A stretch of 56,375 bases of DNA, taken from assembly GCA_005879975.1 (NCBI GenBank), contig VBIL01000037.1, positions 1-56,375 on the forward strand, read 5' to 3'. This DNA is from Chloroflexota bacterium (GTDB lineage Bacteria > Chloroflexota > Limnocylindria > P2-11E). This document shows positions 1-56,375 of this stretch, in pieces. Within the stretch, counting starts at the first letter, position 1; each line of letters opens with the position of its first letter. Position numbers and translations under genes: made by a program. The notes under the pieces were generated by a model that was not told the DNA's origin, made no database searches, and worked only from the letters and a program-made list of their open reading frames with translations.

Positions 1-796
1 CGAGCTCGAGCGAAGTCTTCGCGAGCGCGCTCTCGGTCTCCCGATAGAACTCCTCGCCCCAAGCCCCGAGTGACGATGCATCGTGATCCAGGAGCTCCTT
101 CTCGCGGAGCCACGTGTCCGTCGCGTCGCGCCCGATGGCGAAGCTTCCGCGGGCCGTGGGCCAGAGGTCGTGCTTGAGCCACGACGCGTATGCGGTCAGT
201 GCAGCGGCAGCGGCATCGGCGGCGGGGCGGAACGCGCGTTCCGCGGCGCGCTCGAGCGCCGTTCCTTTCGGGAGCATCGCCGGCGCCTCCACCCGCAGGA
301 ACGACGCGCCCGCCGGGACCGAGCGAAGCGCGATGTCGATCCATTCCCGGGGGACCAGCGCCGGATCGAGGTTCGCCTCCGCCGCTTCGATGATGGCCGG
401 GGCCTCGGCGAGACGTTCGGCGAGCGTCGCGACCCGCTCAGCGAGGGGGGCGTGCTCGCGGAGGAACGCGTAGTAGGCGCCGCGCGTGATCGTGTCCGAG
501 TAAAGCGTCGGCTGGCGGCGCCAGCGTGCGAACGGACGGAGTGCGCGCTCGCCGCGGAGCTCAGCGAGGATCAGGTCGCGGTCGACGCGCTCGAACGGCG
601 AGAGCTCGACGTCTTCGACGGCCTCAAAGCGCGCGAGCCAATCCTCGGAGAAGCGATCGCGCTCGCCAAAGCCATCGGCACTCAAATCACCGAGGCGATG
701 GTCGTGCTCGTGGATGCCAGCGATCGTGGCCGCGACCGGCTCGAGCGCGTAGCGCTGGTGGACGAAGTCGTAGGCGAGCTGGGCGAACGCCGTGAG
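1..796 (-). CDS. DUF885-like protein (probable metallopeptidase-like), 3' end runs off window; no canonical start codon
   Basis: Manual translation in frame right after the tatA TAG: LTAFAQLAYDFVHQRYALEPVAATIAGIHEHDHRLGDLSADG...DRDLILAELRG...WRRQPTLY...ERVATLAERL, which resembles the DUF885 N-terminus. The + strand ORF 83-1120 is its antisense shadow. Confidence 0.75.
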
Positions 797-1066
797 CTAG
801 AGCGCTTGGCCGCAGTTGGTGCAGAACTTCGAGTCGGCCCCGTTCGGTCGGCCGCAGTTGCGGCAGTAGACCGTGGTCCCGGGCGCGGCGGTTGCCGCGG
901 TCGCGGTCCCAGCGGTCTGCGTGGCCTTCTCGTTTGTGGATTCGTCGCGGAAGCTGCGCACACCCTTGCCGAGCTGGCCGAGCACGTCGGGGAGCTTCCC
1001 GGCGCCGAAGACGATCAGCACGACTGCCAGGATGAGGAGGAGCTCCGGACCACCGATATTGGGCAT
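797..1066 (-). CDS. tatA: TatA/E translocase subunit with C-terminal zinc ribbon
   Basis: GGPELLLILAVVLIVFGAGKLPDVLGQLGKGVRSFR is the TatA signature; C-terminal CRNCG...FCTNCG; GGGAG RBS upstream. Confidence 0.92.
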   Translation of the reverse strand: MPNIGGPELLLILAVVLIVFGAGKLPDVLGQLGKGVRSFRDESTNEKATQTAGTATAATAAPGTTVYCRNCGRPNGADSKFCTNCGQAL

Positions 1067-1126
1067 CGTGCACTCCCTCTCCCGCGCCCTGTCAGGCGCC
1101 TCGATTCCGTTCCAGTTTAGCCATGC

Positions 1127-1930
1127 TTAGACGAAGAGCCCGTCGAGGAGCCCGAGGAAGAGCGGGATGACGACGAGAAGCATGAGCGCAGGCAGGTAAC
1201 AGAGCACGAGAACCAGCATCAGCCGGCCTTCGACGCGGCCCGCCGCATCGAGGCTCCGCGCGCGCTCGGAGGCCCGCAAACGCTCCCGCTCGTCGCGGAG
1301 GACGGTTAGCGCTCCACGGCCCAGGTCGCGCGTACGCTCGAGCTCGACCGCGACGCGCGCGAGCGGCGTGAGCCCGGCCGCCGACCCCTCGCGGGCGAGG
1401 GCCCGAAAGAGCGGCGCTCCAAGCGCGTACGAGCGGGAAGCGGCGGCAATCGCGCCGTCAACCAGGACCGAGCCAACACCACGCTCGGCCACCGCGACGA
1501 GGGCGGTCTCGACGGGACGGCCGCTCGCGACAAGCGCCTCCGTCCATTCGACGAGCGCGACCAGGGCGCGTTCCGCATCCGCTCGACAGCGCGACGCCGC
1601 GCGCTCGACGTAGACGGTCGGGGTCACGAATCCCGCGTATGCCGCGGCGACGACGAACGCCGGGCCGATCGGGATGACCAGTCCGACGACCGCGACGAGC
1701 GCTGCCGCGAGAAGTGCGGCAACGACCTTCGCCCGAAGCAGGTCGATCTCACTCCAGCCGAGACCGCTCCGCGAGAGCTCGTGCGTGATCAGCAGGGACC
1801 GGAACCGCGACTCGGCGGCCGGCCGTGGCGACAGCAGCGCGAGGTGTCGGCGGACCATCGACGGTGGTCGGCTCGCGAGGACCGCAGCCATTCCCGCGCA
1901 CGTCGCGAGGAGCGCGCCGATGAGGATCAG
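1127..1930 (-). CDS. tadC: Tad pilus inner-membrane platform protein TadC (T2SS F family)
   Basis: TM helices and C-terminal RLMLVLVLCYLPALMLLVVIP; follows tadB. Frame extends to a CTG overlapping the tadB TGA (1930); first ATG is at 1891. Confidence 0.8.
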   Translation of the reverse strand: MILIGALLATCAGMAAVLASRPPSMVRRHLALLSPRPAAESRFRSLLITHELSRSGLGWSEIDLLRAKVVAALLAAALVAVVGLVIPIGPAFVVAAAYAGFVTPTVYVERAASRCRADAERALVALVEWTEALVASGRPVETALVAVAERGVGSVLVDGAIAAASRSYALGAPLFRALAREGSAAGLTPLARVAVELERTRDLGRGALTVLRDERERLRASERARSLDAAGRVEGRLMLVLVLCYLPALMLLVVIPLFLGLLDGLFV

Positions 1931-2763
1931 CGCAGCACCCCTTCTACCGCGCGACGGCTCGCGACGATACCGAGAAGCTCAAGTGCGATCGCGGCGGGCA
2001 CGAGGATGGTGCGGCCGAACGGCGCTGAGAGCGTGACGCCGAGCGATGGGACGGTGACCGCGAGATATGCCGCGATCCCCGGGACGAGCGCGGCGAGGAG
2101 CAGCACCTGCGATCGCAGACCGCTCGTCCGCGCGCGGACCTCTTCATCGAGACGCTCTTCAAACGCCAGCCGGTCCGTGACGGCGGCGACAAGTAGTCCG
2201 GCGCGATCTCCCGGCAGTCGCAGCGCGACCCCGATGGCGAGCGTTTCGAGGGCCATCCGCGCTCGGCGATCGCGCGTCGCCGCCGCGGAGGAGCGGAGCG
2301 CCTCGTCGAGCGGTGCGCCCAGATCGAAAGCGCGCAACGCGTCCACGAACGGCCGGCGCGCGAGGGGATCCTCGCTCGCGTCGACCGCGCGGCGCAGGGC
2401 CTCGGGCAGCGCACCACCCGAGCGGAGGACGGCCTCGGCCGCGCGCAGCAGACGCGTGGTCGCGACGCGTGCGCGTCTCGCGGCGGCGTCCGCGCGAAGA
2501 CGGATCACGACCGAGGGCGCGACCAACCCGGCGACCCCGGCGAGTGGGGGCAGGGCGAGTGCCGACGCAAGCAACAGCGCGACGAGGATGCACGCCGCGC
2601 GAATGCCCTCCCACTGCCAGAGCGGACGCCGCCAGCCGGCAGCCGTCAGAGTGCGCGCGTCCGGATGTTCCGACCGGGGCATGCGAAGGCCTTCGATCGG
2701 GGACACGAGCGCGCATGTGACGGCGAGCGCCACGGCCAGCGCTCCCGCGGCGGCGATGCTCAC
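1927..2763 (-). CDS. tadB: Tad pilus platform protein TadB (T2SS F family)
   Basis: LRSGGALPEAL, GAPLDEAL, EEVRARTSGLRSQ motifs; coupled to the ATPase gene. Confidence 0.85.
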   Translation of the reverse strand: MSIAAAGALAVALAVTCALVSPIEGLRMPRSEHPDARTLTAAGWRRPLWQWEGIRAACILVALLLASALALPPLAGVAGLVAPSVVIRLRADAAARRARVATTRLLRAAEAVLRSGGALPEALRRAVDASEDPLARRPFVDALRAFDLGAPLDEALRSSAAATRDRRARMALETLAIGVALRLPGDRAGLLVAAVTDRLAFEERLDEEVRARTSGLRSQVLLLAALVPGIAAYLAVTVPSLGVTLSAPFGRTILVPAAIALELLGIVASRRAVEGVLR

Positions 2764-3902
2764 CGGAGGCGGCTTCGCAGGCGCACCGGCATCCGCACGT
2801 CGTGCTCGCCCGCGCGCCAGAGCGACGCGACGCCGCTCTCCTCGACCGCCGCGATCTCACGGATCGAGCGAGCACCGCAGCGGTCGCGCGCCACGTGCAC
2901 GATGATGTCGATCGCGTGCGCGACGTGGCGTGAGATCGCCATGTCGCCAAGCTCGCCGGCACGCGCGAGCAAGAGCTCGAGGCGGGCGAGCGCGCCGGCG
3001 GCCGAGCCTGCGTGAAGCGTCGTGAGCGAGCCCTCGTGACCGGTGCTGAGCGCCTCGAGGAGGGCCGAAGCCTCGCGGGGCGTTCGGACCTCGCCGACGA
3101 GGATCCGATCGGGACGCATGCGAAGCGCATTTGCGACCAGGTCGGCGATACCGATCGCGACGCCGTCCCGACCCGGCACGCATTCGAGATGAACAACGTG
3201 CGGGTGCGGCAGAACGAGCTCGTTCGTGTCCTCGATCACGACAAGGCGCTCCTCGCTCGGAATCGCCGCGGCGAGCGACCGCAGCAGCGTGCTCTTCCCC
3301 GATCCAGTCGCGCCGCTCACCAGGACGCTCGCTCGGGCGCGCACGCACTCATCGAGGAGGTCCGCCGCGGTCTCGTCGAGGCCATCCGCGGTCCACGACG
3401 GGCGCGGGCCGCGCAACGGCACCGACACGCTGCCGAACTTGCGAATGGATAGGCTCGGCCCGCCGATCGGCGCGATCACCGCATTGGCGCGGCTTCCGTC
3501 ACGCATTCGTGCGTCCACGAACGGCCGCTCGAGGGTCAACTCACGGCCAACGCTCGCCGCGATGCGATGCGCCAGTTCGGCGACATCGTCGGGTTCGCGG
3601 AACGCGACATCGACGCGCATCAGGCGACCACCACGCTCGACGAAGACATCGTTCGAGCCATTCACGAGCACATCCGTGATCTCGGGGTCGTCGAGGAGCG
3701 GCTGCAGCGGACCGAAGCCAAAGAGCTCCGCGCACAACGCGTCGAGGTCGCCGTCGGCGACCGGCGCTCGTGCGGCGGCACGGACGCGTTCACGAAGGAG
3801 CGCGCGCCGCGCGGGATCCGCGTACAGCGCGAGCAGGCCGGCCGGGTCTATGCCCGCCGCGACCTCGGCGCGTACGCGCGCGACCAGCGCGGGGTCGGTC
3901 AT
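2760..3902 (-). CDS. tadA: Tad/Flp pilus assembly ATPase TadA/CpaF
   Basis: GFGPLQPLLDDPEITDVLVNG, Walker A GATGSGKST, IEDTNEL, LRMRPDRILVGEVR, TGHEGSLTTLHA. Confidence 0.96.
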   Translation of the reverse strand: MTDPALVARVRAEVAAGIDPAGLLALYADPARRALLRERVRAAARAPVADGDLDALCAELFGFGPLQPLLDDPEITDVLVNGSNDVFVERGGRLMRVDVAFREPDDVAELAHRIAASVGRELTLERPFVDARMRDGSRANAVIAPIGGPSLSIRKFGSVSVPLRGPRPSWTADGLDETAADLLDECVRARASVLVSGATGSGKSTLLRSLAAAIPSEERLVVIEDTNELVLPHPHVVHLECVPGRDGVAIGIADLVANALRMRPDRILVGEVRTPREASALLEALSTGHEGSLTTLHAGSAAGALARLELLLARAGELGDMAISRHVAHAIDIIVHVARDRCGARSIREIAAVEESGVASLWRAGEHDVRMPVRLRSRLR

Positions 3903-4672
3903 GCCAGAGCGCGCAGGAGTGAGTCGATCGCACGCAGGGTCGCCGCTCGGGCTGCGAACGAGTCTTCGGCGAGATAGGTGTCCTGCGGGATCGCGGCGAG
4001 CAGCGGAAAACCGATCCGCTCGGCGATGCGCGCCGCATCTTCATCGGCGGCCATGACCACCACAAGTCCGACGGCGCACGGGGCGCGCTGCAGAAGTGGC
4101 GCCGCGCAGAACGCCGCCTGCAGCTGAGCCGAGCGCGTTCCGGTCACAAGGCACACTCGATCGAGCGTGGAGAGGATCGCGGGATCGAGCGCGTCAGCGC
4201 CGGCCCCGAGATCGAGGACCGTCGCACGTCCCGCCGAGCAGGTCCGCAGGAGCTCGTTTACGCGCTCGGCGTCGAAGGTCGCATGCAGCGACGGCGCGCC
4301 CGGAAGAAAGGGCACGGCGGACCAGCGCGAGACGAGCTCCTTCTCGCGACCCGGTTGTAGCAGGGCATCGGCGATGCTCGCCGCGGTCAAGCCGGCGCGA
4401 AGCGCGAGCGCCGGGGCCCAGCGGTCGAGGTCGACAAGGAGCGGCGGCTCGCCGCCGGCAGCGGAGCGATGGGCGGTGAGCGCGGCGACGGTCGTCGCGC
4501 CTGCGCCGGCCGCGAGTGACCAGAATGCGACGCGCTTTCCTCGGCGGAGCGCCGCCGGTCGCGCCGGGACGAGCGGCGCGAGCGGCTCCGCCCGTCCGGT
4601 CGCCTCACGCATCAGCGCCAGCGCGACCGCCGCGACCGGCGATGCATCCAGCATCGACCGGATGCGACTCAA
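3899..4672 (-). CDS. MinD/ParA-like pilus assembly protein (CpaE/TadZ-like), degenerate Walker A
   Basis: VAFWSLAAGAGATTVA, LLVDLD, VLDLG; Tad context; TTG start overlaps upstream TGA. Confidence 0.72.
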   Translation of the reverse strand: MSRIRSMLDASPVAAVALALMREATGRAEPLAPLVPARPAALRRGKRVAFWSLAAGAGATTVAALTAHRSAAGGEPPLLVDLDRWAPALALRAGLTAASIADALLQPGREKELVSRWSAVPFLPGAPSLHATFDAERVNELLRTCSAGRATVLDLGAGADALDPAILSTLDRVCLVTGTRSAQLQAAFCAAPLLQRAPCAVGLVVVMAADEDAARIAERIGFPLLAAIPQDTYLAEDSFAARAATLRAIDSLLRALA

Positions 4673-5223
4673 GCGAATAGCCATCGCGCGAGCTCGCCGT
4701 CTTTCGCGAACGCGCGATGTTCTGGCGGCGCGATGATCGCTCCCACGTCGAAGACGATCGGGCGCAAAGCCCGGCGCGCTTCGGCCGATCGCAGCACGTC
4801 ACGCGTGCTCCAGGCGCGACGCCGCCAGCCGATCCCCGCGTCTTCGCCTCGCAGAAGCGCCCGAACGAGAGCGCGGTCGGCGGGGCGTGGCCTTTGCCAC
4901 CGCCTGGCGAGTAGACGCCGTGTCTCCGAGCCGAGCGCGAGAGCGCGGACGTGCACGAGATCGAGCGCGAGCGCGGCCAACGGGAGGGGCGTAAGGTCGC
5001 GACCGATCGCCGCACGGGTCCCAGGCCGCGGGGCGAGCGCGCTGAGCACCGCCGTCGCGCGAACGCCGGCGAACGCGAGGAGCCGTTGGGCGCGGGCGAC
5101 CTGGGCGTCGTCCAGTTCGACGAAGGTCCCATCAGGCGTGCGCGCGAGGGTTGCCGTCCCGATGCTCGCGATCGCGCGATCGACGTCCCCTGCGGCGACA
5201 CGCTCACAGCGCAGGACAGCCAT
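4669..5223 (-). CDS. Hypothetical protein in Tad operon
   Basis: 184-aa ORF translationally coupled at both ends; no recognisable motif. Confidence 0.6.
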   Translation of the reverse strand: MAVLRCERVAAGDVDRAIASIGTATLARTPDGTFVELDDAQVARAQRLLAFAGVRATAVLSALAPRPGTRAAIGRDLTPLPLAALALDLVHVRALALGSETRRLLARRWQRPRPADRALVRALLRGEDAGIGWRRRAWSTRDVLRSAEARRALRPIVFDVGAIIAPPEHRAFAKDGELARWLFA

Positions 5224-5786
5224 CAGCGTGACCCGACGAGAGCGAGGATGAACGTGCTCGTCGCTATGCGGTCGGCGAACCGGATGTACGGTGCGCCGGT
5301 TTCGGCGCGAACGTCGAGCACCAGGGCGGCCTGCACGAGCAGCTCGGTGGCGCGGCCCGCGGGCGCGCGGCCACCCACGGGCACTGCGAGGACATCGACA
5401 CGCGCGCCGGGGACGAGCGCACCACCCACCGCCTGCGCCGCGCTCATCGGCAAGGCGACCCCGCGCATCCCTCGCGGCAGCGCAAGACCGGTGTGGAACG
5501 CGGCCGCGTCCTCCGCGAGCCCCGCGGAGAGCACGACCTGGCCGCGCCAGAGCGGAGCCCGTGGGATCTTGCCAAGGGCGGCGGAGACGTCGGCGACCGA
5601 TCCGGCCGGCACAGCATCCGGAGGAAGCGATGCGGTCCCAAGGTCATCGACCGTGAGCGGATGCGTCGCGTCGAGGTCGCGTGCCGCGACGATCACCGAG
5701 GAGCGCTGGGCGCCCGCGTAATAGAGGACACCGGCTAGCAGGCCGGATGCGACCGCGAGCCCGACCAGCGCGCGCTGTCCGATCAA
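5223..5786 (-). CDS. cpaB: Flp pilus assembly protein CpaB/RcpC (SAF domain); C-terminus looks shortened
   Basis: N-terminal TM, VIVAARDL, LPRGMRGVALP, VGGALVPGARVDVLA, VLDVR; TTG start overlaps upstream TGA. Confidence 0.85.
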   Translation of the reverse strand: MIGQRALVGLAVASGLLAGVLYYAGAQRSSVIVAARDLDATHPLTVDDLGTASLPPDAVPAGSVADVSAALGKIPRAPLWRGQVVLSAGLAEDAAAFHTGLALPRGMRGVALPMSAAQAVGGALVPGARVDVLAVPVGGRAPAGRATELLVQAALVLDVRAETGAPYIRFADRIATSTFILALVGSR

Positions 5787-6733
5787 TCCTGCAGCGCCGG
5801 TGAGCGGACGCTCACCGCGATGTGAGCGTCGACCAGACGATGACCGGTCTCTGGCGTGTCGACCTCCAACCGAAAGACGAGCTCGTACGCGGAACCCGGG
5901 GGAGCAAGCCGCGCCCAGGACGTCCGGAATGGAGTGGCTCCGCCTCCCGACGTGCTCACCGCCTCGCCCCCGTCGCCCGAGGCGAGCGACCACGCTCGCA
6001 CCGCAACCTCACGATCGCCGGCAAAGGCGTGCAGCCAGATCGAGACGACTCGTCCGCGCAGGACCTCGATCCTCGTCAGCGGAACGCTCGCGGGTGCGAG
6101 CGACACACCCGGCCTAATGGGGAGCTGCGGCGGGTCGACGTCACGCGGTTCGCGCTCGGCGCCCTCGCCCGGCCCTTTACCGCCACAGCACGTTCCGGTC
6201 GGCAGCGGACCGGTCGCGGCCGGCGCCGCGACAGGCGCTGGGCCGGCGGAACTCGCGCCGGGCGCCGGCGTGTTCGCCCTCTGCCGCGCCAGCTCCGCGT
6301 CGTCCTGGAAGAAGACGACGCTCACGGGCACGAAGCCGTCATTCGTTAGCAGGTAGTTCTCGTAGTAGGTCCCCGCGACCGCTCGGCCGTCGGTGAGCGT
6401 GGCCCGGCCGTTGAACGCGGCACCGTCGAAAGTGCTCAGCGTTCCGGTACCGACCTCGTCGAGTACGCGCGCGTAGCTGCCCGTGGACTCGTGGATGGTC
6501 GTCGTGGTGTACGTCGTGAGCGGTCCGCTCACGGTGACGACGTCGGCGACGTACGTGTCGGTCACGTAATAGAGACCGGGCGGCGGCGCGATGAAGGGCG
6601 CCGGGTCCGCGGGCGGGGCAGACACGGGCGGCTCGGGTGATCCGCTCGCCTCGTCGTATGGATCCCAGGCGAGCGCGGGTGATGCTCCTGTTGCGAGCAG
6701 CGCGAGCGCGAAGGCAGCGGCGCGCAGGGTCAT
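5783..6733 (-). CDS. Secreted protein in Tad locus (candidate tip or adhesin component)
   Basis: Signal peptide ending ALA-W, Thr/Tyr-rich beta region, Pro/Ala linker, beta-rich C-terminal domain. Confidence 0.7.
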   Translation of the reverse strand: MTLRAAAFALALLATGASPALAWDPYDEASGSPEPPVSAPPADPAPFIAPPPGLYYVTDTYVADVVTVSGPLTTYTTTTIHESTGSYARVLDEVGTGTLSTFDGAAFNGRATLTDGRAVAGTYYENYLLTNDGFVPVSVVFFQDDAELARQRANTPAPGASSAGPAPVAAPAATGPLPTGTCCGGKGPGEGAEREPRDVDPPQLPIRPGVSLAPASVPLTRIEVLRGRVVSIWLHAFAGDREVAVRAWSLASGDGGEAVSTSGGGATPFRTSWARLAPPGSAYELVFRLEVDTPETGHRLVDAHIAVSVRSPALQD

Positions 6734-7215
6734 CGCGGCGAGCTCACGGCGAGAACGCCGATGGTCGTCACCGGGTGGAAGGCGAGCGCTCCGAAGACGG
6801 GTGTGCGCACCGGAACATCGGCGGCAAGGCGTACGGCAGGTCGTTGGTAACGGGCGCCGGTCCGCGCGTCGACTGATGGAGCTGATGGATACGCGGCGAT
6901 ATCCGCCATAGCGGCGATCTCCGACGACGACGCCGCGAGCAGCGCCTCCGACAGCTCGAGCTCGCGTTCGAAGTACTCGCGCGCCACGTCCGAGGCGTCG
7001 CCAGCGAGCCGGAGCGATCCGGTGCGCGACAGCTCGGCGTCGTCCTGATCGTTCACCGCCACGAGCGTCGCGAGGTCGGCGGCGGCGCGAACTCGCGCGG
7101 CCGCGACGCGGAGCGCGCCGAGCTGCAGCACGCCCGCGAGAACGGTCAAGAGCAGCGGCAGCAGGACAACCGTCGTGACGGCCGCGCTCGCATGGTCGTC
7201 GCGCAGCGCGTTCAC
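6730..7215 (-). CDS. TadG/TadE-like pseudopilin
   Basis: Hydrophobic N-terminal helix then RVRAAADLATL (the AAD motif of Tad pseudopilins). Confidence 0.72.
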   Translation of the reverse strand: MNALRDDHASAAVTTVVLLPLLLTVLAGVLQLGALRVAAARVRAAADLATLVAVNDQDDAELSRTGSLRLAGDASDVAREYFERELELSEALLAASSSEIAAMADIAAYPSAPSVDARTGARYQRPAVRLAADVPVRTPVFGALAFHPVTTIGVLAVSSPR

Positions 7216-7607
7216 CGGTTCACCTCTCCGCGCGAGATCGCGCTCGAACGAATTGGGAGAGTCGTCGTGAAAAGGAATGGGATCGCGACACGGTATTCCG
7301 TGCTGACCGAAACGCTGACGGGCTCGCGCCAGCCAACGCGTGCCGGCGCGATCTCGATGGTGGCGACACCGGGATCGATCCCCGAGGCGCGGAGCTGTTC
7401 GGCGAGCAGACCACGAACCTCCGCGCCGTCGCCTCCGATCTCGCCGGCGTAGCGCGCGGCCTGGACGGTCGCGGCGTCCTGCGCGAGCCAGCGTTCGAGG
7501 GCAGCGCCGAACTCAAGGATGGAGAAGAGCAGCGGGACGAGGATCGCGATCATGAGCGTCATCTCGAGTGTCGCGAGGCCACGTTCCTCGCCGACGGCTT
7601 TCGTCAA
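7212..7607 (-). CDS. tadE: TadE family pseudopilin
   Basis: EERG|LATLEMTLMIAILVPLLFSILEFG...AARY; TTG start overlaps the flp TGA. Confidence 0.85.
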   Translation of the reverse strand: MTKAVGEERGLATLEMTLMIAILVPLLFSILEFGAALERWLAQDAATVQAARYAGEIGGDGAEVRGLLAEQLRASGIDPGVATIEIAPARVGWREPVSVSVSTEYRVAIPFLFTTTLPIRSSAISRGEVNR

Positions 7608-7774
7608 CGCACCGCCTGCATCTGGCTCACGAGCGCCTGAAGACGCGCGACGAGTCCGTTGTTCCAGGCCGACACGCCGATGGCGAGGGTACCGAGGACG
7701 ATGGCCGCGCCGATCACGTACTCGATCGTCGCGAGGCCAGCGCGCTCGGTCACGAAACGATGCAGCGCCAACAT
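7604..7774 (-). CDS. flp: Flp family type IVc major pilin
   Basis: 56 aa; ERAG|LATIEY prepilin motif (E at +5, then Y) and a hydrophobic helix; GGGAGG RBS. Confidence 0.88.
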   Translation of the reverse strand: MLALHRFVTERAGLATIEYVIGAAIVLGTLAIGVSAWNNGLVARLQALVSQMQAVR

Positions 7775-7793
7775 GAACCCCTCCCGCTGGTGA

Positions 7794-8180
7794 TGCGAGG
7801 AGGCTCTTTGCGGCGCGGGCATCTTTCACGCCCAAAGCGAGCGTTGTGCTCTTCTTCGACTGGCCGAGGACGTACGCGGACTCGATATTGACCTTGCCCT
7901 TGCCCAGCCGAGTCGCGGCGCGCGCGAGCGTGCCGGGGCGGTTCGCGAGGCGTACCTCGACGATCTTCCGGTCGCCTGAGATCCGGTACTTCTTCGCCTT
8001 GATGGCGCGACGTGCCTTTGCCGCGTCCTTGTCGTCCACGACGATGTGGACGGTCCCGGATCCGCCGCCGGTGGTCGCCGCGATGCTCCGCATGCTTATC
8101 CCGGCATCGCCTAGGGCACCTGCGAGGACGCCGAGCTGGCCGGCGCGGTTGGGCAGCTTGATCGTGAGTTCTACCGCCAT
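7794..8180 (-). CDS. Tandem ACT-domain protein; expected stop codon missing
   Basis: LPNRAGQLG and LANRPGTLA...VNIESAY are two ACT domains. The frame runs on without a stop into the flp/tadE region. Confidence 0.8.
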
Positions 8181-8231
8181 GAGGTTCCCTCCCCGTTGCG
8201 TTTTGGCGAAGGGAAGTTTAGGCGCCGGTCG

Positions 8232-8432
8232 TCAGAGCGCGATGCGGCCCCGGCGCGCGATTCGTCGCCTGGGCTCGACGCGGTCCGCCCAGTGCATCGC
8301 GCCGAAGACGGTCAGGAAGTAGCGGAGCCTCTTGCTGCGCTTGCGCCGCGCCTCGGCCTCGCTGTACGAATAGCCGTGCGGACGGAGTACATCACGGAAT
8401 CCCTCCACGGACGGGGCCTCCTCCCAGCTCAT
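8232..8432 (-). CDS. Small basic hypothetical protein (66 aa)
   Basis: MSWEEAPSVEGFRDVLRPHGYSYSEAEARRKRSKRLRYFL; CATGCT box 7 nt before ATG; fills the intergenic gap. Confidence 0.5.
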   Translation of the reverse strand: MSWEEAPSVEGFRDVLRPHGYSYSEAEARRKRSKRLRYFLTVFGAMHWADRVEPRRRIARRGRIAL

Positions 8433-8508
8433 ACGGAGGAGCATGCGACCAGCGGACCCTTCCGACGACCGCACGCGACACGAATGGACTGTGACGCTCG
8501 AGACGTTC

Positions 8509-9120
8509 CTAGCGCGCTTTGCCGATGCCGGTCCTGATCTGGGCCTCGCTCAAAGGTCCTCCCAGCTCGAGATGGCGGATCACACCGTTCTTGTCCACGA
8601 AGAACGTGCTCGGCAGGCTGAGCACGCCGAAGCGGCGCGTCGTCTCGCCGTTCGTGTCAAGCACCGGCTGAAGCCGATCCAAACCGAGCTGCTCGAGGAA
8701 CGAGGTGACCTTGTCACCCGACTCCTGGAGATCCACCTCGAGGAACACAACATCCGGCTCAGTCGCGGCGACGCGCTGGAGGGCCGGCATTTCCTGGCGG
8801 CAGGGCTGACACCACGTGGCCCAGAAGTTGATCACGACCGTCTTCCCGCGGAAATCCGAGAGGCGCACGACCCGGCCGCCCTCCCCGTTCCATTCGAAGT
8901 TCGGAGCGTTCGCGGAGATCCTCCCGCCGGCACCTTCGCCCTCGATCTGCGACCGGACGATCCCGACCTCGGACGTCGCCGTCGGTGGTCGTGCGAAGGG
9001 GAGCGAAGGCCAAACGAGCGCGAGGAGCGACGCCAGCGCGATCGCACCGATGAGGATCGCGGCGAGCCACCGCGGCAACGCGGTCGGCTCACGATCCGGA
9101 CGTTCCACCGTGTCGACCAT
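8509..9120 (-). CDS. TlpA/ResA family membrane-anchored thiol-disulfide oxidoreductase
   Basis: TM anchor, APNF, LSDFRGKTVVINFWATWCQPCRQEMP, LPSTFFVDKNG. Confidence 0.93.
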   Translation of the reverse strand: MVDTVERPDREPTALPRWLAAILIGAIALASLLALVWPSLPFARPPTATSEVGIVRSQIEGEGAGGRISANAPNFEWNGEGGRVVRLSDFRGKTVVINFWATWCQPCRQEMPALQRVAATEPDVVFLEVDLQESGDKVTSFLEQLGLDRLQPVLDTNGETTRRFGVLSLPSTFFVDKNGVIRHLELGGPLSEAQIRTGIGKAR

Positions 9121-9122
9121 GT

Positions 9123-9812
9123 TCAACCGAACAGCGGCAGGAAGTTGAAGAACTGCGCCAATCTGGCGAACTGGCCCGACACCAGCACAAGACCCATGGC
9201 GATCACGAGGGTACCGCCCGCCAGATTCACCACACGGATATGCGACGCGAGCCAGCGCGCTATCCGGCGCGCCCAGCCGATGCCGCCCGCCAGCAACAGG
9301 AAGGGCACGCCGAGCCCGAGAGCGTACGCGAGGAGCAGGACCGCCCCCGAGGCCAGATCTTCGTTCAGGAGAAGCGTCAGGATGGCGCCGAGGTACGGCC
9401 CGACGCATGGAGTGAAACCGATCCCAAAGGCCAGGCCGATGAGAAAGCTCCGGGTGAGACCGGTGGTGCCGCCCTCGAGTCGGAGGTCGAGCTCGCGGGC
9501 CAAGAAGGGTATGCGGATCAGACCGACCATCTGCATTCCGAGGACGACCAGAAGAAGCCCGCCCGCGCGCTGAAGCCAGAAGACCATCTCGCCCGAGAGC
9601 GCGCCGACGAGCGCGACAGCGACCCAGAGGGTAGTGAAGAGCGCCGAAAAGCCGAACACGAACGCCAGCGCATGCGCGAGCGTACGCGCGCGCTGAGTCC
9701 CGGCGAGGGCCGCCTCGCCTGCCATGTCCACGAGGAAGGCCGGCACGAGCGGCAGCACGCACGGCGAGAGGAACGAGAGCATCCCCGCACCGAACGCGAT
9801 CGCGATGTTCAG
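9123..9812 (-). CDS. ccdA: Cytochrome c biogenesis / disulfide transporter CcdA
   Basis: AFGAGMLSFLSPCVLPLVP, FTPCVGPYL, YALGLGVPFL. The conserved N-terminus extends upstream of ATG 9782 to CTG 9812. Confidence 0.9.
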   Translation of the reverse strand: MNIAIAFGAGMLSFLSPCVLPLVPAFLVDMAGEAALAGTQRARTLAHALAFVFGFSALFTTLWVAVALVGALSGEMVFWLQRAGGLLLVVLGMQMVGLIRIPFLARELDLRLEGGTTGLTRSFLIGLAFGIGFTPCVGPYLGAILTLLLNEDLASGAVLLLAYALGLGVPFLLLAGGIGWARRIARWLASHIRVVNLAGGTLVIAMGLVLVSGQFARLAQFFNFLPLFG

Positions 9813-9816
9813 GCGA

Positions 9817-10247
9817 TCAGCGTAGGCGTGAGGTCGCGTAGACGACCAGATCGAGACCGTAGAAACGGCCGGGGCCCTCGAGGGTCATCGCGCACTTCTC
9901 GGCCACGCGCCGTGAGCGGGCGTTGTCGGGGACGATGAGCGCGACGATCCGCAGGAGGCCGATCTCGCCGAACCCGTAGTCGACGAGCGCGCGGGCGGCC
10001 TCGGTCGCGTACCCCCTCCCCCACGCGCGCGGCGCGAGCTCATACGCGACCTCCACCTCCGGGCCCTTCCCCTCGACCGGAAACAGGCCGACCTGGCCGA
10101 GGAACTCGGCCGTCGCACGGAGCTCGAGCGCCCAGAGCCCGAGCCCGGGAGGCTGGCGCGCCGTGAACGCCATGGTGCGTCCGAGGCGCTGCGCCGTCTC
10201 CGGTACGGCCTGATGACGAGCCGCTCGGTCTCGAGAGGGATGGGCAT
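9817..10247 (-). pseudogene. RimJ/RimL-type GNAT N-acetyltransferase with internal deletion and frameshift near 10200
   Basis: LETERLVIRPY is in one frame; EVEVAYELAPRAWGRGYATEAA...DNARSRRVAEKC is in another; the segment normally between them is absent. Confidence 0.75.
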
Positions 10248-10248
10248 G

Positions 10249-11397
10249 CTATCCGATCGCTTGTGCCAGGTCGTCGATGAGATCGTCGACGGTCTCGATG
10301 CCCACCGAGAGGCGCACGAGTCCCGCCGGCGGCGCGAGCTTGGTCCCCCGGACCGACCCGTGGGTCATCGCCAGGGGGATCTCGACGAGCGATTCAACGC
10401 CGCCGAGCGATTCGGCGAGCGCGAAGATCTTCGTCCGCGCTGCGACACGCTTGGCGAACGTCTCGCCCCCGCGCAGCTCGAACGAGAGCATCCCGCCAAA
10501 CGCGCGCATCTGGCGGCGGGCGAGCGCGTGCTGCGGATGCGTGGCGAGCCCTGGGTAATTGACGCGCGTGACCTTGGGATGCTCCGCGAGCCATTCCGCG
10601 ATGGCCTGCGCGTTCGCGGAGTGCCGGTCCATTCGCACGCCGAGCGTCTTCGCGCCGCGGAGCACGAGCCAGGCGTCGAACGGACCCGGGACGCCGCCGG
10701 CCGCGTTCTGCACGAACGCGAGGCGATCGCGAAGCTCCGCATCGTTCCCCGCGAGCGCACCACCGACGACGTCGGAGTGCCCGCCGAGGTATTTCGTCGT
10801 CGAGTGAAGGACGAGGTCCGCACCGAGCTTGATCGGCCGCTGCAGATAGGGGCTCGCGAAGGTGTTGTCCACGACCGCGAGCGCCCGCGCCTTCTGCGCG
10901 ATCTCGGCGAGTGCGGCGATATCGAGCACCTTGAGCAGCGGGTTCGAGGGCGTCTCGATCCAGACCAGCTTCGTACGTGAACGAACGGCGCGCCGGACGG
11001 CGTCCAGCTTGCGCATGTCCACCGCCGTCAGGTCGATGCCCGCGCGGTCGAACACCCGCGCGAAGAGGCGATACGTTCCGCCGTAGACATCGTCTCCCAT
11101 GACCACGTGATCGCCCTTCGAAAGGAGGTGCGCGACCGCGTCGGACGCGGCCATCCCCGACGCGAACGCGAGGCCCCAGCGCGCGCCTTCGAGCGCAGCG
11201 AGGCACGTCTCGAGCGCCGTACGCGTGGGATTGCCGGTGCGCCCGTATTCGTAGCCCTTGTTCTTGCCGACGGCTTCCTGCGCGAACGTGGACGTCTGAA
11301 AGATCGGGACAGTCACCGCCCCGGTCAGCCCTTCGGGATCTTGACCGGCGTGGATCGCAAGGGTCTCGAATCCGGGCTTGCGCGGGCTGCTCTTCAC
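10249..11397 (-). CDS. metB: Cystathionine gamma-synthase/gamma-lyase (PLP)
   Basis: YEYGRTGNPTR, FASGMAA, DVYGGTYRL, ETPSNP, DNTFASP, HSTTKYLGGHSD, AESLGGVESL. Confidence 0.9.
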   Translation of the reverse strand: MKSSPRKPGFETLAIHAGQDPEGLTGAVTVPIFQTSTFAQEAVGKNKGYEYGRTGNPTRTALETCLAALEGARWGLAFASGMAASDAVAHLLSKGDHVVMGDDVYGGTYRLFARVFDRAGIDLTAVDMRKLDAVRRAVRSRTKLVWIETPSNPLLKVLDIAALAEIAQKARALAVVDNTFASPYLQRPIKLGADLVLHSTTKYLGGHSDVVGGALAGNDAELRDRLAFVQNAAGGVPGPFDAWLVLRGAKTLGVRMDRHSANAQAIAEWLAEHPKVTRVNYPGLATHPQHALARRQMRAFGGMLSFELRGGETFAKRVAARTKIFALAESLGGVESLVEIPLAMTHGSVRGTKLAPPAGLVRLSVGIETVDDLIDDLAQAIG

Positions 11398-11426
11398 GTC
11401 ACGGCCAGTATGCCGAGAATGCCGAT

Positions 11427-11894
11427 GTGAACCCGCTGCGCCTCCAGGCGCTCGCCCTCGGGGCCAGCCTCGCCCACGTTCTGGTCGATTTTCAGGTCGG
11501 TCTCTACGGCACGGGCGCGACCGTCAACGCCCTGCAAGCCGCGAACATCGTGGACTACGACGCGGTCTATGTCCTATGGGCGTGGGCGCTCGGCGCGGCG
11601 GCTGGGAGCCGCGGCGCGGTCGCCGCTCTTGTGGTGCTGGCAGGCGCATGGTCGGCGTTCGCCCAGGGCGTCGTCGGCTTCGTGGCATGCCCGCCACCGT
11701 GCGGAGGGGCGACCGGCATGCAGGACGCCGCGCACTTTCTAAGCCTGGTCTTCGGTGCCTGGGCGTCCATAGGGACCGCTCGCGCCTTTGGCGAGGGTGC
11801 GGGCCGCGTGAGCTGGTGGCCGACCGTATTCGCGGTCGCGCTCATCGTTACCGGCTTTGTTCTTGAAGGAATGACGTTCGCAACCACGCGCTGA
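11427..11894 (+). CDS. Hypothetical membrane protein (about 5 TM) with CPPPC motif
   Basis: Hydrophobic helices; GFVACPPPCGG; lies opposite to its neighbours. Confidence 0.7.
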   Translation: MNPLRLQALALGASLAHVLVDFQVGLYGTGATVNALQAANIVDYDAVYVLWAWALGAAAGSRGAVAALVVLAGAWSAFAQGVVGFVACPPPCGGATGMQDAAHFLSLVFGAWASIGTARAFGEGAGRVSWWPTVFAVALIVTGFVLEGMTFATTR

Positions 11895-11916
11895 GCGTTT
11901 AGACCCGCGAGCCGAC

Positions 11917-13290
11917 CTACGAACGCCTCCGCCGGTGAGCGACGAACTCCAATAGATCCGCCTTCGTGATGATCGACACCGGTCGGTCGTCGCGCGCCGC
12001 AAGCAGGGCCGGAGCGCCGCTCGACAGCTCCTGGTACAGGCGCTCGACGTCATCGGTCGCCTGCACCACCGGGAATGGTGGATCCATGAGGCGCTCGACG
12101 CGCTCGTCGACGAGTGAGGGCTCGCGAAAGACGCGATCGAGCATCGTCTTTTCCTGAACGCTGCCGACGATGTCGGTCACTGTGCCCGCGGCGCCGTCGG
12201 CCGTGACCGGGATCTGCGAGATGCCGTAGCGCTGCATCGTGTCGATCGCCTGCCGCACGCTCTCGCTCTTCGATACGCAGATGAGCTCGGGTGTCCCGAC
12301 GCGGTCCTTCATCACGTCGCTCACGGTCGCGGGCACGACGAACCCGAGGAACCCGTTCTGCCGCATCCACTCGTCGTTGTAGATCTTCGAAAGATAGCTG
12401 CGGCCCGAGTCGGCGAATAGCACCAGCACCAGCGCGTGGCTGTCGAGGTCTTTCGCGATCTCGAGGGCCGCGAACATCGCGGTGCCCGACGATCCGCCGA
12501 CGAGGATCCCTTCCTCGCGCGTGAGCCGTCGCGCGGTCAGGAACGCGTCGCGATCCGCGACGCGCACCCAGCGGTCGACCAGCGTCGGGTCGAACGTGCC
12601 CGGGTAGAAGTCTTCCCCGATGCCCTCGGTCTTATACGGATGGATATCGCCGGTGTAGATCGAACCCGCGGGGTCGGCGCCCACGATCACGATGGCTTTG
12701 TTCTTTGCTTTCAGGTACCGCCCTGCCCCGGTGACCGTCCCGCCGGTCCCGACGCCCGCGACCAGATGGGTGATGCGTCCTTCGGTCTGCTCCCAGATCT
12801 CCGGGCCTGTCGTCCGGTAGTGCGCCTCGGGATTCATCGCGTTGTAGTACTGATTGGGCTGGAAGGCGCCCGGAATGTCGCGTGTGAGCCGGTCCGCGAC
12901 CTTGTAGTAAGACTCCGGCGACTCAGGCGGGACCGCGCTGGGGCACACCACGACCTCCGCCCCGTACGCCCTGAGGAGATCGCGCTTTTCCTGGCTTTGC
13001 TTATCGGCCATCGTGCAGATGAGGCGATATCCCTTGATCGCCGCGGCCATCGCGAGACCGACGCCGGTGTTGCCGCTCGTTGGCTCGACGATGACGCCTC
13101 CCGGACGCAGGAGGCCGCGGCGCTCAGCGTCTTCGATCATCAACATGCCGATACGGTCCTTGACCGAGCCGCCGGGATTCAGGTGTTCGAGCTTCGCGAC
13201 GATCGTGGGCCGAAGCCCCTTGCCGATGCGCGAAAGGCGCACGAGCGGTGTTCGGCCGACGAGCGCGAGGATGTCCGGCGCGATCGTCAC
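11917..13290 (-). CDS. cbs: Cystathionine beta-synthase with C-terminal CBS domains
   Basis: GRTPLV, LNPGGSVKDRIG, EPTSGNTG, GVGTGGT, EGIGEDF, followed by a CBS pair. Confidence 0.94.
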   Translation of the reverse strand: MTIAPDILALVGRTPLVRLSRIGKGLRPTIVAKLEHLNPGGSVKDRIGMLMIEDAERRGLLRPGGVIVEPTSGNTGVGLAMAAAIKGYRLICTMADKQSQEKRDLLRAYGAEVVVCPSAVPPESPESYYKVADRLTRDIPGAFQPNQYYNAMNPEAHYRTTGPEIWEQTEGRITHLVAGVGTGGTVTGAGRYLKAKNKAIVIVGADPAGSIYTGDIHPYKTEGIGEDFYPGTFDPTLVDRWVRVADRDAFLTARRLTREEGILVGGSSGTAMFAALEIAKDLDSHALVLVLFADSGRSYLSKIYNDEWMRQNGFLGFVVPATVSDVMKDRVGTPELICVSKSESVRQAIDTMQRYGISQIPVTADGAAGTVTDIVGSVQEKTMLDRVFREPSLVDERVERLMDPPFPVVQATDDVERLYQELSSGAPALLAARDDRPVSIITKADLLEFVAHRRRRS

Positions 13291-13314
13291 GTGGTGATGT
13301 TAGTTCTCGGGCGG

Positions 13315-13794
13315 CTAGCGGCCGCGCCGTTCCACGAGGAGGTACAGGCCGACCACGATGAGGATCAAAGGGACGAAGTAAGGCTGCGCGTCCGCCGGGA
13401 CGAGGACCACATTGAGGAAGAGATCGGCGATCGCGACGACCGCGAGGATCGCCGCGATCGCGAGCAGAAGACGCCGTGCGGGCGCCAGCGCGAAGACGAC
13501 GAAGAGGCCAAGCGCGAGCGTCCCCAGGAACACCGGGCCTGCGGTCTCGGCGGGCAGGTCGAAAAGGCTCGGGAACACGAGGCCGAGACCGAAGCCGATG
13601 AGCACTCCCGCGGGCACGAGGTAGACGAACTGCTTCGAGCCAAGCCACCAAGCAGCGCCAAAAGCGAGTCCGAGAGCGACGAAGAGATACGCGCCCGCGT
13701 CCCGCACTCCGAGCGGAGGCAACAGGAAAGCCGCGCCGACTGCGAGAAGGACGGCGCCGCCGATGACCCCGCGAGGCGCTGCCGTCGATCGCAT
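13315..13794 (-). CDS. Hypothetical integral membrane protein
   Basis: 159 aa, about 6 TM helices. Confidence 0.75.
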   Translation of the reverse strand: MRSTAAPRGVIGGAVLLAVGAAFLLPPLGVRDAGAYLFVALGLAFGAAWWLGSKQFVYLVPAGVLIGFGLGLVFPSLFDLPAETAGPVFLGTLALGLFVVFALAPARRLLLAIAAILAVVAIADLFLNVVLVPADAQPYFVPLILIVVGLYLLVERRGR

Positions 13795-13798
13795 GCGT

Positions 13799-15028
13799 CT
13801 AGTAAACCTGCCGTTCCTCGAACGGCAACGCTCCCTCGTCCAGCCGGCGAGGGCGTTCGCCCTGCAGCGACTCGGCGTACTTCAACCCGGTCCCCGTGTT
13901 GAAGACCACGACCTGTTCTCCATCGCGGATCCATCCCGCGCGGCGAAGCTTCGTCGCGCCGGCGAGTCCCGCGGCGCCTTCCGGACACACGAGCATGCCT
14001 TCCGTCTCGCCCGCGGTCCGCATCTGGGCGGCGATCTCCTCGTCGGTCACGGCGACGGCCGTCCCTTCGGACTCGCGCAGCGCCCGCAGCACGATGAAGT
14101 CCCCGAGCGCCTTCGGCACGCGGATCCCCGCGGCGAACGTCTGCGGATCGGGCCACGACTCGGACTCGCCGCGTCCATCGGTGAAGGCCTTCACGATCGG
14201 CGCGCAGCCGGTCGACTGGACGGCGACGAATCGCGTCTTCGCGTTGGCATCCAGCCAACCGATGGCACGCGCCTCCTGAAACGCCTTCCACATTCCTATC
14301 AACCCGACGCCACCACCGGTGGGGTAGACGATCACGTCCGGAAGCCGCCACTCGAGCTGGTGTGCGAGCTCGAAGCCCATGGTCTTCTTGCCTTCGATCC
14401 GATATGGCTCGCGCAGCGTGGACGCGTCGTACCAGCCGTACCGGGAGCAGGCACCGCGCACGACCTGCCCCGCCTGGGCGATCGATCCGGGCACGACGTA
14501 GACCTCGGCGCCATACGCCGAGGTCTCACGCACGATCACATCTGGAGTCGTGTCCGGCATTACGACGATGACGCGGAGATGGGCGCGGGCCCCGTATGCC
14601 GCCCAGGCCGCCCCGGCGTTTCCGGCCGTCGGAAGGGCCAATGTACGGACACCGAGCTCTTTCGCGCGGGTCACACCGATCGCCGCGCCGCGCGCCTTGA
14701 ACGTACCGGTGGGTAGAAGCCCCTCATCTTTCACCTTGAGGTTCGCGATGCCGAGCGCGGCGCCCAGGCGCGGTGCCTCGTTCAGCGGCGTCATCGGCTC
14801 ACCCAGCGACACTCGGTTGTCGTCGCTCGTCGGGAGCAGCTCGCGGTATTGCCAGAGGGTCTGCTCGCGCCAGGAGAAGCCGTGCTTTGGGAACGCCGCC
14901 TTCGCGCGAACGAGGTCGTAGCGAACGAAGAGCGGTCCGCCGTCGTTCTTGCAGACCTGCGCGATCTGATCGACGGGAAAGTCCTCCTGGCAACGCGAGC
15001 ACTCGAGATGGGTCGCGAAGGACGTCAA
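13799..15028 (-). CDS. thrC: Threonine synthase family PLP enzyme
   Basis: SLGEPMTPL, KDEGLLPTGTFKARGA, PTAGNAG, EGKKTMG, YPTGGG, NTGTGLKY. Confidence 0.9.
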   Translation of the reverse strand: MTSFATHLECSRCQEDFPVDQIAQVCKNDGGPLFVRYDLVRAKAAFPKHGFSWREQTLWQYRELLPTSDDNRVSLGEPMTPLNEAPRLGAALGIANLKVKDEGLLPTGTFKARGAAIGVTRAKELGVRTLALPTAGNAGAAWAAYGARAHLRVIVVMPDTTPDVIVRETSAYGAEVYVVPGSIAQAGQVVRGACSRYGWYDASTLREPYRIEGKKTMGFELAHQLEWRLPDVIVYPTGGGVGLIGMWKAFQEARAIGWLDANAKTRFVAVQSTGCAPIVKAFTDGRGESESWPDPQTFAAGIRVPKALGDFIVLRALRESEGTAVAVTDEEIAAQMRTAGETEGMLVCPEGAAGLAGATKLRRAGWIRDGEQVVVFNTGTGLKYAESLQGERPRRLDEGALPFEERQVY

Positions 15029-16302
15029 GCGGCGCGTTCGATCTTTGCGCCAAGCGCGCGCAGGCGGCTATCGAGATCCTCGTAGCCGCGGTCGATCTGT
15101 TCGACGTTATTCATCACGCTCGTGCCCTTCGCGCAGAGCGTCGCCGCAAGAAGGGCCATACCCGCACGGATATCCGGGCTGCGGAGGTCTGTGCCGTACA
15201 GCTGTGAAGGCCCGACAACCACGGCCCGATGCGGATCGCACAACACCAGGCGCGCCCCCATGCTCTCGAGCGATCCGACCCAGTACATGCGGCCGGGGAA
15301 CATCCACTCGTGGATGAGCACGGTGCCCTCGGCCTGCGTCGCGACCGCCGTGGCGACGCTGGTGAGGTCGGATGGGAAACCGGGCCAGATCTGCGACTGG
15401 ACTTTAGGAATGGCTCCGCCGATGTCGTGCTCGATCAGGAGCCTGTCGCTCGCCTTAACGATCAGATCCTCGGCACGGACCTCGGTCTCGACACCGAGCC
15501 GCTTGAACACCAACCGTGTCATCCGCAGGTGCTGCGGGACCGCGTTCTTGATCGTGATCTCGCCGTGAGTCATCGCGGCGGCGCCGATGAGCGAGCCGAC
15601 TTCCATGTGGTCGCTCAGGATCGTGTGCTCGATACCCCTCAGGCTATCGACGCCGTCGATGGTGATCATGTTCGTACCGATCCCGAGGATGCGCGCGCCC
15701 ATCTTCATAAGTACCAGGCCGAGCTGTTGCACATGGGGCTCGCTGGCAGCGTTTCGGATGACGGTACGACCTTTCGCGAGGACACCGGCCATGAGGGCGT
15801 TCTCGGTCGCCGTGACCGACGCCTCGTCAAGCAGGATCTCCGCTCCTTTGAGGCCATCGGTGTGGAGCCCGTATCCCGACTGACTCGCGTCGAGCTCGGC
15901 ACCGAGCGCACGCAGCGCCAGGAAGTGGGTGTCGTTACGACGTCTGCCGATGACATCGCCTCCGGGTAAACCGAGCTTCACTTTCTTGTAGCGGGCGAGC
16001 AGGGGTCCGGCGAAGAGCAGCGACGTCCGGATCTCGCCGGCAAGCTTGCCCGGGACTTCGGTGCTGCGAAGTGCGCCGGTCACGCGGACCGAGTGCGGAT
16101 CGAGCTCCTCGATCTGGGCACCGAGCGCGCTCAGTATCTCGAGCATCCCCCGGACATCGCGGATGCGCGGAACGTTCCGCAGCGTCACCGGATCGTCGGT
16201 CAGCAAGCTCGCGGCGATGAGGGGAAGCGCCTCGTTCTTGTTGCCAGCCGGTGTGATCTCGCCGCGCAGCGGCGTGCCGCCTTCGACGATGAAGCGCGCC
16301 AT
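15025..16302 (-). CDS. murA: UDP-N-acetylglucosamine 1-carboxyvinyltransferase (Cys-to-Asp variant)
   Basis: GNKNEALP, LPGGDVIGRR, SVTATEN, NAASEPHV, WPGFPSDL, SPDIRAG, IDRGYE. Confidence 0.96.
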   Translation of the reverse strand: MARFIVEGGTPLRGEITPAGNKNEALPLIAASLLTDDPVTLRNVPRIRDVRGMLEILSALGAQIEELDPHSVRVTGALRSTEVPGKLAGEIRTSLLFAGPLLARYKKVKLGLPGGDVIGRRRNDTHFLALRALGAELDASQSGYGLHTDGLKGAEILLDEASVTATENALMAGVLAKGRTVIRNAASEPHVQQLGLVLMKMGARILGIGTNMITIDGVDSLRGIEHTILSDHMEVGSLIGAAAMTHGEITIKNAVPQHLRMTRLVFKRLGVETEVRAEDLIVKASDRLLIEHDIGGAIPKVQSQIWPGFPSDLTSVATAVATQAEGTVLIHEWMFPGRMYWVGSLESMGARLVLCDPHRAVVVGPSQLYGTDLRSPDIRAGMALLAATLCAKGTSVMNNVEQIDRGYEDLDSRLRALGAKIERAA

Positions 16303-16359
16303 CGGGCGAGAAGGGTAAGCGAACAGGAGGAGACCGGCCGCGAGCCGTTACTAGGAACT

Positions 16360-16387
16360 TCTCAGCGCCTTCTCATGTCCACTTCAT
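16360..16387 (+). promoter_or_regulatory. OmpR/PhoB-family operator: hexamers at 11-bp period (MprA-box-like)
   Basis: TCTCAG (16360), TCTCAT (16371), CTTCAT (16382) in the divergent region between murA and the small secreted protein gene. Confidence 0.55.
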
Positions 16388-16455
16388 GCGCGCGACGAGC
16401 GCGGGCCCCACGGTGGGATCGGGCCCACCCAACGACAAAAGAAAGGAGACACGAC

Positions 16456-16710
16456 ATGGACATCAAAGGGGCGGTCATCGCGGCGCTCGCAGGAGGTTCG
16501 ATGCTGGCAGGCGTGGCGATCGGAGCCACGTTCAGCGCGGGCTCGGCAGTGAATGCCGCGACGACCCCGACGAGCAGCAACGTCCGGAGCGACACCCCGA
16601 CGGCATCGCCGGGGGTCTTCGTTTCGAACGAGGATCCGGCTCACGAGGCGACCGAGAGCGCCGAACGCGAAGCGCAGGAGAACGCGGGCCAGCGCCCGAC
16701 GGTCCCCTAA
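16456..16710 (+). CDS. Small secreted protein (84 aa) with acidic C-terminal motif
   Basis: AAAGGAG RBS; signal peptide ending VNA; Thr/Ser linker; FVSNEDPAHEATESAEREAQENAG. Confidence 0.8.
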   Translation: MDIKGAVIAALAGGSMLAGVAIGATFSAGSAVNAATTPTSSNVRSDTPTASPGVFVSNEDPAHEATESAEREAQENAGQRPTVP

Positions 16711-16734
16711 CGCGACGGTCGGGGTCGCGCCAGG

Positions 16735-18178
16735 CTAATAGCCGAGTGCGATCCCGACCTTGGTCCCGTCGGTCCCGCCGCGCAGACCGCCGGCCTCGAT
16801 CATGATCGCGGCCGGTCGCGCAAAGAAGGTCGCCAGGACATCCTCGACCTTGACCTCGACCTCGTGTCCCATCTTCGCGAGCTCGGCACGCACGTGTTCG
16901 GGTATCCGCGAATCGACCTGCAGGCTCTCGCCCTCGTCGTGAACACGCGGCCGGCTGGTCGCCTCTTGCGGGCCGTCGCCGTAGTCCAATGCATTGACGA
17001 TGGTCTGGACCACCGCGGTCATGATCTTCCGTCCGCCAGGTGCTCCGCACACGAGGAAGGGACGGTCCCCGCGCAGCACGAGAGTCGGCGCACCCGCCCA
17101 GAGCACGCGCTTACCCGGCGCGATCGAATTCGGCCGGTCCGGACGTGGATCGAACCAGTACGTGCCATTGGTGATCAGCATTCCCGTGCCGCGCGCCATC
17201 ACGGCGGAGCCGAAACCGCCCCCGAGCGTCGCGGTGAGCGACACGAGCATCCGATCGCCGTCCACCGCGTTCACGTGAGTCGTGTTCGGCAGGTCGGCCA
17301 TCGCGGAAAGGCGCTCGACGAACGCCGTGCGTGACGCCACAGCGATCCGGTGGAGGCTCTCGGCGCCGAGCTGGGGCCAGCGGCGCAGGTCATCGCGCCC
17401 AAGGATGGCCAGCGTTCGTGCGACTGTCGGACCGCCGGTCAGGCCTGGAAGCGTGAGCACTTGATGGCCGCGATAGTCGAGCGCAAGCGGCGCGAGCTCG
17501 GCCGCCTCGTACGTCGAAAAATCCTCGCGCGTCAGGATCCCTCCCCAGATCCGGCTGCACGAGACGCTCGGGAGGCTCGAACCCGGTCGGAGGCCGATAC
17601 GGCGCGCCGCCCTCGCGGTAGTAGACGCGCTTCGCCTCCGCGTTCTTGTGCAGTCGCGACGCGAATGCCCCGAAGATGAGCGTGCTGTACCAATCGATGA
17701 GGAAGCCCTCTTTGGCGAGACGGATCGCCGGTTCGAAGAGGCGAGCCCAAGGGAGCTTGCCCAAGCGGCGATGAGCGAGCTCATATGCCGCCACCGCGCC
17801 CGGCACGCTCACCGACAAGGGACCCTCGGCGTTCGCGTCGTCTTTCACCGCGGGCCATCCGTACATGCCGGCGCGCGCATCCCCACCGCGGAGCTCGAAC
17901 ATGTCCTCGCGCGACGCGATCGGCGCGCGAGTTGAGCCGTCGAACGCGCTCGTCTTGCCGTCCCGCCAGATCACCAGGCCCGCGATGCCGCCGAGCCCGC
18001 TCCCGATCGGCGAGGTCACGCCGAGCGCGAAGGCCGTCGCCAGCGCGGCGTCGAGGGCGTTCCCGCCCTGACGCAACATTTCGACGCCCGCCTCGGCAGG
18101 AAGCGGGTCGGCCGTGACCATGCCTTTGCTCGCGGCGGCCTCGGTCTTAGTGAAAAGCCACTCGCTCCGCGTGCCCAC
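16735..18178 (-). pseudogene. ggt: Gamma-glutamyltransferase, split by a deletion and frameshift near 17545
   Basis: GGNALDAALA, SGLGG, SVPGAV, LVQPDL are in one frame; GGILTREDF, NTTHVNAVD, GAPGGRKI, RPRVH are in another. Confidence 0.85.
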
Positions 18179-18193
18179 TGTGCTTTTCTCGCG

Positions 18194-18487
18194 CTAGGAG
18201 AGCTGTTTCGTGACCCGGACGGCCTCGTCCGAGGTGAAAGCGCGCATCGTGCGGCTGCGGCCGTTGCCCGCCAGGCCGTACTCAAGAGCATTGCGAAGCG
18301 CGACGTCGTCGTTCGGTGCCTCGGTGATCGCGACCGCGTCGTACTCGCCGAATGTCAAGTAGACGTCGACGAGCTTTCCGCCGGCGCGCTCGAGCCGCTC
18401 CCGGCTCGCCGCGACACGCTTGTCCCAGTCCTTGATCGTCTTGATGCCTTGCTCGGTGAAGCTGATGAGCGTGATGTAACGGGCCAC
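18194..18487 (-). CDS. GYD domain protein
   Basis: YITLISFTEQGIK, YLTFGEYDAV, GNGRSRTMRAF; 97 aa. Confidence 0.9.
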   Translation of the reverse strand: MARYITLISFTEQGIKTIKDWDKRVAASRERLERAGGKLVDVYLTFGEYDAVAITEAPNDDVALRNALEYGLAGNGRSRTMRAFTSDEAVRVTKQLS

Positions 18488-18548
18488 GTCTGTTTTCTTG
18501 CCTCCCCTGCGAACGCGCGCGGAGTCTATTCGCCCGTAGGCTAATCGC

Positions 18549-19163
18549 ATGCGGTATGCGGCGGTCGGCTTCGACCTCCTCACCGCGCTGCTCGACACGT
18601 GGTCGCTCTGGTCGGAGATCGCCGGCGGCCGCGAGCTCGGCATGCGCTGGCACGCGGCCTCACAGGAGCTCCTCCGCGGAAAACGCTATCGGCCTTTCGA
18701 GGAGATCGTGCGTGAAGCCGCGTCGGGAGTCGGACTCGACGCGAAACGTCCGGCGGAGCTCTTGCGGCGCTGGGGCCGCGACTTCGAGCCCTGGCCTGAT
18801 GTGCCGCCGGTTCTCGAGCGCCTCGATGGCAGCCGTCGATTCATTGTCACGAACTGCTCCCGCAAGCTCGGCCGGCTGGCCGCGTTTCGCGCTGGGCGCT
18901 TCGAGCTTGTCGTGACCGCTGAAGAGGCCGGCGCATACAAGCCCGATCCGCTTCCTTATCGGATGGCGCTTGATCGACTCGGCCTCGACCCGGTGGAGGT
19001 TCTCTTCGTCGCCGGCTCCGCCCACGACGTCGGCGGGGCTGCACGCGTCGGAATGGACGTGTACTGGGCGAATCGCGGAGGCGCGCCCGCGCCGACCGAC
19101 GGCGCCGCGCTCCGCGAGGAGCCCGACCTGCGTGGATTGCTCGAGACGCTGGGCGCATCGTGA
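18549..19163 (+). CDS. HAD-superfamily hydrolase (haloacid dehalogenase-like)
   Basis: FDLLTALLD, VTNCS, AGAYKPDP, VAGSAHDVGGA. Confidence 0.9.
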   Translation: MRYAAVGFDLLTALLDTWSLWSEIAGGRELGMRWHAASQELLRGKRYRPFEEIVREAASGVGLDAKRPAELLRRWGRDFEPWPDVPPVLERLDGSRRFIVTNCSRKLGRLAAFRAGRFELVVTAEEAGAYKPDPLPYRMALDRLGLDPVEVLFVAGSAHDVGGAARVGMDVYWANRGGAPAPTDGAALREEPDLRGLLETLGAS

Positions 19164-20983
19164 TCGGTCGCGCGGCCCTCACCCAACGCGACGACGGAAC
19201 CGTCGTCGACCCGCGCAGCGATGTGGACTGGCTGGAGTGGGTGCCCGCCGGCGAGGTGCGCAACTGGTGCGACGGGGACTTGCTCGTCGACTGGCTCGCG
19301 GAGTACGGCGAACAGCACGGTTTCCGTCGTGACGATCGGCTGCCCGGTTACGACCGAGTCTTCGATCTGCCGCGTTTCCTCATGGAGCAGGGGCGCCGCT
19401 TCGAGCAGGCTCTCCTCGTCGATCTCCAGGGGCGCTGGCCTGTGACGCGAATCGCGACGCGTCCGGATGAGGCCCGCTCTCTCGCGGCGGCAGAAGCGAC
19501 ATGGGACGCGATGAAGGACGGTGCGCCGGTGATCGCGTCGGCAGTGTTGCGGGATCCGGAGCGGCGCACTTTCGGGGTGGCGGACCTGCTGGTCCGGTCC
19601 GACATCCTGGGTGAGCTCTGCCCTGACGCGTTCGTCGGGGATCAGCTGGAGCTTCCAGTGGCCGCGATGCGGCACGGGCGTCACTACCGCGTGGTCGACG
19701 TCAAGTTCTCAACGCTGCACCTGCTGAAGGACGGCGGGCTCGGCGCGACTGACATCGACGTGATGGCCCAGGCCTGGATATATAACGAGGCGCTCGGACG
19801 AGTACAGGGATTTGTGCCACCGGCCGCCTACGTGGCGGGCCGCGCGTGGAGGCAGGGTGCCGCCCGGGGCGATCGGTGCTGGGAACGGCTCGCGCGCGTG
19901 CCTTCGGACGCGTACGTGCGCTCCCGCGACGAGGACCTCGCGAGCATCGTTGCCCGCGCCTGCGCATGGATCCGCCGCCTGCGGACCGAGGGCGCCGAGT
20001 GGCGCGTGCTGCCGATCCCATCGGTGCCCGAGCTCTGGCCGAACATGAAGGCGAACGGCGACTTCCCCTGGCACACCGCAAAGGCCGAGATCGCCATCAA
20101 GCTGGCGGATCTAACGATCCTGCCGCGCATCAACGCTGAGCTTCGCGGCGCCGCGCACGCGACGGGCGTGACGCGATGGGATGACGCGCGCACGTCGGCG
20201 GTCCTCTTCGGTCTGGATGGCGAGCACGCGCGAACGCTGGACGCGGTGATCGCGGTGAACCGCGACGGCGGCGAGCCCGTGCGGCCAGCCCGCGTCAGCG
20301 CCGACGGGGAGCGCTGGCGGATCCCGCCCGCCGCCGAGGCCTTCGTGGACTTCGAGTTCGTGCACGACCTCGATGACGACTTTCGCTCGTTCCCGCGAAA
20401 GGGAGGTCAGTCACTCATCTTCCAGATCGGGTGCGGAACGTATCGCGATCGCCAGTGGTCCTTCGACCAGTTCACGGTCGATGACCTCGGTGTGGAGGCG
20501 GAAGGACGCATGATCGACGAATGGCTCACTCACCTCGCGGCACTCGCCGCCAGCGCGGGACTGGCATCGGCGAGCGACGTGCGACTCGTCCACTGGTCGC
20601 TCGCTGAGGAGTCCAGCTTCGAGCGCGCGTACGAGTCGGCGCGATCTCGTCACCCGGACCGGGAATGGCCGGCGCTCCAGTGGTACGACCTCCTCGGCCG
20701 CGTCTTCCGTGCGGAGCCTGTCGTCGTCAGAGGCGCGTTCTCGTTCGGACTGAAGGCGATCGCGCGCGCGTTGCGCGCGCACGGGCTCATCTCCACGGAA
20801 TGGGGCGATGGTCTCGCCGACGGCGCGGGCGCGATGGCCGGCGCGTGGTCCGCCGCCGCGGATGCGCGCGCTCGCGGCCGGAGTCTCAAGGAGTCGCCGG
20901 TCATGCGCGAGATCGCCGCCTACAACGAGGTCGACTGCCGCGTGATGGCGGAGATCCTCGATCACCTCCGGCGCTCGCACTAG
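19160..20983 (+). CDS. RecB-like PD-(D/E)XK nuclease with C-terminal RNase H-like domain (TM0106-like)
   Basis: GVADLLVR, YRVVDVK, Q-x3-Y; C-terminal FVDFE, FSFGLKAIA, YNEVDC. Confidence 0.8.
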   Translation: MIGRAALTQRDDGTVVDPRSDVDWLEWVPAGEVRNWCDGDLLVDWLAEYGEQHGFRRDDRLPGYDRVFDLPRFLMEQGRRFEQALLVDLQGRWPVTRIATRPDEARSLAAAEATWDAMKDGAPVIASAVLRDPERRTFGVADLLVRSDILGELCPDAFVGDQLELPVAAMRHGRHYRVVDVKFSTLHLLKDGGLGATDIDVMAQAWIYNEALGRVQGFVPPAAYVAGRAWRQGAARGDRCWERLARVPSDAYVRSRDEDLASIVARACAWIRRLRTEGAEWRVLPIPSVPELWPNMKANGDFPWHTAKAEIAIKLADLTILPRINAELRGAAHATGVTRWDDARTSAVLFGLDGEHARTLDAVIAVNRDGGEPVRPARVSADGERWRIPPAAEAFVDFEFVHDLDDDFRSFPRKGGQSLIFQIGCGTYRDRQWSFDQFTVDDLGVEAEGRMIDEWLTHLAALAASAGLASASDVRLVHWSLAEESSFERAYESARSRHPDREWPALQWYDLLGRVFRAEPVVVRGAFSFGLKAIARALRAHGLISTEWGDGLADGAGAMAGAWSAAADARARGRSLKESPVMREIAAYNEVDCRVMAEILDHLRRSH

Positions 20984-20998
20984 ACCTAGTCTTCCGCG

Positions 20999-21805
20999 GT
21001 GCTCCCGCTCTCTCTCCGGACGGATCTGGAGATCGCGCGCCGCGGGTACCAAAGATATGCCGCGTATCCCCTGGCGACCGCCGCCGGCGCCTTCACGAAC
21101 ATCATCTTCGGCCTCATGCGCGGATCGGTGCTGCTCGCGCTTTTCGCCGACCGCCAGCGGATCGGCGCCTACGACGCCGCCGCGACGATCACCTACGTCT
21201 GGCTCACCCAGGGCCTGCTGAACATAGTGGCCATCTGGGGGTGGCAGGAGCTCGCGCTCCGCGTGCGCACCGGCGACATCGCGACGGACCTCATCCGCCC
21301 GATCCACCCGATCCGCGCTCTGCTCGCCGCCGAGTACGGTCGCGCGACCTACCAGCTCGTCTTCCGCGGCATTCCGCCGGTCGCTGTTGGCGTGGTCGCG
21401 TTCCACGCCGCGCTGCCATCCGATGCGCTGGTATGGCTGGCGTTCTTCGCGAGCCTCGTGCTCGCGGTGGCCGTCAGCTTCGCCTTCAGGATGCTCTACA
21501 ACCTCGCCGCGTTCTGGACCACGGACACGCGAGGCACGATGATCCTCGCCCTCGTTGTCATGACCGTCTTCTCGGGATTCACCATCCCGATCCAGTTCTT
21601 CCCACCGTGGCTCGCGGCCATCGCGTACGCCACGCCCTTCCCGGCGATGGTCCAGACACCGGTCGACATCTTCGTCGGCGCGACCGCTGGCCCGCCGGTC
21701 CTGGTCGCGCTTGCGGGACAGCTTGCTTGGGCTCTCGCGATGCTTGCGGCGTCGTACGGGCTGTTCGCGCTCGGCACGCGCCGCCTGGTCGTACAGGGTG
21801 GCTGA
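20999..21805 (+). CDS. ABC-2 family transporter permease
   Basis: VRTGDIATDLIRP, FSGFTIPIQFFP, TPVDIF, C-terminal VQGG. Confidence 0.92.
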   Translation: MLPLSLRTDLEIARRGYQRYAAYPLATAAGAFTNIIFGLMRGSVLLALFADRQRIGAYDAAATITYVWLTQGLLNIVAIWGWQELALRVRTGDIATDLIRPIHPIRALLAAEYGRATYQLVFRGIPPVAVGVVAFHAALPSDALVWLAFFASLVLAVAVSFAFRMLYNLAAFWTTDTRGTMILALVVMTVFSGFTIPIQFFPPWLAAIAYATPFPAMVQTPVDIFVGATAGPPVLVALAGQLAWALAMLAASYGLFALGTRRLVVQGG

Positions 21806-22610
21806 GCTCAGCGATCTCCTCGCGCTCTATCGCCGGCTCATCGCGGCGCGGCTGCGCGCCCAGCTTCAGTACCGCACATCGTTCGCTCTCGACAGCACCG
21901 GCATGCTGCTCATTTCCTTCATCGATTTCCTGGCGATCCTCGTTATCTTCGCGAACGTGCCGCAGCTGGCCGGCTGGACGCTGCCCGAGGTCGCGCTGCT
22001 CTTCGCGATCACCGGGCTCACGTTCGCGTTCACCGACCTCGCGATCGGTCACCTCGACCTGTTCCCGCAACTCATCCGCGACGGGAACTTCGATCTTCTG
22101 CTCATCCGGCCGCGGGGCACGCTGTTCCAGCTCCTGACGGCCGACTTCCAGGTGCGCCGCCTGGGCAAGGCGATCGGTGCGCTCGCGGTGCTGGCGTACG
22201 CGCTCGCGAACCTGCGCATCGATTGGGACCCGGGCCGCATCGCGATGCTCCTGTTCATCGTGCCCAGCGGGGTCGTCATCTTCGCCTCGATCTGGGTGGC
22301 GACGATCTGCATCGCGTTCTGGTCGGTCGACGCGCGCGAGGTTTCGAACGCCTTCACATACGGCGGCCAGTTCCTCGGCCAGTTCCCGATCAATCTCTAC
22401 GACCGGTGGCTCCGGCGCTTCCTCGCTTATGTCGTCCCGATCGCGTTCGTCGCGTACTTCCCCGCCCTCTACATCCTCGACAAGCCCGATCCCATCGGTC
22501 TGCCCGAGTGGCTTCGCTTCGCCTCGCCGCTGGTCGCTGTCGCCGCCACCTTCGTGGCGAGCGCGGTGTGGCGCATCGGCGTTCGCCACTACCAGAGCGC
22601 CGGCGGATGA
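21798..22610 (+). CDS. ABC-2 family transporter permease
   Basis: AQLQYRTSF, LAGWTLPEV, GNFDLLLIRP, C-terminal YQSAGG; GTG overlaps the upstream gene. Confidence 0.92.
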   Translation: MAELSDLLALYRRLIAARLRAQLQYRTSFALDSTGMLLISFIDFLAILVIFANVPQLAGWTLPEVALLFAITGLTFAFTDLAIGHLDLFPQLIRDGNFDLLLIRPRGTLFQLLTADFQVRRLGKAIGALAVLAYALANLRIDWDPGRIAMLLFIVPSGVVIFASIWVATICIAFWSVDAREVSNAFTYGGQFLGQFPINLYDRWLRRFLAYVVPIAFVAYFPALYILDKPDPIGLPEWLRFASPLVAVAATFVASAVWRIGVRHYQSAGG

Positions 22611-23569
22611 GCGTGCCGGCGATCGAGCTCGAGCATGTCGGAAAAGACTTCGTGGTGCGGCGCGCCGTCGGTCGCTTCCGCCGCAAGACCGACGTGGTGA
22701 GTGCCGTCACGGACCTGTCGTTTTCGGTCGAGCGGGGCAGTCTCGTCGGCTACATCGGACCGAACGGGGCAGGCAAGTCCACGACGGTCAAGATGCTCAC
22801 CGGGATCCTCGTCCCGTCCCGCGGCCGGATCTCCGTGGCGGGTCTCGTCCCGACCAGGCAGCGGACGCAGCTCGCGCAGCGCATCGGGGTGATGTTCGGC
22901 CAGCGCGTGCAGCTATGGTGGGACCTTCCGCTTATCGAATCATTCGAGCTTCTCCGCTATATCTACCGCATCCCGCCGCGGACCTACGAGCGCAATCTCT
23001 CGACCTTCCGACGGCTGCTCGACCTCGATGAGTTTCTCCGGACGCCGGTGCGTCAGCTCTCCCTCGGCCAGCGTGTGCGCGGGGAGATCACCGGCGCGAT
23101 GCTCCACGACCCGGAGATCGTCTTTCTCGACGAGCCCACCATCGGGCTCGACGTCGTCGCGCGGCAGCGGGTCCGCGAATTCCTGCTCAGCGCGAACCGC
23201 GAGCGCGGGATGACCGTGCTCCTCACCTCACACGACCTCACCGACATCGAGAGGCTCTGCTCGCGGATCCTGATCATCGATCGTGGCCGCCTCATCTTCG
23301 ACGGCGACATCGACACGCTCAAGGCGCGCTATGGGAAGGAGCGCGTACTCGTCGTCGATCTCGAGGAGCCGGGCCCCGCGCTCCAACTGGATGGAGCGCG
23401 GGTGATCCGAATCGAGGGACCGCGGCAATGGATCGCCTTCGACGGCGAGCGCTTGAGCGCGGCGCAGCTGACCGCGGCGGCCGCGGCACAGGCGCCGCTC
23501 CGCGATCTCACCGTGCAGGAGCCCGAGATCGAGGACGTGGTTCGCCGGATCTACCAGGAGCGTGCGTAA
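22607..23569 (+). CDS. ABC transporter ATP-binding protein
   Basis: GPNGAGKST, LSLGQR, FLDEPTIGLD, TSHD. Confidence 0.95.
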   Translation: MSVPAIELEHVGKDFVVRRAVGRFRRKTDVVSAVTDLSFSVERGSLVGYIGPNGAGKSTTVKMLTGILVPSRGRISVAGLVPTRQRTQLAQRIGVMFGQRVQLWWDLPLIESFELLRYIYRIPPRTYERNLSTFRRLLDLDEFLRTPVRQLSLGQRVRGEITGAMLHDPEIVFLDEPTIGLDVVARQRVREFLLSANRERGMTVLLTSHDLTDIERLCSRILIIDRGRLIFDGDIDTLKARYGKERVLVVDLEEPGPALQLDGARVIRIEGPRQWIAFDGERLSAAQLTAAAAAQAPLRDLTVQEPEIEDVVRRIYQERA

Positions 23570-23598
23570 AAGGGGGGGCGGCTGACGCCGCCCCCTTC
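23570..23598. terminator. Probable bidirectional intrinsic terminator
   Basis: GGGGGCGGC-TGAC-GCCGCCCCC hairpin between convergent genes. Confidence 0.7.
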
Positions 23599-23604
23599 GA
23601 TCGT

Positions 23605-24573
23605 CTAGCGGCCGCCGGGTGCGCCTGGGAACGGAATGCCCAGCGCCGAGATCTTGCCGCCGTTCGGCGCGGTGCCCAAGGCGAGGTTCGCGATGTACAG
23701 GCCGCGCTCGTGGAAGATCGGGCTCGCGGGGAAGTCGAGCGGATCGTCGCCCGGATTGTGTCCGTAGCGGGCGATCAACGCACCGCTCGGGGACAGCACC
23801 TGGATCTCGTTCGCCTGATTGGCGCACACATAGAGGTTTCCCTTGACGTCGAACTGGATGCCGTCGGCGCCGTCGAGCGCACCCGGGCCGAGCGTCGCGC
23901 CGTCGGCAAAGATCGAGATCGCGCCGGCGCTGCCGTCATCGTTCACCGCGATACGCAGGATCCGATCTCTGGAAGTGTTCGCGACATAGAGGAAGCCCTG
24001 CGTCCGGTCGAAGGCGACGCCGTTCGCGCCGAAGCCCGGGCAGAACGGTGGGCACATTGGAAGGAGCAACGGGTCAGCCTTCCAAAGCATCTTTCCGCCG
24101 CCGTCGGGGCTGACGGTGTAGATGGCGCCGGCGAACGAGTCCGACACGTACAGGGTGCCGTGGTGATCGCGGGCGATCGCGTTCGGCGCGCCGAAACCGG
24201 TGGCCAGCTCGGTGACCGCGCCGTTTTCAGGATCGACCCTGATGAGGCGCCCGCCGCTGAAGCCAGGATTGTTGTCGGCGACGTAAATCCCCTCGCTCGG
24301 GACGAACAGCTCGCCGAGCAGCGCGTGGTTCGCGGCGACCGGGATGACGCGGACCTGCCGGCCGCTGAGCGTGTACACGCAGATGTTCCCGGAGAGACCG
24401 GCGGCGTAGAGCAGCCCGTTCGACGAGGCGGTGATCCCCTCGGGGTTGTGACACGACGCGTTGTTTGCGTCGGCGATCGTCTTCACCACGCCTTGTTGGG
24501 GTTGCGCGGCGAGCACCGGTTGTGCGGATGCGAGCGTGAGAGCCGCGATCAATGGGAACAGCCAACGATGCAT
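23605..24573 (-). CDS. Secreted SMP-30/gluconolactonase-like beta-propeller
   Basis: Signal peptide; NPEGI, PNAIA, GANGVAF, GADGIQFD blades; GGGAGG RBS. Confidence 0.88.
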   Translation of the reverse strand: MHRWLFPLIAALTLASAQPVLAAQPQQGVVKTIADANNASCHNPEGITASSNGLLYAAGLSGNICVYTLSGRQVRVIPVAANHALLGELFVPSEGIYVADNNPGFSGGRLIRVDPENGAVTELATGFGAPNAIARDHHGTLYVSDSFAGAIYTVSPDGGGKMLWKADPLLLPMCPPFCPGFGANGVAFDRTQGFLYVANTSRDRILRIAVNDDGSAGAISIFADGATLGPGALDGADGIQFDVKGNLYVCANQANEIQVLSPSGALIARYGHNPGDDPLDFPASPIFHERGLYIANLALGTAPNGGKISALGIPFPGAPGGR

Positions 24574-24610
24574 GGACTTCCTCCCCGCCACCGTAATGGC
24601 CGGGGAGATG

Positions 24611-25642
24611 CTAAGCCCGAACGAGCGGGAAGACTTCCTGGCCGATCCGGTCCATCTCCTCGCGCTGGGGACTGCACTGCAGGAGAAGCAGGTCGACGCC
24701 GATGCGCTCGAGCTCACGCACGCGCTCGGCGACCTGGTCGGGCGTGCCGACCAGACCGGTGCGCAGGCCTCGGTTGGACACGCTGTAGTCCTCAAGAGAC
24801 ACCTCGGTCTCGAGCTGCGAGCCTTTGATGAAATCGAGGTAGCTCGCATAGCCGCGTGCGGACGCGCGCACGTCCGTGATGCGCGCGAGCTCCTTCTTCA
24901 CCTCGGCCTCACCTTGACGGACGATCGCGTACCCGGCGACCCCGAATCGGAGCGGCGGGAGCTCGGGATGCTTCGCACGCCGCGCCCGCATGTCGCCGAT
25001 TTTCGCGCTCAGCACCTCGGGTGGGTCGCCGTGCATCAGATACGCGTCGCACTCACGCGCGATGAGATCCTTCGCCGCCGGTGACTCGCCGCCAGCGTAG
25101 AGGACGGGCCACGGTCTTTGAACGGGCTTGGGAGCGAGCCGTGCGTTCTTGATCGTGTAGTAGCGGCCCTCGAGGGAGAACTCGTCGTTCGTCCACATCC
25201 CTTTGAGCACTGCCAGGAACTCAGCGGTCCTCGCATAGCGCTCGTCATGTGCCACCCAGGTGCCGCCGTACTGGTCGCTCTCCGCCTGCCACCAGGCGCT
25301 CACGACATTCAGCGTGAAGCGGCCACCGGAGATGTGATCGATCGTCGCCGTTTCCTTCGCCACTAGCGCGGGCAGGCGGAAGTTCGGGCGGACCGCGGTC
25401 ATGAGCTCGAGCCGCTTCGTGAGCGGCGCCAGTGCCGCCGCTGTCGTCCACGCCTCGAGGCAGTCGGCCTCGGGGCCTTTGATGTCGTTCAGGTTGAGTT
25501 CGGCGACGAGCGTGACGTCCCAGCCGGTCACGTCCGCGTGCTGCGCGAGCTCGCGCTGGTATTCGAAGGTCGCGGGCATGCCCTCATCCTCGACGTTGCG
25601 CAGCCAGCCACCGAACACCGGCATCCAGAAGCCGAAGCGCAT
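24611..25642 (-). CDS. LLM-class flavin-dependent monooxygenase (SsuD/SfnG-like)
   Basis: MRFGFWMP, LEAWTTAAALA, MTAVRP, IDHISGGRF, LVGTPDQVAE. Confidence 0.9.
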   Translation of the reverse strand: MRFGFWMPVFGGWLRNVEDEGMPATFEYQRELAQHADVTGWDVTLVAELNLNDIKGPEADCLEAWTTAAALAPLTKRLELMTAVRPNFRLPALVAKETATIDHISGGRFTLNVVSAWWQAESDQYGGTWVAHDERYARTAEFLAVLKGMWTNDEFSLEGRYYTIKNARLAPKPVQRPWPVLYAGGESPAAKDLIARECDAYLMHGDPPEVLSAKIGDMRARRAKHPELPPLRFGVAGYAIVRQGEAEVKKELARITDVRASARGYASYLDFIKGSQLETEVSLEDYSVSNRGLRTGLVGTPDQVAERVRELERIGVDLLLLQCSPQREEMDRIGQEVFPLVRA

Positions 25643-25654
25643 CGGACTAAGCGG

Positions 25655-26428
25655 TCATTTGCGGAGCGAGTAGGCGACGACCCAGCCGCTGGCCAACTGG
25701 TCTCCAGCGAGGTTCACCTCGTACCAGTCATAGCCGTCGGCTCCGAGCGGTCCGTCGCGGATGATCACTCGGGCGCCGTTGTCGAGCGTCCGGCGGATCG
25801 GGAATCCCAAACCGGCGCTCGCCCGCATGTTCGCCGAGTCCGCATATGGATTGCATACCGCCATCGCGTCGCCTGCGCGGAGCGGCTCGGTCCCCACCGG
25901 TCGCTTGGGGAAGGCCCCCGCAGGCGCGTACCAGTCAAGGATGTCGACGCCGGACGCGGTCTGGCCTCCGGTCACGGCGACACGGATCACCGAATGGTCT
26001 GTGCACTCCGCGCGGAGACCGCACGCCACCGCGGGGGTGTACGCGCCGGCCAGGCCATCGGCTTCTCCCTCGACGTACGCAAGAACCAGGTACATCCCCG
26101 GCTCGATGGCGCCGATCGTGTACGGGCTTAGCGCGCCTCCGGGAAGCCGCGGGGTGTGCAGTATGCGGAAGACCTTCGGGTCGTCGACCCGCATCGCGAT
26201 CAGCGCGAGGGGCGGGCTGCCTTCGGAGGGATATCCGAACTTCCCGTTGATCCCGCCGAGCGAGATCTGGCGAATCGCGGGGCACGCCGCGGCGGGACCG
26301 CCGCTCGGGGCGGGGACGCTCGCGGTCGCGGCAGGCTCGGAGCGGGACGGCGACGGCGTCGTCGGGCTCGGCGCCGCCGTGCAGGCGAGGGCCAACGTGA
26401 GAATGAAGACGGCGATGCGACCTGGCAT
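25655..26428 (-). CDS. Lipoprotein with C-terminal SH3b-like domain
   Basis: Lipobox LALAC, Pro linker, ANMRASAGL...DGYDWYEV...GWV. Confidence 0.75.
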   Translation of the reverse strand: MPGRIAVFILTLALACTAAPSPTTPSPSRSEPAATASVPAPSGGPAAACPAIRQISLGGINGKFGYPSEGSPPLALIAMRVDDPKVFRILHTPRLPGGALSPYTIGAIEPGMYLVLAYVEGEADGLAGAYTPAVACGLRAECTDHSVIRVAVTGGQTASGVDILDWYAPAGAFPKRPVGTEPLRAGDAMAVCNPYADSANMRASAGLGFPIRRTLDNGARVIIRDGPLGADGYDWYEVNLAGDQLASGWVVAYSLRK

Positions 26429-26442
26429 GCGCAGAGTTTGCT

Positions 26443-27482
26443 CTAGCACGCGCAATAGTATTTTCCGGCCGGTCCCTCGTTCAGGATGAGCTGGGCGAAC
26501 GGGCCCGGATCATCGGGGTCCCACACCGCGTTCACGATCTCGCCGGTCGCCGGGAAAAGCGGCCTGGTCTTCGCGAGCAACGCGTAGTCACGCTCGTAGA
26601 TCCAGCGCATCCCATCGCGCAAATCCCCGGCGCGCTCGCCCTGGCCGATCGCTTCGGTGTACGCCAGCCACGGCAGATCTACGCCGCTGGCGATCGGAAG
26701 ACCGATCCACTTCCACACCCGCGGGTTCACATCGAGGAGCAGATGCTCCTCGCGCGCGGGATCCCAAATGAACTCAACCTCGCTGATCCATACTGCTCAA
26801 GCTTCCGGCCCACGAATCCCCCGCGCACCTCGCCGTCAGGCGCGATGAACGAGCAGAACGAATAGAACCCGCCAGGAGGCACGTCGACGATCTCCTGCGC
26901 CACGCAGGCAAGATCGGAGGCCTCGCGCGCGAAACGGAGAAGCTCGGCGGCGTTCTCTGCCCGGAACACCTTCACGCCGAAGCGGTCGTAGAAACGACGC
27001 TGCTCGGCCGGCTTGACGATCGCCGGATAGCGAATCTCGCGGGAGGTGGCCTTCGGATCGTTCAGCGTGAACGTCTTGGGGATCGGAATGCCGAGGTGAT
27101 GAGCGTCTGCGTACAGCCGGCGCTTGTCGAGGACCGCGTCGATCACGGACAGCTCGCTGAAAGGGATGCGGTAGCAGGCCTCCAGCTGGGAGCGGTAGCG
27201 GGCGACCGCCATCACCCACTCATCGTTCGTGGGAAACAGGACCGCACCCTCGCCGAAGCGCTCGGCGTTGTCGAGCAGGTACTGCACGAGGCCCTTCTCA
27301 TCCTCGAGAGGATTCGGACAGGTATGCCGCTCCCTCACGGCGCGCGACGCTTGCCCGAGGCCGCGGGGGTCCGGATCGAGCGCAATCACCTCGACGCCAT
27401 GCGCGGCGAGCGAGCGCGCGACGGCCAGTCCCGTGATATGGCAGTTCATGACGAGAGCGCGTGCGGTGCTAGACGCGGTCAA
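26443..27482 (-). pseudogene. ATP-grasp carboxylate-amine ligase (D-aspartate-ligase-like) with deletion and frameshift near 26790
   Basis: GLAVARSL, LFPTNDEW, DKRRLY, IVKP, QEIV, GRKLEQY; then in another frame ISEVEF, LLDVNPRVWKW...YYCAC. Confidence 0.8.
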
Positions 27483-28668
27483 GGGCGCGATCGAGGTCGA
27501 GCGTGATGTCGGTCACGTCTTCGATCCCCACGGAGATGCGCAGGAACCCATCCGTGATGCCGAGGCGTTTTCGCTCTTCGGCCGCCAACCGACGATGCGA
27601 TGAGATCGGCGGATAGAGCACCTCGGTGAAGAGATCGCCGATCGTCGTCGCGGAGGCGGCGAGCTCGAGGGCATCGAGGAACCGGAACGCGGCCTCCTTC
27701 GTGTCCTCGCGCAGCGCGAACGAGACGACGCCTCCGTAAAGGCCACCGAACTGCCGGGTCGCGAGGGCATGCTGGGGATGGTCCGGCAGGCCCGGATAGC
27801 GGACGCGCGCGATCTTCGGGTGTACCGCGAGATGCCGCGCGACAGTCAGAGCGCTCTCGCATTGCCGGCGCACGCGAAGTGCGAGCGTGCGCATGCCGCG
27901 GATCGTGAGCCAGGCTTCGTGCGGTGGCATGTATCCACCATCGAGGATCGTGCGATCGCGCATCGCGCGCTGGAGCTCCTGCGACCCGCCGACGACGCCG
28001 CCCATCACGTCGCCGTGACCGTTGATGTACTTGGTGAGCGAGTGGATCACCATCGTCGCGCCCAGCGTGGCCGGCCCGACGAGCACTGGGGTCGCGAAGG
28101 TCGCGTCGACCGCGAGTGCGGCCCCGTTCTGGGTCGCGAGCCGCGCGAGCGTCACGATGTCGTTCACGCGCAGCAGCGGATTCGCGATGGCTTCGGCGTA
28201 CAGGAGCGCAGTGGGTCGTGCAGCGAGGGCGGTCTCCACCGCCTCGTGATCGGTCGTGTCCACGAAGGAGATGTCAGCGGCTCGCTCGCGCGACCAGCGC
28301 TCGAAGAGCGCGCGCGTCTGCCCGTAACAGTCCTCCTGGGCGACGACCCGGCCTCCGCGGGAGATCGCGCACGCGTCCACCGCCGCGGCGATCGCCGCCA
28401 TTCCTGTGACGAAGCACGTCGCCGCAGCGACGCCGTCGAGCTCCGCGAGGGCGACTTCGAGCGCCGCCGTGGTCGGGTTCCCGTACCGGCCGTACACATA
28501 GCCGGGGCGTTCATTGCCGAAGACCGCGTCCTGCTCGGCCGCTGAGCCGTAATCAAATGCGACGCTCTGCACGAGTGGCGGCACCACCGGCTCGCCGTCG
28601 CCCGAGGGGAGCGAGCGAGCAGCGCGCACCACGCGCGTGCCCGCTCCCAGCTCCCTTCGGTCCATCAA
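27469..28668 (-). CDS. Cys/Met metabolism PLP enzyme (methionine gamma-lyase / sulfhydrylase-like)
   Basis: YGRYGNPT, DATFATP, HSLTKYINGHGD, LRISVGIED. Confidence 0.9.
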   Translation of the reverse strand: MMDRRELGAGTRVVRAARSLPSGDGEPVVPPLVQSVAFDYGSAAEQDAVFGNERPGYVYGRYGNPTTAALEVALAELDGVAAATCFVTGMAAIAAAVDACAISRGGRVVAQEDCYGQTRALFERWSRERAADISFVDTTDHEAVETALAARPTALLYAEAIANPLLRVNDIVTLARLATQNGAALAVDATFATPVLVGPATLGATMVIHSLTKYINGHGDVMGGVVGGSQELQRAMRDRTILDGGYMPPHEAWLTIRGMRTLALRVRRQCESALTVARHLAVHPKIARVRYPGLPDHPQHALATRQFGGLYGGVVSFALREDTKEAAFRFLDALELAASATTIGDLFTEVLYPPISSHRRLAAEERKRLGITDGFLRISVGIEDVTDITLDLDRALDRV

Positions 28669-28687
28669 GGGTCCAAAGGTACGCTGG

Positions 28688-29014
28688 TTATTCGGCGGGA
28701 GTGGTCGCCTCTTTCGCCTCTTCTGCGGGCGCCGACTCGAGACTCTTCGCGCGCTCGATGAGGTCAGCGACTTTCTGGCCGCCCTTGCGACCGATCCGCT
28801 CGAAGTGGCCGGCTCCGTACTTGGCGGTCACCGCGCGGCCGCCCTTCTTGCCGATCCGACCGAAGAACTCGGGCCCGTACTTGTTGGCCGTGCTCGAGCC
28901 GCCCTTCTTGCCGATCTTCTCGTAGAACTCCGGGCCGTACTTCTCGCTGACCAACCGGCCACCCATCCGGCCGGCTTCGGCGACCGTCATGCCGCCTCCT
29001 GTTTTCCGTGCCAT
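28688..29014 (-). CDS. KGG-repeat general stress protein (GsiB/Con-10-like)
   Basis: MTVAEAGRMGG followed by three 20-aa repeats of the KYGxxx(Y/F)xxIG(K/R)KGG type; AAGGAG RBS. Confidence 0.92.
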   Translation of the reverse strand: MARKTGGGMTVAEAGRMGGRLVSEKYGPEFYEKIGKKGGSSTANKYGPEFFGRIGKKGGRAVTAKYGAGHFERIGRKGGQKVADLIERAKSLESAPAEEAKEATTPAE

Positions 29015-29192
29015 GGCCTGCTCCTTTTCCGAGTGACAGATGTACGGGCAGGTGTCATGCCGAGTAGGCGCCCGGGCGGGGATATCCGGTAACAGTTGCG
29101 CAACGATGCGTCTCTCGCGACCCAATGAGGCTATGGGTACCTCCGTTTCGCGGTAAACGCCGGGTGAAACGGATCCGCGTAGAGTCCCGCGC

Positions 29193-29780
29193 GTGGAAGG
29201 GCCACCTCCTCGGATCAAACCCCGAAGCTTGGACGACTACCTCGAGCAGCTATCGAGAGGCGTCTTTCAAGCCGGCATCAGCTGGCGCGTCGTCGAGGTG
29301 AAGTGGGCGGGGATCAGAGCCGCGTTCCACCGGTTCAGGGTCGAACGTGTCGCACGGATGAGCGACCGCGAGATCGACGAAGTCGCGCAGGACGAACGGG
29401 TGATCCGGAGCCGCCCGAAGATCGCCGCCGTCGTGCACAACGCGCGCACGCTGCTCGACCTCGAGCGTGCGGGCGGCTTCAAGCGCCATCTTGGTTCGTT
29501 TCACGAGTACGAGGAGTTGGCGACCGATCTCAAGAAGCGGTTCAAGTTCGTCGGCGACAGCGGCGCGTACCACTTCCTCTACACCGTGAGCCACCCGGTG
29601 CCGGACTGGCACGACTGGGCGAAGGCGCACGGGATCATGTGGGGCGCGAAGACTAAGCGGCCGGCGCGATCTCCAGGTCGATCGGCTCCTCGCGGACGAA
29701 AAGCGTCACGACCGTCGCCGCGAGCGCCGCGGCCGCGAAGCAAAACGCGCCAAGGGACCAAAAGCCGAGCCCGTCGATAA
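29193..29780 (+). CDS. tag: DNA-3-methyladenine glycosylase I family protein with basic tail
   Basis: FQAGISWRVV, FHRF, IRSRPKIAAVVHNA, LKKRFKFVG. Confidence 0.85.
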   Translation: MEGPPPRIKPRSLDDYLEQLSRGVFQAGISWRVVEVKWAGIRAAFHRFRVERVARMSDREIDEVAQDERVIRSRPKIAAVVHNARTLLDLERAGGFKRHLGSFHEYEELATDLKKRFKFVGDSGAYHFLYTVSHPVPDWHDWAKAHGIMWGAKTKRPARSPGRSAPRGRKASRPSPRAPRPRSKTRQGTKSRARR

Positions 29781-30840
29781 GGATGCCCCCAACTGCGGCG
29801 CCGGCCACGATGCTCGCGCTGGTGACGGAAGCCGATAGTGCGAGGAGTGTTCCCCGGGCTTCGGGAACCTGTTCGGTGAGCAGCGTCGTGTTGGACGCGA
29901 AACGCGCGCCGATCACCGCGGAGAGCGCGAGGTTCAGAAGGGCGGTCGGGACGAGCGGCGGCGTGAGATTCGTCTGAAACAGGAGGAGCGCGCCCGAGAC
30001 GAGGACGCTGCCGGCGACCACGGGTTTGTGTCCGATGCGCGCACCGAGCCTTCCGCCGAGCTGACTTCCGACGAGCACCCCGAGGCCCTGCGTCAGCGCG
30101 AAGGTTGAAGCGAGTCCCTGCGACAGCCCAAAGCTCTGCTCGAAGAAGACGACGATGTACGTCGCCCACGTGAACCAGTAGAGAGCGCCGAGAAGGCTCG
30201 ACGCGATCGCGCCGAGCGCCGAGCGGTTTGTGACGATCGAGTGGTACAGCTCGCGCACGCGCGCGCTGTTGAGCGGTGTCTGCGCGGGACGCAGCTTCCA
30301 GAAAATCAGCCCTGCGGCCGCGATCGAAAGGACACCGACGATCGCCACCGACACGCGCCAGCTCGTCCCCTCGGCAACGATCCCCGCGAGCGGGATCCCG
30401 ATCACGGAGGCCATCGTGTTGAGGCCGATCACCGTCGACATCGCCGTCCCGCGTTCCCGATAGGGCACGTTGTCGCCGACGGTGGCGGTGACGTTTGGCC
30501 AGATCACCGACGAGCCGATGCCGGCGATCATCCGCGTCGCCACCAGCACCGGAAAGCTCGTCGCGAATGCCGACAGCACCGTGAAGACGCCCATGATCAG
30601 CGACCCCGCGACGAGAAAGCGCTTGCGCCCGAATCGGTCCGAGTACGGACCCGTAAGGACCGCCACGAGGATGCCCGGGGCGCCGTAGGCCGCGACGACC
30701 AGACCCGCCGTCCCCGTGGTGATCCCGAACTCGCCGCCGATCTGCGTCAACACGGGTGCGAATACCACGCCGACGTACACGGCGGCGAATGTCAGGAAGC
30801 CGAGCAGCCCGAGGAGGGCCCGGCGCTCGCCCGGGCTCAA
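29653..30840 (-). CDS. MFS transporter
   Basis: GPYSDRFGRKR motif A, about 12 TM; TTG start overlaps upstream TGA. Confidence 0.9.
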   Translation of the reverse strand: MSPGERRALLGLLGFLTFAAVYVGVVFAPVLTQIGGEFGITTGTAGLVVAAYGAPGILVAVLTGPYSDRFGRKRFLVAGSLIMGVFTVLSAFATSFPVLVATRMIAGIGSSVIWPNVTATVGDNVPYRERGTAMSTVIGLNTMASVIGIPLAGIVAEGTSWRVSVAIVGVLSIAAAGLIFWKLRPAQTPLNSARVRELYHSIVTNRSALGAIASSLLGALYWFTWATYIVVFFEQSFGLSQGLASTFALTQGLGVLVGSQLGGRLGARIGHKPVVAGSVLVSGALLLFQTNLTPPLVPTALLNLALSAVIGARFASNTTLLTEQVPEARGTLLALSASVTSASIVAGAAVGGILIDGLGFWSLGAFCFAAAALAATVVTLFVREEPIDLEIAPAA

Positions 30841-32202
30841 GCGACCGGGCGACCGGCGAAGGCGTGCAGGAAGCGACCGAAGGCGCGGATATGGTCGAAG
30901 TAGTCGACGATCGCGATGTTCTCGTTGGGTGCATGGTTCGCCGACGCCGCGTTGCCCGAGCCGAATCCTGCGGCCGGAATGCCGAGCTTGTCGCACACCT
31001 GCGCCATCGGCCCGGATCCGGCGAGCAGCGGGTAGACCACCGGCTCCGTGCCGTAGGTCGCGCGGCACGCATCGACGGCGGCGCGCGCGGTGATCGAGTC
31101 CGTGGGCCAGCGCGAGGGCGGCTCGCCGTGTCCGGGAACGATCTCGACGTCGCCGAAGCCGCGCCCGTCGAGGTGCGCTCGGAGCAACGTGGTCACCGTC
31201 TCCGGGGTGAGGTCGGGCACGAGCCGGAAGTCGATCTTCGCGCTCGCCACCGCCGGCAGCACGGTCTTGGATCCGGCGCCGGTATAGCCCGACACGATCC
31301 CGCAGATCGTGCAGGTGGGCTCGAAGAAGTGTTTCGTCTTGAGCTCGACCCCGGAGAGGCCGCGCACGAAGCGCTTGATGCCGTGGATGCGCAGCATGCC
31401 GGGCTCGTCGAAGGGAAGCCGCTCGAGCGCCTGTAGCTCCGCCGCGGTCGGCGGCCGCACCCGGTCCATGAAGCCGTCGATCGTGATCTCGTCCCGTTCG
31501 TTCTTGAGCGACGCGAGCGCCCAGACCAGGCGCCAGGCCGGATTGGGAACGATCGTCGCGAGCGAGGAGTGCGCGTCCTTGCTTGCTGCGCGGACGCGGA
31601 GCTGCACGTACGCGATCCCCTTAAGCCCGCACGAGATCGTGGGTCGGCCGGCGGCGTCCTTGTACCCCGCCTCCCAGATGCAGCCGTCGGCCTTGAGCCG
31701 GTCGCCGAACCGCTCGACGAACGCCGCGAGGTGGGCCGAGCCGCTTTCCTCTTCGCCCTCGTAGAGGACGCGAACGCGCAGCGGCAGGTCCCCCATCGTC
31801 GCGCGGTACGCCTCGATCGCCTGCAGCCGAGCCATGAGGTTGCCCTTGTTGTCGGAGACGCCGCGCCCGAAGAGGTAACCGTCGCGCTCGGTCGGATCGA
31901 AGGGTGGCGTCTCCCACTCGTCGAGCGGATCGGGAGGCTGCACGTCGTAGTGGGTTGTAGACGAGGACCGTACGCGGACCCTGCCCCGTCTCGCCCACGA
32001 TCGTCGGCGGTCCGCCATCCACGCTGAGCGCGGTGGCGTCGACTCCCGCCCGACGCGTCCGCTCGAGCACGATCCGCGCCGTGTCGGCCACGCCGATGCC
32101 CTGCGCTGAGACGGTCGGCTGTCGGATCAGGGCCTTGAGCTCGTCGATGTACTCGGGCACCCGGTCGCGCACGTACGCGTCGAACTCCGCGAAGCCCATC
32201 AC
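30837..32202 (-). pseudogene. M20/M25/M40 metallopeptidase with a 1-nt frameshift at 31952-31954
   Basis: LVYN|HYDVQP is broken by one extra C; GRGVSDNKG, EGEEESGS, HAPNE intact. Confidence 0.88.
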
Positions 32203-32218
32203 GCGATGCAGGCTATCG

Positions 32219-32518
32219 CTAGGTCGGGACCGTCGTCGTTCGAGTCTTGCTCTTGCCGAGCTCGCAGCGCGGCGAGACGGGCGTCACCTCGATCCATCGT
32301 TTCTGGCAGAGGTAGTGAACGATGCCATCGACGTCTTCGAGCGTTTCACGGCGATAGACCTTCGCGCGCGGGATCATGTACATGCAATCACCGCAGTTCA
32401 CCGGAAGGGCCGGCCGCGGACGATTGGCGGCGCGCGCGACGGCGAGCGCGAAGATCAGGCTGCCGATCGCGAACGCGGCGACGATCACGACGATGAGAAC
32501 GATCCCAAAAGTACCCAT
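32219..32518 (-). CDS. Small membrane-anchored four-cysteine protein
   Basis: N-terminal TM then C-x2-C-x25-C-x13-C; GGGAGG upstream. Confidence 0.72.
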   Translation of the reverse strand: MGTFGIVLIVVIVAAFAIGSLIFALAVARAANRPRPALPVNCGDCMYMIPRAKVYRRETLEDVDGIVHYLCQKRWIEVTPVSPRCELGKSKTRTTTVPT

Positions 32519-32568
32519 ATCCGCCGTGGCCTCCCGTGCGTAATGAACGGTACAGGAGGAGATCGTTG

Positions 32569-32739
32569 ATGACCGCTCGTGCGCTCCTGCTCATCGGCGT
32601 GCTCGTGACGGGCCTTCTCGCGGCCTGCGGCGGCGCGGGATCCGGTGGAGCGGGCGGGACCGGCGCTCCGGCGAGGTTCACGCCGATCCCCGCGAGCGGC
32701 ACCCCCGCGCCGTCGGACCCATACGATTACGGGTATTAG
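32569..32739 (+). CDS. Micro-lipoprotein (56 aa), Gly/Pro-rich, ends PAPSDPYDYGY
   Basis: AGGAGG RBS; lipobox LLAAC. Confidence 0.75.
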   Translation: MTARALLLIGVLVTGLLAACGGAGSGGAGGTGAPARFTPIPASGTPAPSDPYDYGY

Positions 32740-33673
32740 GTTCGGCATACACATTGGCCATCTCGGCGGCCCGCTCGATGAGATGCGACGATTGTGGCGA
32801 TTCGCGGACGAGCGCGGGTTCGACTGGTTCTCGCTATCGGATCATTTTCAGGAGACGCCACCACAAGGTGGGGACATCGACTGCTTCGAGTCGATCGCCA
32901 CGCTGTCTGCCGCGGCCCTGGAGACGACGAAGGTCCGGGTCGGTTGCCTCGTCTTCTGCGTCGGCTACCGGCACCCCGGCGTTCTCGCGAAGGCGATGAG
33001 CACCGTCGATCACCTATCCAAAGGACGTGCTGACTGCGGCCTGGGTGCGGGGTGGGACGAGGTCGAGTTCGCGTCGTACGGCATCCCGTTTCCATCCATC
33101 GGCGAGCGCGAGGATCAGTTGGAGGAGTACGCCGAGGTCCTCCGTCTCCTGTTTGATCGTCGTCGCGCCGACTTCAGCGGCACGCACTACAAATTCGTAG
33201 ACGCCCCGAACAACCCCAAGCCTCTCCAAAAGCGGCTGCCTATCTGGATCGGAGGCGCCGGAGAGAAACGGACTCTTCGAACCGCCGCTCGCTTCGCCGA
33301 CGGCTGGAACGCGCCGTATCTCGCGCCGGCGGAGTGGAAGCGCAAGAGCGAGGTACTGGACGCGTGGTGCGTCAAGGTGGGCCGCGATCCCGAGTCGATC
33401 GCGCGGACCATCAACGTCGGGTTCTACATGGGCGCCGACGACGCGGGAGCAAAGCGTCACGAGGAGCGGTACCAACGGCACTGGTCGAAGGACACGCACG
33501 GAGTTACGGGATTCCTGCGCGGCAGGTCGCGCGCGGCCGCGGACGTGGTGGCGTCATACGCAGATGCGGGCGCCCACCGCGTGAACATCGCTCTACGCGA
33601 GGGACCGTACGACTGGGATGCTCTCGAAGCGTTCGTCGACGACGTGATGCCGCAGTTCAAGGAGGCTTCCTGA
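32735..33673 (+). CDS. LLM-class (F420/FMN-dependent) oxidoreductase; probable ATT start
   Basis: (I)RFGIHIG, SLSDHF, VGCLVFCVGYRHP, GLGAGW, IWIGGAGEKRTL, ADGWN. Confidence 0.9.
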   Translation: MRFGIHIGHLGGPLDEMRRLWRFADERGFDWFSLSDHFQETPPQGGDIDCFESIATLSAAALETTKVRVGCLVFCVGYRHPGVLAKAMSTVDHLSKGRADCGLGAGWDEVEFASYGIPFPSIGEREDQLEEYAEVLRLLFDRRRADFSGTHYKFVDAPNNPKPLQKRLPIWIGGAGEKRTLRTAARFADGWNAPYLAPAEWKRKSEVLDAWCVKVGRDPESIARTINVGFYMGADDAGAKRHEERYQRHWSKDTHGVTGFLRGRSRAAADVVASYADAGAHRVNIALREGPYDWDALEAFVDDVMPQFKEAS

Positions 33674-33792
33674 TGCATCGGATCATCGTCGCGCTCTTTC
33701 TGCTCGCAGCTCTGATGACGCTCGGCGGCACGGCCTGCGGTTACGGTGGTGGCGGTGGACAAGGCTCTCCCGCGCCGAGCGTCGGGTACTAG
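33673..33792 (+). CDS. Micro-lipoprotein (39 aa), ends PAPSVGY
   Basis: TGATG coupling to the LLM gene, AAGGAGG RBS, hydrophobic core plus GTAC lipobox. Confidence 0.65.
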   Translation: MHRIIVALFLLAALMTLGGTACGYGGGGGQGSPAPSVGY

Positions 33793-34183
33793 CGAGACCC
33801 CGCGCCTTCGTATCGCACCGTTCACGCACGAGGGCTCGCGGGGAAACTGGATCGTCCGCTGGCGCGTCCGCAACGACGGCACGCGCAGGCTTCGGCTCAT
33901 CTCCGCGACGCAGCCTCATGCGCAGTTTCGAACGCCAGAGAAGGCGCTCGAACAGGAGGTCGCGGCCGGTGCGGAAGGTGATATCGCTTTGCCGGTGCGG
34001 TTCGCCGAGACGCCTGGCAGCCTCGTCGAGAATCCTTTCCTGATCCTCCGCGTCGCGGACGGCGATGTGGTGTGGCGTGTCCTCGCACGCGTGAGCGTGA
34101 CCGCAGGCCCGGGCGGCGAGCCGATCGCCGGCAACACCATATCGATCACGACCCACCGCGTCGGAGCCGTCTCGCGGGACTAG
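33788..34183 (+). CDS. Hypothetical beta-rich (Ig-like) protein; start uncertain
   Basis: WIVRWRVRNDG, PHAQFR, VENPFLILRV, WRVLARVSV. Alternative GTG at 33746 lies inside the upstream lipoprotein gene. Confidence 0.65.
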   Translation, partial: TSETPRLRIAPFTHEGSRGNWIVRWRVRNDGTRRLRLISATQPHAQFRTPEKALEQEVAAGAEGDIALPVRFAETPGSLVENPFLILRVADGDVVWRVLARVSVTAGPGGEPIAGNTISITTHRVGAVSRD

Positions 34184-34192
34184 GCTTTCATC

Positions 34193-34408
34193 GTGGAAGA
34201 GAACGACCGCTACGTCATGCAGCGGATGAAGGGCTGACGCGGCAACTGAAGCCAAGGCTTCGAAGAGACCACGGGTATGGTCTCCAACGTGCTCGAGGTG
34301 GACCAGGACGACCTGGTCAAGCAGCTCAAGACCTTCAAGAAGAAATACGCCGAGGATGCGGAGTACAAGAAGCTGCGCGCGACCCTGCCGAAGGACTGGC
34401 CCTTCTAG
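34193..34408 (+). CDS. Candidate selenoprotein, 71 aa, two in-frame TGA (U-R-G-N-U)
   Basis: GTG 34193 lies 6 nt after TAGGCT; translation MEENDRYVMQRMKG*RGN*SQGFEETTGMVSNVLEVDQDDLVKQLKTFKKKYAEDAEYKKLRATLPKDWPF; TGA at 34235 and 34247; G/C-ending codons on both sides of the TGAs. Confidence 0.7.
34258..34298 (+). promoter_or_regulatory. SECIS-like hairpin
   Basis: Upper stem GAGACCA/TGGTCTC (34265-71/34278-84), loop CGGGTA; lower stem CTTCGA/TCGAGG. The loop is 22 and 34 nt downstream of the two TGAs. Confidence 0.6.
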
Positions 34409-35184
34409 ACCTGCGCGAGCCGCTCCTTGGGCAACCGCACTTCGGGGTGCCGTAGCGCGAGCCGTCCGGTCTTCCCGCTCCAGTAGACGTCGCGCTGGCC
34501 GGTCATCGCCTGCACGTGGCCGTCCCACTCGAAGTTGAACGCCTCGACGCCAAGATGCACCGCGCGCCGGCATTTCTCGCGAACCTCGTCCGTCGTCGCG
34601 TACTCACGAATCGCGGCGATCTGACGATCTCCGTGACCGGTGTCCTGCTCCGCATGAAGCTCGTACGTCGCCGCGGCGCGCCGCGAGAAGCCGTAATGGC
34701 CGGTGAGCTCCTTGTACACACGCGCGGCCGCGCCATCGGGACCACCGTGCATCGCCTCGACGAATGCCAGGAGCGAGATTCCTTCGAGCGCTGAGCGATT
34801 CTGACAACCCGAGCGGATCATCTCGATCGCGGCGAGAGTGCCGGGGGCGGGATCGGCCTGGTCGGCCTGGTCGCGAGCGATGCCCGCTTCGTCAAGCATC
34901 TGCAGCATGATGTCGACGTGGGTCTTCTCGCCCCCTAGCTCCTCCATGAAGTTCTCCATCACGATGTCCATGAGCGCGTAGTTCCGCTCGCTCGCGACAT
35001 TCGTGACGATGTACCCGAAGAAGATCGGATTGGTACGCACGCGCAGGTAGTGCTGGATCTCGCCAAGAGCGATCTGCTCGCGGGTCCACCGGTGTTCGAC
35101 AATGCCCTTGAACCACGGGTGGTCCGGCATGAAGAGCTCGCGGGCGACGCTCCAGAGCTCGTCGATGAATTTCTCGTTCGCCAC
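34405..35184 (-). CDS. Heme-oxygenase-like diiron enzyme (PqqC/CADD/TenA-like)
   Basis: HPWF, ENFMEELG...THVD, AFVE, YELHAEQDTGH, FNFEWD resemble HDO metal ligands. Confidence 0.85.
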   Translation of the reverse strand: MANEKFIDELWSVARELFMPDHPWFKGIVEHRWTREQIALGEIQHYLRVRTNPIFFGYIVTNVASERNYALMDIVMENFMEELGGEKTHVDIMLQMLDEAGIARDQADQADPAPGTLAAIEMIRSGCQNRSALEGISLLAFVEAMHGGPDGAAARVYKELTGHYGFSRRAAATYELHAEQDTGHGDRQIAAIREYATTDEVREKCRRAVHLGVEAFNFEWDGHVQAMTGQRDVYWSGKTGRLALRHPEVRLPKERLAQV

Positions 35185-35221
35185 CAGGAGCCTCACTCTA
35201 CGCGCGATCTCCGCGCGAAGG

Positions 35222-35241
35222 TCCGTATCAACCGATACGGA
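35222..35241. promoter_or_regulatory. Perfect inverted repeat, candidate operator
   Basis: TCCGTATC-AACC-GATACGGA in the divergent promoter region. Confidence 0.5.
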
Positions 35242-35311
35242 ACAGCCGGTCGTACTGCCTCTACTGGGGGGTCGTTGGCGGCACCGGTAAACCCGAGCAT
35301 TTCGGCCGGCG

Positions 35312-36694
35312 ATGAAGTCATCCTTCACCCGCGCCTTCTCGCTCGCGGCCATCGCGCTCGTCTTCTCCGCCTGCGTGCCCGCAGGCCTGGCCTCGACGGG
35401 GATCGCGATCGATCCGCAGACCGTTGTCATCGCGATCACGGAGGAAACGGAGCTGGCCGCCGTGCTGAGCGGGGGTGCGCCGTTCGGCCAAGGGACGGTG
35501 CGCTGGTCGGTCGACCCGATCGAGCTTGGCACCGTCGACGCCGGAGGCCGCTTCACGGCCGGACCGCGCAGCGGGAGCGGATCGGTCACGGCAAGCCTCG
35601 GAACGCTCTCGGCGACCGCTCATATCACCGTCAGTTGTCCGACTTCGCGTTTCGTCCGGGGGATCACCTTCAACGTGTGGTGCACCGATTCGGCCGATGT
35701 CTATGTGGACGCTCGTGTCTCGGGAGATGACGCCGCGGCGGTGGCGGCCCTCGCCGAGTCGGACACGGCCGCTGTGCAGAAGGACCTCGCCCGGTCGTTC
35801 CACACGCGCGCTCTCATCTACGTCTTCGCCGACACCTCGTCCTACCTGCCGGGCGTCCGTCACATCTTCGGCGAACGAACGGGGGCGACCGCGATGGAAA
35901 CGGACGCTTTCTTCGCGCCGTGGGTGGACGCGATCGCGGTGGACTGGCACCAGATGTCGCGCGACGTCCCCATCACCGGGCTCCGTCACGAGCTGACCCA
36001 TCGCCTGGTATGGCAGATCACCGGGTCCCGGACGTCGCGGGCCGAGCTGGATGGACTGCAGAAAGCGCCGGCTCCGGACGTGCCCGCATGGCTCGACGAA
36101 GGCCTCGCTCACGTCGAGGAGAGCACGCTCGCCGGCGCCGGATGGATTGCCGTGCAAGATCGGACCTTCGCCGCGGCCCTCTCGGGCAGCTCGCGGCTGA
36201 CCCTCCGCGATCTGGCGGATCTCCCGAAGTGGAACGCGCGCACCGGGACAGACGGCTACTACCAATACCTCGTCGCGGCTGAGGCGGTCCGATTGCTTCA
36301 GGCCGACCTGGGACAGGAGGGCATCGTCACGATCCTCGAACGGATCCGCGACGGTGCCTCATTCAGCGACGCCTATCGCGTCGTCGCAGGATCTTCGTTC
36401 GACGGGTTCACAGCGGCGTTTGCCGAGCGAATGCGTGCAGCCGTCACCCCATACCCGGGGATCGCGTCCGCGCCCCGCGGAAGGCAGTCGGTCATCATGG
36501 TCTACGGCTTCACGCCGGGGTCGCTTGTCACGTTTTCGGTGAGCGGGCCCGCCGCGCTCACGTCGGTCGAGCACATGGACGAATACGGCAACGCAATGCT
36601 GATCCTGGGAAGCGGATATCCGGCCGGAAGTTACAGCGTCGGCGTCCTTGGCGGTGACGGCAAGGTGCGGCCCATGTACACGTTCACCAAGTGA
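35312..36694 (+). CDS. Lipoprotein zinc metallopeptidase (MA clan) with Ig-like N-terminal domain
   Basis: Lipobox FSAC; LRHELTH (HExxH) and PAWLDEGLA. Confidence 0.85.
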   Translation: MKSSFTRAFSLAAIALVFSACVPAGLASTGIAIDPQTVVIAITEETELAAVLSGGAPFGQGTVRWSVDPIELGTVDAGGRFTAGPRSGSGSVTASLGTLSATAHITVSCPTSRFVRGITFNVWCTDSADVYVDARVSGDDAAAVAALAESDTAAVQKDLARSFHTRALIYVFADTSSYLPGVRHIFGERTGATAMETDAFFAPWVDAIAVDWHQMSRDVPITGLRHELTHRLVWQITGSRTSRAELDGLQKAPAPDVPAWLDEGLAHVEESTLAGAGWIAVQDRTFAAALSGSSRLTLRDLADLPKWNARTGTDGYYQYLVAAEAVRLLQADLGQEGIVTILERIRDGASFSDAYRVVAGSSFDGFTAAFAERMRAAVTPYPGIASAPRGRQSVIMVYGFTPGSLVTFSVSGPAALTSVEHMDEYGNAMLILGSGYPAGSYSVGVLGGDGKVRPMYTFTK

Positions 36695-36729
36695 GTCGCT
36701 AGCCGAAGTCGTCGCTAGGCTTACTGATC

Positions 36730-37956
36730 GTGGAACCCGGCCTGTACGTGACCTTCTTTACGCAAGGCACCTCGTTCGAGAACGACCTGCCGCCCGTCGG
36801 TCCCCTCGAGCATCTCGTCATCGTCGATCGACGGATCGTGGCCGACCGCAAGTCGGTCCACCACACCGATCGCTCGGGCGGCGGTAACCGATGGATCCAG
36901 GCGGAGCTCGAGCTGCAGCGGGCGATGGGCAATGAGCCGGGCGGCGCGCGCCATCCCGACATCCGTGTGGGGGCCCCGGGTGGTGTGTACCTTCGATTCG
37001 CATCGTTCGGCGATGTGCCGGAACCGAATGCCGTACCCGAGCTCGGGCCCTTCGCCATCGTTGTCCTTGGCCGAAACGGGCTCGAAGCGGACGGAGAGCT
37101 GATCGCGACGCGGACGGGGACCAAGCGCACGCTGTGGGAGCTCACGAGGGCCGCAGGCAAGAAGCTCGAAGGGGTCGTTCGGCCGGACATCGCGTTTCGG
37201 AGCTCGACGACCGTCTATCACCCGAAGGTTCGTGCGGCGCAACCGCGTCCCGGGATCGTAAGCCGCATCGCGCGGCCCCCGGCCAATCCGCCGATTCCGG
37301 CACCGACCGTCGCGAGGCCCGTGGAGCGAGGGCTGGCCCCTCCGGTCGCGCCGACGGGCATCGATGAGCCAACCGGAACCCTGTTGAATCGGATCACCGC
37401 CACCCCCCGCGTTGAGGAGCGTCGGTCCGTCCAAAGAGACGAGGACTCGAGCTGGCGGGAGATCCTGTGGCGCGCTCGGTTCGTGATCACCGCGGTGCTC
37501 GTTGCCGCCGTCGTCGTATTCGGGTTCACGTCGCTCCGGACGTCCCTCACGACCCCGTCGACGAACGTCGTCGGCCTCGGCAAGGTGATCAGTGGGCCGC
37601 GCTGGGATTACCAGGTGGACAACGTCTCGCGTGCGCCGACGGCCGGAAGGGCTCGCCCCCAAGGGGTGTACCTGGTCGTCCGCGTCGCCGCCACGAATCG
37701 TGGCTCCGCCGGCGCGCGGATCGTGCCCAGGGACTTCGTCGTGGTCGACGCGAGCGGCGGAGAACACACGGCCTTGCCCGAGACGGACCCCGCCTATTTC
37801 AGCGACCAAAACACCAATTCGCCCTATGTTTGGACGAACTCGTACCCGGTCGGGCGGGCAGCGCCCCTGACGCTCATCTTCGACGTCAGCCCTTCGCTCA
37901 AGGGTCTACAGCTGGTGGCCGCAGAGGTGCCCGGGACGCGCGTCCGCCTCGATTGA
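36730..37956 (+). CDS. Membrane protein with C-terminal DUF4352-like Ig domain
   Basis: Cytoplasmic N-domain, Pro linker, one TM, then GVYLVVRVAATNRG...DFVVVD...LIFDV. Confidence 0.75.
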   Translation: MEPGLYVTFFTQGTSFENDLPPVGPLEHLVIVDRRIVADRKSVHHTDRSGGGNRWIQAELELQRAMGNEPGGARHPDIRVGAPGGVYLRFASFGDVPEPNAVPELGPFAIVVLGRNGLEADGELIATRTGTKRTLWELTRAAGKKLEGVVRPDIAFRSSTTVYHPKVRAAQPRPGIVSRIARPPANPPIPAPTVARPVERGLAPPVAPTGIDEPTGTLLNRITATPRVEERRSVQRDEDSSWREILWRARFVITAVLVAAVVVFGFTSLRTSLTTPSTNVVGLGKVISGPRWDYQVDNVSRAPTAGRARPQGVYLVVRVAATNRGSAGARIVPRDFVVVDASGGEHTALPETDPAYFSDQNTNSPYVWTNSYPVGRAAPLTLIFDVSPSLKGLQLVAAEVPGTRVRLD

Positions 37957-37961
37957 GCGGA

Positions 37962-37984
37962 GGAGGCGCGAGACTCGCGCCTCC
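37962..37984. terminator. Hairpin between convergent genes
   Basis: GGAGGCGCGAG-A-CTCGCGCCTCC. Confidence 0.6.
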
Positions 37985-38001
37985 CCCTCGTCACACGTAC
38001 C

Positions 38002-40005
38002 TCAGTTCGCGAACTTGAACACGTTGGGCTGTAGTGTGACGCCGGTGTTCAGCTTCACGATCTCCGCGAGCGTGTGCCGGAAGTCCACGCCGAAGACCTG
38101 ATCGATAAGTCGCAGGCCTGGGTCGTTCTGATAGAAGAAGCGGTCGCCGTCGCGGATGGCCGCGAACTGCTTCTTCCACATCGCGAGCTGGAGCTCGCCG
38201 AACACCGTCCCGTTGACGTGGCGCTCGGAGACCATTCCGACGAACGCGTCGAGGCGGTCGACGTTGCCATAGATCGCCTTGAGTCGCGCGGCGACGGTCG
38301 AGCGCCGTACGCCGGTGACGACCTCTTCATCGGCCGCGTTGGTGCCGGGAGTGACGATGTTCCCGCTCGCGTCGCGGAGCTCGACGAAGTCAAGGATGTT
38401 CGGATCGTTGATCGGATCCCGCGGGTTGATCGCGGGATCGCTGGGGAATCGCTGGCTGCCCTCGCCGGTCACCGCGATGAACGATGTCTTTGGCGCGAGG
38501 CCATACGCGCGGCGCAGGTCGTTGTATAGAGGGATGCCATGATCGCGGCCACGCGCGATGTCTATCGCGCCAAGGTCGCTCACGCCGCTGAAGCAGTCGG
38601 GATTCACGATCGGCACGCCGCACACCGTCGGGTCGGGAACACCCGGCTTTGGGACTTGGAAGAGCACGCTGCGGAGCGCGTTGTCGATCTGCTCGTCGTT
38701 CTCGTATTGGCGCTGGCTGAGGCTCTGGAAGACCGGACCGAGTCCGAGATTCTGGAGAAGATCGGGGTTGCCGAACGCCGCCGCGAGTGGGATCTCGAGA
38801 TTGACTTGGTCACCGTCGGGCTCCACAACGACCTGCTGTGCCGCGAAAGCGGCGAGCTGCGCGTCGGTGTAAGTGCCGGCGGGAACGCTCGTGTCGAACT
38901 CGCCGTGGATCATGCTGTGCGCCCGGTAGCCGACGACCGCGAACTCGTTCGACAGGCCAGGGTTCACGGACGGGTCGTAGCCGTCGTACGGCTTCAGCCG
39001 AACCCCGAGCGCGGGCAGGAACTGGGTGTAGGTGATGTATTGGATCTCCGCACCGACCACTCGGCGCGCGATCTGGAATTTTTGCTCCGCCGAGAGGTAC
39101 TTGGGCAATTTGGCGACGATGCGGTTGTGTTCGCGCGCGAAGAGGGTGTGCAACGAGGTCAGGGCGATGTTCTCGTTGGCGCGCACATCGCCGGCGACCA
39201 CAGCGCGGTTCGGTGTCCCGACGAGCGGACCCATGAGATCCATGGCGGGCGCTTTGGAGGGATCGCCGCGGGCGGTCACCCGCGGCAGGAAGCCGTCCTT
39301 GGTGAGCAGGAGCCGGGCACTCTTGCTCGACCCCTCGTTATCGCCGGGGCCGTCGTTCGACATTTGGTCGGCGCGAGCGTCGTTGTTCGACCTGTCGTGG
39401 TCGATAGCCTCGTCGTTCGACCCGTTGTTGTCGAGCGGCCCTGCTCGCAGCCAGTCCAGGCGGGTCGCGTCGACGCCGTAGACGTTGGACGCGTCGATGA
39501 AGCTGCTGAGCGTGTTGATCTGCTGGCGGGCCGAGCTTACGCCCGTGCCGGGAGCCGCTGGGGTACGCGAGAAGGCGATCGCGCCGAAGTCGTTCCTGAA
39601 CTCCTCCAGCGGGTCCGCCGAGTCGAAACGGATGGCCGCGTTCTCCGCGGGCCGTTCATCCCTCAGACCGAAATCGTGATCGAGGAACTGCCCCCAGACC
39701 CAGCCCCACTGGGTGACGCCGTCCTTCGAGAAGATGTTCTGTCCGACATCGTTGAAGATCCGGTTGCTCACATAGCGGATTGATGGCCCGCCCACCATGG
39801 CCGAGATCCCGTCGGCGTAATTGGTGGGTGCAACTCGAAGGTAAAGTGTGTTCGCGCGACCCCACTCGGAATGACGAAGATTATTGCCACTCCCGTCGAG
39901 CGTTCGGAACGCGAATGAGGCCGCGTCGCCAGGGGTCGTGGTGACCGCGAGCACGACTATGGTGAGCGCGAGAGCGAAGACGCCCGAAACTCTCAGATCG
40001 CGCAT
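38002..40005 (-). CDS. Secreted heme peroxidase (peroxidase-cyclooxygenase superfamily)
   Basis: Signal peptide; RTLDGSGNNL, WGQFLDHD, FIDASNVYG, AGDVRANEN, FAREHNR, YRAHSMI, RGRDHGIPLYN, RDGDRFFY. Confidence 0.93.
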   Translation of the reverse strand: MRDLRVSGVFALALTIVVLAVTTTPGDAASFAFRTLDGSGNNLRHSEWGRANTLYLRVAPTNYADGISAMVGGPSIRYVSNRIFNDVGQNIFSKDGVTQWGWVWGQFLDHDFGLRDERPAENAAIRFDSADPLEEFRNDFGAIAFSRTPAAPGTGVSSARQQINTLSSFIDASNVYGVDATRLDWLRAGPLDNNGSNDEAIDHDRSNNDARADQMSNDGPGDNEGSSKSARLLLTKDGFLPRVTARGDPSKAPAMDLMGPLVGTPNRAVVAGDVRANENIALTSLHTLFAREHNRIVAKLPKYLSAEQKFQIARRVVGAEIQYITYTQFLPALGVRLKPYDGYDPSVNPGLSNEFAVVGYRAHSMIHGEFDTSVPAGTYTDAQLAAFAAQQVVVEPDGDQVNLEIPLAAAFGNPDLLQNLGLGPVFQSLSQRQYENDEQIDNALRSVLFQVPKPGVPDPTVCGVPIVNPDCFSGVSDLGAIDIARGRDHGIPLYNDLRRAYGLAPKTSFIAVTGEGSQRFPSDPAINPRDPINDPNILDFVELRDASGNIVTPGTNAADEEVVTGVRRSTVAARLKAIYGNVDRLDAFVGMVSERHVNGTVFGELQLAMWKKQFAAIRDGDRFFYQNDPGLRLIDQVFGVDFRHTLAEIVKLNTGVTLQPNVFKFAN
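39321..39440 (-). repeat. Degenerate 30-nt tandem repeat (4 copies) inside the peroxidase gene
   Basis: Forward-strand decamers ending TCGA at 39321, 39351, 39381, 39411; encodes Asp/Asn-rich 10-aa units. Confidence 0.7.
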
Positions 40006-40235
40006 ACGAACCTCCGTCCCTTCTCCCCTCGATCAAGGGTTCGGACGGATCACACGCTCACCCGACGAAGCGCCCCGACGCTGGCGCCGCTTCCCTCCCT
40101 TTGGTGGGTGAGCGGCTAACCCAGCCGAACTTCTATGCAATCAACGCGCGGTCATGAAAGCCACGTTATCGACGAGAGATAAGAGTTCGGGGTCAGAGGA
40201 TTAAGAAACACGGGGTCAGGTGACTGAAGTACCGG

Positions 40236-40309
40236 CGGGCCGTGCGCGGCTCGAACGCGCCCACTCCTACTTAGAAGGTAGGTGCTCTATCCAACTGAGC
40301 TAACGGCCC
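40236..40309 (-). tRNA. tRNA-Arg (anticodon TCT)
   Basis: Acceptor GGGCCGT/ACGGCCC, D arm GCTC/GAGC, anticodon arm CCTAC-CTTCTAA-GTAGG, T arm GCGCG-TTCGAGC-CGCGC; full CCA not encoded. Confidence 0.95.
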
Positions 40310-40353
40310 ATTCAGAAAGGGAGTCTACAGGCCGACGTGCTAGACATTCGCGC

Positions 40354-40885
40354 ATGCTCCGCCAGCTCGACCACGTCGTTATGGTGGTCCGCGACCTCGC
40401 AGCGGCGATGGACGACTACCGGCGGCGCGGATTCACCGTCACTCCGGGCGGCGAGCACGCTGACGGCCTCACCCACAACGCGCTGATCCCGTTCGCGGAC
40501 GGAAGCTATCTCGAGCTCGTCGCTCCTCTCCGACGACCTGGCCGCGGACACCGCCGCGCTCGGCGAGCTCGTTGCGCACCCTCCGGCACAGGGCGGGCGG
40601 ACCCGTCCCGACGGGACGCCGCTCAAGTGGCGGACGGCGATACTCGTGCCTCCGCTCCCCTTCCTCATCGAGGACCTCACCCCACGCGATCTCCGCGTCC
40701 CGGGTGGCGCACAGATGCAGCACGCCAACGGGGCGACCGGCCTTGAGCTCGTCGCGATCGGCGCGCAAGACGTCGCCGAGACCGAATGGGGATACGCGAA
40801 GCTTCGCGAACGTGGCGCGCCTACGATCGAGCTCCGGCCAGCGGAGACGGATGGCCCGAAGGACATCCGTTTCAAGGTCAGCTAG
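40354..40885 (+). pseudogene. VOC/glyoxalase-like protein with deletion and frameshift near 40523
   Basis: LDHVVMVVRDL, GGEH, THNALI, YLELVA; then in another frame GGRTRPDG..LKWR, LPFLIED, HANGA. Confidence 0.8.
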
Positions 40886-42267
40886 CGGGGCGAGTGGATC
40901 GGCCGCCCAAGAGCTGAGAGCGACGCCTCGCGGAACGCTTCGGCGAGCGTCGGGTGCGCGTGGATCGTCGCCGCTACATCTTCAACGGTCGCCTCGAGCC
41001 GCATCGCGAGCGTGGCCTCGGCGATGAGCTCGCTCGCCTGCGGCCCGACGATATGCACACCGATGATGCGCTGATCCTTGCCCGCGGTGACGATCTTCGT
41101 CAGACCGTCGCTCTCGCCGAGAGCGAGAGCACGGCCCGATCCGCGGAAGCTGTAGCGCGCGACCTTGGTCTCGGCTCCGTACTTCTCCTTGGCCTGCGCC
41201 TCGGTCAGGCCGACCTGCGCCACCTCCGGGTGCGTGTACACGACGTTCGGCACGACGTCGTAATCCATGGCGACGTCCGCGCCCAGGATGGTGTCGACAG
41301 CGACCTCGCCCTGCGTCGACGCGACGTGGGCGAGCTTTGCGGCGCGCGGATCACCGATGCAATCGCCGATCGCCCAGACGCCGGGGATGTTCGTTCGCAT
41401 CCGCTCATCGACGGTGATCCCGAGCCGATTGGTCACCAGGCCCGCCTGCTCGACGCCGGAGAGGTTCGCGACGCGGCCGGCGCCGAGGAGGACCTGATCC
41501 CCCTCGAACGTCTCCTGCTTCCCCTCGATCTCGGCGGCGACCGTGACGCGCGGACCGTCTCGGCGAACCTCGGTCACCTTCGCGTTCGGACGGATCTTCA
41601 CGCCGCGGGACTCGAGGGAGCGCACGAGGGTCCTGACCACATCGGCGTCCGCGTACGCGATCGGCTGCGGAAGCATCTCGAGCACGGTCACGTCGGAGCC
41701 GATCTCGGCGAAGAATGTCCCTAGCTCCAACCCAATGGCGCCGCCGCCGATCACGATCAGACGCTTCGGGACCTCGGTCAGGGCGAGGGCGCTCACGTTA
41801 TCGAGGGGCTTCGCCTCGGCGAGGCCCTTGATCGGCGGCATCCCGACCTTCGAGCCCGTCGCGACGATCACGGCCTTCGCGTCGATGGTCTCCTGGCCGA
41901 CGCGCAGCTGCGTCGGCGAGATGAGCGTTCCTTCGCCCTTGATCAGGTCGGCCTTACGGCCTTTGAGGAGCACTTCAACGCCGGAGACCAGCTGCGCAAC
42001 GACCCGGTCCTTACGCGCGACGGCCGCGGCGAGCTCGAAGCGCGCCCCTTCGACGTGTATCCCGTGCTCCTCGCCGTGCGTCGCGAGCCAGTACGCGTGG
42101 CTCGAGTCGAGAAGGGCTTTCGATGGGATGCAGCCGACGGTCACACAGATCCCACCGACGCGGTCGCGCTCGACGAGCGCGACCTTCGCGCCCTTCACTG
42201 CCGCGTGTAACGCGGCGACATAACCGCCGGGGCCACCGCCCAAGATCGCGATGTCGTACGCCGCCAC
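40882..42267 (-). CDS. lpdA: Dihydrolipoyl dehydrogenase
   Basis: GGGPGGYVAA, GGICVTVGCIPSK, GGGAIGLE, IHAHPTLAE. Confidence 0.96.
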   Translation of the reverse strand: MAAYDIAILGGGPGGYVAALHAAVKGAKVALVERDRVGGICVTVGCIPSKALLDSSHAYWLATHGEEHGIHVEGARFELAAAVARKDRVVAQLVSGVEVLLKGRKADLIKGEGTLISPTQLRVGQETIDAKAVIVATGSKVGMPPIKGLAEAKPLDNVSALALTEVPKRLIVIGGGAIGLELGTFFAEIGSDVTVLEMLPQPIAYADADVVRTLVRSLESRGVKIRPNAKVTEVRRDGPRVTVAAEIEGKQETFEGDQVLLGAGRVANLSGVEQAGLVTNRLGITVDERMRTNIPGVWAIGDCIGDPRAAKLAHVASTQGEVAVDTILGADVAMDYDVVPNVVYTHPEVAQVGLTEAQAKEKYGAETKVARYSFRGSGRALALGESDGLTKIVTAGKDQRIIGVHIVGPQASELIAEATLAMRLEATVEDVAATIHAHPTLAEAFREASLSALGRPIHSPR

Positions 42268-42629
42268 TAGGAAAAGAGCCTAGGGTCTTCGGACGCGTCA
42301 CGCTCCAGCGGATGATCGAAATAGCCGTACCTCGCGCGGTACCAGAGATAGAGCGGGAGGAACGCGAGGCCGAGTCGCTCGTATTGCGCGACATGCCGAA
42401 GCTCATGTCGCCAGGTCGCCGGTGTCGGCTCGACATTCGAGACAATGACATGCCCGAAGGTGATCGCGCCGAACCCACGACGCGTCAGGATGAGATTTGC
42501 GAGACCGCGGTCGCTCACATAGAGGAAGCAGCCGTCGCGCCGGCGCGGCCACGCGATCGAGAGCAGACCCACCAGATGGCCGATGGGATCGGCATGATGC
42601 GCGACGAAAAGCCGGCGGAGTGTGATGGC
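42267..42629 (-). CDS. Small zincin-like protein (HExxH); start uncertain
   Basis: GAITFGHV, RHELRHVAQY, YFDHPLERDA. First GTG is 42572, but the frame is open back to the TAG of the upstream gene. Confidence 0.75.
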   Translation of the reverse strand, partial: AITLRRLFVAHHADPIGHLVGLLSIAWPRRRDGCFLYVSDRGLANLILTRRGFGAITFGHVIVSNVEPTPATWRHELRHVAQYERLGLAFLPLYLWYRARYGYFDHPLERDASEDPRLFS

Positions 42630-42953
42630 CTACGGGATGGTCGCGACGACCTCGTCGACCGCCGCGAGCACCCGCTCGCGCGTCGTGAAGGACGAGTCGA
42701 AGTGCAGCGTCAGGAGCTTCTCTTTGCGATTCACGTCGACCGAGGCCACACCCGGGATGCTCTTGCAGCCGGCAATGATGTGCTCCGCGCAGCTCTGGCA
42801 GATGAGCTCGAGCACATTCACAGCGACCTCGTCGTTCGCAGCACTCGCGAGGACTTGCACCGGCGGGAGATCCCGGGCAGCGGTCCGCGGCGCGGGAGCG
42901 CAGGCGCCGAGCATCAGCCCCAAGGCGAGGACCAAGCGTAGGCCCGAGCGCAC
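42630..42953 (-). CDS. Lipoprotein with heavy-metal-associated (HMA) domain
   Basis: Lipobox LGAC; LICQSCAEHI...IPGVASVDVN. Confidence 0.85.
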   Translation of the reverse strand: MRSGLRLVLALGLMLGACAPAPRTAARDLPPVQVLASAANDEVAVNVLELICQSCAEHIIAGCKSIPGVASVDVNRKEKLLTLHFDSSFTTRERVLAAVDEVVATIP

Positions 42954-42996
42954 GCTGACATTGTGCGCCCGGGCCTCTCGTCGCTAGGGAGCAGGG

Positions 42997-43179
42997 TTAG
43001 CGATCGGCGCGCTCTTCGCGAAGCTCTTCCTTGACCTCGCCGAGGCCTTCCTTGAGCTTGCCCTTGGCCTGGTCGACCTTGCCGCCGATCTCGGTCGACT
43101 TATCGCCGCCGAGCTTGCCGGCCTCTTCCTTGACCTTACCTTTGCCCTGTTCCCACTTGCCTTCGATCTTGTCGTCCAT
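42997..43179 (-). CDS. csbD: CsbD family stress protein
   Basis: DKIEGKWEQGKGKVKEEAGKL..GKVDQAKGK; AAGGAGGT RBS. Confidence 0.92.
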   Translation of the reverse strand: MDDKIEGKWEQGKGKVKEEAGKLGGDKSTEIGGKVDQAKGKLKEGLGEVKEELREERADR

Positions 43180-43339
43180 TCGTACCTCCTTGAACTCCCA
43201 CTTGTCGGTGGGCCGAACAAGAAGGCGCAAATCCGGTGCCACCAGCCACCTGGCGTTATAGACCGCGTTTCGCGGCCATCACGGATGTGTATCGAACAAG
43301 CAATTTGACCGACGCGGCGGCTCGCCTATCGTCCGCCGG

Positions 43340-44356
43340 ATGATCGCTGGGGACACGGACACCATCAGCGCGCGGCTGCCCGATAAGTACCGTGCACGGC
43401 CGTTTGAAGATCGCGACCGCGAGCCGCTGGTCGAGGAGCACAACACGGACGCGCATCCGATGGAATACCAGGACGCCGAAGAGTGGCGCATGTGGGAGCG
43501 CATGGCGCCGGACCCGACGCAGATCCGGATCGTCGTCGAAGGTCCGAGCGCCCTAGCCGCGACGGCGCACGTGGGAGCGGGCGCGCTCATGCGGCACCCC
43601 GACAATGCCCAGAACGGCGGCGTGAGCGTCTTCCGCGCCGACCGCGGCAAGGGGATCGGTTCGGCCTTGCTCGGCGCGATCGAAGATGAGGCGCGTCGGC
43701 GGAGCGCGCCGCGGCTGCTCGCAGGTGCCAGCGCCGCGCATCCCTTCGCGCTTGAATGGGCCCGAAAGCGCGGATACCGCGAGATCGGCCGCCGGATCGA
43801 GTCCTATGTCGAGCTCGCCACGTTCGAGCCGGCGCCATTCGCGGCGCGCGTGGCCCAGGTCAGGGCGTCGGGCCTTCAGCTTCGGACATTCGCGGAGGTG
43901 CTCGAGGGCCGGAGCGACGAGGACCGTGAAGCGTTCTTCCGCGCGGTGTATGAAGCTCAGCATCCGATCTGGGAGGACGTCCCGTGGGCCACCCGGACGG
44001 AGCCCTGGACGTACGAGCAATTCCGTCACATGACATTCGGCACAGGACAGCTGATCGCCGACGCCTCAGTCATCGCGTACGACGGCGAGCGGATCGCGGG
44101 CTTCACCACCACCGGGAGGCGTCAGAGCAAAGACGCGTACACGTGGATCACCGGCACCACTCGCGAGTACCGCGGTCGCGGACTCGCGACCGCCATGAAG
44201 GTGGATGCTCTGTCACGGGCGAAGGCCAAGGGCCTGCGCGCGATGCTGACGACAAACGACGAACCGAACGTGGCCATGCGCGGGATCAACGCCAAGCTCG
44301 GCTACCAGATGCTCCCGGCGCACGTGCAGCTGGAGAAGACGCTCTCGCGCTCGTGA
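43340..44356 (+). CDS. Tandem GNAT N-acetyltransferase
   Basis: Two motif-A segments (RGKGIGSAL, YRGRGLATAMK) and NVAMRGINAKLGY. Confidence 0.9.
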   Translation: MIAGDTDTISARLPDKYRARPFEDRDREPLVEEHNTDAHPMEYQDAEEWRMWERMAPDPTQIRIVVEGPSALAATAHVGAGALMRHPDNAQNGGVSVFRADRGKGIGSALLGAIEDEARRRSAPRLLAGASAAHPFALEWARKRGYREIGRRIESYVELATFEPAPFAARVAQVRASGLQLRTFAEVLEGRSDEDREAFFRAVYEAQHPIWEDVPWATRTEPWTYEQFRHMTFGTGQLIADASVIAYDGERIAGFTTTGRRQSKDAYTWITGTTREYRGRGLATAMKVDALSRAKAKGLRAMLTTNDEPNVAMRGINAKLGYQMLPAHVQLEKTLSRS

Positions 44357-45555
44357 TCGGGCGCCTCGCGGCGCTGCGCTCGCTCCCAGCTCCGCTCGCC
44401 ATCCTCGCGGGCATGACCTTCGTCTCGAGCCTGGGGATCTCGATGATGCTCCCCCTCCTTCCGCTCTATGGGCTCGCGCTCGGTGCGACGCCGGTGCAGC
44501 TCGGGCTCATGACGAGCGCCTTCGCAATCGCGAACGCGGTGTCGCAGTTCGGGACGGGGTTCCTGAACGATCGCTTCGGCCCGCGCACATTCATCGCGGC
44601 GGGGATCGCGACGTACGGCGCCGCGAACGCCCTGATCGCCGCGGCACCGAGCGCGGGCGCGCTCATCGCCTTTCGCGCGGTCGCCGGATTCGGTGCCGGC
44701 GCGAACCTGGTGTCGGCCCGGCTCTACATCGCCCACGTCTCCGACCGCGCCCGCCTCTCTTTCGCGAACAGCATCATCTCGGCGGCGAGCTCCGCGGGCA
44801 ATGTCGCCGGTCCCGCGATCGGTGGGCTGCTCGCGGCGGCGTTCACCTTGCGCGCCCCGTTCCTGGCTGTCGCGGCCACCAGCGCAGTCGCGTTCGTCGC
44901 CGCGCTCTTCCTGCCTCGGCCGGTCGTCGCAGAGTCGCGCGAGCAGGCGCATGCGGAGAGCGGGGCATTCATCGATCGGCAGGTGCTCGTGCTGCTCGTT
45001 TCGAACTTCCTGATCAGCACCGCGTTCGGTGGGTGGATCACGAGTTACGCGCCGTACGCGACCGAGCGCCTGGGCTGGACCACCTTCGAGGTCGGGATCC
45101 TCTTCACGCTCTTCGCCGTCGGCGACATCACGCTCGGCCCCTGGCTCGGACGACTCGCCGACCGGACCGGCCGCAAGCGCATCGCCGTCGCGGCGGGATT
45201 GCCGGTGGCGCTCTTCGGCATCGCGCTCGTCGCCGGCTTTCCGCGGCCCGCTCTCTACGCGACGGCATACCTCGCCGGAGCCGGCCTCACGGCGTTCTTC
45301 TCGTCCTGGTACGCGCTTCTCACGCTCGCGGTGCCGGCGGTCCGCCGCGGTCGCGTCTTCGGTGTGGTCAGCGCGATCGGCAACGTGGGGACCGTCGCGG
45401 GCGCCCTTGGGGCGGCCGCGATCTGGCAGAACGTCGACCTCGGCCTGGCACTGCTCCTCGCGTCGATGACCGCGCTGGCCGCGAGCCTGACGCTAAGCCT
45501 CCTGCCTGGCGAACGGGAACCGGCCGGAAACACACTCGCACCGGCCTCGCTCTAG
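44353..45555 (+). CDS. MFS transporter (DHA1-like)
   Basis: LPLLPLY, DRFGPR, GPAIGG, GRLADRTGRKR. Confidence 0.9.
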   Translation: MIGRLAALRSLPAPLAILAGMTFVSSLGISMMLPLLPLYGLALGATPVQLGLMTSAFAIANAVSQFGTGFLNDRFGPRTFIAAGIATYGAANALIAAAPSAGALIAFRAVAGFGAGANLVSARLYIAHVSDRARLSFANSIISAASSAGNVAGPAIGGLLAAAFTLRAPFLAVAATSAVAFVAALFLPRPVVAESREQAHAESGAFIDRQVLVLLVSNFLISTAFGGWITSYAPYATERLGWTTFEVGILFTLFAVGDITLGPWLGRLADRTGRKRIAVAAGLPVALFGIALVAGFPRPALYATAYLAGAGLTAFFSSWYALLTLAVPAVRRGRVFGVVSAIGNVGTVAGALGAAAIWQNVDLGLALLLASMTALAASLTLSLLPGEREPAGNTLAPASL

Positions 45556-45565
45556 CCTGCTGGTC

Positions 45566-45757
45566 GTGGCTAGCGAGGATCCCGTCGGATCGATGCTCAT
45601 CCTCGGCTCAGCGGTCTGCGTCCTCGCCGCGATGTACGTCGTCTGCTACACGTTCTTCATGGCGAACTGGGAAGGCTGGGAGTCATGGCATGCCCGAACC
45701 GGACTCGACGCCGACCGTGCCGAAGAGGAACGCTCAAAGAGACGCGGGCTGAAATAG
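45566..45757 (+). CDS. Small single-TM protein
   Basis: 63 aa; TAGCCT 7 nt before GTG; followed by a terminator. Confidence 0.6.
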   Translation: MASEDPVGSMLILGSAVCVLAAMYVVCYTFFMANWEGWESWHARTGLDADRAEEERSKRRGLK

Positions 45758-45789
45758 AAAAAGAGGGAGGCTGAAGCCTCCCTCTCTTC
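45758..45789. terminator. Bidirectional intrinsic terminator
   Basis: AGAGGGAGGCT/AGCCTCCCTCT stem with an A-tract (U-tail on the minus strand). Confidence 0.8.
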
Positions 45790-45804
45790 GTATTCGCGAA
45801 TGAC

Positions 45805-47307
45805 TCAGTCCGCGGGTGTCGCTTCGGTCACCATGCCGCGCTCTTCGCCACCGACCTCCGACCAGATCTTGACGTTCTTCGGCTCGTGGAGGAACAGCGT
45901 GCCGACGACCACCGACATGACCGCGACGGTGATCACGTACGCCAGTCCGAGATAGATGTTGCCGTTGATGTCCCCGGTCGTATTCAGGTTGCGCAGGTCG
46001 AAGAGGCCGAGCCACGGGACGTAGCGCTTCTCGTCCGGGATGGTGGCGCCGACGAGACCCGTGTAGGTCAGCGGCAGCAGGCCGCCGAACCAGCCGTTCC
46101 CGAAGTGGTACGGGATGGAGAGCGAGGTGTAGCGGACCTTCGCGCGGAAGTACTCCACGAGGAACGCCGCGATGGGCCCGTAGACCATCGTCACGAAGAT
46201 CACCTGGATCCAGATCAGGAACACCATGACCGGGACGTTCGGGTCCGACTTCGTGATCAGGCCTGTTGCGTCGCGCGTGACGTTCGCCGCATCCACCATC
46301 GCGTGGTAGATCGGGATGTATGTGATGGCCGCGATGAGGCAGCCGCCCAGGATGATGACCTTTCGGCCGATGCGGTCGGAGAGCCAGCCGAAAACGAGGA
46401 AGAACGGTGTTCCGAGGGCCACCGCCCACAGCATGATCGGGTATGCCTGCTGGAACGAGAACTTGAGGTACGTGCCCATGAAGAAGTTCGCTTGGAACTG
46501 GCCCTGGTACCAGACCACACCCTGACCCGCCGTGAGGCCGATCAGGACGAGCAGGATCGTGCCGACCTTGCGGCCGCTGAAGCTCTCTGAAGCCCAGTTG
46601 CCCGCGCCGGTGACCACTTTCTTCTGCTCCTTGAGGCGCGCGAAGAGCGGCGTCTCGCGGAGACGGATGCGGATGAAGAGCGCGATCACGACGAGGACGG
46701 CCGAGATCCAGAAGGGATAGCGCCAGCCCTGCGCCGCGAAATCGGCGGCGGTCATCGTGTTGCGGAAGTACAGGATGATCGCGAGCGCGAAGAAGAAGCC
46801 GAGCGTCGCGGTCGTCTGGATCCACGACGTGTACAGACCACGTTTGTTGTCGGGCGCGTGCTCGGCCACGTAGATGGCCGCGCCGCCGTACTCGCCGCCA
46901 AGCGCCAGCCCCTGGATGATCCGAAGCAGCACGAGGAGCGCCGGGGCCGCGAGGCCGATCTGCGCGTACGTGGGGATCAGCCCCATGAGGACGGTGGCGA
47001 GTCCCATTGCCGTGATCGTGACGAGGAAGGTGTATTTCCGGCCGATGATGTCGCCGAGCGCGCCGAAAACGACGGCTCCGAACGGCCGGACGAGGAAGCC
47101 CGCGGCGTACGTCGCGAATCCCGCGAGCTGCACCGCCGTCGGGTTGTCACCGGGGAAGAAGAGCGGCGACAGGAACGGAGTGAGCGTCGCGTACAGGTAG
47201 AAGTCGTACCACTCGACGATCGTCCCGGCGGACGCGGCGGAGATGACGAAGGGCAAGCCGTACGTTGGTCTGGTCGCCACGCGTGTGGCGGCGGTCGTCG
47301 TTGCCAA
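45805..47307 (-). CDS. MHS-family MFS metabolite:H+ symporter
   Basis: EWYDFYLY, RPFGAVVFG, GGEYGGAA, ETPLF, RYTSLS; TTG start after AGGAGG. Confidence 0.92.
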   Translation of the reverse strand: MATTTAATRVATRPTYGLPFVISAASAGTIVEWYDFYLYATLTPFLSPLFFPGDNPTAVQLAGFATYAAGFLVRPFGAVVFGALGDIIGRKYTFLVTITAMGLATVLMGLIPTYAQIGLAAPALLVLLRIIQGLALGGEYGGAAIYVAEHAPDNKRGLYTSWIQTTATLGFFFALAIILYFRNTMTAADFAAQGWRYPFWISAVLVVIALFIRIRLRETPLFARLKEQKKVVTGAGNWASESFSGRKVGTILLVLIGLTAGQGVVWYQGQFQANFFMGTYLKFSFQQAYPIMLWAVALGTPFFLVFGWLSDRIGRKVIILGGCLIAAITYIPIYHAMVDAANVTRDATGLITKSDPNVPVMVFLIWIQVIFVTMVYGPIAAFLVEYFRAKVRYTSLSIPYHFGNGWFGGLLPLTYTGLVGATIPDEKRYVPWLGLFDLRNLNTTGDINGNIYLGLAYVITVAVMSVVVGTLFLHEPKNVKIWSEVGGEERGMVTEATPAD

Positions 47308-47409
47308 GGTCCCCCTCCTTGCGTTGAGCTTCGAAAGACGAGTCGATCCGTCAGTGCTCGCTTGCTTGGCCGTCACCTCCCACCAGCTTCGCTACTGGCA
47401 ACGGATAGC

Positions 47410-47455
47410 GCGCTTGTGTAGGGCTTTCTTTCCGCATCGTCAATTGACGTTTGCG
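47410..47455 (-). promoter_or_regulatory. Candidate promoter/operator for the MHS transporter
   Basis: Perfect palindrome CGTCAATTGACG (47438-49) contains TTGACG, which is 17 nt from TACACA on the minus strand. Confidence 0.45.
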
Positions 47456-47469
47456 CGTAACGAGAAGCG

Positions 47470-49434
<1,965 letters not shown>

Positions 49435-49446
49435 CCGCGTCCTCCC

Positions 49447-49944
49447 CTAGAGGGCGCTCGGCCTGCGCCGGTCGAGCGCGGTTAGATGCGCCTTGTAATG
49501 GTTTGGCAGCATGAGCAGCCAGCCAAAACAATTCAAATCGCCGTAATAAGGATGCCTGGCGGTGGCCTTGGCGTCAGGCTCGGCGGGGAACTCGGCGAGG
49601 AGGCGCGCGCAGGTGGCGGCGGCCTTTTCGGCCAGGGTGGAGATCCCTGCCCTCGAGACAGCCGAGGCCGCGGGCCGGGGCTGCCCGGTCTGACCGGCGG
49701 GGGCCGCCTGCGCGAGGCGGAGGCCGATGAGCGCGACGCCCCGCTCGACGATGAGCAGGTGGGTCGCCACCTGACCGAGCCCCCAGTCGTCATCCGACCC
49801 CCGGACGAGGTCTTCCTCGGACGCCGCGGCGACCCTACCGAGGAGTCGATCCCGCTCGACGGTCGTCGCGTCGACGAGCAGGCGGATGGTCTCCCGGAGC
49901 CACTCGGGTCGGTCTGGCGGGTCATCCACGACCCTAAGCGTCAC
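49447..49944 (-). CDS. DinB/DUF664-like protein
   Basis: WGLGQVATHL, HPYYGDLN, NHYKAH. Confidence 0.8.
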   Translation of the reverse strand: MTLRVVDDPPDRPEWLRETIRLLVDATTVERDRLLGRVAAASEEDLVRGSDDDWGLGQVATHLLIVERGVALIGLRLAQAAPAGQTGQPRPAASAVSRAGISTLAEKAAATCARLLAEFPAEPDAKATARHPYYGDLNCFGWLLMLPNHYKAHLTALDRRRPSAL

Positions 49945-50060
49945 GGTGACGATCATGAACCGTTGGGGGTCCGAGGGGGCTTGCCCCCTCGACATCTTGT
50001 GCGTTCGTGCAGAATGCGGCGCGAATCAACAAAGGCCCATAGGCCGCACTGGAGGGATAC

Positions 50061-50351
50061 GTGGCTGGGATCTCAAAGTCTGAGACCTTGAATCGGCTGT
50101 CCGAGAAGACCGGTCTAACCAAGAAGCAGGTCGGGCAATTCCTCGACGAGCTAGCTGCCCTCGCGTACAAGGAAGCCCGCAGCGGGTTCACCATCCCCGG
50201 CGTTGGCAAGCTCGTCATCGTCGACCGCAAGGCCCGCATGGGGCGCAACCCCGCGACCGGTCAGCCGATCTCAATCCCGGCGAAGCGCGTGCTCAAGTTC
50301 CGCATCGCCAAGCAGGCCAAGGACTCGGTTCTCGCGAAGCGCGGCAAGTAA
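50061..50351 (+). CDS. hup: Histone-like DNA-binding protein HU
   Basis: [28 protein letters not shown]; GGAGG RBS. Confidence 0.95.
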
Positions 50352-50368
50352 CGCACTAGCACTCTTCC

Positions 50369-50406
50369 GAGCGAGGCCCGTCGGCAGAGCGAGGCGGGCC
50401 TCGCTC
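50369..50406 (+). terminator. Hairpin after HU gene
   Basis: GAGCGAGGCCCG/CGGGCCTCGCTC stem followed by TCGTTT. Confidence 0.55.
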
Positions 50407-50427
50407 TCGTTTCGTGCGGGGCACGTA

Positions 50428-50711
50428 ATGCGGCGGATCGCGGTCATCGGCAACGGCGGCGGCGGCAAGTCGACGCTTTGCCGCGCACTCGGCGATCGCC
50501 TCGGCCTTCCGGTGCGAGAGGTCGATGCGGTGCCGTGGTTTCCGGATGGCGGCGCGCTCCCCTCGATGAGACGGCGCGCATCCTTGAGGCGTGGGCGGCC
50601 GCGCCGCCAACGCTTCTGCTCTTTCGTACGCTCAAGCGAGTGAACGCGATGCGAGCGGAGCTGCTCGAGCTTGTGAGCAGGGGCGACCGCGCGGCAGGGC
50701 TAGCTCGCTGA
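50428..50711 (+). pseudogene. FlaR/adenylate-kinase-like P-loop protein, fragmented
   Basis: RIAVIGNGGGGKSTL; frameshift near 50540; much of the core appears absent. Confidence 0.7.
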
Positions 50712-51742
50712 TGCCGGGACCGAACGTCCCCTTCCCGCCGATGGAGGCCCTCCTCGTCGAGACGCTGCCGACGGGCGAGCGCTGGCAGTACGAGCCGAAG
50801 TGGGACGGATTCCGCGGAGTCCTCGAGAACGATGGGGGTGAGCTGGCGCTCTGGAGCCGCAACGGACGACCGCTCCTCCGTTATTTCCCGGAGCTGCGTC
50901 CGCTCGGAGACCTCCTGCCACCTCACTCCGCGCTCGACGGCGAGATCGTGATCGACCGTGAGGGCAAGCTCGACTTCGACGCGATGCAGATGCGCCTGCA
51001 TCCGGCGGAGTCACGCGTCCGGAAGCTCTCAGTGGAGACGCCGGCGCGCTACATCGTGTTCGACATCCTGCTCTGGAACGGCGAGCCGTTGCACGAGCGT
51101 CGGCTCGCTGAGCGACGCGTCGAGCTCGAGAAGCGCGCGAAGGGGTTCTCGCTCTCGCCGATCTCGAAGGATGCGGCGGTGGCGCGCCAGTGGCTCGAGC
51201 GGCTCGAGATCATCGGGCTCGATGGCGTGATCGCAAAGCGCCTCGACCTTGCCTACAAGCCCGGATCGCGCGAGGCCGTGTCGAAGGTCAAGCATCACCG
51301 CACGGTGGACTGCGTCATCGTCGGCTATCGCACCAGCGGTAGGGGGATCGCGAGCCTGCTCCTCGGTTTGTATCGCGACGATGGCACGCTCGACTTCGTC
51401 GGACACACCTCGGGAATCCCGCAGGCGCTGCAGGCTCAGCTGCAGACATTGCTTCCGCCGCTCCTCGAAGTAAGTCACGCGGGCGAGGAGTGGGGCCGCA
51501 CGCCGGGCGGGGGCTCGCGCTGGTCTCAGGGGAAGGATCTGCCCTGGCACGAGGTGCGCTCCGAGCTGGTCTGCGAGGTTCGCTTCGACAAGATGGAGGA
51601 CGAGCGCTTCCGTCACGGAACGCGCTTCCTGCGCTTTCGGCCGGACAAGGATCCCGAGCAGTGCACCTGGGAGCAGGTCCGGCCGACGCCCAAGCCGGGC
51701 GATCCGAAGCTCTCGGATCTCCTGGCCGGCCGCATCGCCTAA
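50711..51742 (+). CDS. ligC: ATP-dependent DNA ligase (LigC type)
   Basis: PPMEA, YEPKWDGFR, LDGEIV, FDIL, DGVIAK, KVK, SLLLGLY, RFRHG..RPDK. Confidence 0.92.
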   Translation: MPGPNVPFPPMEALLVETLPTGERWQYEPKWDGFRGVLENDGGELALWSRNGRPLLRYFPELRPLGDLLPPHSALDGEIVIDREGKLDFDAMQMRLHPAESRVRKLSVETPARYIVFDILLWNGEPLHERRLAERRVELEKRAKGFSLSPISKDAAVARQWLERLEIIGLDGVIAKRLDLAYKPGSREAVSKVKHHRTVDCVIVGYRTSGRGIASLLLGLYRDDGTLDFVGHTSGIPQALQAQLQTLLPPLLEVSHAGEEWGRTPGGGSRWSQGKDLPWHEVRSELVCEVRFDKMEDERFRHGTRFLRFRPDKDPEQCTWEQVRPTPKPGDPKLSDLLAGRIA

Positions 51743-51852
51743 GTAATCAATCCGGATAGTCCTAGTACGGCCTGACGTGCACGGTCGCGCCGTCGACGGC
51801 GTTCTTCAGCGCAGGACCGACATTTCGGTCCGGTGGGAAGGAGCGCTCTTAG

Positions 51853-52641
51853 ATGCTTTCGCGATCGTCTCTCCTGCGCTATGCCCTCGTCGCGGCGATT
51901 TCCGCCATGTCGGCCATGGCGCTAGTTGGAACAGCCGTCTACGCGCACAACGACGGGTTCAACGAGCGGATCGTCGCCTGCTTCGATTCCCGTGACCCCG
52001 ACAGCGAGCAATGCCGCGCCGCCCTTGAGGTGAGCCCGGTGGACGCGGACTTCTTCACGCGCCTCGCGGCCAATGTGCAGATGCCGCAGCCCAAGCCCGA
52101 GCCCAAGCCCGACCTCTATGCACTGCTCAAGGCGTGCGCCGCGACCAAGAACTTCGATAGCGACGAATGCGCCCGCGTGATCGACGCGAGCGGTCTCTCA
52201 CCCGCTGACTTCAAGGCGAAGTTCGCGGCGAAGCTCGGCTGCTTCAGCACCAGCAACAACGACGAAAAGAACCCGTGCCCAGTGAAGAAGCCGGAGTGCG
52301 CCAGCGCCACCAATCACGATGAGACCAACCCCTGCGCGAATCGGACCACCAAGCCCGACTGCGCCAGCACCAGCAACAACGACGAGACGAACCCGTGCGC
52401 GAAGACGACGACGAAGCCCGACTGCGCGAGCGCGAGCAATCAGGACGAGGTCAATCCCTGCGCTACGAAGCCATCGGTCGTGACGACCGCCGCTCTGAAG
52501 GAGTGCCTCACGCTCCGCGGCACGATGCACGGTCTGTCCGCGGGCGAGCTGATCGCCAAGGGCGAGCGCCTCAACACGGTATGCCGTCAGGCCTGGGCCG
52601 AGTCACGCCTCAGCGCCGGCGAGTTCTGGTCTAAGCACTAG
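51853..52641 (+). CDS. Secreted cysteine-rich protein with tandem C-x11-C repeats
   Basis: Signal peptide ending VYA; four C-x-S-x2-N-x-DE-x-NPC units. Confidence 0.82.
   Translation: MLSRSSLLRYALVAAISAMSAMALVGTAVYAHNDGFNERIVACFDSRDPDSEQCRAALEVSPVDADFFTRLAANVQMPQPKPEPKPDLYALLKACAATKNFDSDECARVIDASGLSPADFKAKFAAKLGCFSTSNNDEKNPCPVKKPECASATNHDETNPCANRTTKPDCASTSNNDETNPCAKTTTKPDCASASNQDEVNPCATKPSVVTTAALKECLTLRGTMHGLSAGELIAKGERLNTVCRQAWAESRLSAGEFWSKH
52240..52461 (+). repeat. Four coding repeats, 57-63 nt period
   Basis: First Cys codons at 52240, 52297, 52360, 52423. Confidence 0.85.
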
Positions 52642-52669
52642 CCCCCATACCCCCGAAACGCGGCCCGAG

Positions 52670-53656
52670 TCAGCGATGACTTGGGCCGCGTTGCTGTCCG
52701 GCACCCTTGCCGTACTGCGCTCGCCAGTCCACCGGAGGCCCCTTGCGCGGGCTGCGCTTTGGGAGCGTGCGTTTCACCTTCAATACGTCGAAGAGCGGGT
52801 CGAGACTCACCGCCTTCTCCCACATCCCCGCCGTGAGGTCGCCGACCTTCGCGATCCGGTCGCGCATCGTGACCATCGTGAAGTCACCCGGCTCTACATC
52901 GGGTACCTCGTCCCAACGCAGCGGCGCCGACGCGCGCGCGTCGGCGACCGGACGGATCGAATACGCCGAGGCGATCGTGCGGTCGAACGCGTTCTGTCCA
53001 TAGTCGACGAAGACGCCAGGGCGGCCGGCGACCTTCCACTGCGTCGTCGCGATCGATGGCACGAGCTTCACGATCTCCTTGGCCATGGCACGCGCGATCT
53101 CCCGCACGAGCGGGAACTCGAGCTCAGGGACGATCGGCACGAGAATGTGCATGCCGGTGACGCCGCTCGTTTTCGGGTAGCTCGCGACGCCGAGCTGGTC
53201 CAGGACCTGCTTCGTGGCCACGGCGATTTCGCGCACGTGCGACCAGGGGTTGCCTTCCGAGGGATCGAGGTCGATGAGCAGGTAGTCCGGTTTGTTCACG
53301 TCGGGAACGCGCGAGTGCCAGGTGTGCAGCTCGATGCATCCGAGGTTCGCGATCCAGGCGAGCCCGGCGGCGTCGGTCACGACCGGAAAATCCGCTTCGT
53401 TGCCCGACGGATAGTTGATGTGGACGGTCTCGAGCCACTCAGGATGCGGATTGGGCACCCGCTTCTGGTAGAAGAAGTCGCCGTCGACGCCATTGGGGTG
53501 CCGCTTCATCTGCATCGGCCGGCGAGCGACGTGATGGAGCACGGCGTCGGCGACGTCGACGTAGTACTGGACGAGGTCTCCTTTGGTCAGCCCGGACTGG
53601 GGAAAGAAGACCTTCTCGGGGTTGGTGACCTTGACCTCGTGCCCCGCGACCTCCAC
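52670..53656 (-). CDS. Standalone LigD-polymerase-domain primase-polymerase (Prim-PolC type)
   Basis: TNPEKVFFP, TKGDLVQYY, FYQKR, IDLDP, KTSG..GMH, FVDYGQN, ASAYSIR. Confidence 0.92.
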   Translation of the reverse strand: MEVAGHEVKVTNPEKVFFPQSGLTKGDLVQYYVDVADAVLHHVARRPMQMKRHPNGVDGDFFYQKRVPNPHPEWLETVHINYPSGNEADFPVVTDAAGLAWIANLGCIELHTWHSRVPDVNKPDYLLIDLDPSEGNPWSHVREIAVATKQVLDQLGVASYPKTSGVTGMHILVPIVPELEFPLVREIARAMAKEIVKLVPSIATTQWKVAGRPGVFVDYGQNAFDRTIASAYSIRPVADARASAPLRWDEVPDVEPGDFTMVTMRDRIAKVGDLTAGMWEKAVSLDPLFDVLKVKRTLPKRSPRKGPPVDWRAQYGKGAGQQRGPSHR

Positions 53657-53659
53657 GCG

Positions 53660-54037
53660 CTAGACGCGACGAGCGGCCGCCAGGTCGTCGACGGCCACGA
53701 TCAGCTCCTTATCACCGGCGCGCTCGCCAGCGGTGTACAGAGCAGTGATGTTCACGCCCGCCTCGGCGAGCCGGCGCGCGTAGCGGCCAAGCTCGCCGGG
53801 CTCGTCGCCGAGTGACACGGACAGCACCTCGCGCTTCGCGGTGACCTTCCACCCGCCGACCTTCAGCGCGGCGAGAGCGCGGTCTTCATTGTCGACGACG
53901 AAGTGGAGATGCCCGCGGCCATTCTGCGAGAACGCCGCGGCCGCTTTGATGTTCACGCGCGCCTGGCCAAAGAGCTCCCCGATCTCCGCGATGACGCCAG
54001 GGCGGTCCTCGGTCTCCACGACGATCTCCGTAGGCAC
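53660..54037 (-). CDS. Tandem ACT-domain protein
   Basis: EDRPGVIAEI...VNI and DEPGELG...VNITALY. Confidence 0.88.
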   Translation of the reverse strand: MPTEIVVETEDRPGVIAEIGELFGQARVNIKAAAAFSQNGRGHLHFVVDNEDRALAALKVGGWKVTAKREVLSVSLGDEPGELGRYARRLAEAGVNITALYTAGERAGDKELIVAVDDLAAARRV

Positions 54038-54061
54038 GGGCCCACTCTAGCCTTCACTTTC

Positions 54062-54460
54062 CTAGCGGCCGGTGAAGACCGTCCGCTCGTCGACGAAACA
54101 GAGCAGGTTGTCGAACGGATCCGACGCGTAGAAGCTTCGTTCGCCCCAGGGGCGCGCCACGATGTCGCCTGCCTTGGCGCCGTGGACCATCCCCGTCGAG
54201 AGTGCCCCGAGCTCGCGGGCCCGCGCGTGAACGCCCTCGAGGTCGGAGACGGCGAAGTACAGGTAGTCCGGCGTCGGTCGCGCCGATTCGCCGCCCGGTG
54301 TTGGATCAACCAGCGCGAGGATGACATCGCCGCAGTCGAAGTAATGCCGGGAACCGGGAATGCGCCGCCCCTGAGTGCCGAGGAGCGTGCCGTAGAAGTC
54401 GGCGGCGTGATCGAGATCGGAGACCTGAAGGATGACCCGGAAGAGCTGCGGTGCGCCCAC
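54062..54460 (-). CDS. VOC/glyoxalase family protein
   Basis: VSDLDHAADFY, LYFAVSDL, RPWGERSFYASDPFDN; GTG overlaps upstream TAG. Confidence 0.9.
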   Translation of the reverse strand: MGAPQLFRVILQVSDLDHAADFYGTLLGTQGRRIPGSRHYFDCGDVILALVDPTPGGESARPTPDYLYFAVSDLEGVHARARELGALSTGMVHGAKAGDIVARPWGERSFYASDPFDNLLCFVDERTVFTGR

Positions 54461-56088
54461 TAGACGAGGCTCCGATAGCTCGGGACATAGGCGATCGTGC
54501 GAATCCACGCTTCGAGATCACCCAACGGCCGCTCGATGGTCGCCAGGCCCCGGTCGAATATCACCTCTGCCACTTTGGCGGCCGCGCGCAGCTCGGTGTC
54601 GAGGATCGCCGATACCGGCGGATAGATCAGCCCGATGCCGATGTCCGTCGGCGTGACCTTCTCGGCCACGCCGCGCGCGGCGGCTATGAACATCTCATCG
54701 GTGACGCGGCGTGCGCCCGTGGCGAAGACGGCCATCCCCATCGCGGGAAAGATATACACGTTGTTGCCCTGGCCCGGAACGAAGGTCCGGTCGCCGATGC
54801 GCACGGGCGGGAACGGGCTGCCGCTCGCGAATATCGCGCGTCCCTCGGACCACGCATACGCCTGCTCGGCGGTGCATTCGGATCGCGATGTCGGGTTCGA
54901 ATACGGAAAGATCATCGGTCGTTCGTTGACTCGCGACATCGCCTCGATCACGCGGCGGTCGAATGCCCCGCCGACAGTGGAGAGCCCGATGATCCCCGTC
55001 GGTCGCAAGACTTCGATCGCCGTCGCGAAGTCGGCGATCGGCGCATGCCTTTGCGCGAACGGCCGCTGGTACTCGTGCATCTGGGTTCGGTCCGCGGTGA
55101 TCAGACCCTGGCGGTCGAAGAGCCAGATCCGCGAGCGTGCCTCGTCCGTGGACACACCTTCCGCGGACATCGCCTTCACGAGCAGCTCCGCCACACCGAT
55201 CGCCGCGGATCCCGCGCCCAGGAACAGGAACCGCTGCCGCGCGAGCGGAGCGCCGGTGATCCGCAGCGCGCCGAGAAGACCGGCGAGCGCGACCGCCGCC
55301 GTGCCCTGGATGTCGTCGTTGAAGCAGCAGACGCGGTCGCGGTAGCGCTCGAGCAGGCGGATCGCGTCGTTGCCCGCCCAGTCCTCGAACTGGATCAGCG
55401 TTCGCGGGAACTCCGCGTCCACCGCGGCCACGAACTCGTCGACGAACGCATCGAGCTCATCGTCGGCAGGGCGCGTCTGCTTGATCCCGAGGTAAAGCGG
55501 GTCGGTCAGGAGCGTCTCGTTGTTGGTCCCGGCGTCGATGAGCACCGGGAGCGTGAACTTCGGGGGCACACCACCGGCCGCGGTGTACAGGGCGAGTTTG
55601 CCGATCGGGATGCCCATGCCATTCGCACCGAGGTCGCCGAGACCGAGGATCCGCTCGCCGCTCGTCACGACGATGCAGCGGACATCGCGTTCCGGCCAGT
55701 TGCCCAAGATCTCGCGCACCCTGCCTTTGCGCTTTATCGACAGGTAGAGGCCACGCGGCCGCCGGATGATGTGGCCGAACTTCTGGCAGGCCTCGCCCAC
55801 GGTCGGCGTGTACACGATGGGCAGGAAGCGCGCCGGATCGGACATGAGCACGCGGTAGAAGAGCGTCTCGTCGGTGTCCTGAAGCTGCGACAGATAGATG
55901 TACCGCTCGAGATCGGTCGTCTTGCCATCGAGCTGCGCGAGCGCGCGACGCAGCTGCGTGTCGAGGTCGTCGATGCCCTCCGGCAATAAGCCGACCAGGC
56001 CGAGCGCCTCGCGTTCCTGTTCGCTGAATGCCGTCGACTTGTTCCGGCGCGGGTCGTGGAGCAGATCGGCCCCGCGCGGCGTCGTCAT
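54460..56088 (-). CDS. maeA: NAD(P)-dependent malic enzyme
   Basis: PIVYTPTVGEAC, ERILGLGDLG, QFED, FNDDIQGT, GAGSA, SNPT, GQGNN. Confidence 0.95.
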   Translation of the reverse strand: MTTPRGADLLHDPRRNKSTAFSEQEREALGLVGLLPEGIDDLDTQLRRALAQLDGKTTDLERYIYLSQLQDTDETLFYRVLMSDPARFLPIVYTPTVGEACQKFGHIIRRPRGLYLSIKRKGRVREILGNWPERDVRCIVVTSGERILGLGDLGANGMGIPIGKLALYTAAGGVPPKFTLPVLIDAGTNNETLLTDPLYLGIKQTRPADDELDAFVDEFVAAVDAEFPRTLIQFEDWAGNDAIRLLERYRDRVCCFNDDIQGTAAVALAGLLGALRITGAPLARQRFLFLGAGSAAIGVAELLVKAMSAEGVSTDEARSRIWLFDRQGLITADRTQMHEYQRPFAQRHAPIADFATAIEVLRPTGIIGLSTVGGAFDRRVIEAMSRVNERPMIFPYSNPTSRSECTAEQAYAWSEGRAIFASGSPFPPVRIGDRTFVPGQGNNVYIFPAMGMAVFATGARRVTDEMFIAAARGVAEKVTPTDIGIGLIYPPVSAILDTELRAAAKVAEVIFDRGLATIERPLGDLEAWIRTIAYVPSYRSLV

Positions 56089-56109
56089 CGGAGGTGGAGG
56101 ATAGTCGGA

Positions 56110-56375
56110 GTGGAATCATTCACCGCGATCGCCGTTGTCGCCGCGGTCATCGCGGGCGCGATCGCATCGGTCGCGGGATTCGGGATCGGCAGCGTCCTCA
56201 CGCCGGTGCTTTCCACGCAGCTCGACGTACGCCTCGCGATCGCCGCGGTATCGCTGCCCCACCTGGCTGGCACCTTCGTCCGCTTCCTGCTCGTGCGCGC
56301 GCACATTGATCGGGACAAGCTGCTTGGGTTCGGAGCGGCGAGCGCGGTCGGAGGCCTTACCGGTGCGGCGCTGCA
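56110..56375 (+). CDS. Sulfite exporter TauE/SafE family protein (partial, runs off window)
   Basis: MESFTAIAVVAAVIAGAIASVAGFGIGSVLTP... Confidence 0.85.
   Translation, partial: MESFTAIAVVAAVIAGAIASVAGFGIGSVLTPVLSTQLDVRLAIAAVSLPHLAGTFVRFLLVRAHIDRDKLLGFGAASAVGGLTGAAL

What the first reader, a model, noticed from the sequence alone, without database searches (positions are those of the whole stretch)
34181..34408. Hidden di-selenocysteine microprotein (U-R-G-N-U) with a SECIS-like hairpin
Seen: a GTG at 34193 lies 6 nt after TAGGCT, the same leaderless geometry as many genes here. It opens a frame MEENDRYVMQRMKG-TGA-RGN-TGA-SQGFEETTGMVSN...LPKDWPF-TAG. Codons are almost all G/C-ending on both sides of the two TGAs, and no TAA/TAG interrupts the frame. 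A 7-bp perfect hairpin (GAGACCA-CGGGTA-TGGTCTC) with a lower stem has its loop 22 and 34 nt after the TGAs, with G at loop position 2. Established: bacterial SECIS elements lie in the coding region about 16-37 nt 3' of UGA with a G early in the apical loop. Inference: a 71-aa helical selenoprotein with a UxxxU motif, with one SECIS possibly serving both UGAs. I do not recognise the family, and gene callers would miss it or start it at ATG 34277.
Basis: partly seen in the sequence, partly recalled or inferred. Interest (0 to 1): 0.93.

Follow-up and report, generated by a model that had tools for sequence, protein, structure and literature searches.

The report
Hidden two-selenocysteine microprotein gene
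A 71-residue protein with two selenocysteines, which gene finders cut down to its last 43 residues, is conserved in many soil bacteria beside a metal-dependent oxygenase-like enzyme, and it may be a main reason these bacteria keep the selenocysteine machinery.

Summary
GTG 34193 opens a 71-codon frame with TGA at 34235 and 34247. Both TGAs sit at the same codons in 30 of 30 relatives' loci and in 79 of 80 further loci; the exception has TGC at site 1. The 12 codons before the first TGA evolve as coding sequence (pN/pS 0.49, against 1.07 and 1.42 in the other frames). All 22 full-length homologues in protein databases have Cys at both positions. The genome has tRNA-Sec, SelA, SelB and a Sec-containing SelD, and TGA is its commonest stop. 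The 7-bp hairpin is identical in 82 of 82 distinct sequences, and synonymous sites are frozen exactly within its stem. A second hairpin that includes the second UGA is also conserved. The gene travels with a 145-aa unknown protein and a CADD-like, heme-oxygenase-like dimetal enzyme. No Pfam or NCBIfam family matches, and I found no published description. Function is inferred only. There is no RNA, proteomic or structural evidence, because the folding tools were off.

The parts
34181..34186 (+). TAGGCT, a -10-like hexamer 6 nt before the start codon. Its TAG is also the stop codon of the upstream gene.
   Evidence: Read directly. It is conserved as TAGGCT, TAGTCT, TAACCT, TAATCT or TACGCT before the start in same-genus loci; more distant loci have GGAGG instead. 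Genome-wide enrichment before long ORFs is 38 of 132, against 4-9% for control hexamers.
34193..34408 (+). Coding sequence of the 71-residue microprotein: GTG start, Sec at residues 15 and 19, TAG stop.
34235..34237 (+). First in-frame TGA (Sec15).
   Evidence: TGA in 30 of 30 loci and 79 of 80 loci (TGC in L078). It is Cys in 22 of 22 full-length database homologues. No variant was seen in contigs of 4 soil runs.
34247..34249 (+). Second in-frame TGA (Sec19).
   Evidence: TGA in 30 of 30 and 80 of 80 loci. It is TGT in L208 and Cys in 22 of 22 full-length homologues. No variant was seen.
34247..34262 (+). Hairpin H1: U.G plus GAAGC / 4-nt loop / GCUUC. It includes the second UGA.
   Evidence: Predicted by RNAalifold. 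99% of cells are paired in 82 distinct sequences; the innermost pair changes C-G to G-C in 2 of them and A-U becomes G-U in 27. L217 shows a further compensatory case. Codon 7 always ends in C whatever its residue: invariant column C36 of A3, 82 of 82 sequences; GGC in 73 of 73 sequences with Gly there. Folds at -7.0 kcal/mol alone.
34265..34284 (+). Hairpin H2, the SECIS candidate: GAGACCA / CGGGUA / UGGUCUC.
   Evidence: Stem identical in 82 of 82 sequences. Synonymous sites inside the stem are frozen (GAG 84/84, ACC 84/84, ACG 82/82, GTC 84/84), while the loop and flanking sites vary. Folds at -9.2 kcal/mol. The motif occurs once in the genome.
33746..34183 (+). 145-aa protein of no known family, directly upstream on the same strand. 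A module partner.
   Evidence: Found upstream in 103 of 110 loci and in 13 of 14 phylum-sample loci. Genome profile: 32 of 61, comprising the 31 microprotein genomes plus G029. No Pfam, NCBIfam or PDB sequence match.
34405..35196 (-). Heme-oxygenase-like (CADD-like) dimetal enzyme gene, convergent with the microprotein gene. The two stop codons overlap within CTAG. The start is GTG 35184 or GTG 35196.
   Evidence: Pfam Haem_oxygenas_2 at 5.6e-17. PDB CADD / 4-aminobenzoate synthase at 1e-9, with the CADD motif residues I take as ligands conserved. Found in 98 of 110 loci. Genome profile: 30 of 61, all among the 31 microprotein genomes. Start candidates.

Best explanation
Positions 34193-34408 hold a real gene for a 71-residue selenoprotein. 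Both in-frame UGAs (codons 15 and 19) are decoded as selenocysteine, giving a G-U-x-x-N-U motif.

Transcription probably starts at or next to the GTG, as a leaderless mRNA behind the TAGGCT -10-like box. SelB carrying Sec-tRNA(Sec) binds a hairpin inside the coding sequence and recodes the UGAs.

My committed reading is that the invariant 7-bp hairpin H2 (34265-34284; loop CGGGUA) is the SelB-binding SECIS for both UGAs. It lies 34 and 22 nt downstream of them, so it stays outside the ribosome at both decoding events. The short hairpin H1 (34247-34262), which contains the second UGA, would be an auxiliary structure. I give this about 0.55, against about 0.35 for a tandem arrangement with H1 serving UGA1 and H2 serving UGA2.

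The mature protein belongs to an undescribed family of about 71 residues with the pattern (C/U)-x3-(C/U)-x3-F-x2-T-x2-M ... L-R-x2-[LF]-P-x2-[WF]-P. This family is always encoded next to a heme-oxygenase-like / TenA-PqqC-fold enzyme.

I infer that the Sec pair forms a redox-active diselenide/selenol site or a metal-ligating site, and that it serves the neighbouring dimetal oxygenase as electron donor, metal handler or substrate carrier. In this bacterial clade it would act together with the 145-aa upstream protein.

Shown: the conservation of the two UGAs, coding on both sides of them, Cys alternation, RNA-level constraint, Sec machinery in the genome, and gene linkage.

Inferred: Sec insertion itself, which hairpin binds SelB, and all of the function.
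For: 1. Two TGAs at identical codons.
- 31 of 61 related genomes carry a full-length match, and every one shows '2 TGA'.
- 30 of 30 loci read.
- 79 of 80 genome-contig loci, whose record titles name Chloroflexota, Binatia and others.
- 14 of the 15 positive genomes in an even sample of 401 genomes of the phylum.

2. Translation through the region.
- pN/pS is 0.49 for codons -12 to -1 and 0.52 for the C-terminal part. The same N-terminal stretch gives 1.07 and 1.42 in the other two frames.
- Conserved residues there use several synonymous codons: Asp GAC 43 / GAT 37, and Arg with 5 different codons.
- A start codon sits at codon -14 or -16, preceded by a -10-like box or by GGAGG.

3. Sec/Cys alternation.
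- L078 has TGC at site 1. Its strain-level relative L088 (18 differences in 1865 nt) has TGA there.
- L208 has TGT at both sites.
- 22 of 22 full-length hits among 1.84 billion representative proteins have CxxxC.
- Profile-profile comparison of the Sec set against the Cys set gives probability 99.9%, E = 3.9e-33, over 70 of 70 columns.

4. RNA constraint.
- The H2 stem is identical in 82 of 82 sequences.
- Synonymous sites are frozen only within the stems.
- In the one Cys/Cys form, H1 is destroyed and the H2 stem codon GTC has become GTT, whereas Val15 is GTC in all 84 distinct sequences.
- H2 meets the bSECIS constraints quoted in PMC13188914: loop of 3-9 nt, stem of 4-16 bp, G in the first two loop positions, spacing of 16-37 nt, and MFE of -7.5 kcal/mol or lower.

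5. Machinery and genetic code.
- tRNA-Sec at 75 bits, SelA, the SelB wing domain, and SelD with one in-frame TGA.
- 31 of 31 microprotein genomes have a SelA hit, and 0 of 18 SelA-negative genomes have the gene.
- TGA closes 689 of 1343 long open frames in this genome.
- TGA is this gene's own stop codon in 8 of 29 relatives.

6. Module.
- The three genes co-occur in 30 to 32 of 61 genomes, in the same genomes, and are missing together from other SelA-positive members of the same family.
- Cys forms are followed about 22 nt downstream by a TENA/PQQC plus Haem_oxygenas_2 protein in 58 of 76 anchored loci.
Against: - There is no direct evidence that the protein is made or contains selenium.
- H2 shows no covariation because it never varies, so its pairing rests on synonymous-site freezing and on thermodynamics only.
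- The single-sequence fold in a longer context was not significant, and its minimum-energy structure did not use H2.
- H1 fails the bSECIS loop rule in most sequences: there is no G in the first two loop positions (for example CAAG and CUCG). Alone it folds at -7.0 kcal/mol, just short of the threshold.
- No Rfam family matched.
- I know of no tested bacterial case in which one SECIS serves two UGAs 12 nt apart. This is recall, not a search result.
- The functional link to the oxygenase rests on gene neighbourhood and co-occurrence among related genomes, which are not independent observations.
- The SelA co-occurrence is confounded by phylogeny: all of families f1 and f2 are SelA-positive.
Confidence: 0.85

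Rival explanations
1. The UGAs are true stops. A 14-codon upstream ORF and a conserved structured RNA leader (H1 and H2) would regulate a separate 43-residue protein that starts at ATG 34277, as gene callers annotate it.
For: 85 of 88 database relatives are called as 43-aa proteins. The region from the first TGA to H2 is nearly invariant at the nucleotide level. That could be read as an RNA element with the ATG embedded in a hairpin, as in translational control.
Against: Homologues with Cys at both positions are continuous 71-aa proteins (22 of 22). They align end to end with the read-through product. The stretch before the first TGA has a coding signature in this frame only. The internal Met is also invariant in the Cys forms, where it cannot be a start codon. 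The start codon with its promoter or SD site lies at the upstream position.
Confidence: 0.04
2. The UGAs are read through, but not as selenocysteine. A near-cognate tRNA would insert Trp or Cys, with the hairpins acting as read-through stimulators.
For: Stimulated stop-codon read-through by downstream structures is established in other systems. Nothing here measures selenium directly.
Against: The full Sec machinery is present, and the gene is found only in SelA-positive genomes (31 of 31, against 0 of 18). The alternate residue in homologues is always Cys, the Sec signature. H2 meets the bSECIS constraints. Two consecutive low-efficiency read-throughs would make very little protein, yet the arrangement has been kept across phyla.
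Confidence: 0.04
3. Tandem SECIS: H1 (loop starting 15-16 nt after UGA1) serves the first UGA, and H2 (loop starting 22 nt after UGA2) serves the second. H2 would not serve both.
For: H1 is conserved with compensatory changes in L037, L039 and L217. Its 3' arm has frozen synonymous sites. Its distance from UGA1 equals that of the SECIS-like hairpin in this genome's own SelD gene, where the loop starts 16 nt after the UGA. In the Cys/Cys form, H1 is the element that has been wiped out.
Against: The H1 loop sequence is not conserved and mostly lacks a G in its first two positions. It has only 5-6 pairs and folds at -7.0 kcal/mol. It must melt when the ribosome reaches UGA2, which lies inside it.
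Confidence: 0.35
4. The selenoprotein is real but works independently of the neighbouring oxygenase, for example as a small metal- or metalloid-binding protein or as a general selenol/thiol redox protein.
For: A (C/U)x3(C/U) pair is a generic redox or metal motif. Gene neighbourhood alone often misleads. In several same-genus genomes the 145-aa gene lies about 2 kb from the microprotein.
Against: Linkage to a heme-oxygenase-like fold enzyme is kept in both the bacterial Sec clade (98 of 110 loci) and the distant Cys clade (58 of 76 loci), although the enzymes themselves are only remotely alike. Presence and absence of the genes coincide in 61 genomes.
Confidence: 0.2

Closest known systems
Bacterial selenoprotein genes with a SECIS in the coding sequence (for example SelD of this same genome, G000:C164:4934-5860)
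   Same: An in-frame UGA, a hairpin a short distance downstream inside the ORF, Cys in homologues at the same position, and dependence on SelA, SelB, SelC and SelD.
   Different: Two UGAs only 12 nt apart with two adjacent conserved hairpins. The protein is very small (71 aa) and matches no Pfam or NCBIfam family. The hairpin is identical in sequence across phyla.
Rhodanese-related sulfurtransferase form with a UxU motif (Zhang and Gladyshev 2007, PMC1976440; passages read)
   Same: A bacterial selenoprotein with two closely spaced Sec residues that evolved from Cys positions.
   Different: A different fold and family. There the second Sec is an occasional variant. Here both Sec are fixed in nearly every member of the clade (79 of 80), and the spacing is x3.
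Uncharacterised CxxxC proteins of about 71 aa in archaeal MAGs (Thermoplasmata, Sulfolobaceae, Heimdall-/Hodarchaeales, Marsarchaeota; all named 'hypothetical protein')
   Same: Homologous over the full length (hhalign 99.9%). They share the invariant F, T, M, R, P, P pattern and sit next to a heme-oxygenase-like fold enzyme.
   Different: Cys instead of Sec. The partner is a zf-C2H2_9 plus TENA/THI-4 protein (PDB 4LQX relative, E = 1.6e-110), encoded downstream on the same strand. No 145-aa partner was found (0 of 80 loci). In a quick tree the two groups separate with SH-aLRT 100.
CADD / self-sacrificing 4-aminobenzoate synthase (PDB 1RCW, 8VA9). This concerns the neighbouring enzyme, not the microprotein.
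   Same: Heme-oxygenase-like helical fold family. The Glu/His/Glu/His/Asp/His positions of the CADD motifs align with identical residues. That these six are the metal ligands is my recall.
   Different: CADD's substrate residue Tyr27 (PMC9522330; passages read) aligns with Phe, and Lys152 aligns with Val. The NCBIfam CADD model scores 44 bits against a cut-off of 200.
Rdx / SelW-type small selenoproteins (CxxU, thioredoxin-like fold)
   Same: A small protein with a Sec-containing pair of redox-type residues.
   Different: No match to PF10262 or to any thioredoxin-type family. The motif is Ux3U. The genome's own Rdx homologue has no TGA.

Membership tests
Bacterial selenoprotein gene (UGA recoded by SelB and a SECIS) | The in-frame UGA is conserved at the same codon in orthologues. 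| tested here: met
   30 of 30, 79 of 80 and 14 of 15.
Bacterial selenoprotein gene (UGA recoded by SelB and a SECIS) | Homologues carry Cys at the Sec position. | tested here: met
   TGC in L078, TGT at both sites in L208, and CxxxC in 22 of 22 full-length database homologues.
Bacterial selenoprotein gene (UGA recoded by SelB and a SECIS) | Protein-coding conservation on both sides of the UGA, in one frame. | tested here: met
   pN/pS 0.49 upstream and 0.52 downstream; 1.07 or more in the other frames.
Bacterial selenoprotein gene (UGA recoded by SelB and a SECIS) | A stem-loop that meets the bSECIS model: loop of 3-9 nt, stem of 4-16 bp, G in the first two loop positions, 16-37 nt from the UGA, and MFE of -7.5 kcal/mol or lower. 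| tested here: met
   H2 has a 6-nt loop CGGGUA, a 7-bp stem, spacings of 34 and 22 nt, and folds at -9.2 kcal/mol. The criteria come from PMC13188914 and were applied by hand; the bSECISearch program was not available. H1 does not meet them.
Bacterial selenoprotein gene (UGA recoded by SelB and a SECIS) | selA, selB, selC and selD are present in the genome. | tested here: met
Bacterial selenoprotein gene (UGA recoded by SelB and a SECIS) | Selenium is incorporated into the polypeptide. | not testable with these tools
   This needs 75Se labelling or mass spectrometry. No RNA run holds the stretch.
Rfam SECIS families | A match to a curated covariance model. | tested here: not met
   No SECIS hit at gathering threshold across the whole window or at E up to 10 on 34150-34450.
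Rdx / SelW-like selenoproteins (PF10262) | A match to the family profile. | tested here: not met
   No Pfam family for the read-through protein or for 10 Cys homologues.
CADD-type self-sacrificing pABA synthase (neighbouring gene 34405-35196) | Dimetal ligand set of the heme-oxygenase-like fold. | tested here: met
   E, H, E, H, D and H align with the CADD motifs. Which residues are the ligands is recalled, not taken from a call.
CADD-type self-sacrificing pABA synthase (neighbouring gene 34405-35196) | The substrate tyrosine (Tyr27 of CADD). | tested here: not met
   It aligns with Phe in 'HPWF'. The role of Tyr27 is from PMC9522330. TIGR04305 scores 44 bits against a cut-off of 200.

The most novel reading that the evidence does not exclude
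The two-selenocysteine microprotein is the dedicated selenium-dependent subunit of a new three-part oxygenase system: an Ig-like 145-aa protein, the Ux3U microprotein, and a heme-oxygenase-like dimetal enzyme. Its diselenide/selenol pair, or a Sec-ligated metal, would feed electrons, metal or a tethered substrate to the dimetal site. It would also be the main reason why abundant aerobic soil Chloroflexota (titles name Ca. Limnocylindria) and Binatia keep the whole Sec-decoding apparatus even where no formate dehydrogenase is found. Its mRNA would be the first natural bacterial case of two UGAs 12 nt apart recoded through one shared SECIS or a tandem pair.
Probability: 0.3. Interest if true: 0.85.

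Novelty: new member of a known kind. Interest (0 to 1): 0.72.

Why it matters
1. Annotation. In public databases this gene appears as a 43-residue 'hypothetical protein': 85 of 88 relatives, and most of the 124 representatives. The functional half of the protein, with both selenocysteines, is therefore invisible.

2. Selenium biology of soil bacteria.
- In this genome (83% complete) no molybdopterin enzyme was found.
- None of the 4 AhpC-TSA, 1 Rdx or 5 thioredoxin matches contains a TGA.
- Apart from SelD itself, this microprotein is thus the only Sec user I found. It could explain why the trait is kept. This covers only the families I searched and is not a full selenoproteome scan.

3. Enzymology. 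A conserved small (C/U)x3(C/U) partner for heme-oxygenase-like dimetal enzymes, kept from archaea to bacteria, points to an unrecognised accessory component of that fast-growing enzyme superfamily.

4. Recoding. Two UGAs four codons apart, with two adjacent conserved hairpins, make a compact natural test case for how SelB and SECIS geometry tolerate closely spaced Sec codons.

Tried and rejected
There is therefore no fold, no fold search, and no test of 'helical'.
I had prepared alignments A7 and A8 of a natural Cys-form pair from L134 for it.
- The look-up of encoding contigs is marked closed and I did not call it.

**Searches that gave nothing**
- No RNA holder was listed for 33600-34800, so neither expression nor the transcript start could be examined.
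- Rfam: only tRNA-Arg at gathering threshold, and a chance Guanidine-II hit of 17.8 bits against a threshold of 32 at 34300-34340.
- The sigma-70 consensus scan found no promoter in 33600-34700.
- Pfam and NCBIfam gave nothing for the Sec form or the Cys forms. A PDB profile search with A7 gave nothing below E = 0.8. The ESM Atlas gave scores of only 0.76 for a Cys form and a weak Ig-like lead of 0.81 for the 145-aa protein.
- The exact H2 motif occurs nowhere else in the genome.
- tblastn with the window's enzyme found only 2 weak hits in 80 Cys-form loci. The link there became visible only through ORF clustering and Pfam.
- ORF clustering in these 65-67% GC loci was confounded by shadow ORFs. 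I replaced it with targeted tblastn.

**Readings considered and rejected**
- A changed genetic code: TGA closes 689 of 1343 long open frames.
- Sequencing error: independent assemblies agree.
- A fusion with the upstream ORF. It lies in the same frame here, but a TAG and a promoter-like box separate the two, and the spacing differs in relatives.

**Literature**
- Searches were.
- I read passages only of PMC13188914, PMC13326102, PMC12013277, PMC1976440 and PMC9522330, and only the outline and abstract of bioRxiv 10.1101/2022.07.06.499078.
- None describes this family.
- One search was badly chosen: the term 'Saci' swamped it. None of the ten listed papers holds 4LQX or SSO2700.

**Unpublished genomes**
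- G010, G021 and G026 are unpublished. They are included in the counts.
- Loci L017 (G010) and L020 (G021) are included.
- L046 and L049 encode the same proteins as L020 and L017 over the parts compared, and they count.
Alignments A1 and A4, and everything built on them, leave them out.
- The 110 loci contain duplicates between the two sources; one search found 84 distinct full-length sequences.
Full report
**Observation**

- TAGGCT lies at 34181-34186, then 6 nt, then GTG at 34193.
- A 72-codon frame follows, with TGA at 34235-34237 and 34247-34249 and TAG at 34406-34408. Read through, the product has 71 residues: ...RMKG-U-RGN-U-SQGFEETTGMVSN...DWPF.
- The perfect 7-bp hairpin GAGACCA/CGGGTA/TGGTCTC lies at 34265-34284. 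Alone it folds at -9.2 kcal/mol (z = -2.9).
- On a 71-nt stretch the single-sequence fold was not significant and chose a different pairing. The single sequence therefore proves little, and the case rests on comparison with relatives.

**Conservation of the two TGAs**

- A six-frame search of 61 related genomes with the read-through protein found a full-length match at E of 4.5e-16 or better in 31 of them. Identity went down to 44%, two taxonomic families were covered, and every match carried '2 TGA'.
- In the 30 loci returned, both TGAs sit at the same codons (30 of 30).
- A scan of one genome per prokaryote species found 194 relatives. Of the 80 kept, 79 have TGA at both sites and one (L078) has TGC then TGA.
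- The record titles of these loci name Ca. Limnocylindria and other Chloroflexota, Ca. Binatia, 'delta proteobacterium' and others. Some of these loci lie on contigs of 0.5 to 1.6 Mb.
- In an even sample of 401 genomes of the phylum, 15 carry the gene: 14 with two TGAs and one (L208) with TGT at both sites.

**The region is translated through the TGAs**

- Across 84 distinct sequences, codons -12 to -1 before the first TGA differ mostly at third positions (0.35, 0.20 and 0.47 per site for codon positions 1, 2 and 3).
- pN/pS there is 0.49, the same as the C-terminal part (0.52). The same stretch read in the other two frames gives 1.07 and 1.42.
- Conserved residues there use several codons: Asp GAC 43 / GAT 37, and Arg with five codons.
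- A start codon (GTG, ATG or TTG) stands at codon -14, or ATG at codon -16. Within the genus it is preceded by a TAGGCT-like box, and in distant members by GGAGG.
- TAGGCT followed 6-7 nt later by the start of a long ORF is a real feature of this genome: 38 of 132 sites, against 4-9% for control hexamers.

**Sec/Cys alternation**

- L078 differs from L088 at 18 of 1865 positions. One of these turns the first TGA into TGC.
- L208 has Cys at both sites.
- A profile search of 1.84 billion representative proteins gave 124 hits. Most are 43-residue truncations, but 22 are full-length and all 22 have CxxxC.
- One of the 22 is from Chloroflexota. Among the ten full-length forms whose clusters I looked up, the other names given are archaeal MAGs, and every name given is 'hypothetical protein'.
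- Profile against profile, the Sec set and the Cys set align over all 70 columns with the Sec positions on the Cys positions (probability 99.9%, E = 3.9e-33). One row of the Cys alignment, P0090, belongs to the Sec clade.
- A quick tree separates 18 Cys forms from a clade of 82 rows. That clade holds all 80 Sec/Sec rows, with the Cys/Cys form and the Cys/Sec form nested inside it (SH-aLRT 100 for the split). This was the quick method, not the careful one, and it used only 70 columns. It fits one origin of the two-Sec state followed by later reversions.

**RNA-level constraint**

From GGC-TGA to the end of the hairpin the DNA is almost invariant. RNAalifold predicts two hairpins.
Its stem is identical in 82 of 82 distinct sequences, so covariation cannot be scored. 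Synonymous sites, however, are frozen exactly where the stem is:
  - Inside the stem: Glu GAG 84/84, Thr ACC 84/84, Thr ACG 82/82, Val GTC 84/84.
  - Codon just before the stem: GAA 55 / GAG 29.
  - Gly codon in the loop: GGT 68, GGC 13, GGA 2, GGG 1.
  - Ser codon just after the stem: four codons in use.
- H1 (34247-34262) includes the GA of the second UGA.
  - It is paired in 99% of cells.
  - It has a C-G to G-C double change in L037 and L039, and again in L217.
  - It keeps a C at the third position of codon 7 whatever that residue is (invariant column C36 of A3; GGC in 73 of 73 sequences with Gly there).
- In the single Cys/Cys member, H1 is destroyed and the H2 stem codon GTC has become GTT, whereas Val15 is GTC in all 84 distinct sequences. 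That is what relaxed constraint after loss of Sec would look like, but it is a single case.
- H2 satisfies the bSECIS constraints quoted in a 2026 review (PMC13188914) for both UGAs. H1 mostly does not.
- I found no conserved 'lower stem'.

**Machinery and genetic code**

- The genome (2.66 Mb, 83% complete) has tRNA-Sec (75 bits), SelA, SelB and a SelD with its own in-frame TGA.
- All 31 genomes with the gene have a SelA hit, and none of the 18 SelA-negative genomes has the gene. Kinship confounds this comparison.
- TGA is the commonest stop of long open frames (689 of 1343).
- TGA ends this very gene in 8 of 29 relatives.
- Contigs of four soil metagenome runs from four studies cover both sites and show no variant there.

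**Context**

The conserved neighbours are:
- A 145-aa protein of no known family, directly upstream (103 of 110 loci).
- A convergent heme-oxygenase-like enzyme (98 of 110 loci).

The luciferase-like oxidoreductase further upstream is not conserved (46 of 110).

Across the 61 genomes the three genes are present or missing together:
- Microprotein: 31 genomes.
- Enzyme: 30 genomes, all among the 31. The missing one has its locus at a contig end.
- 145-aa protein: 32 genomes.
- Several SelA-positive genera of the same family lack all three.

The enzyme matches Pfam Haem_oxygenas_2 and, in the PDB, CADD / 4-aminobenzoate synthase.
- It keeps the E/H/E/H/D/H positions of the CADD motifs. That these are the metal ligands is my recall.
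- It has Phe where CADD has its sacrificial Tyr27, so it is not a CADD-type pABA synthase by that criterion.

The distant Cys forms are followed about 22 nt downstream by a zf-C2H2_9 plus TENA/PQQC protein.
- This holds in 58 of 76 anchored loci.
- That protein also matches Haem_oxygenas_2.
- It is related to PDB 4LQX.

The pairing of this small protein with an enzyme of that fold is therefore older than the use of Sec.

**Mechanism**

- Shown: a conserved, translated, two-UGA gene with a Sec signature and a constrained hairpin, in a genome able to decode Sec.
- Inferred: SelB binds H2. H2 starts 15 nt after the second UGA and 27 nt after the first, so it should still be folded outside the ribosome at both events. 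This relies on the recalled reach of the ribosome, about 11-13 nt past the A site.
- Whether H1 is a second SECIS or an auxiliary structure is open.
- The function, a redox or metal site serving the neighbouring dimetal enzyme, is inferred from the motif and the linkage only.

**Novelty**

- No Pfam or NCBIfam model matches either form.
- Six literature searches, and the passages read in reviews and in the deep-Sep and BSepDB papers, show no such family.
- Two close Sec residues have a precedent in a UxU rhodanese-like form.
- I therefore file this as a new selenoprotein family decoded in the known way. Its unusual features are the two-UGA layout and its likely role as a major Sec user in these soil bacteria. 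In the genome no molybdopterin enzyme was found, and the AhpC, Rdx and thioredoxin genes have no TGA. That covers the families searched, not a full scan.

**Limits**

- There is no RNA, proteomic or structural evidence.
- The counts include three unpublished genomes (G010, G021, G026). No claim depends on them alone.

Noticed in passing
G000:C164:4934-5860 (- strand), locus L121: This genome's SelD is itself a selenoprotein. It has one in-frame TGA in the motif TCAG-U-GAK, followed by a GC-rich bulged hairpin whose loop starts 16 nt after the UGA.
   Followed up: partly
window 34405-35196 (- strand): The 394-aa ORF listed here is over-extended. Relatives have open frames of about 259 aa, and GTG 35184 or GTG 35196 are the likely starts. 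Its stop codon overlaps the microprotein's stop within CTAG (34405-34408). It keeps the E/H/E/H/D/H positions of CADD but has Phe at CADD's Tyr27 and Val at Lys152.
   Followed up: partly
window 33746-34183 (+ strand): This 145-aa protein matches no Pfam, NCBIfam or PDB sequence and contains no Cys. The only lead is a weak Ig-like one (Atlas score 0.81). It co-occurs with the microprotein in the Sec clade but was not found in 80 Cys-form loci. It lies in the same frame as the microprotein ORF, separated from it by TAG plus 9 nt.
   Followed up: partly
whole genome G000: The hexamers TAGGCT and TAGACT are strongly enriched 6-7 nt before start codons of long ORFs (38 of 132 and 30 of 68, against 4-9% for control hexamers). 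This points to widespread leaderless transcripts with a TAnnnT -10 box.
   Followed up: yes
L078 against L088 (genome-contig loci): Two strains differ at 18 of 1865 nt, and one difference turns the first TGA into TGC. This is a natural Sec-to-Cys polymorphism at site 1 only.
   Followed up: yes
L208 (G415:C165:9048-9254, - strand); same protein as P0090: This Cys/Cys member nests among Sec forms. It still carries nearly the whole H2 sequence, with GTC changed to GTT, but has lost H1. It looks like a SECIS relic left after reversion to Cys.
   Followed up: partly
window 34213-34296, in contigs of runs X1-X4: Metagenome contigs break at the ultra-conserved stretch, and summed depth rises from about 6 to as much as 364. 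This is as expected if many co-occurring strains and species share this identical sequence.
   Followed up: no
L057, L062, L073, L078 (record titles): Contigs carrying Limnocylindria-type loci (70-76% protein identity for three of them, 57% for L078) sit in MAGs titled Bathyarchaeia, Udaeobacter, Acidiferrales and Nocardioidaceae. Mis-binning is the likely cause.
   Followed up: no
window 34300-34319 (+ strand): A second perfect 7-bp hairpin (GACCAGG / ACGA / CCTGGTC) lies inside the coding sequence. It gave a sub-threshold Guanidine-II hit (17.8 bits against 32). The region is variable in relatives, so it is probably chance.
   Followed up: partly
L123-L202 and PDB 4LQX: The enzyme encoded next to the Cys forms is a close relative of the structural-genomics entry 4LQX, 'TENA/THI-4 domain-containing protein' (E = 1.6e-110). 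It carries an N-terminal zf-C2H2_9 domain. None of the ten papers listed by my search holds the entry code.
   Followed up: partly
window 38002-40005 (- strand): A 667-aa ORF matches animal haem peroxidase (Pfam An_peroxidase, E = 1.8e-96), next to tRNA-Arg(TCT) at 40234-40309.
   Followed up: no
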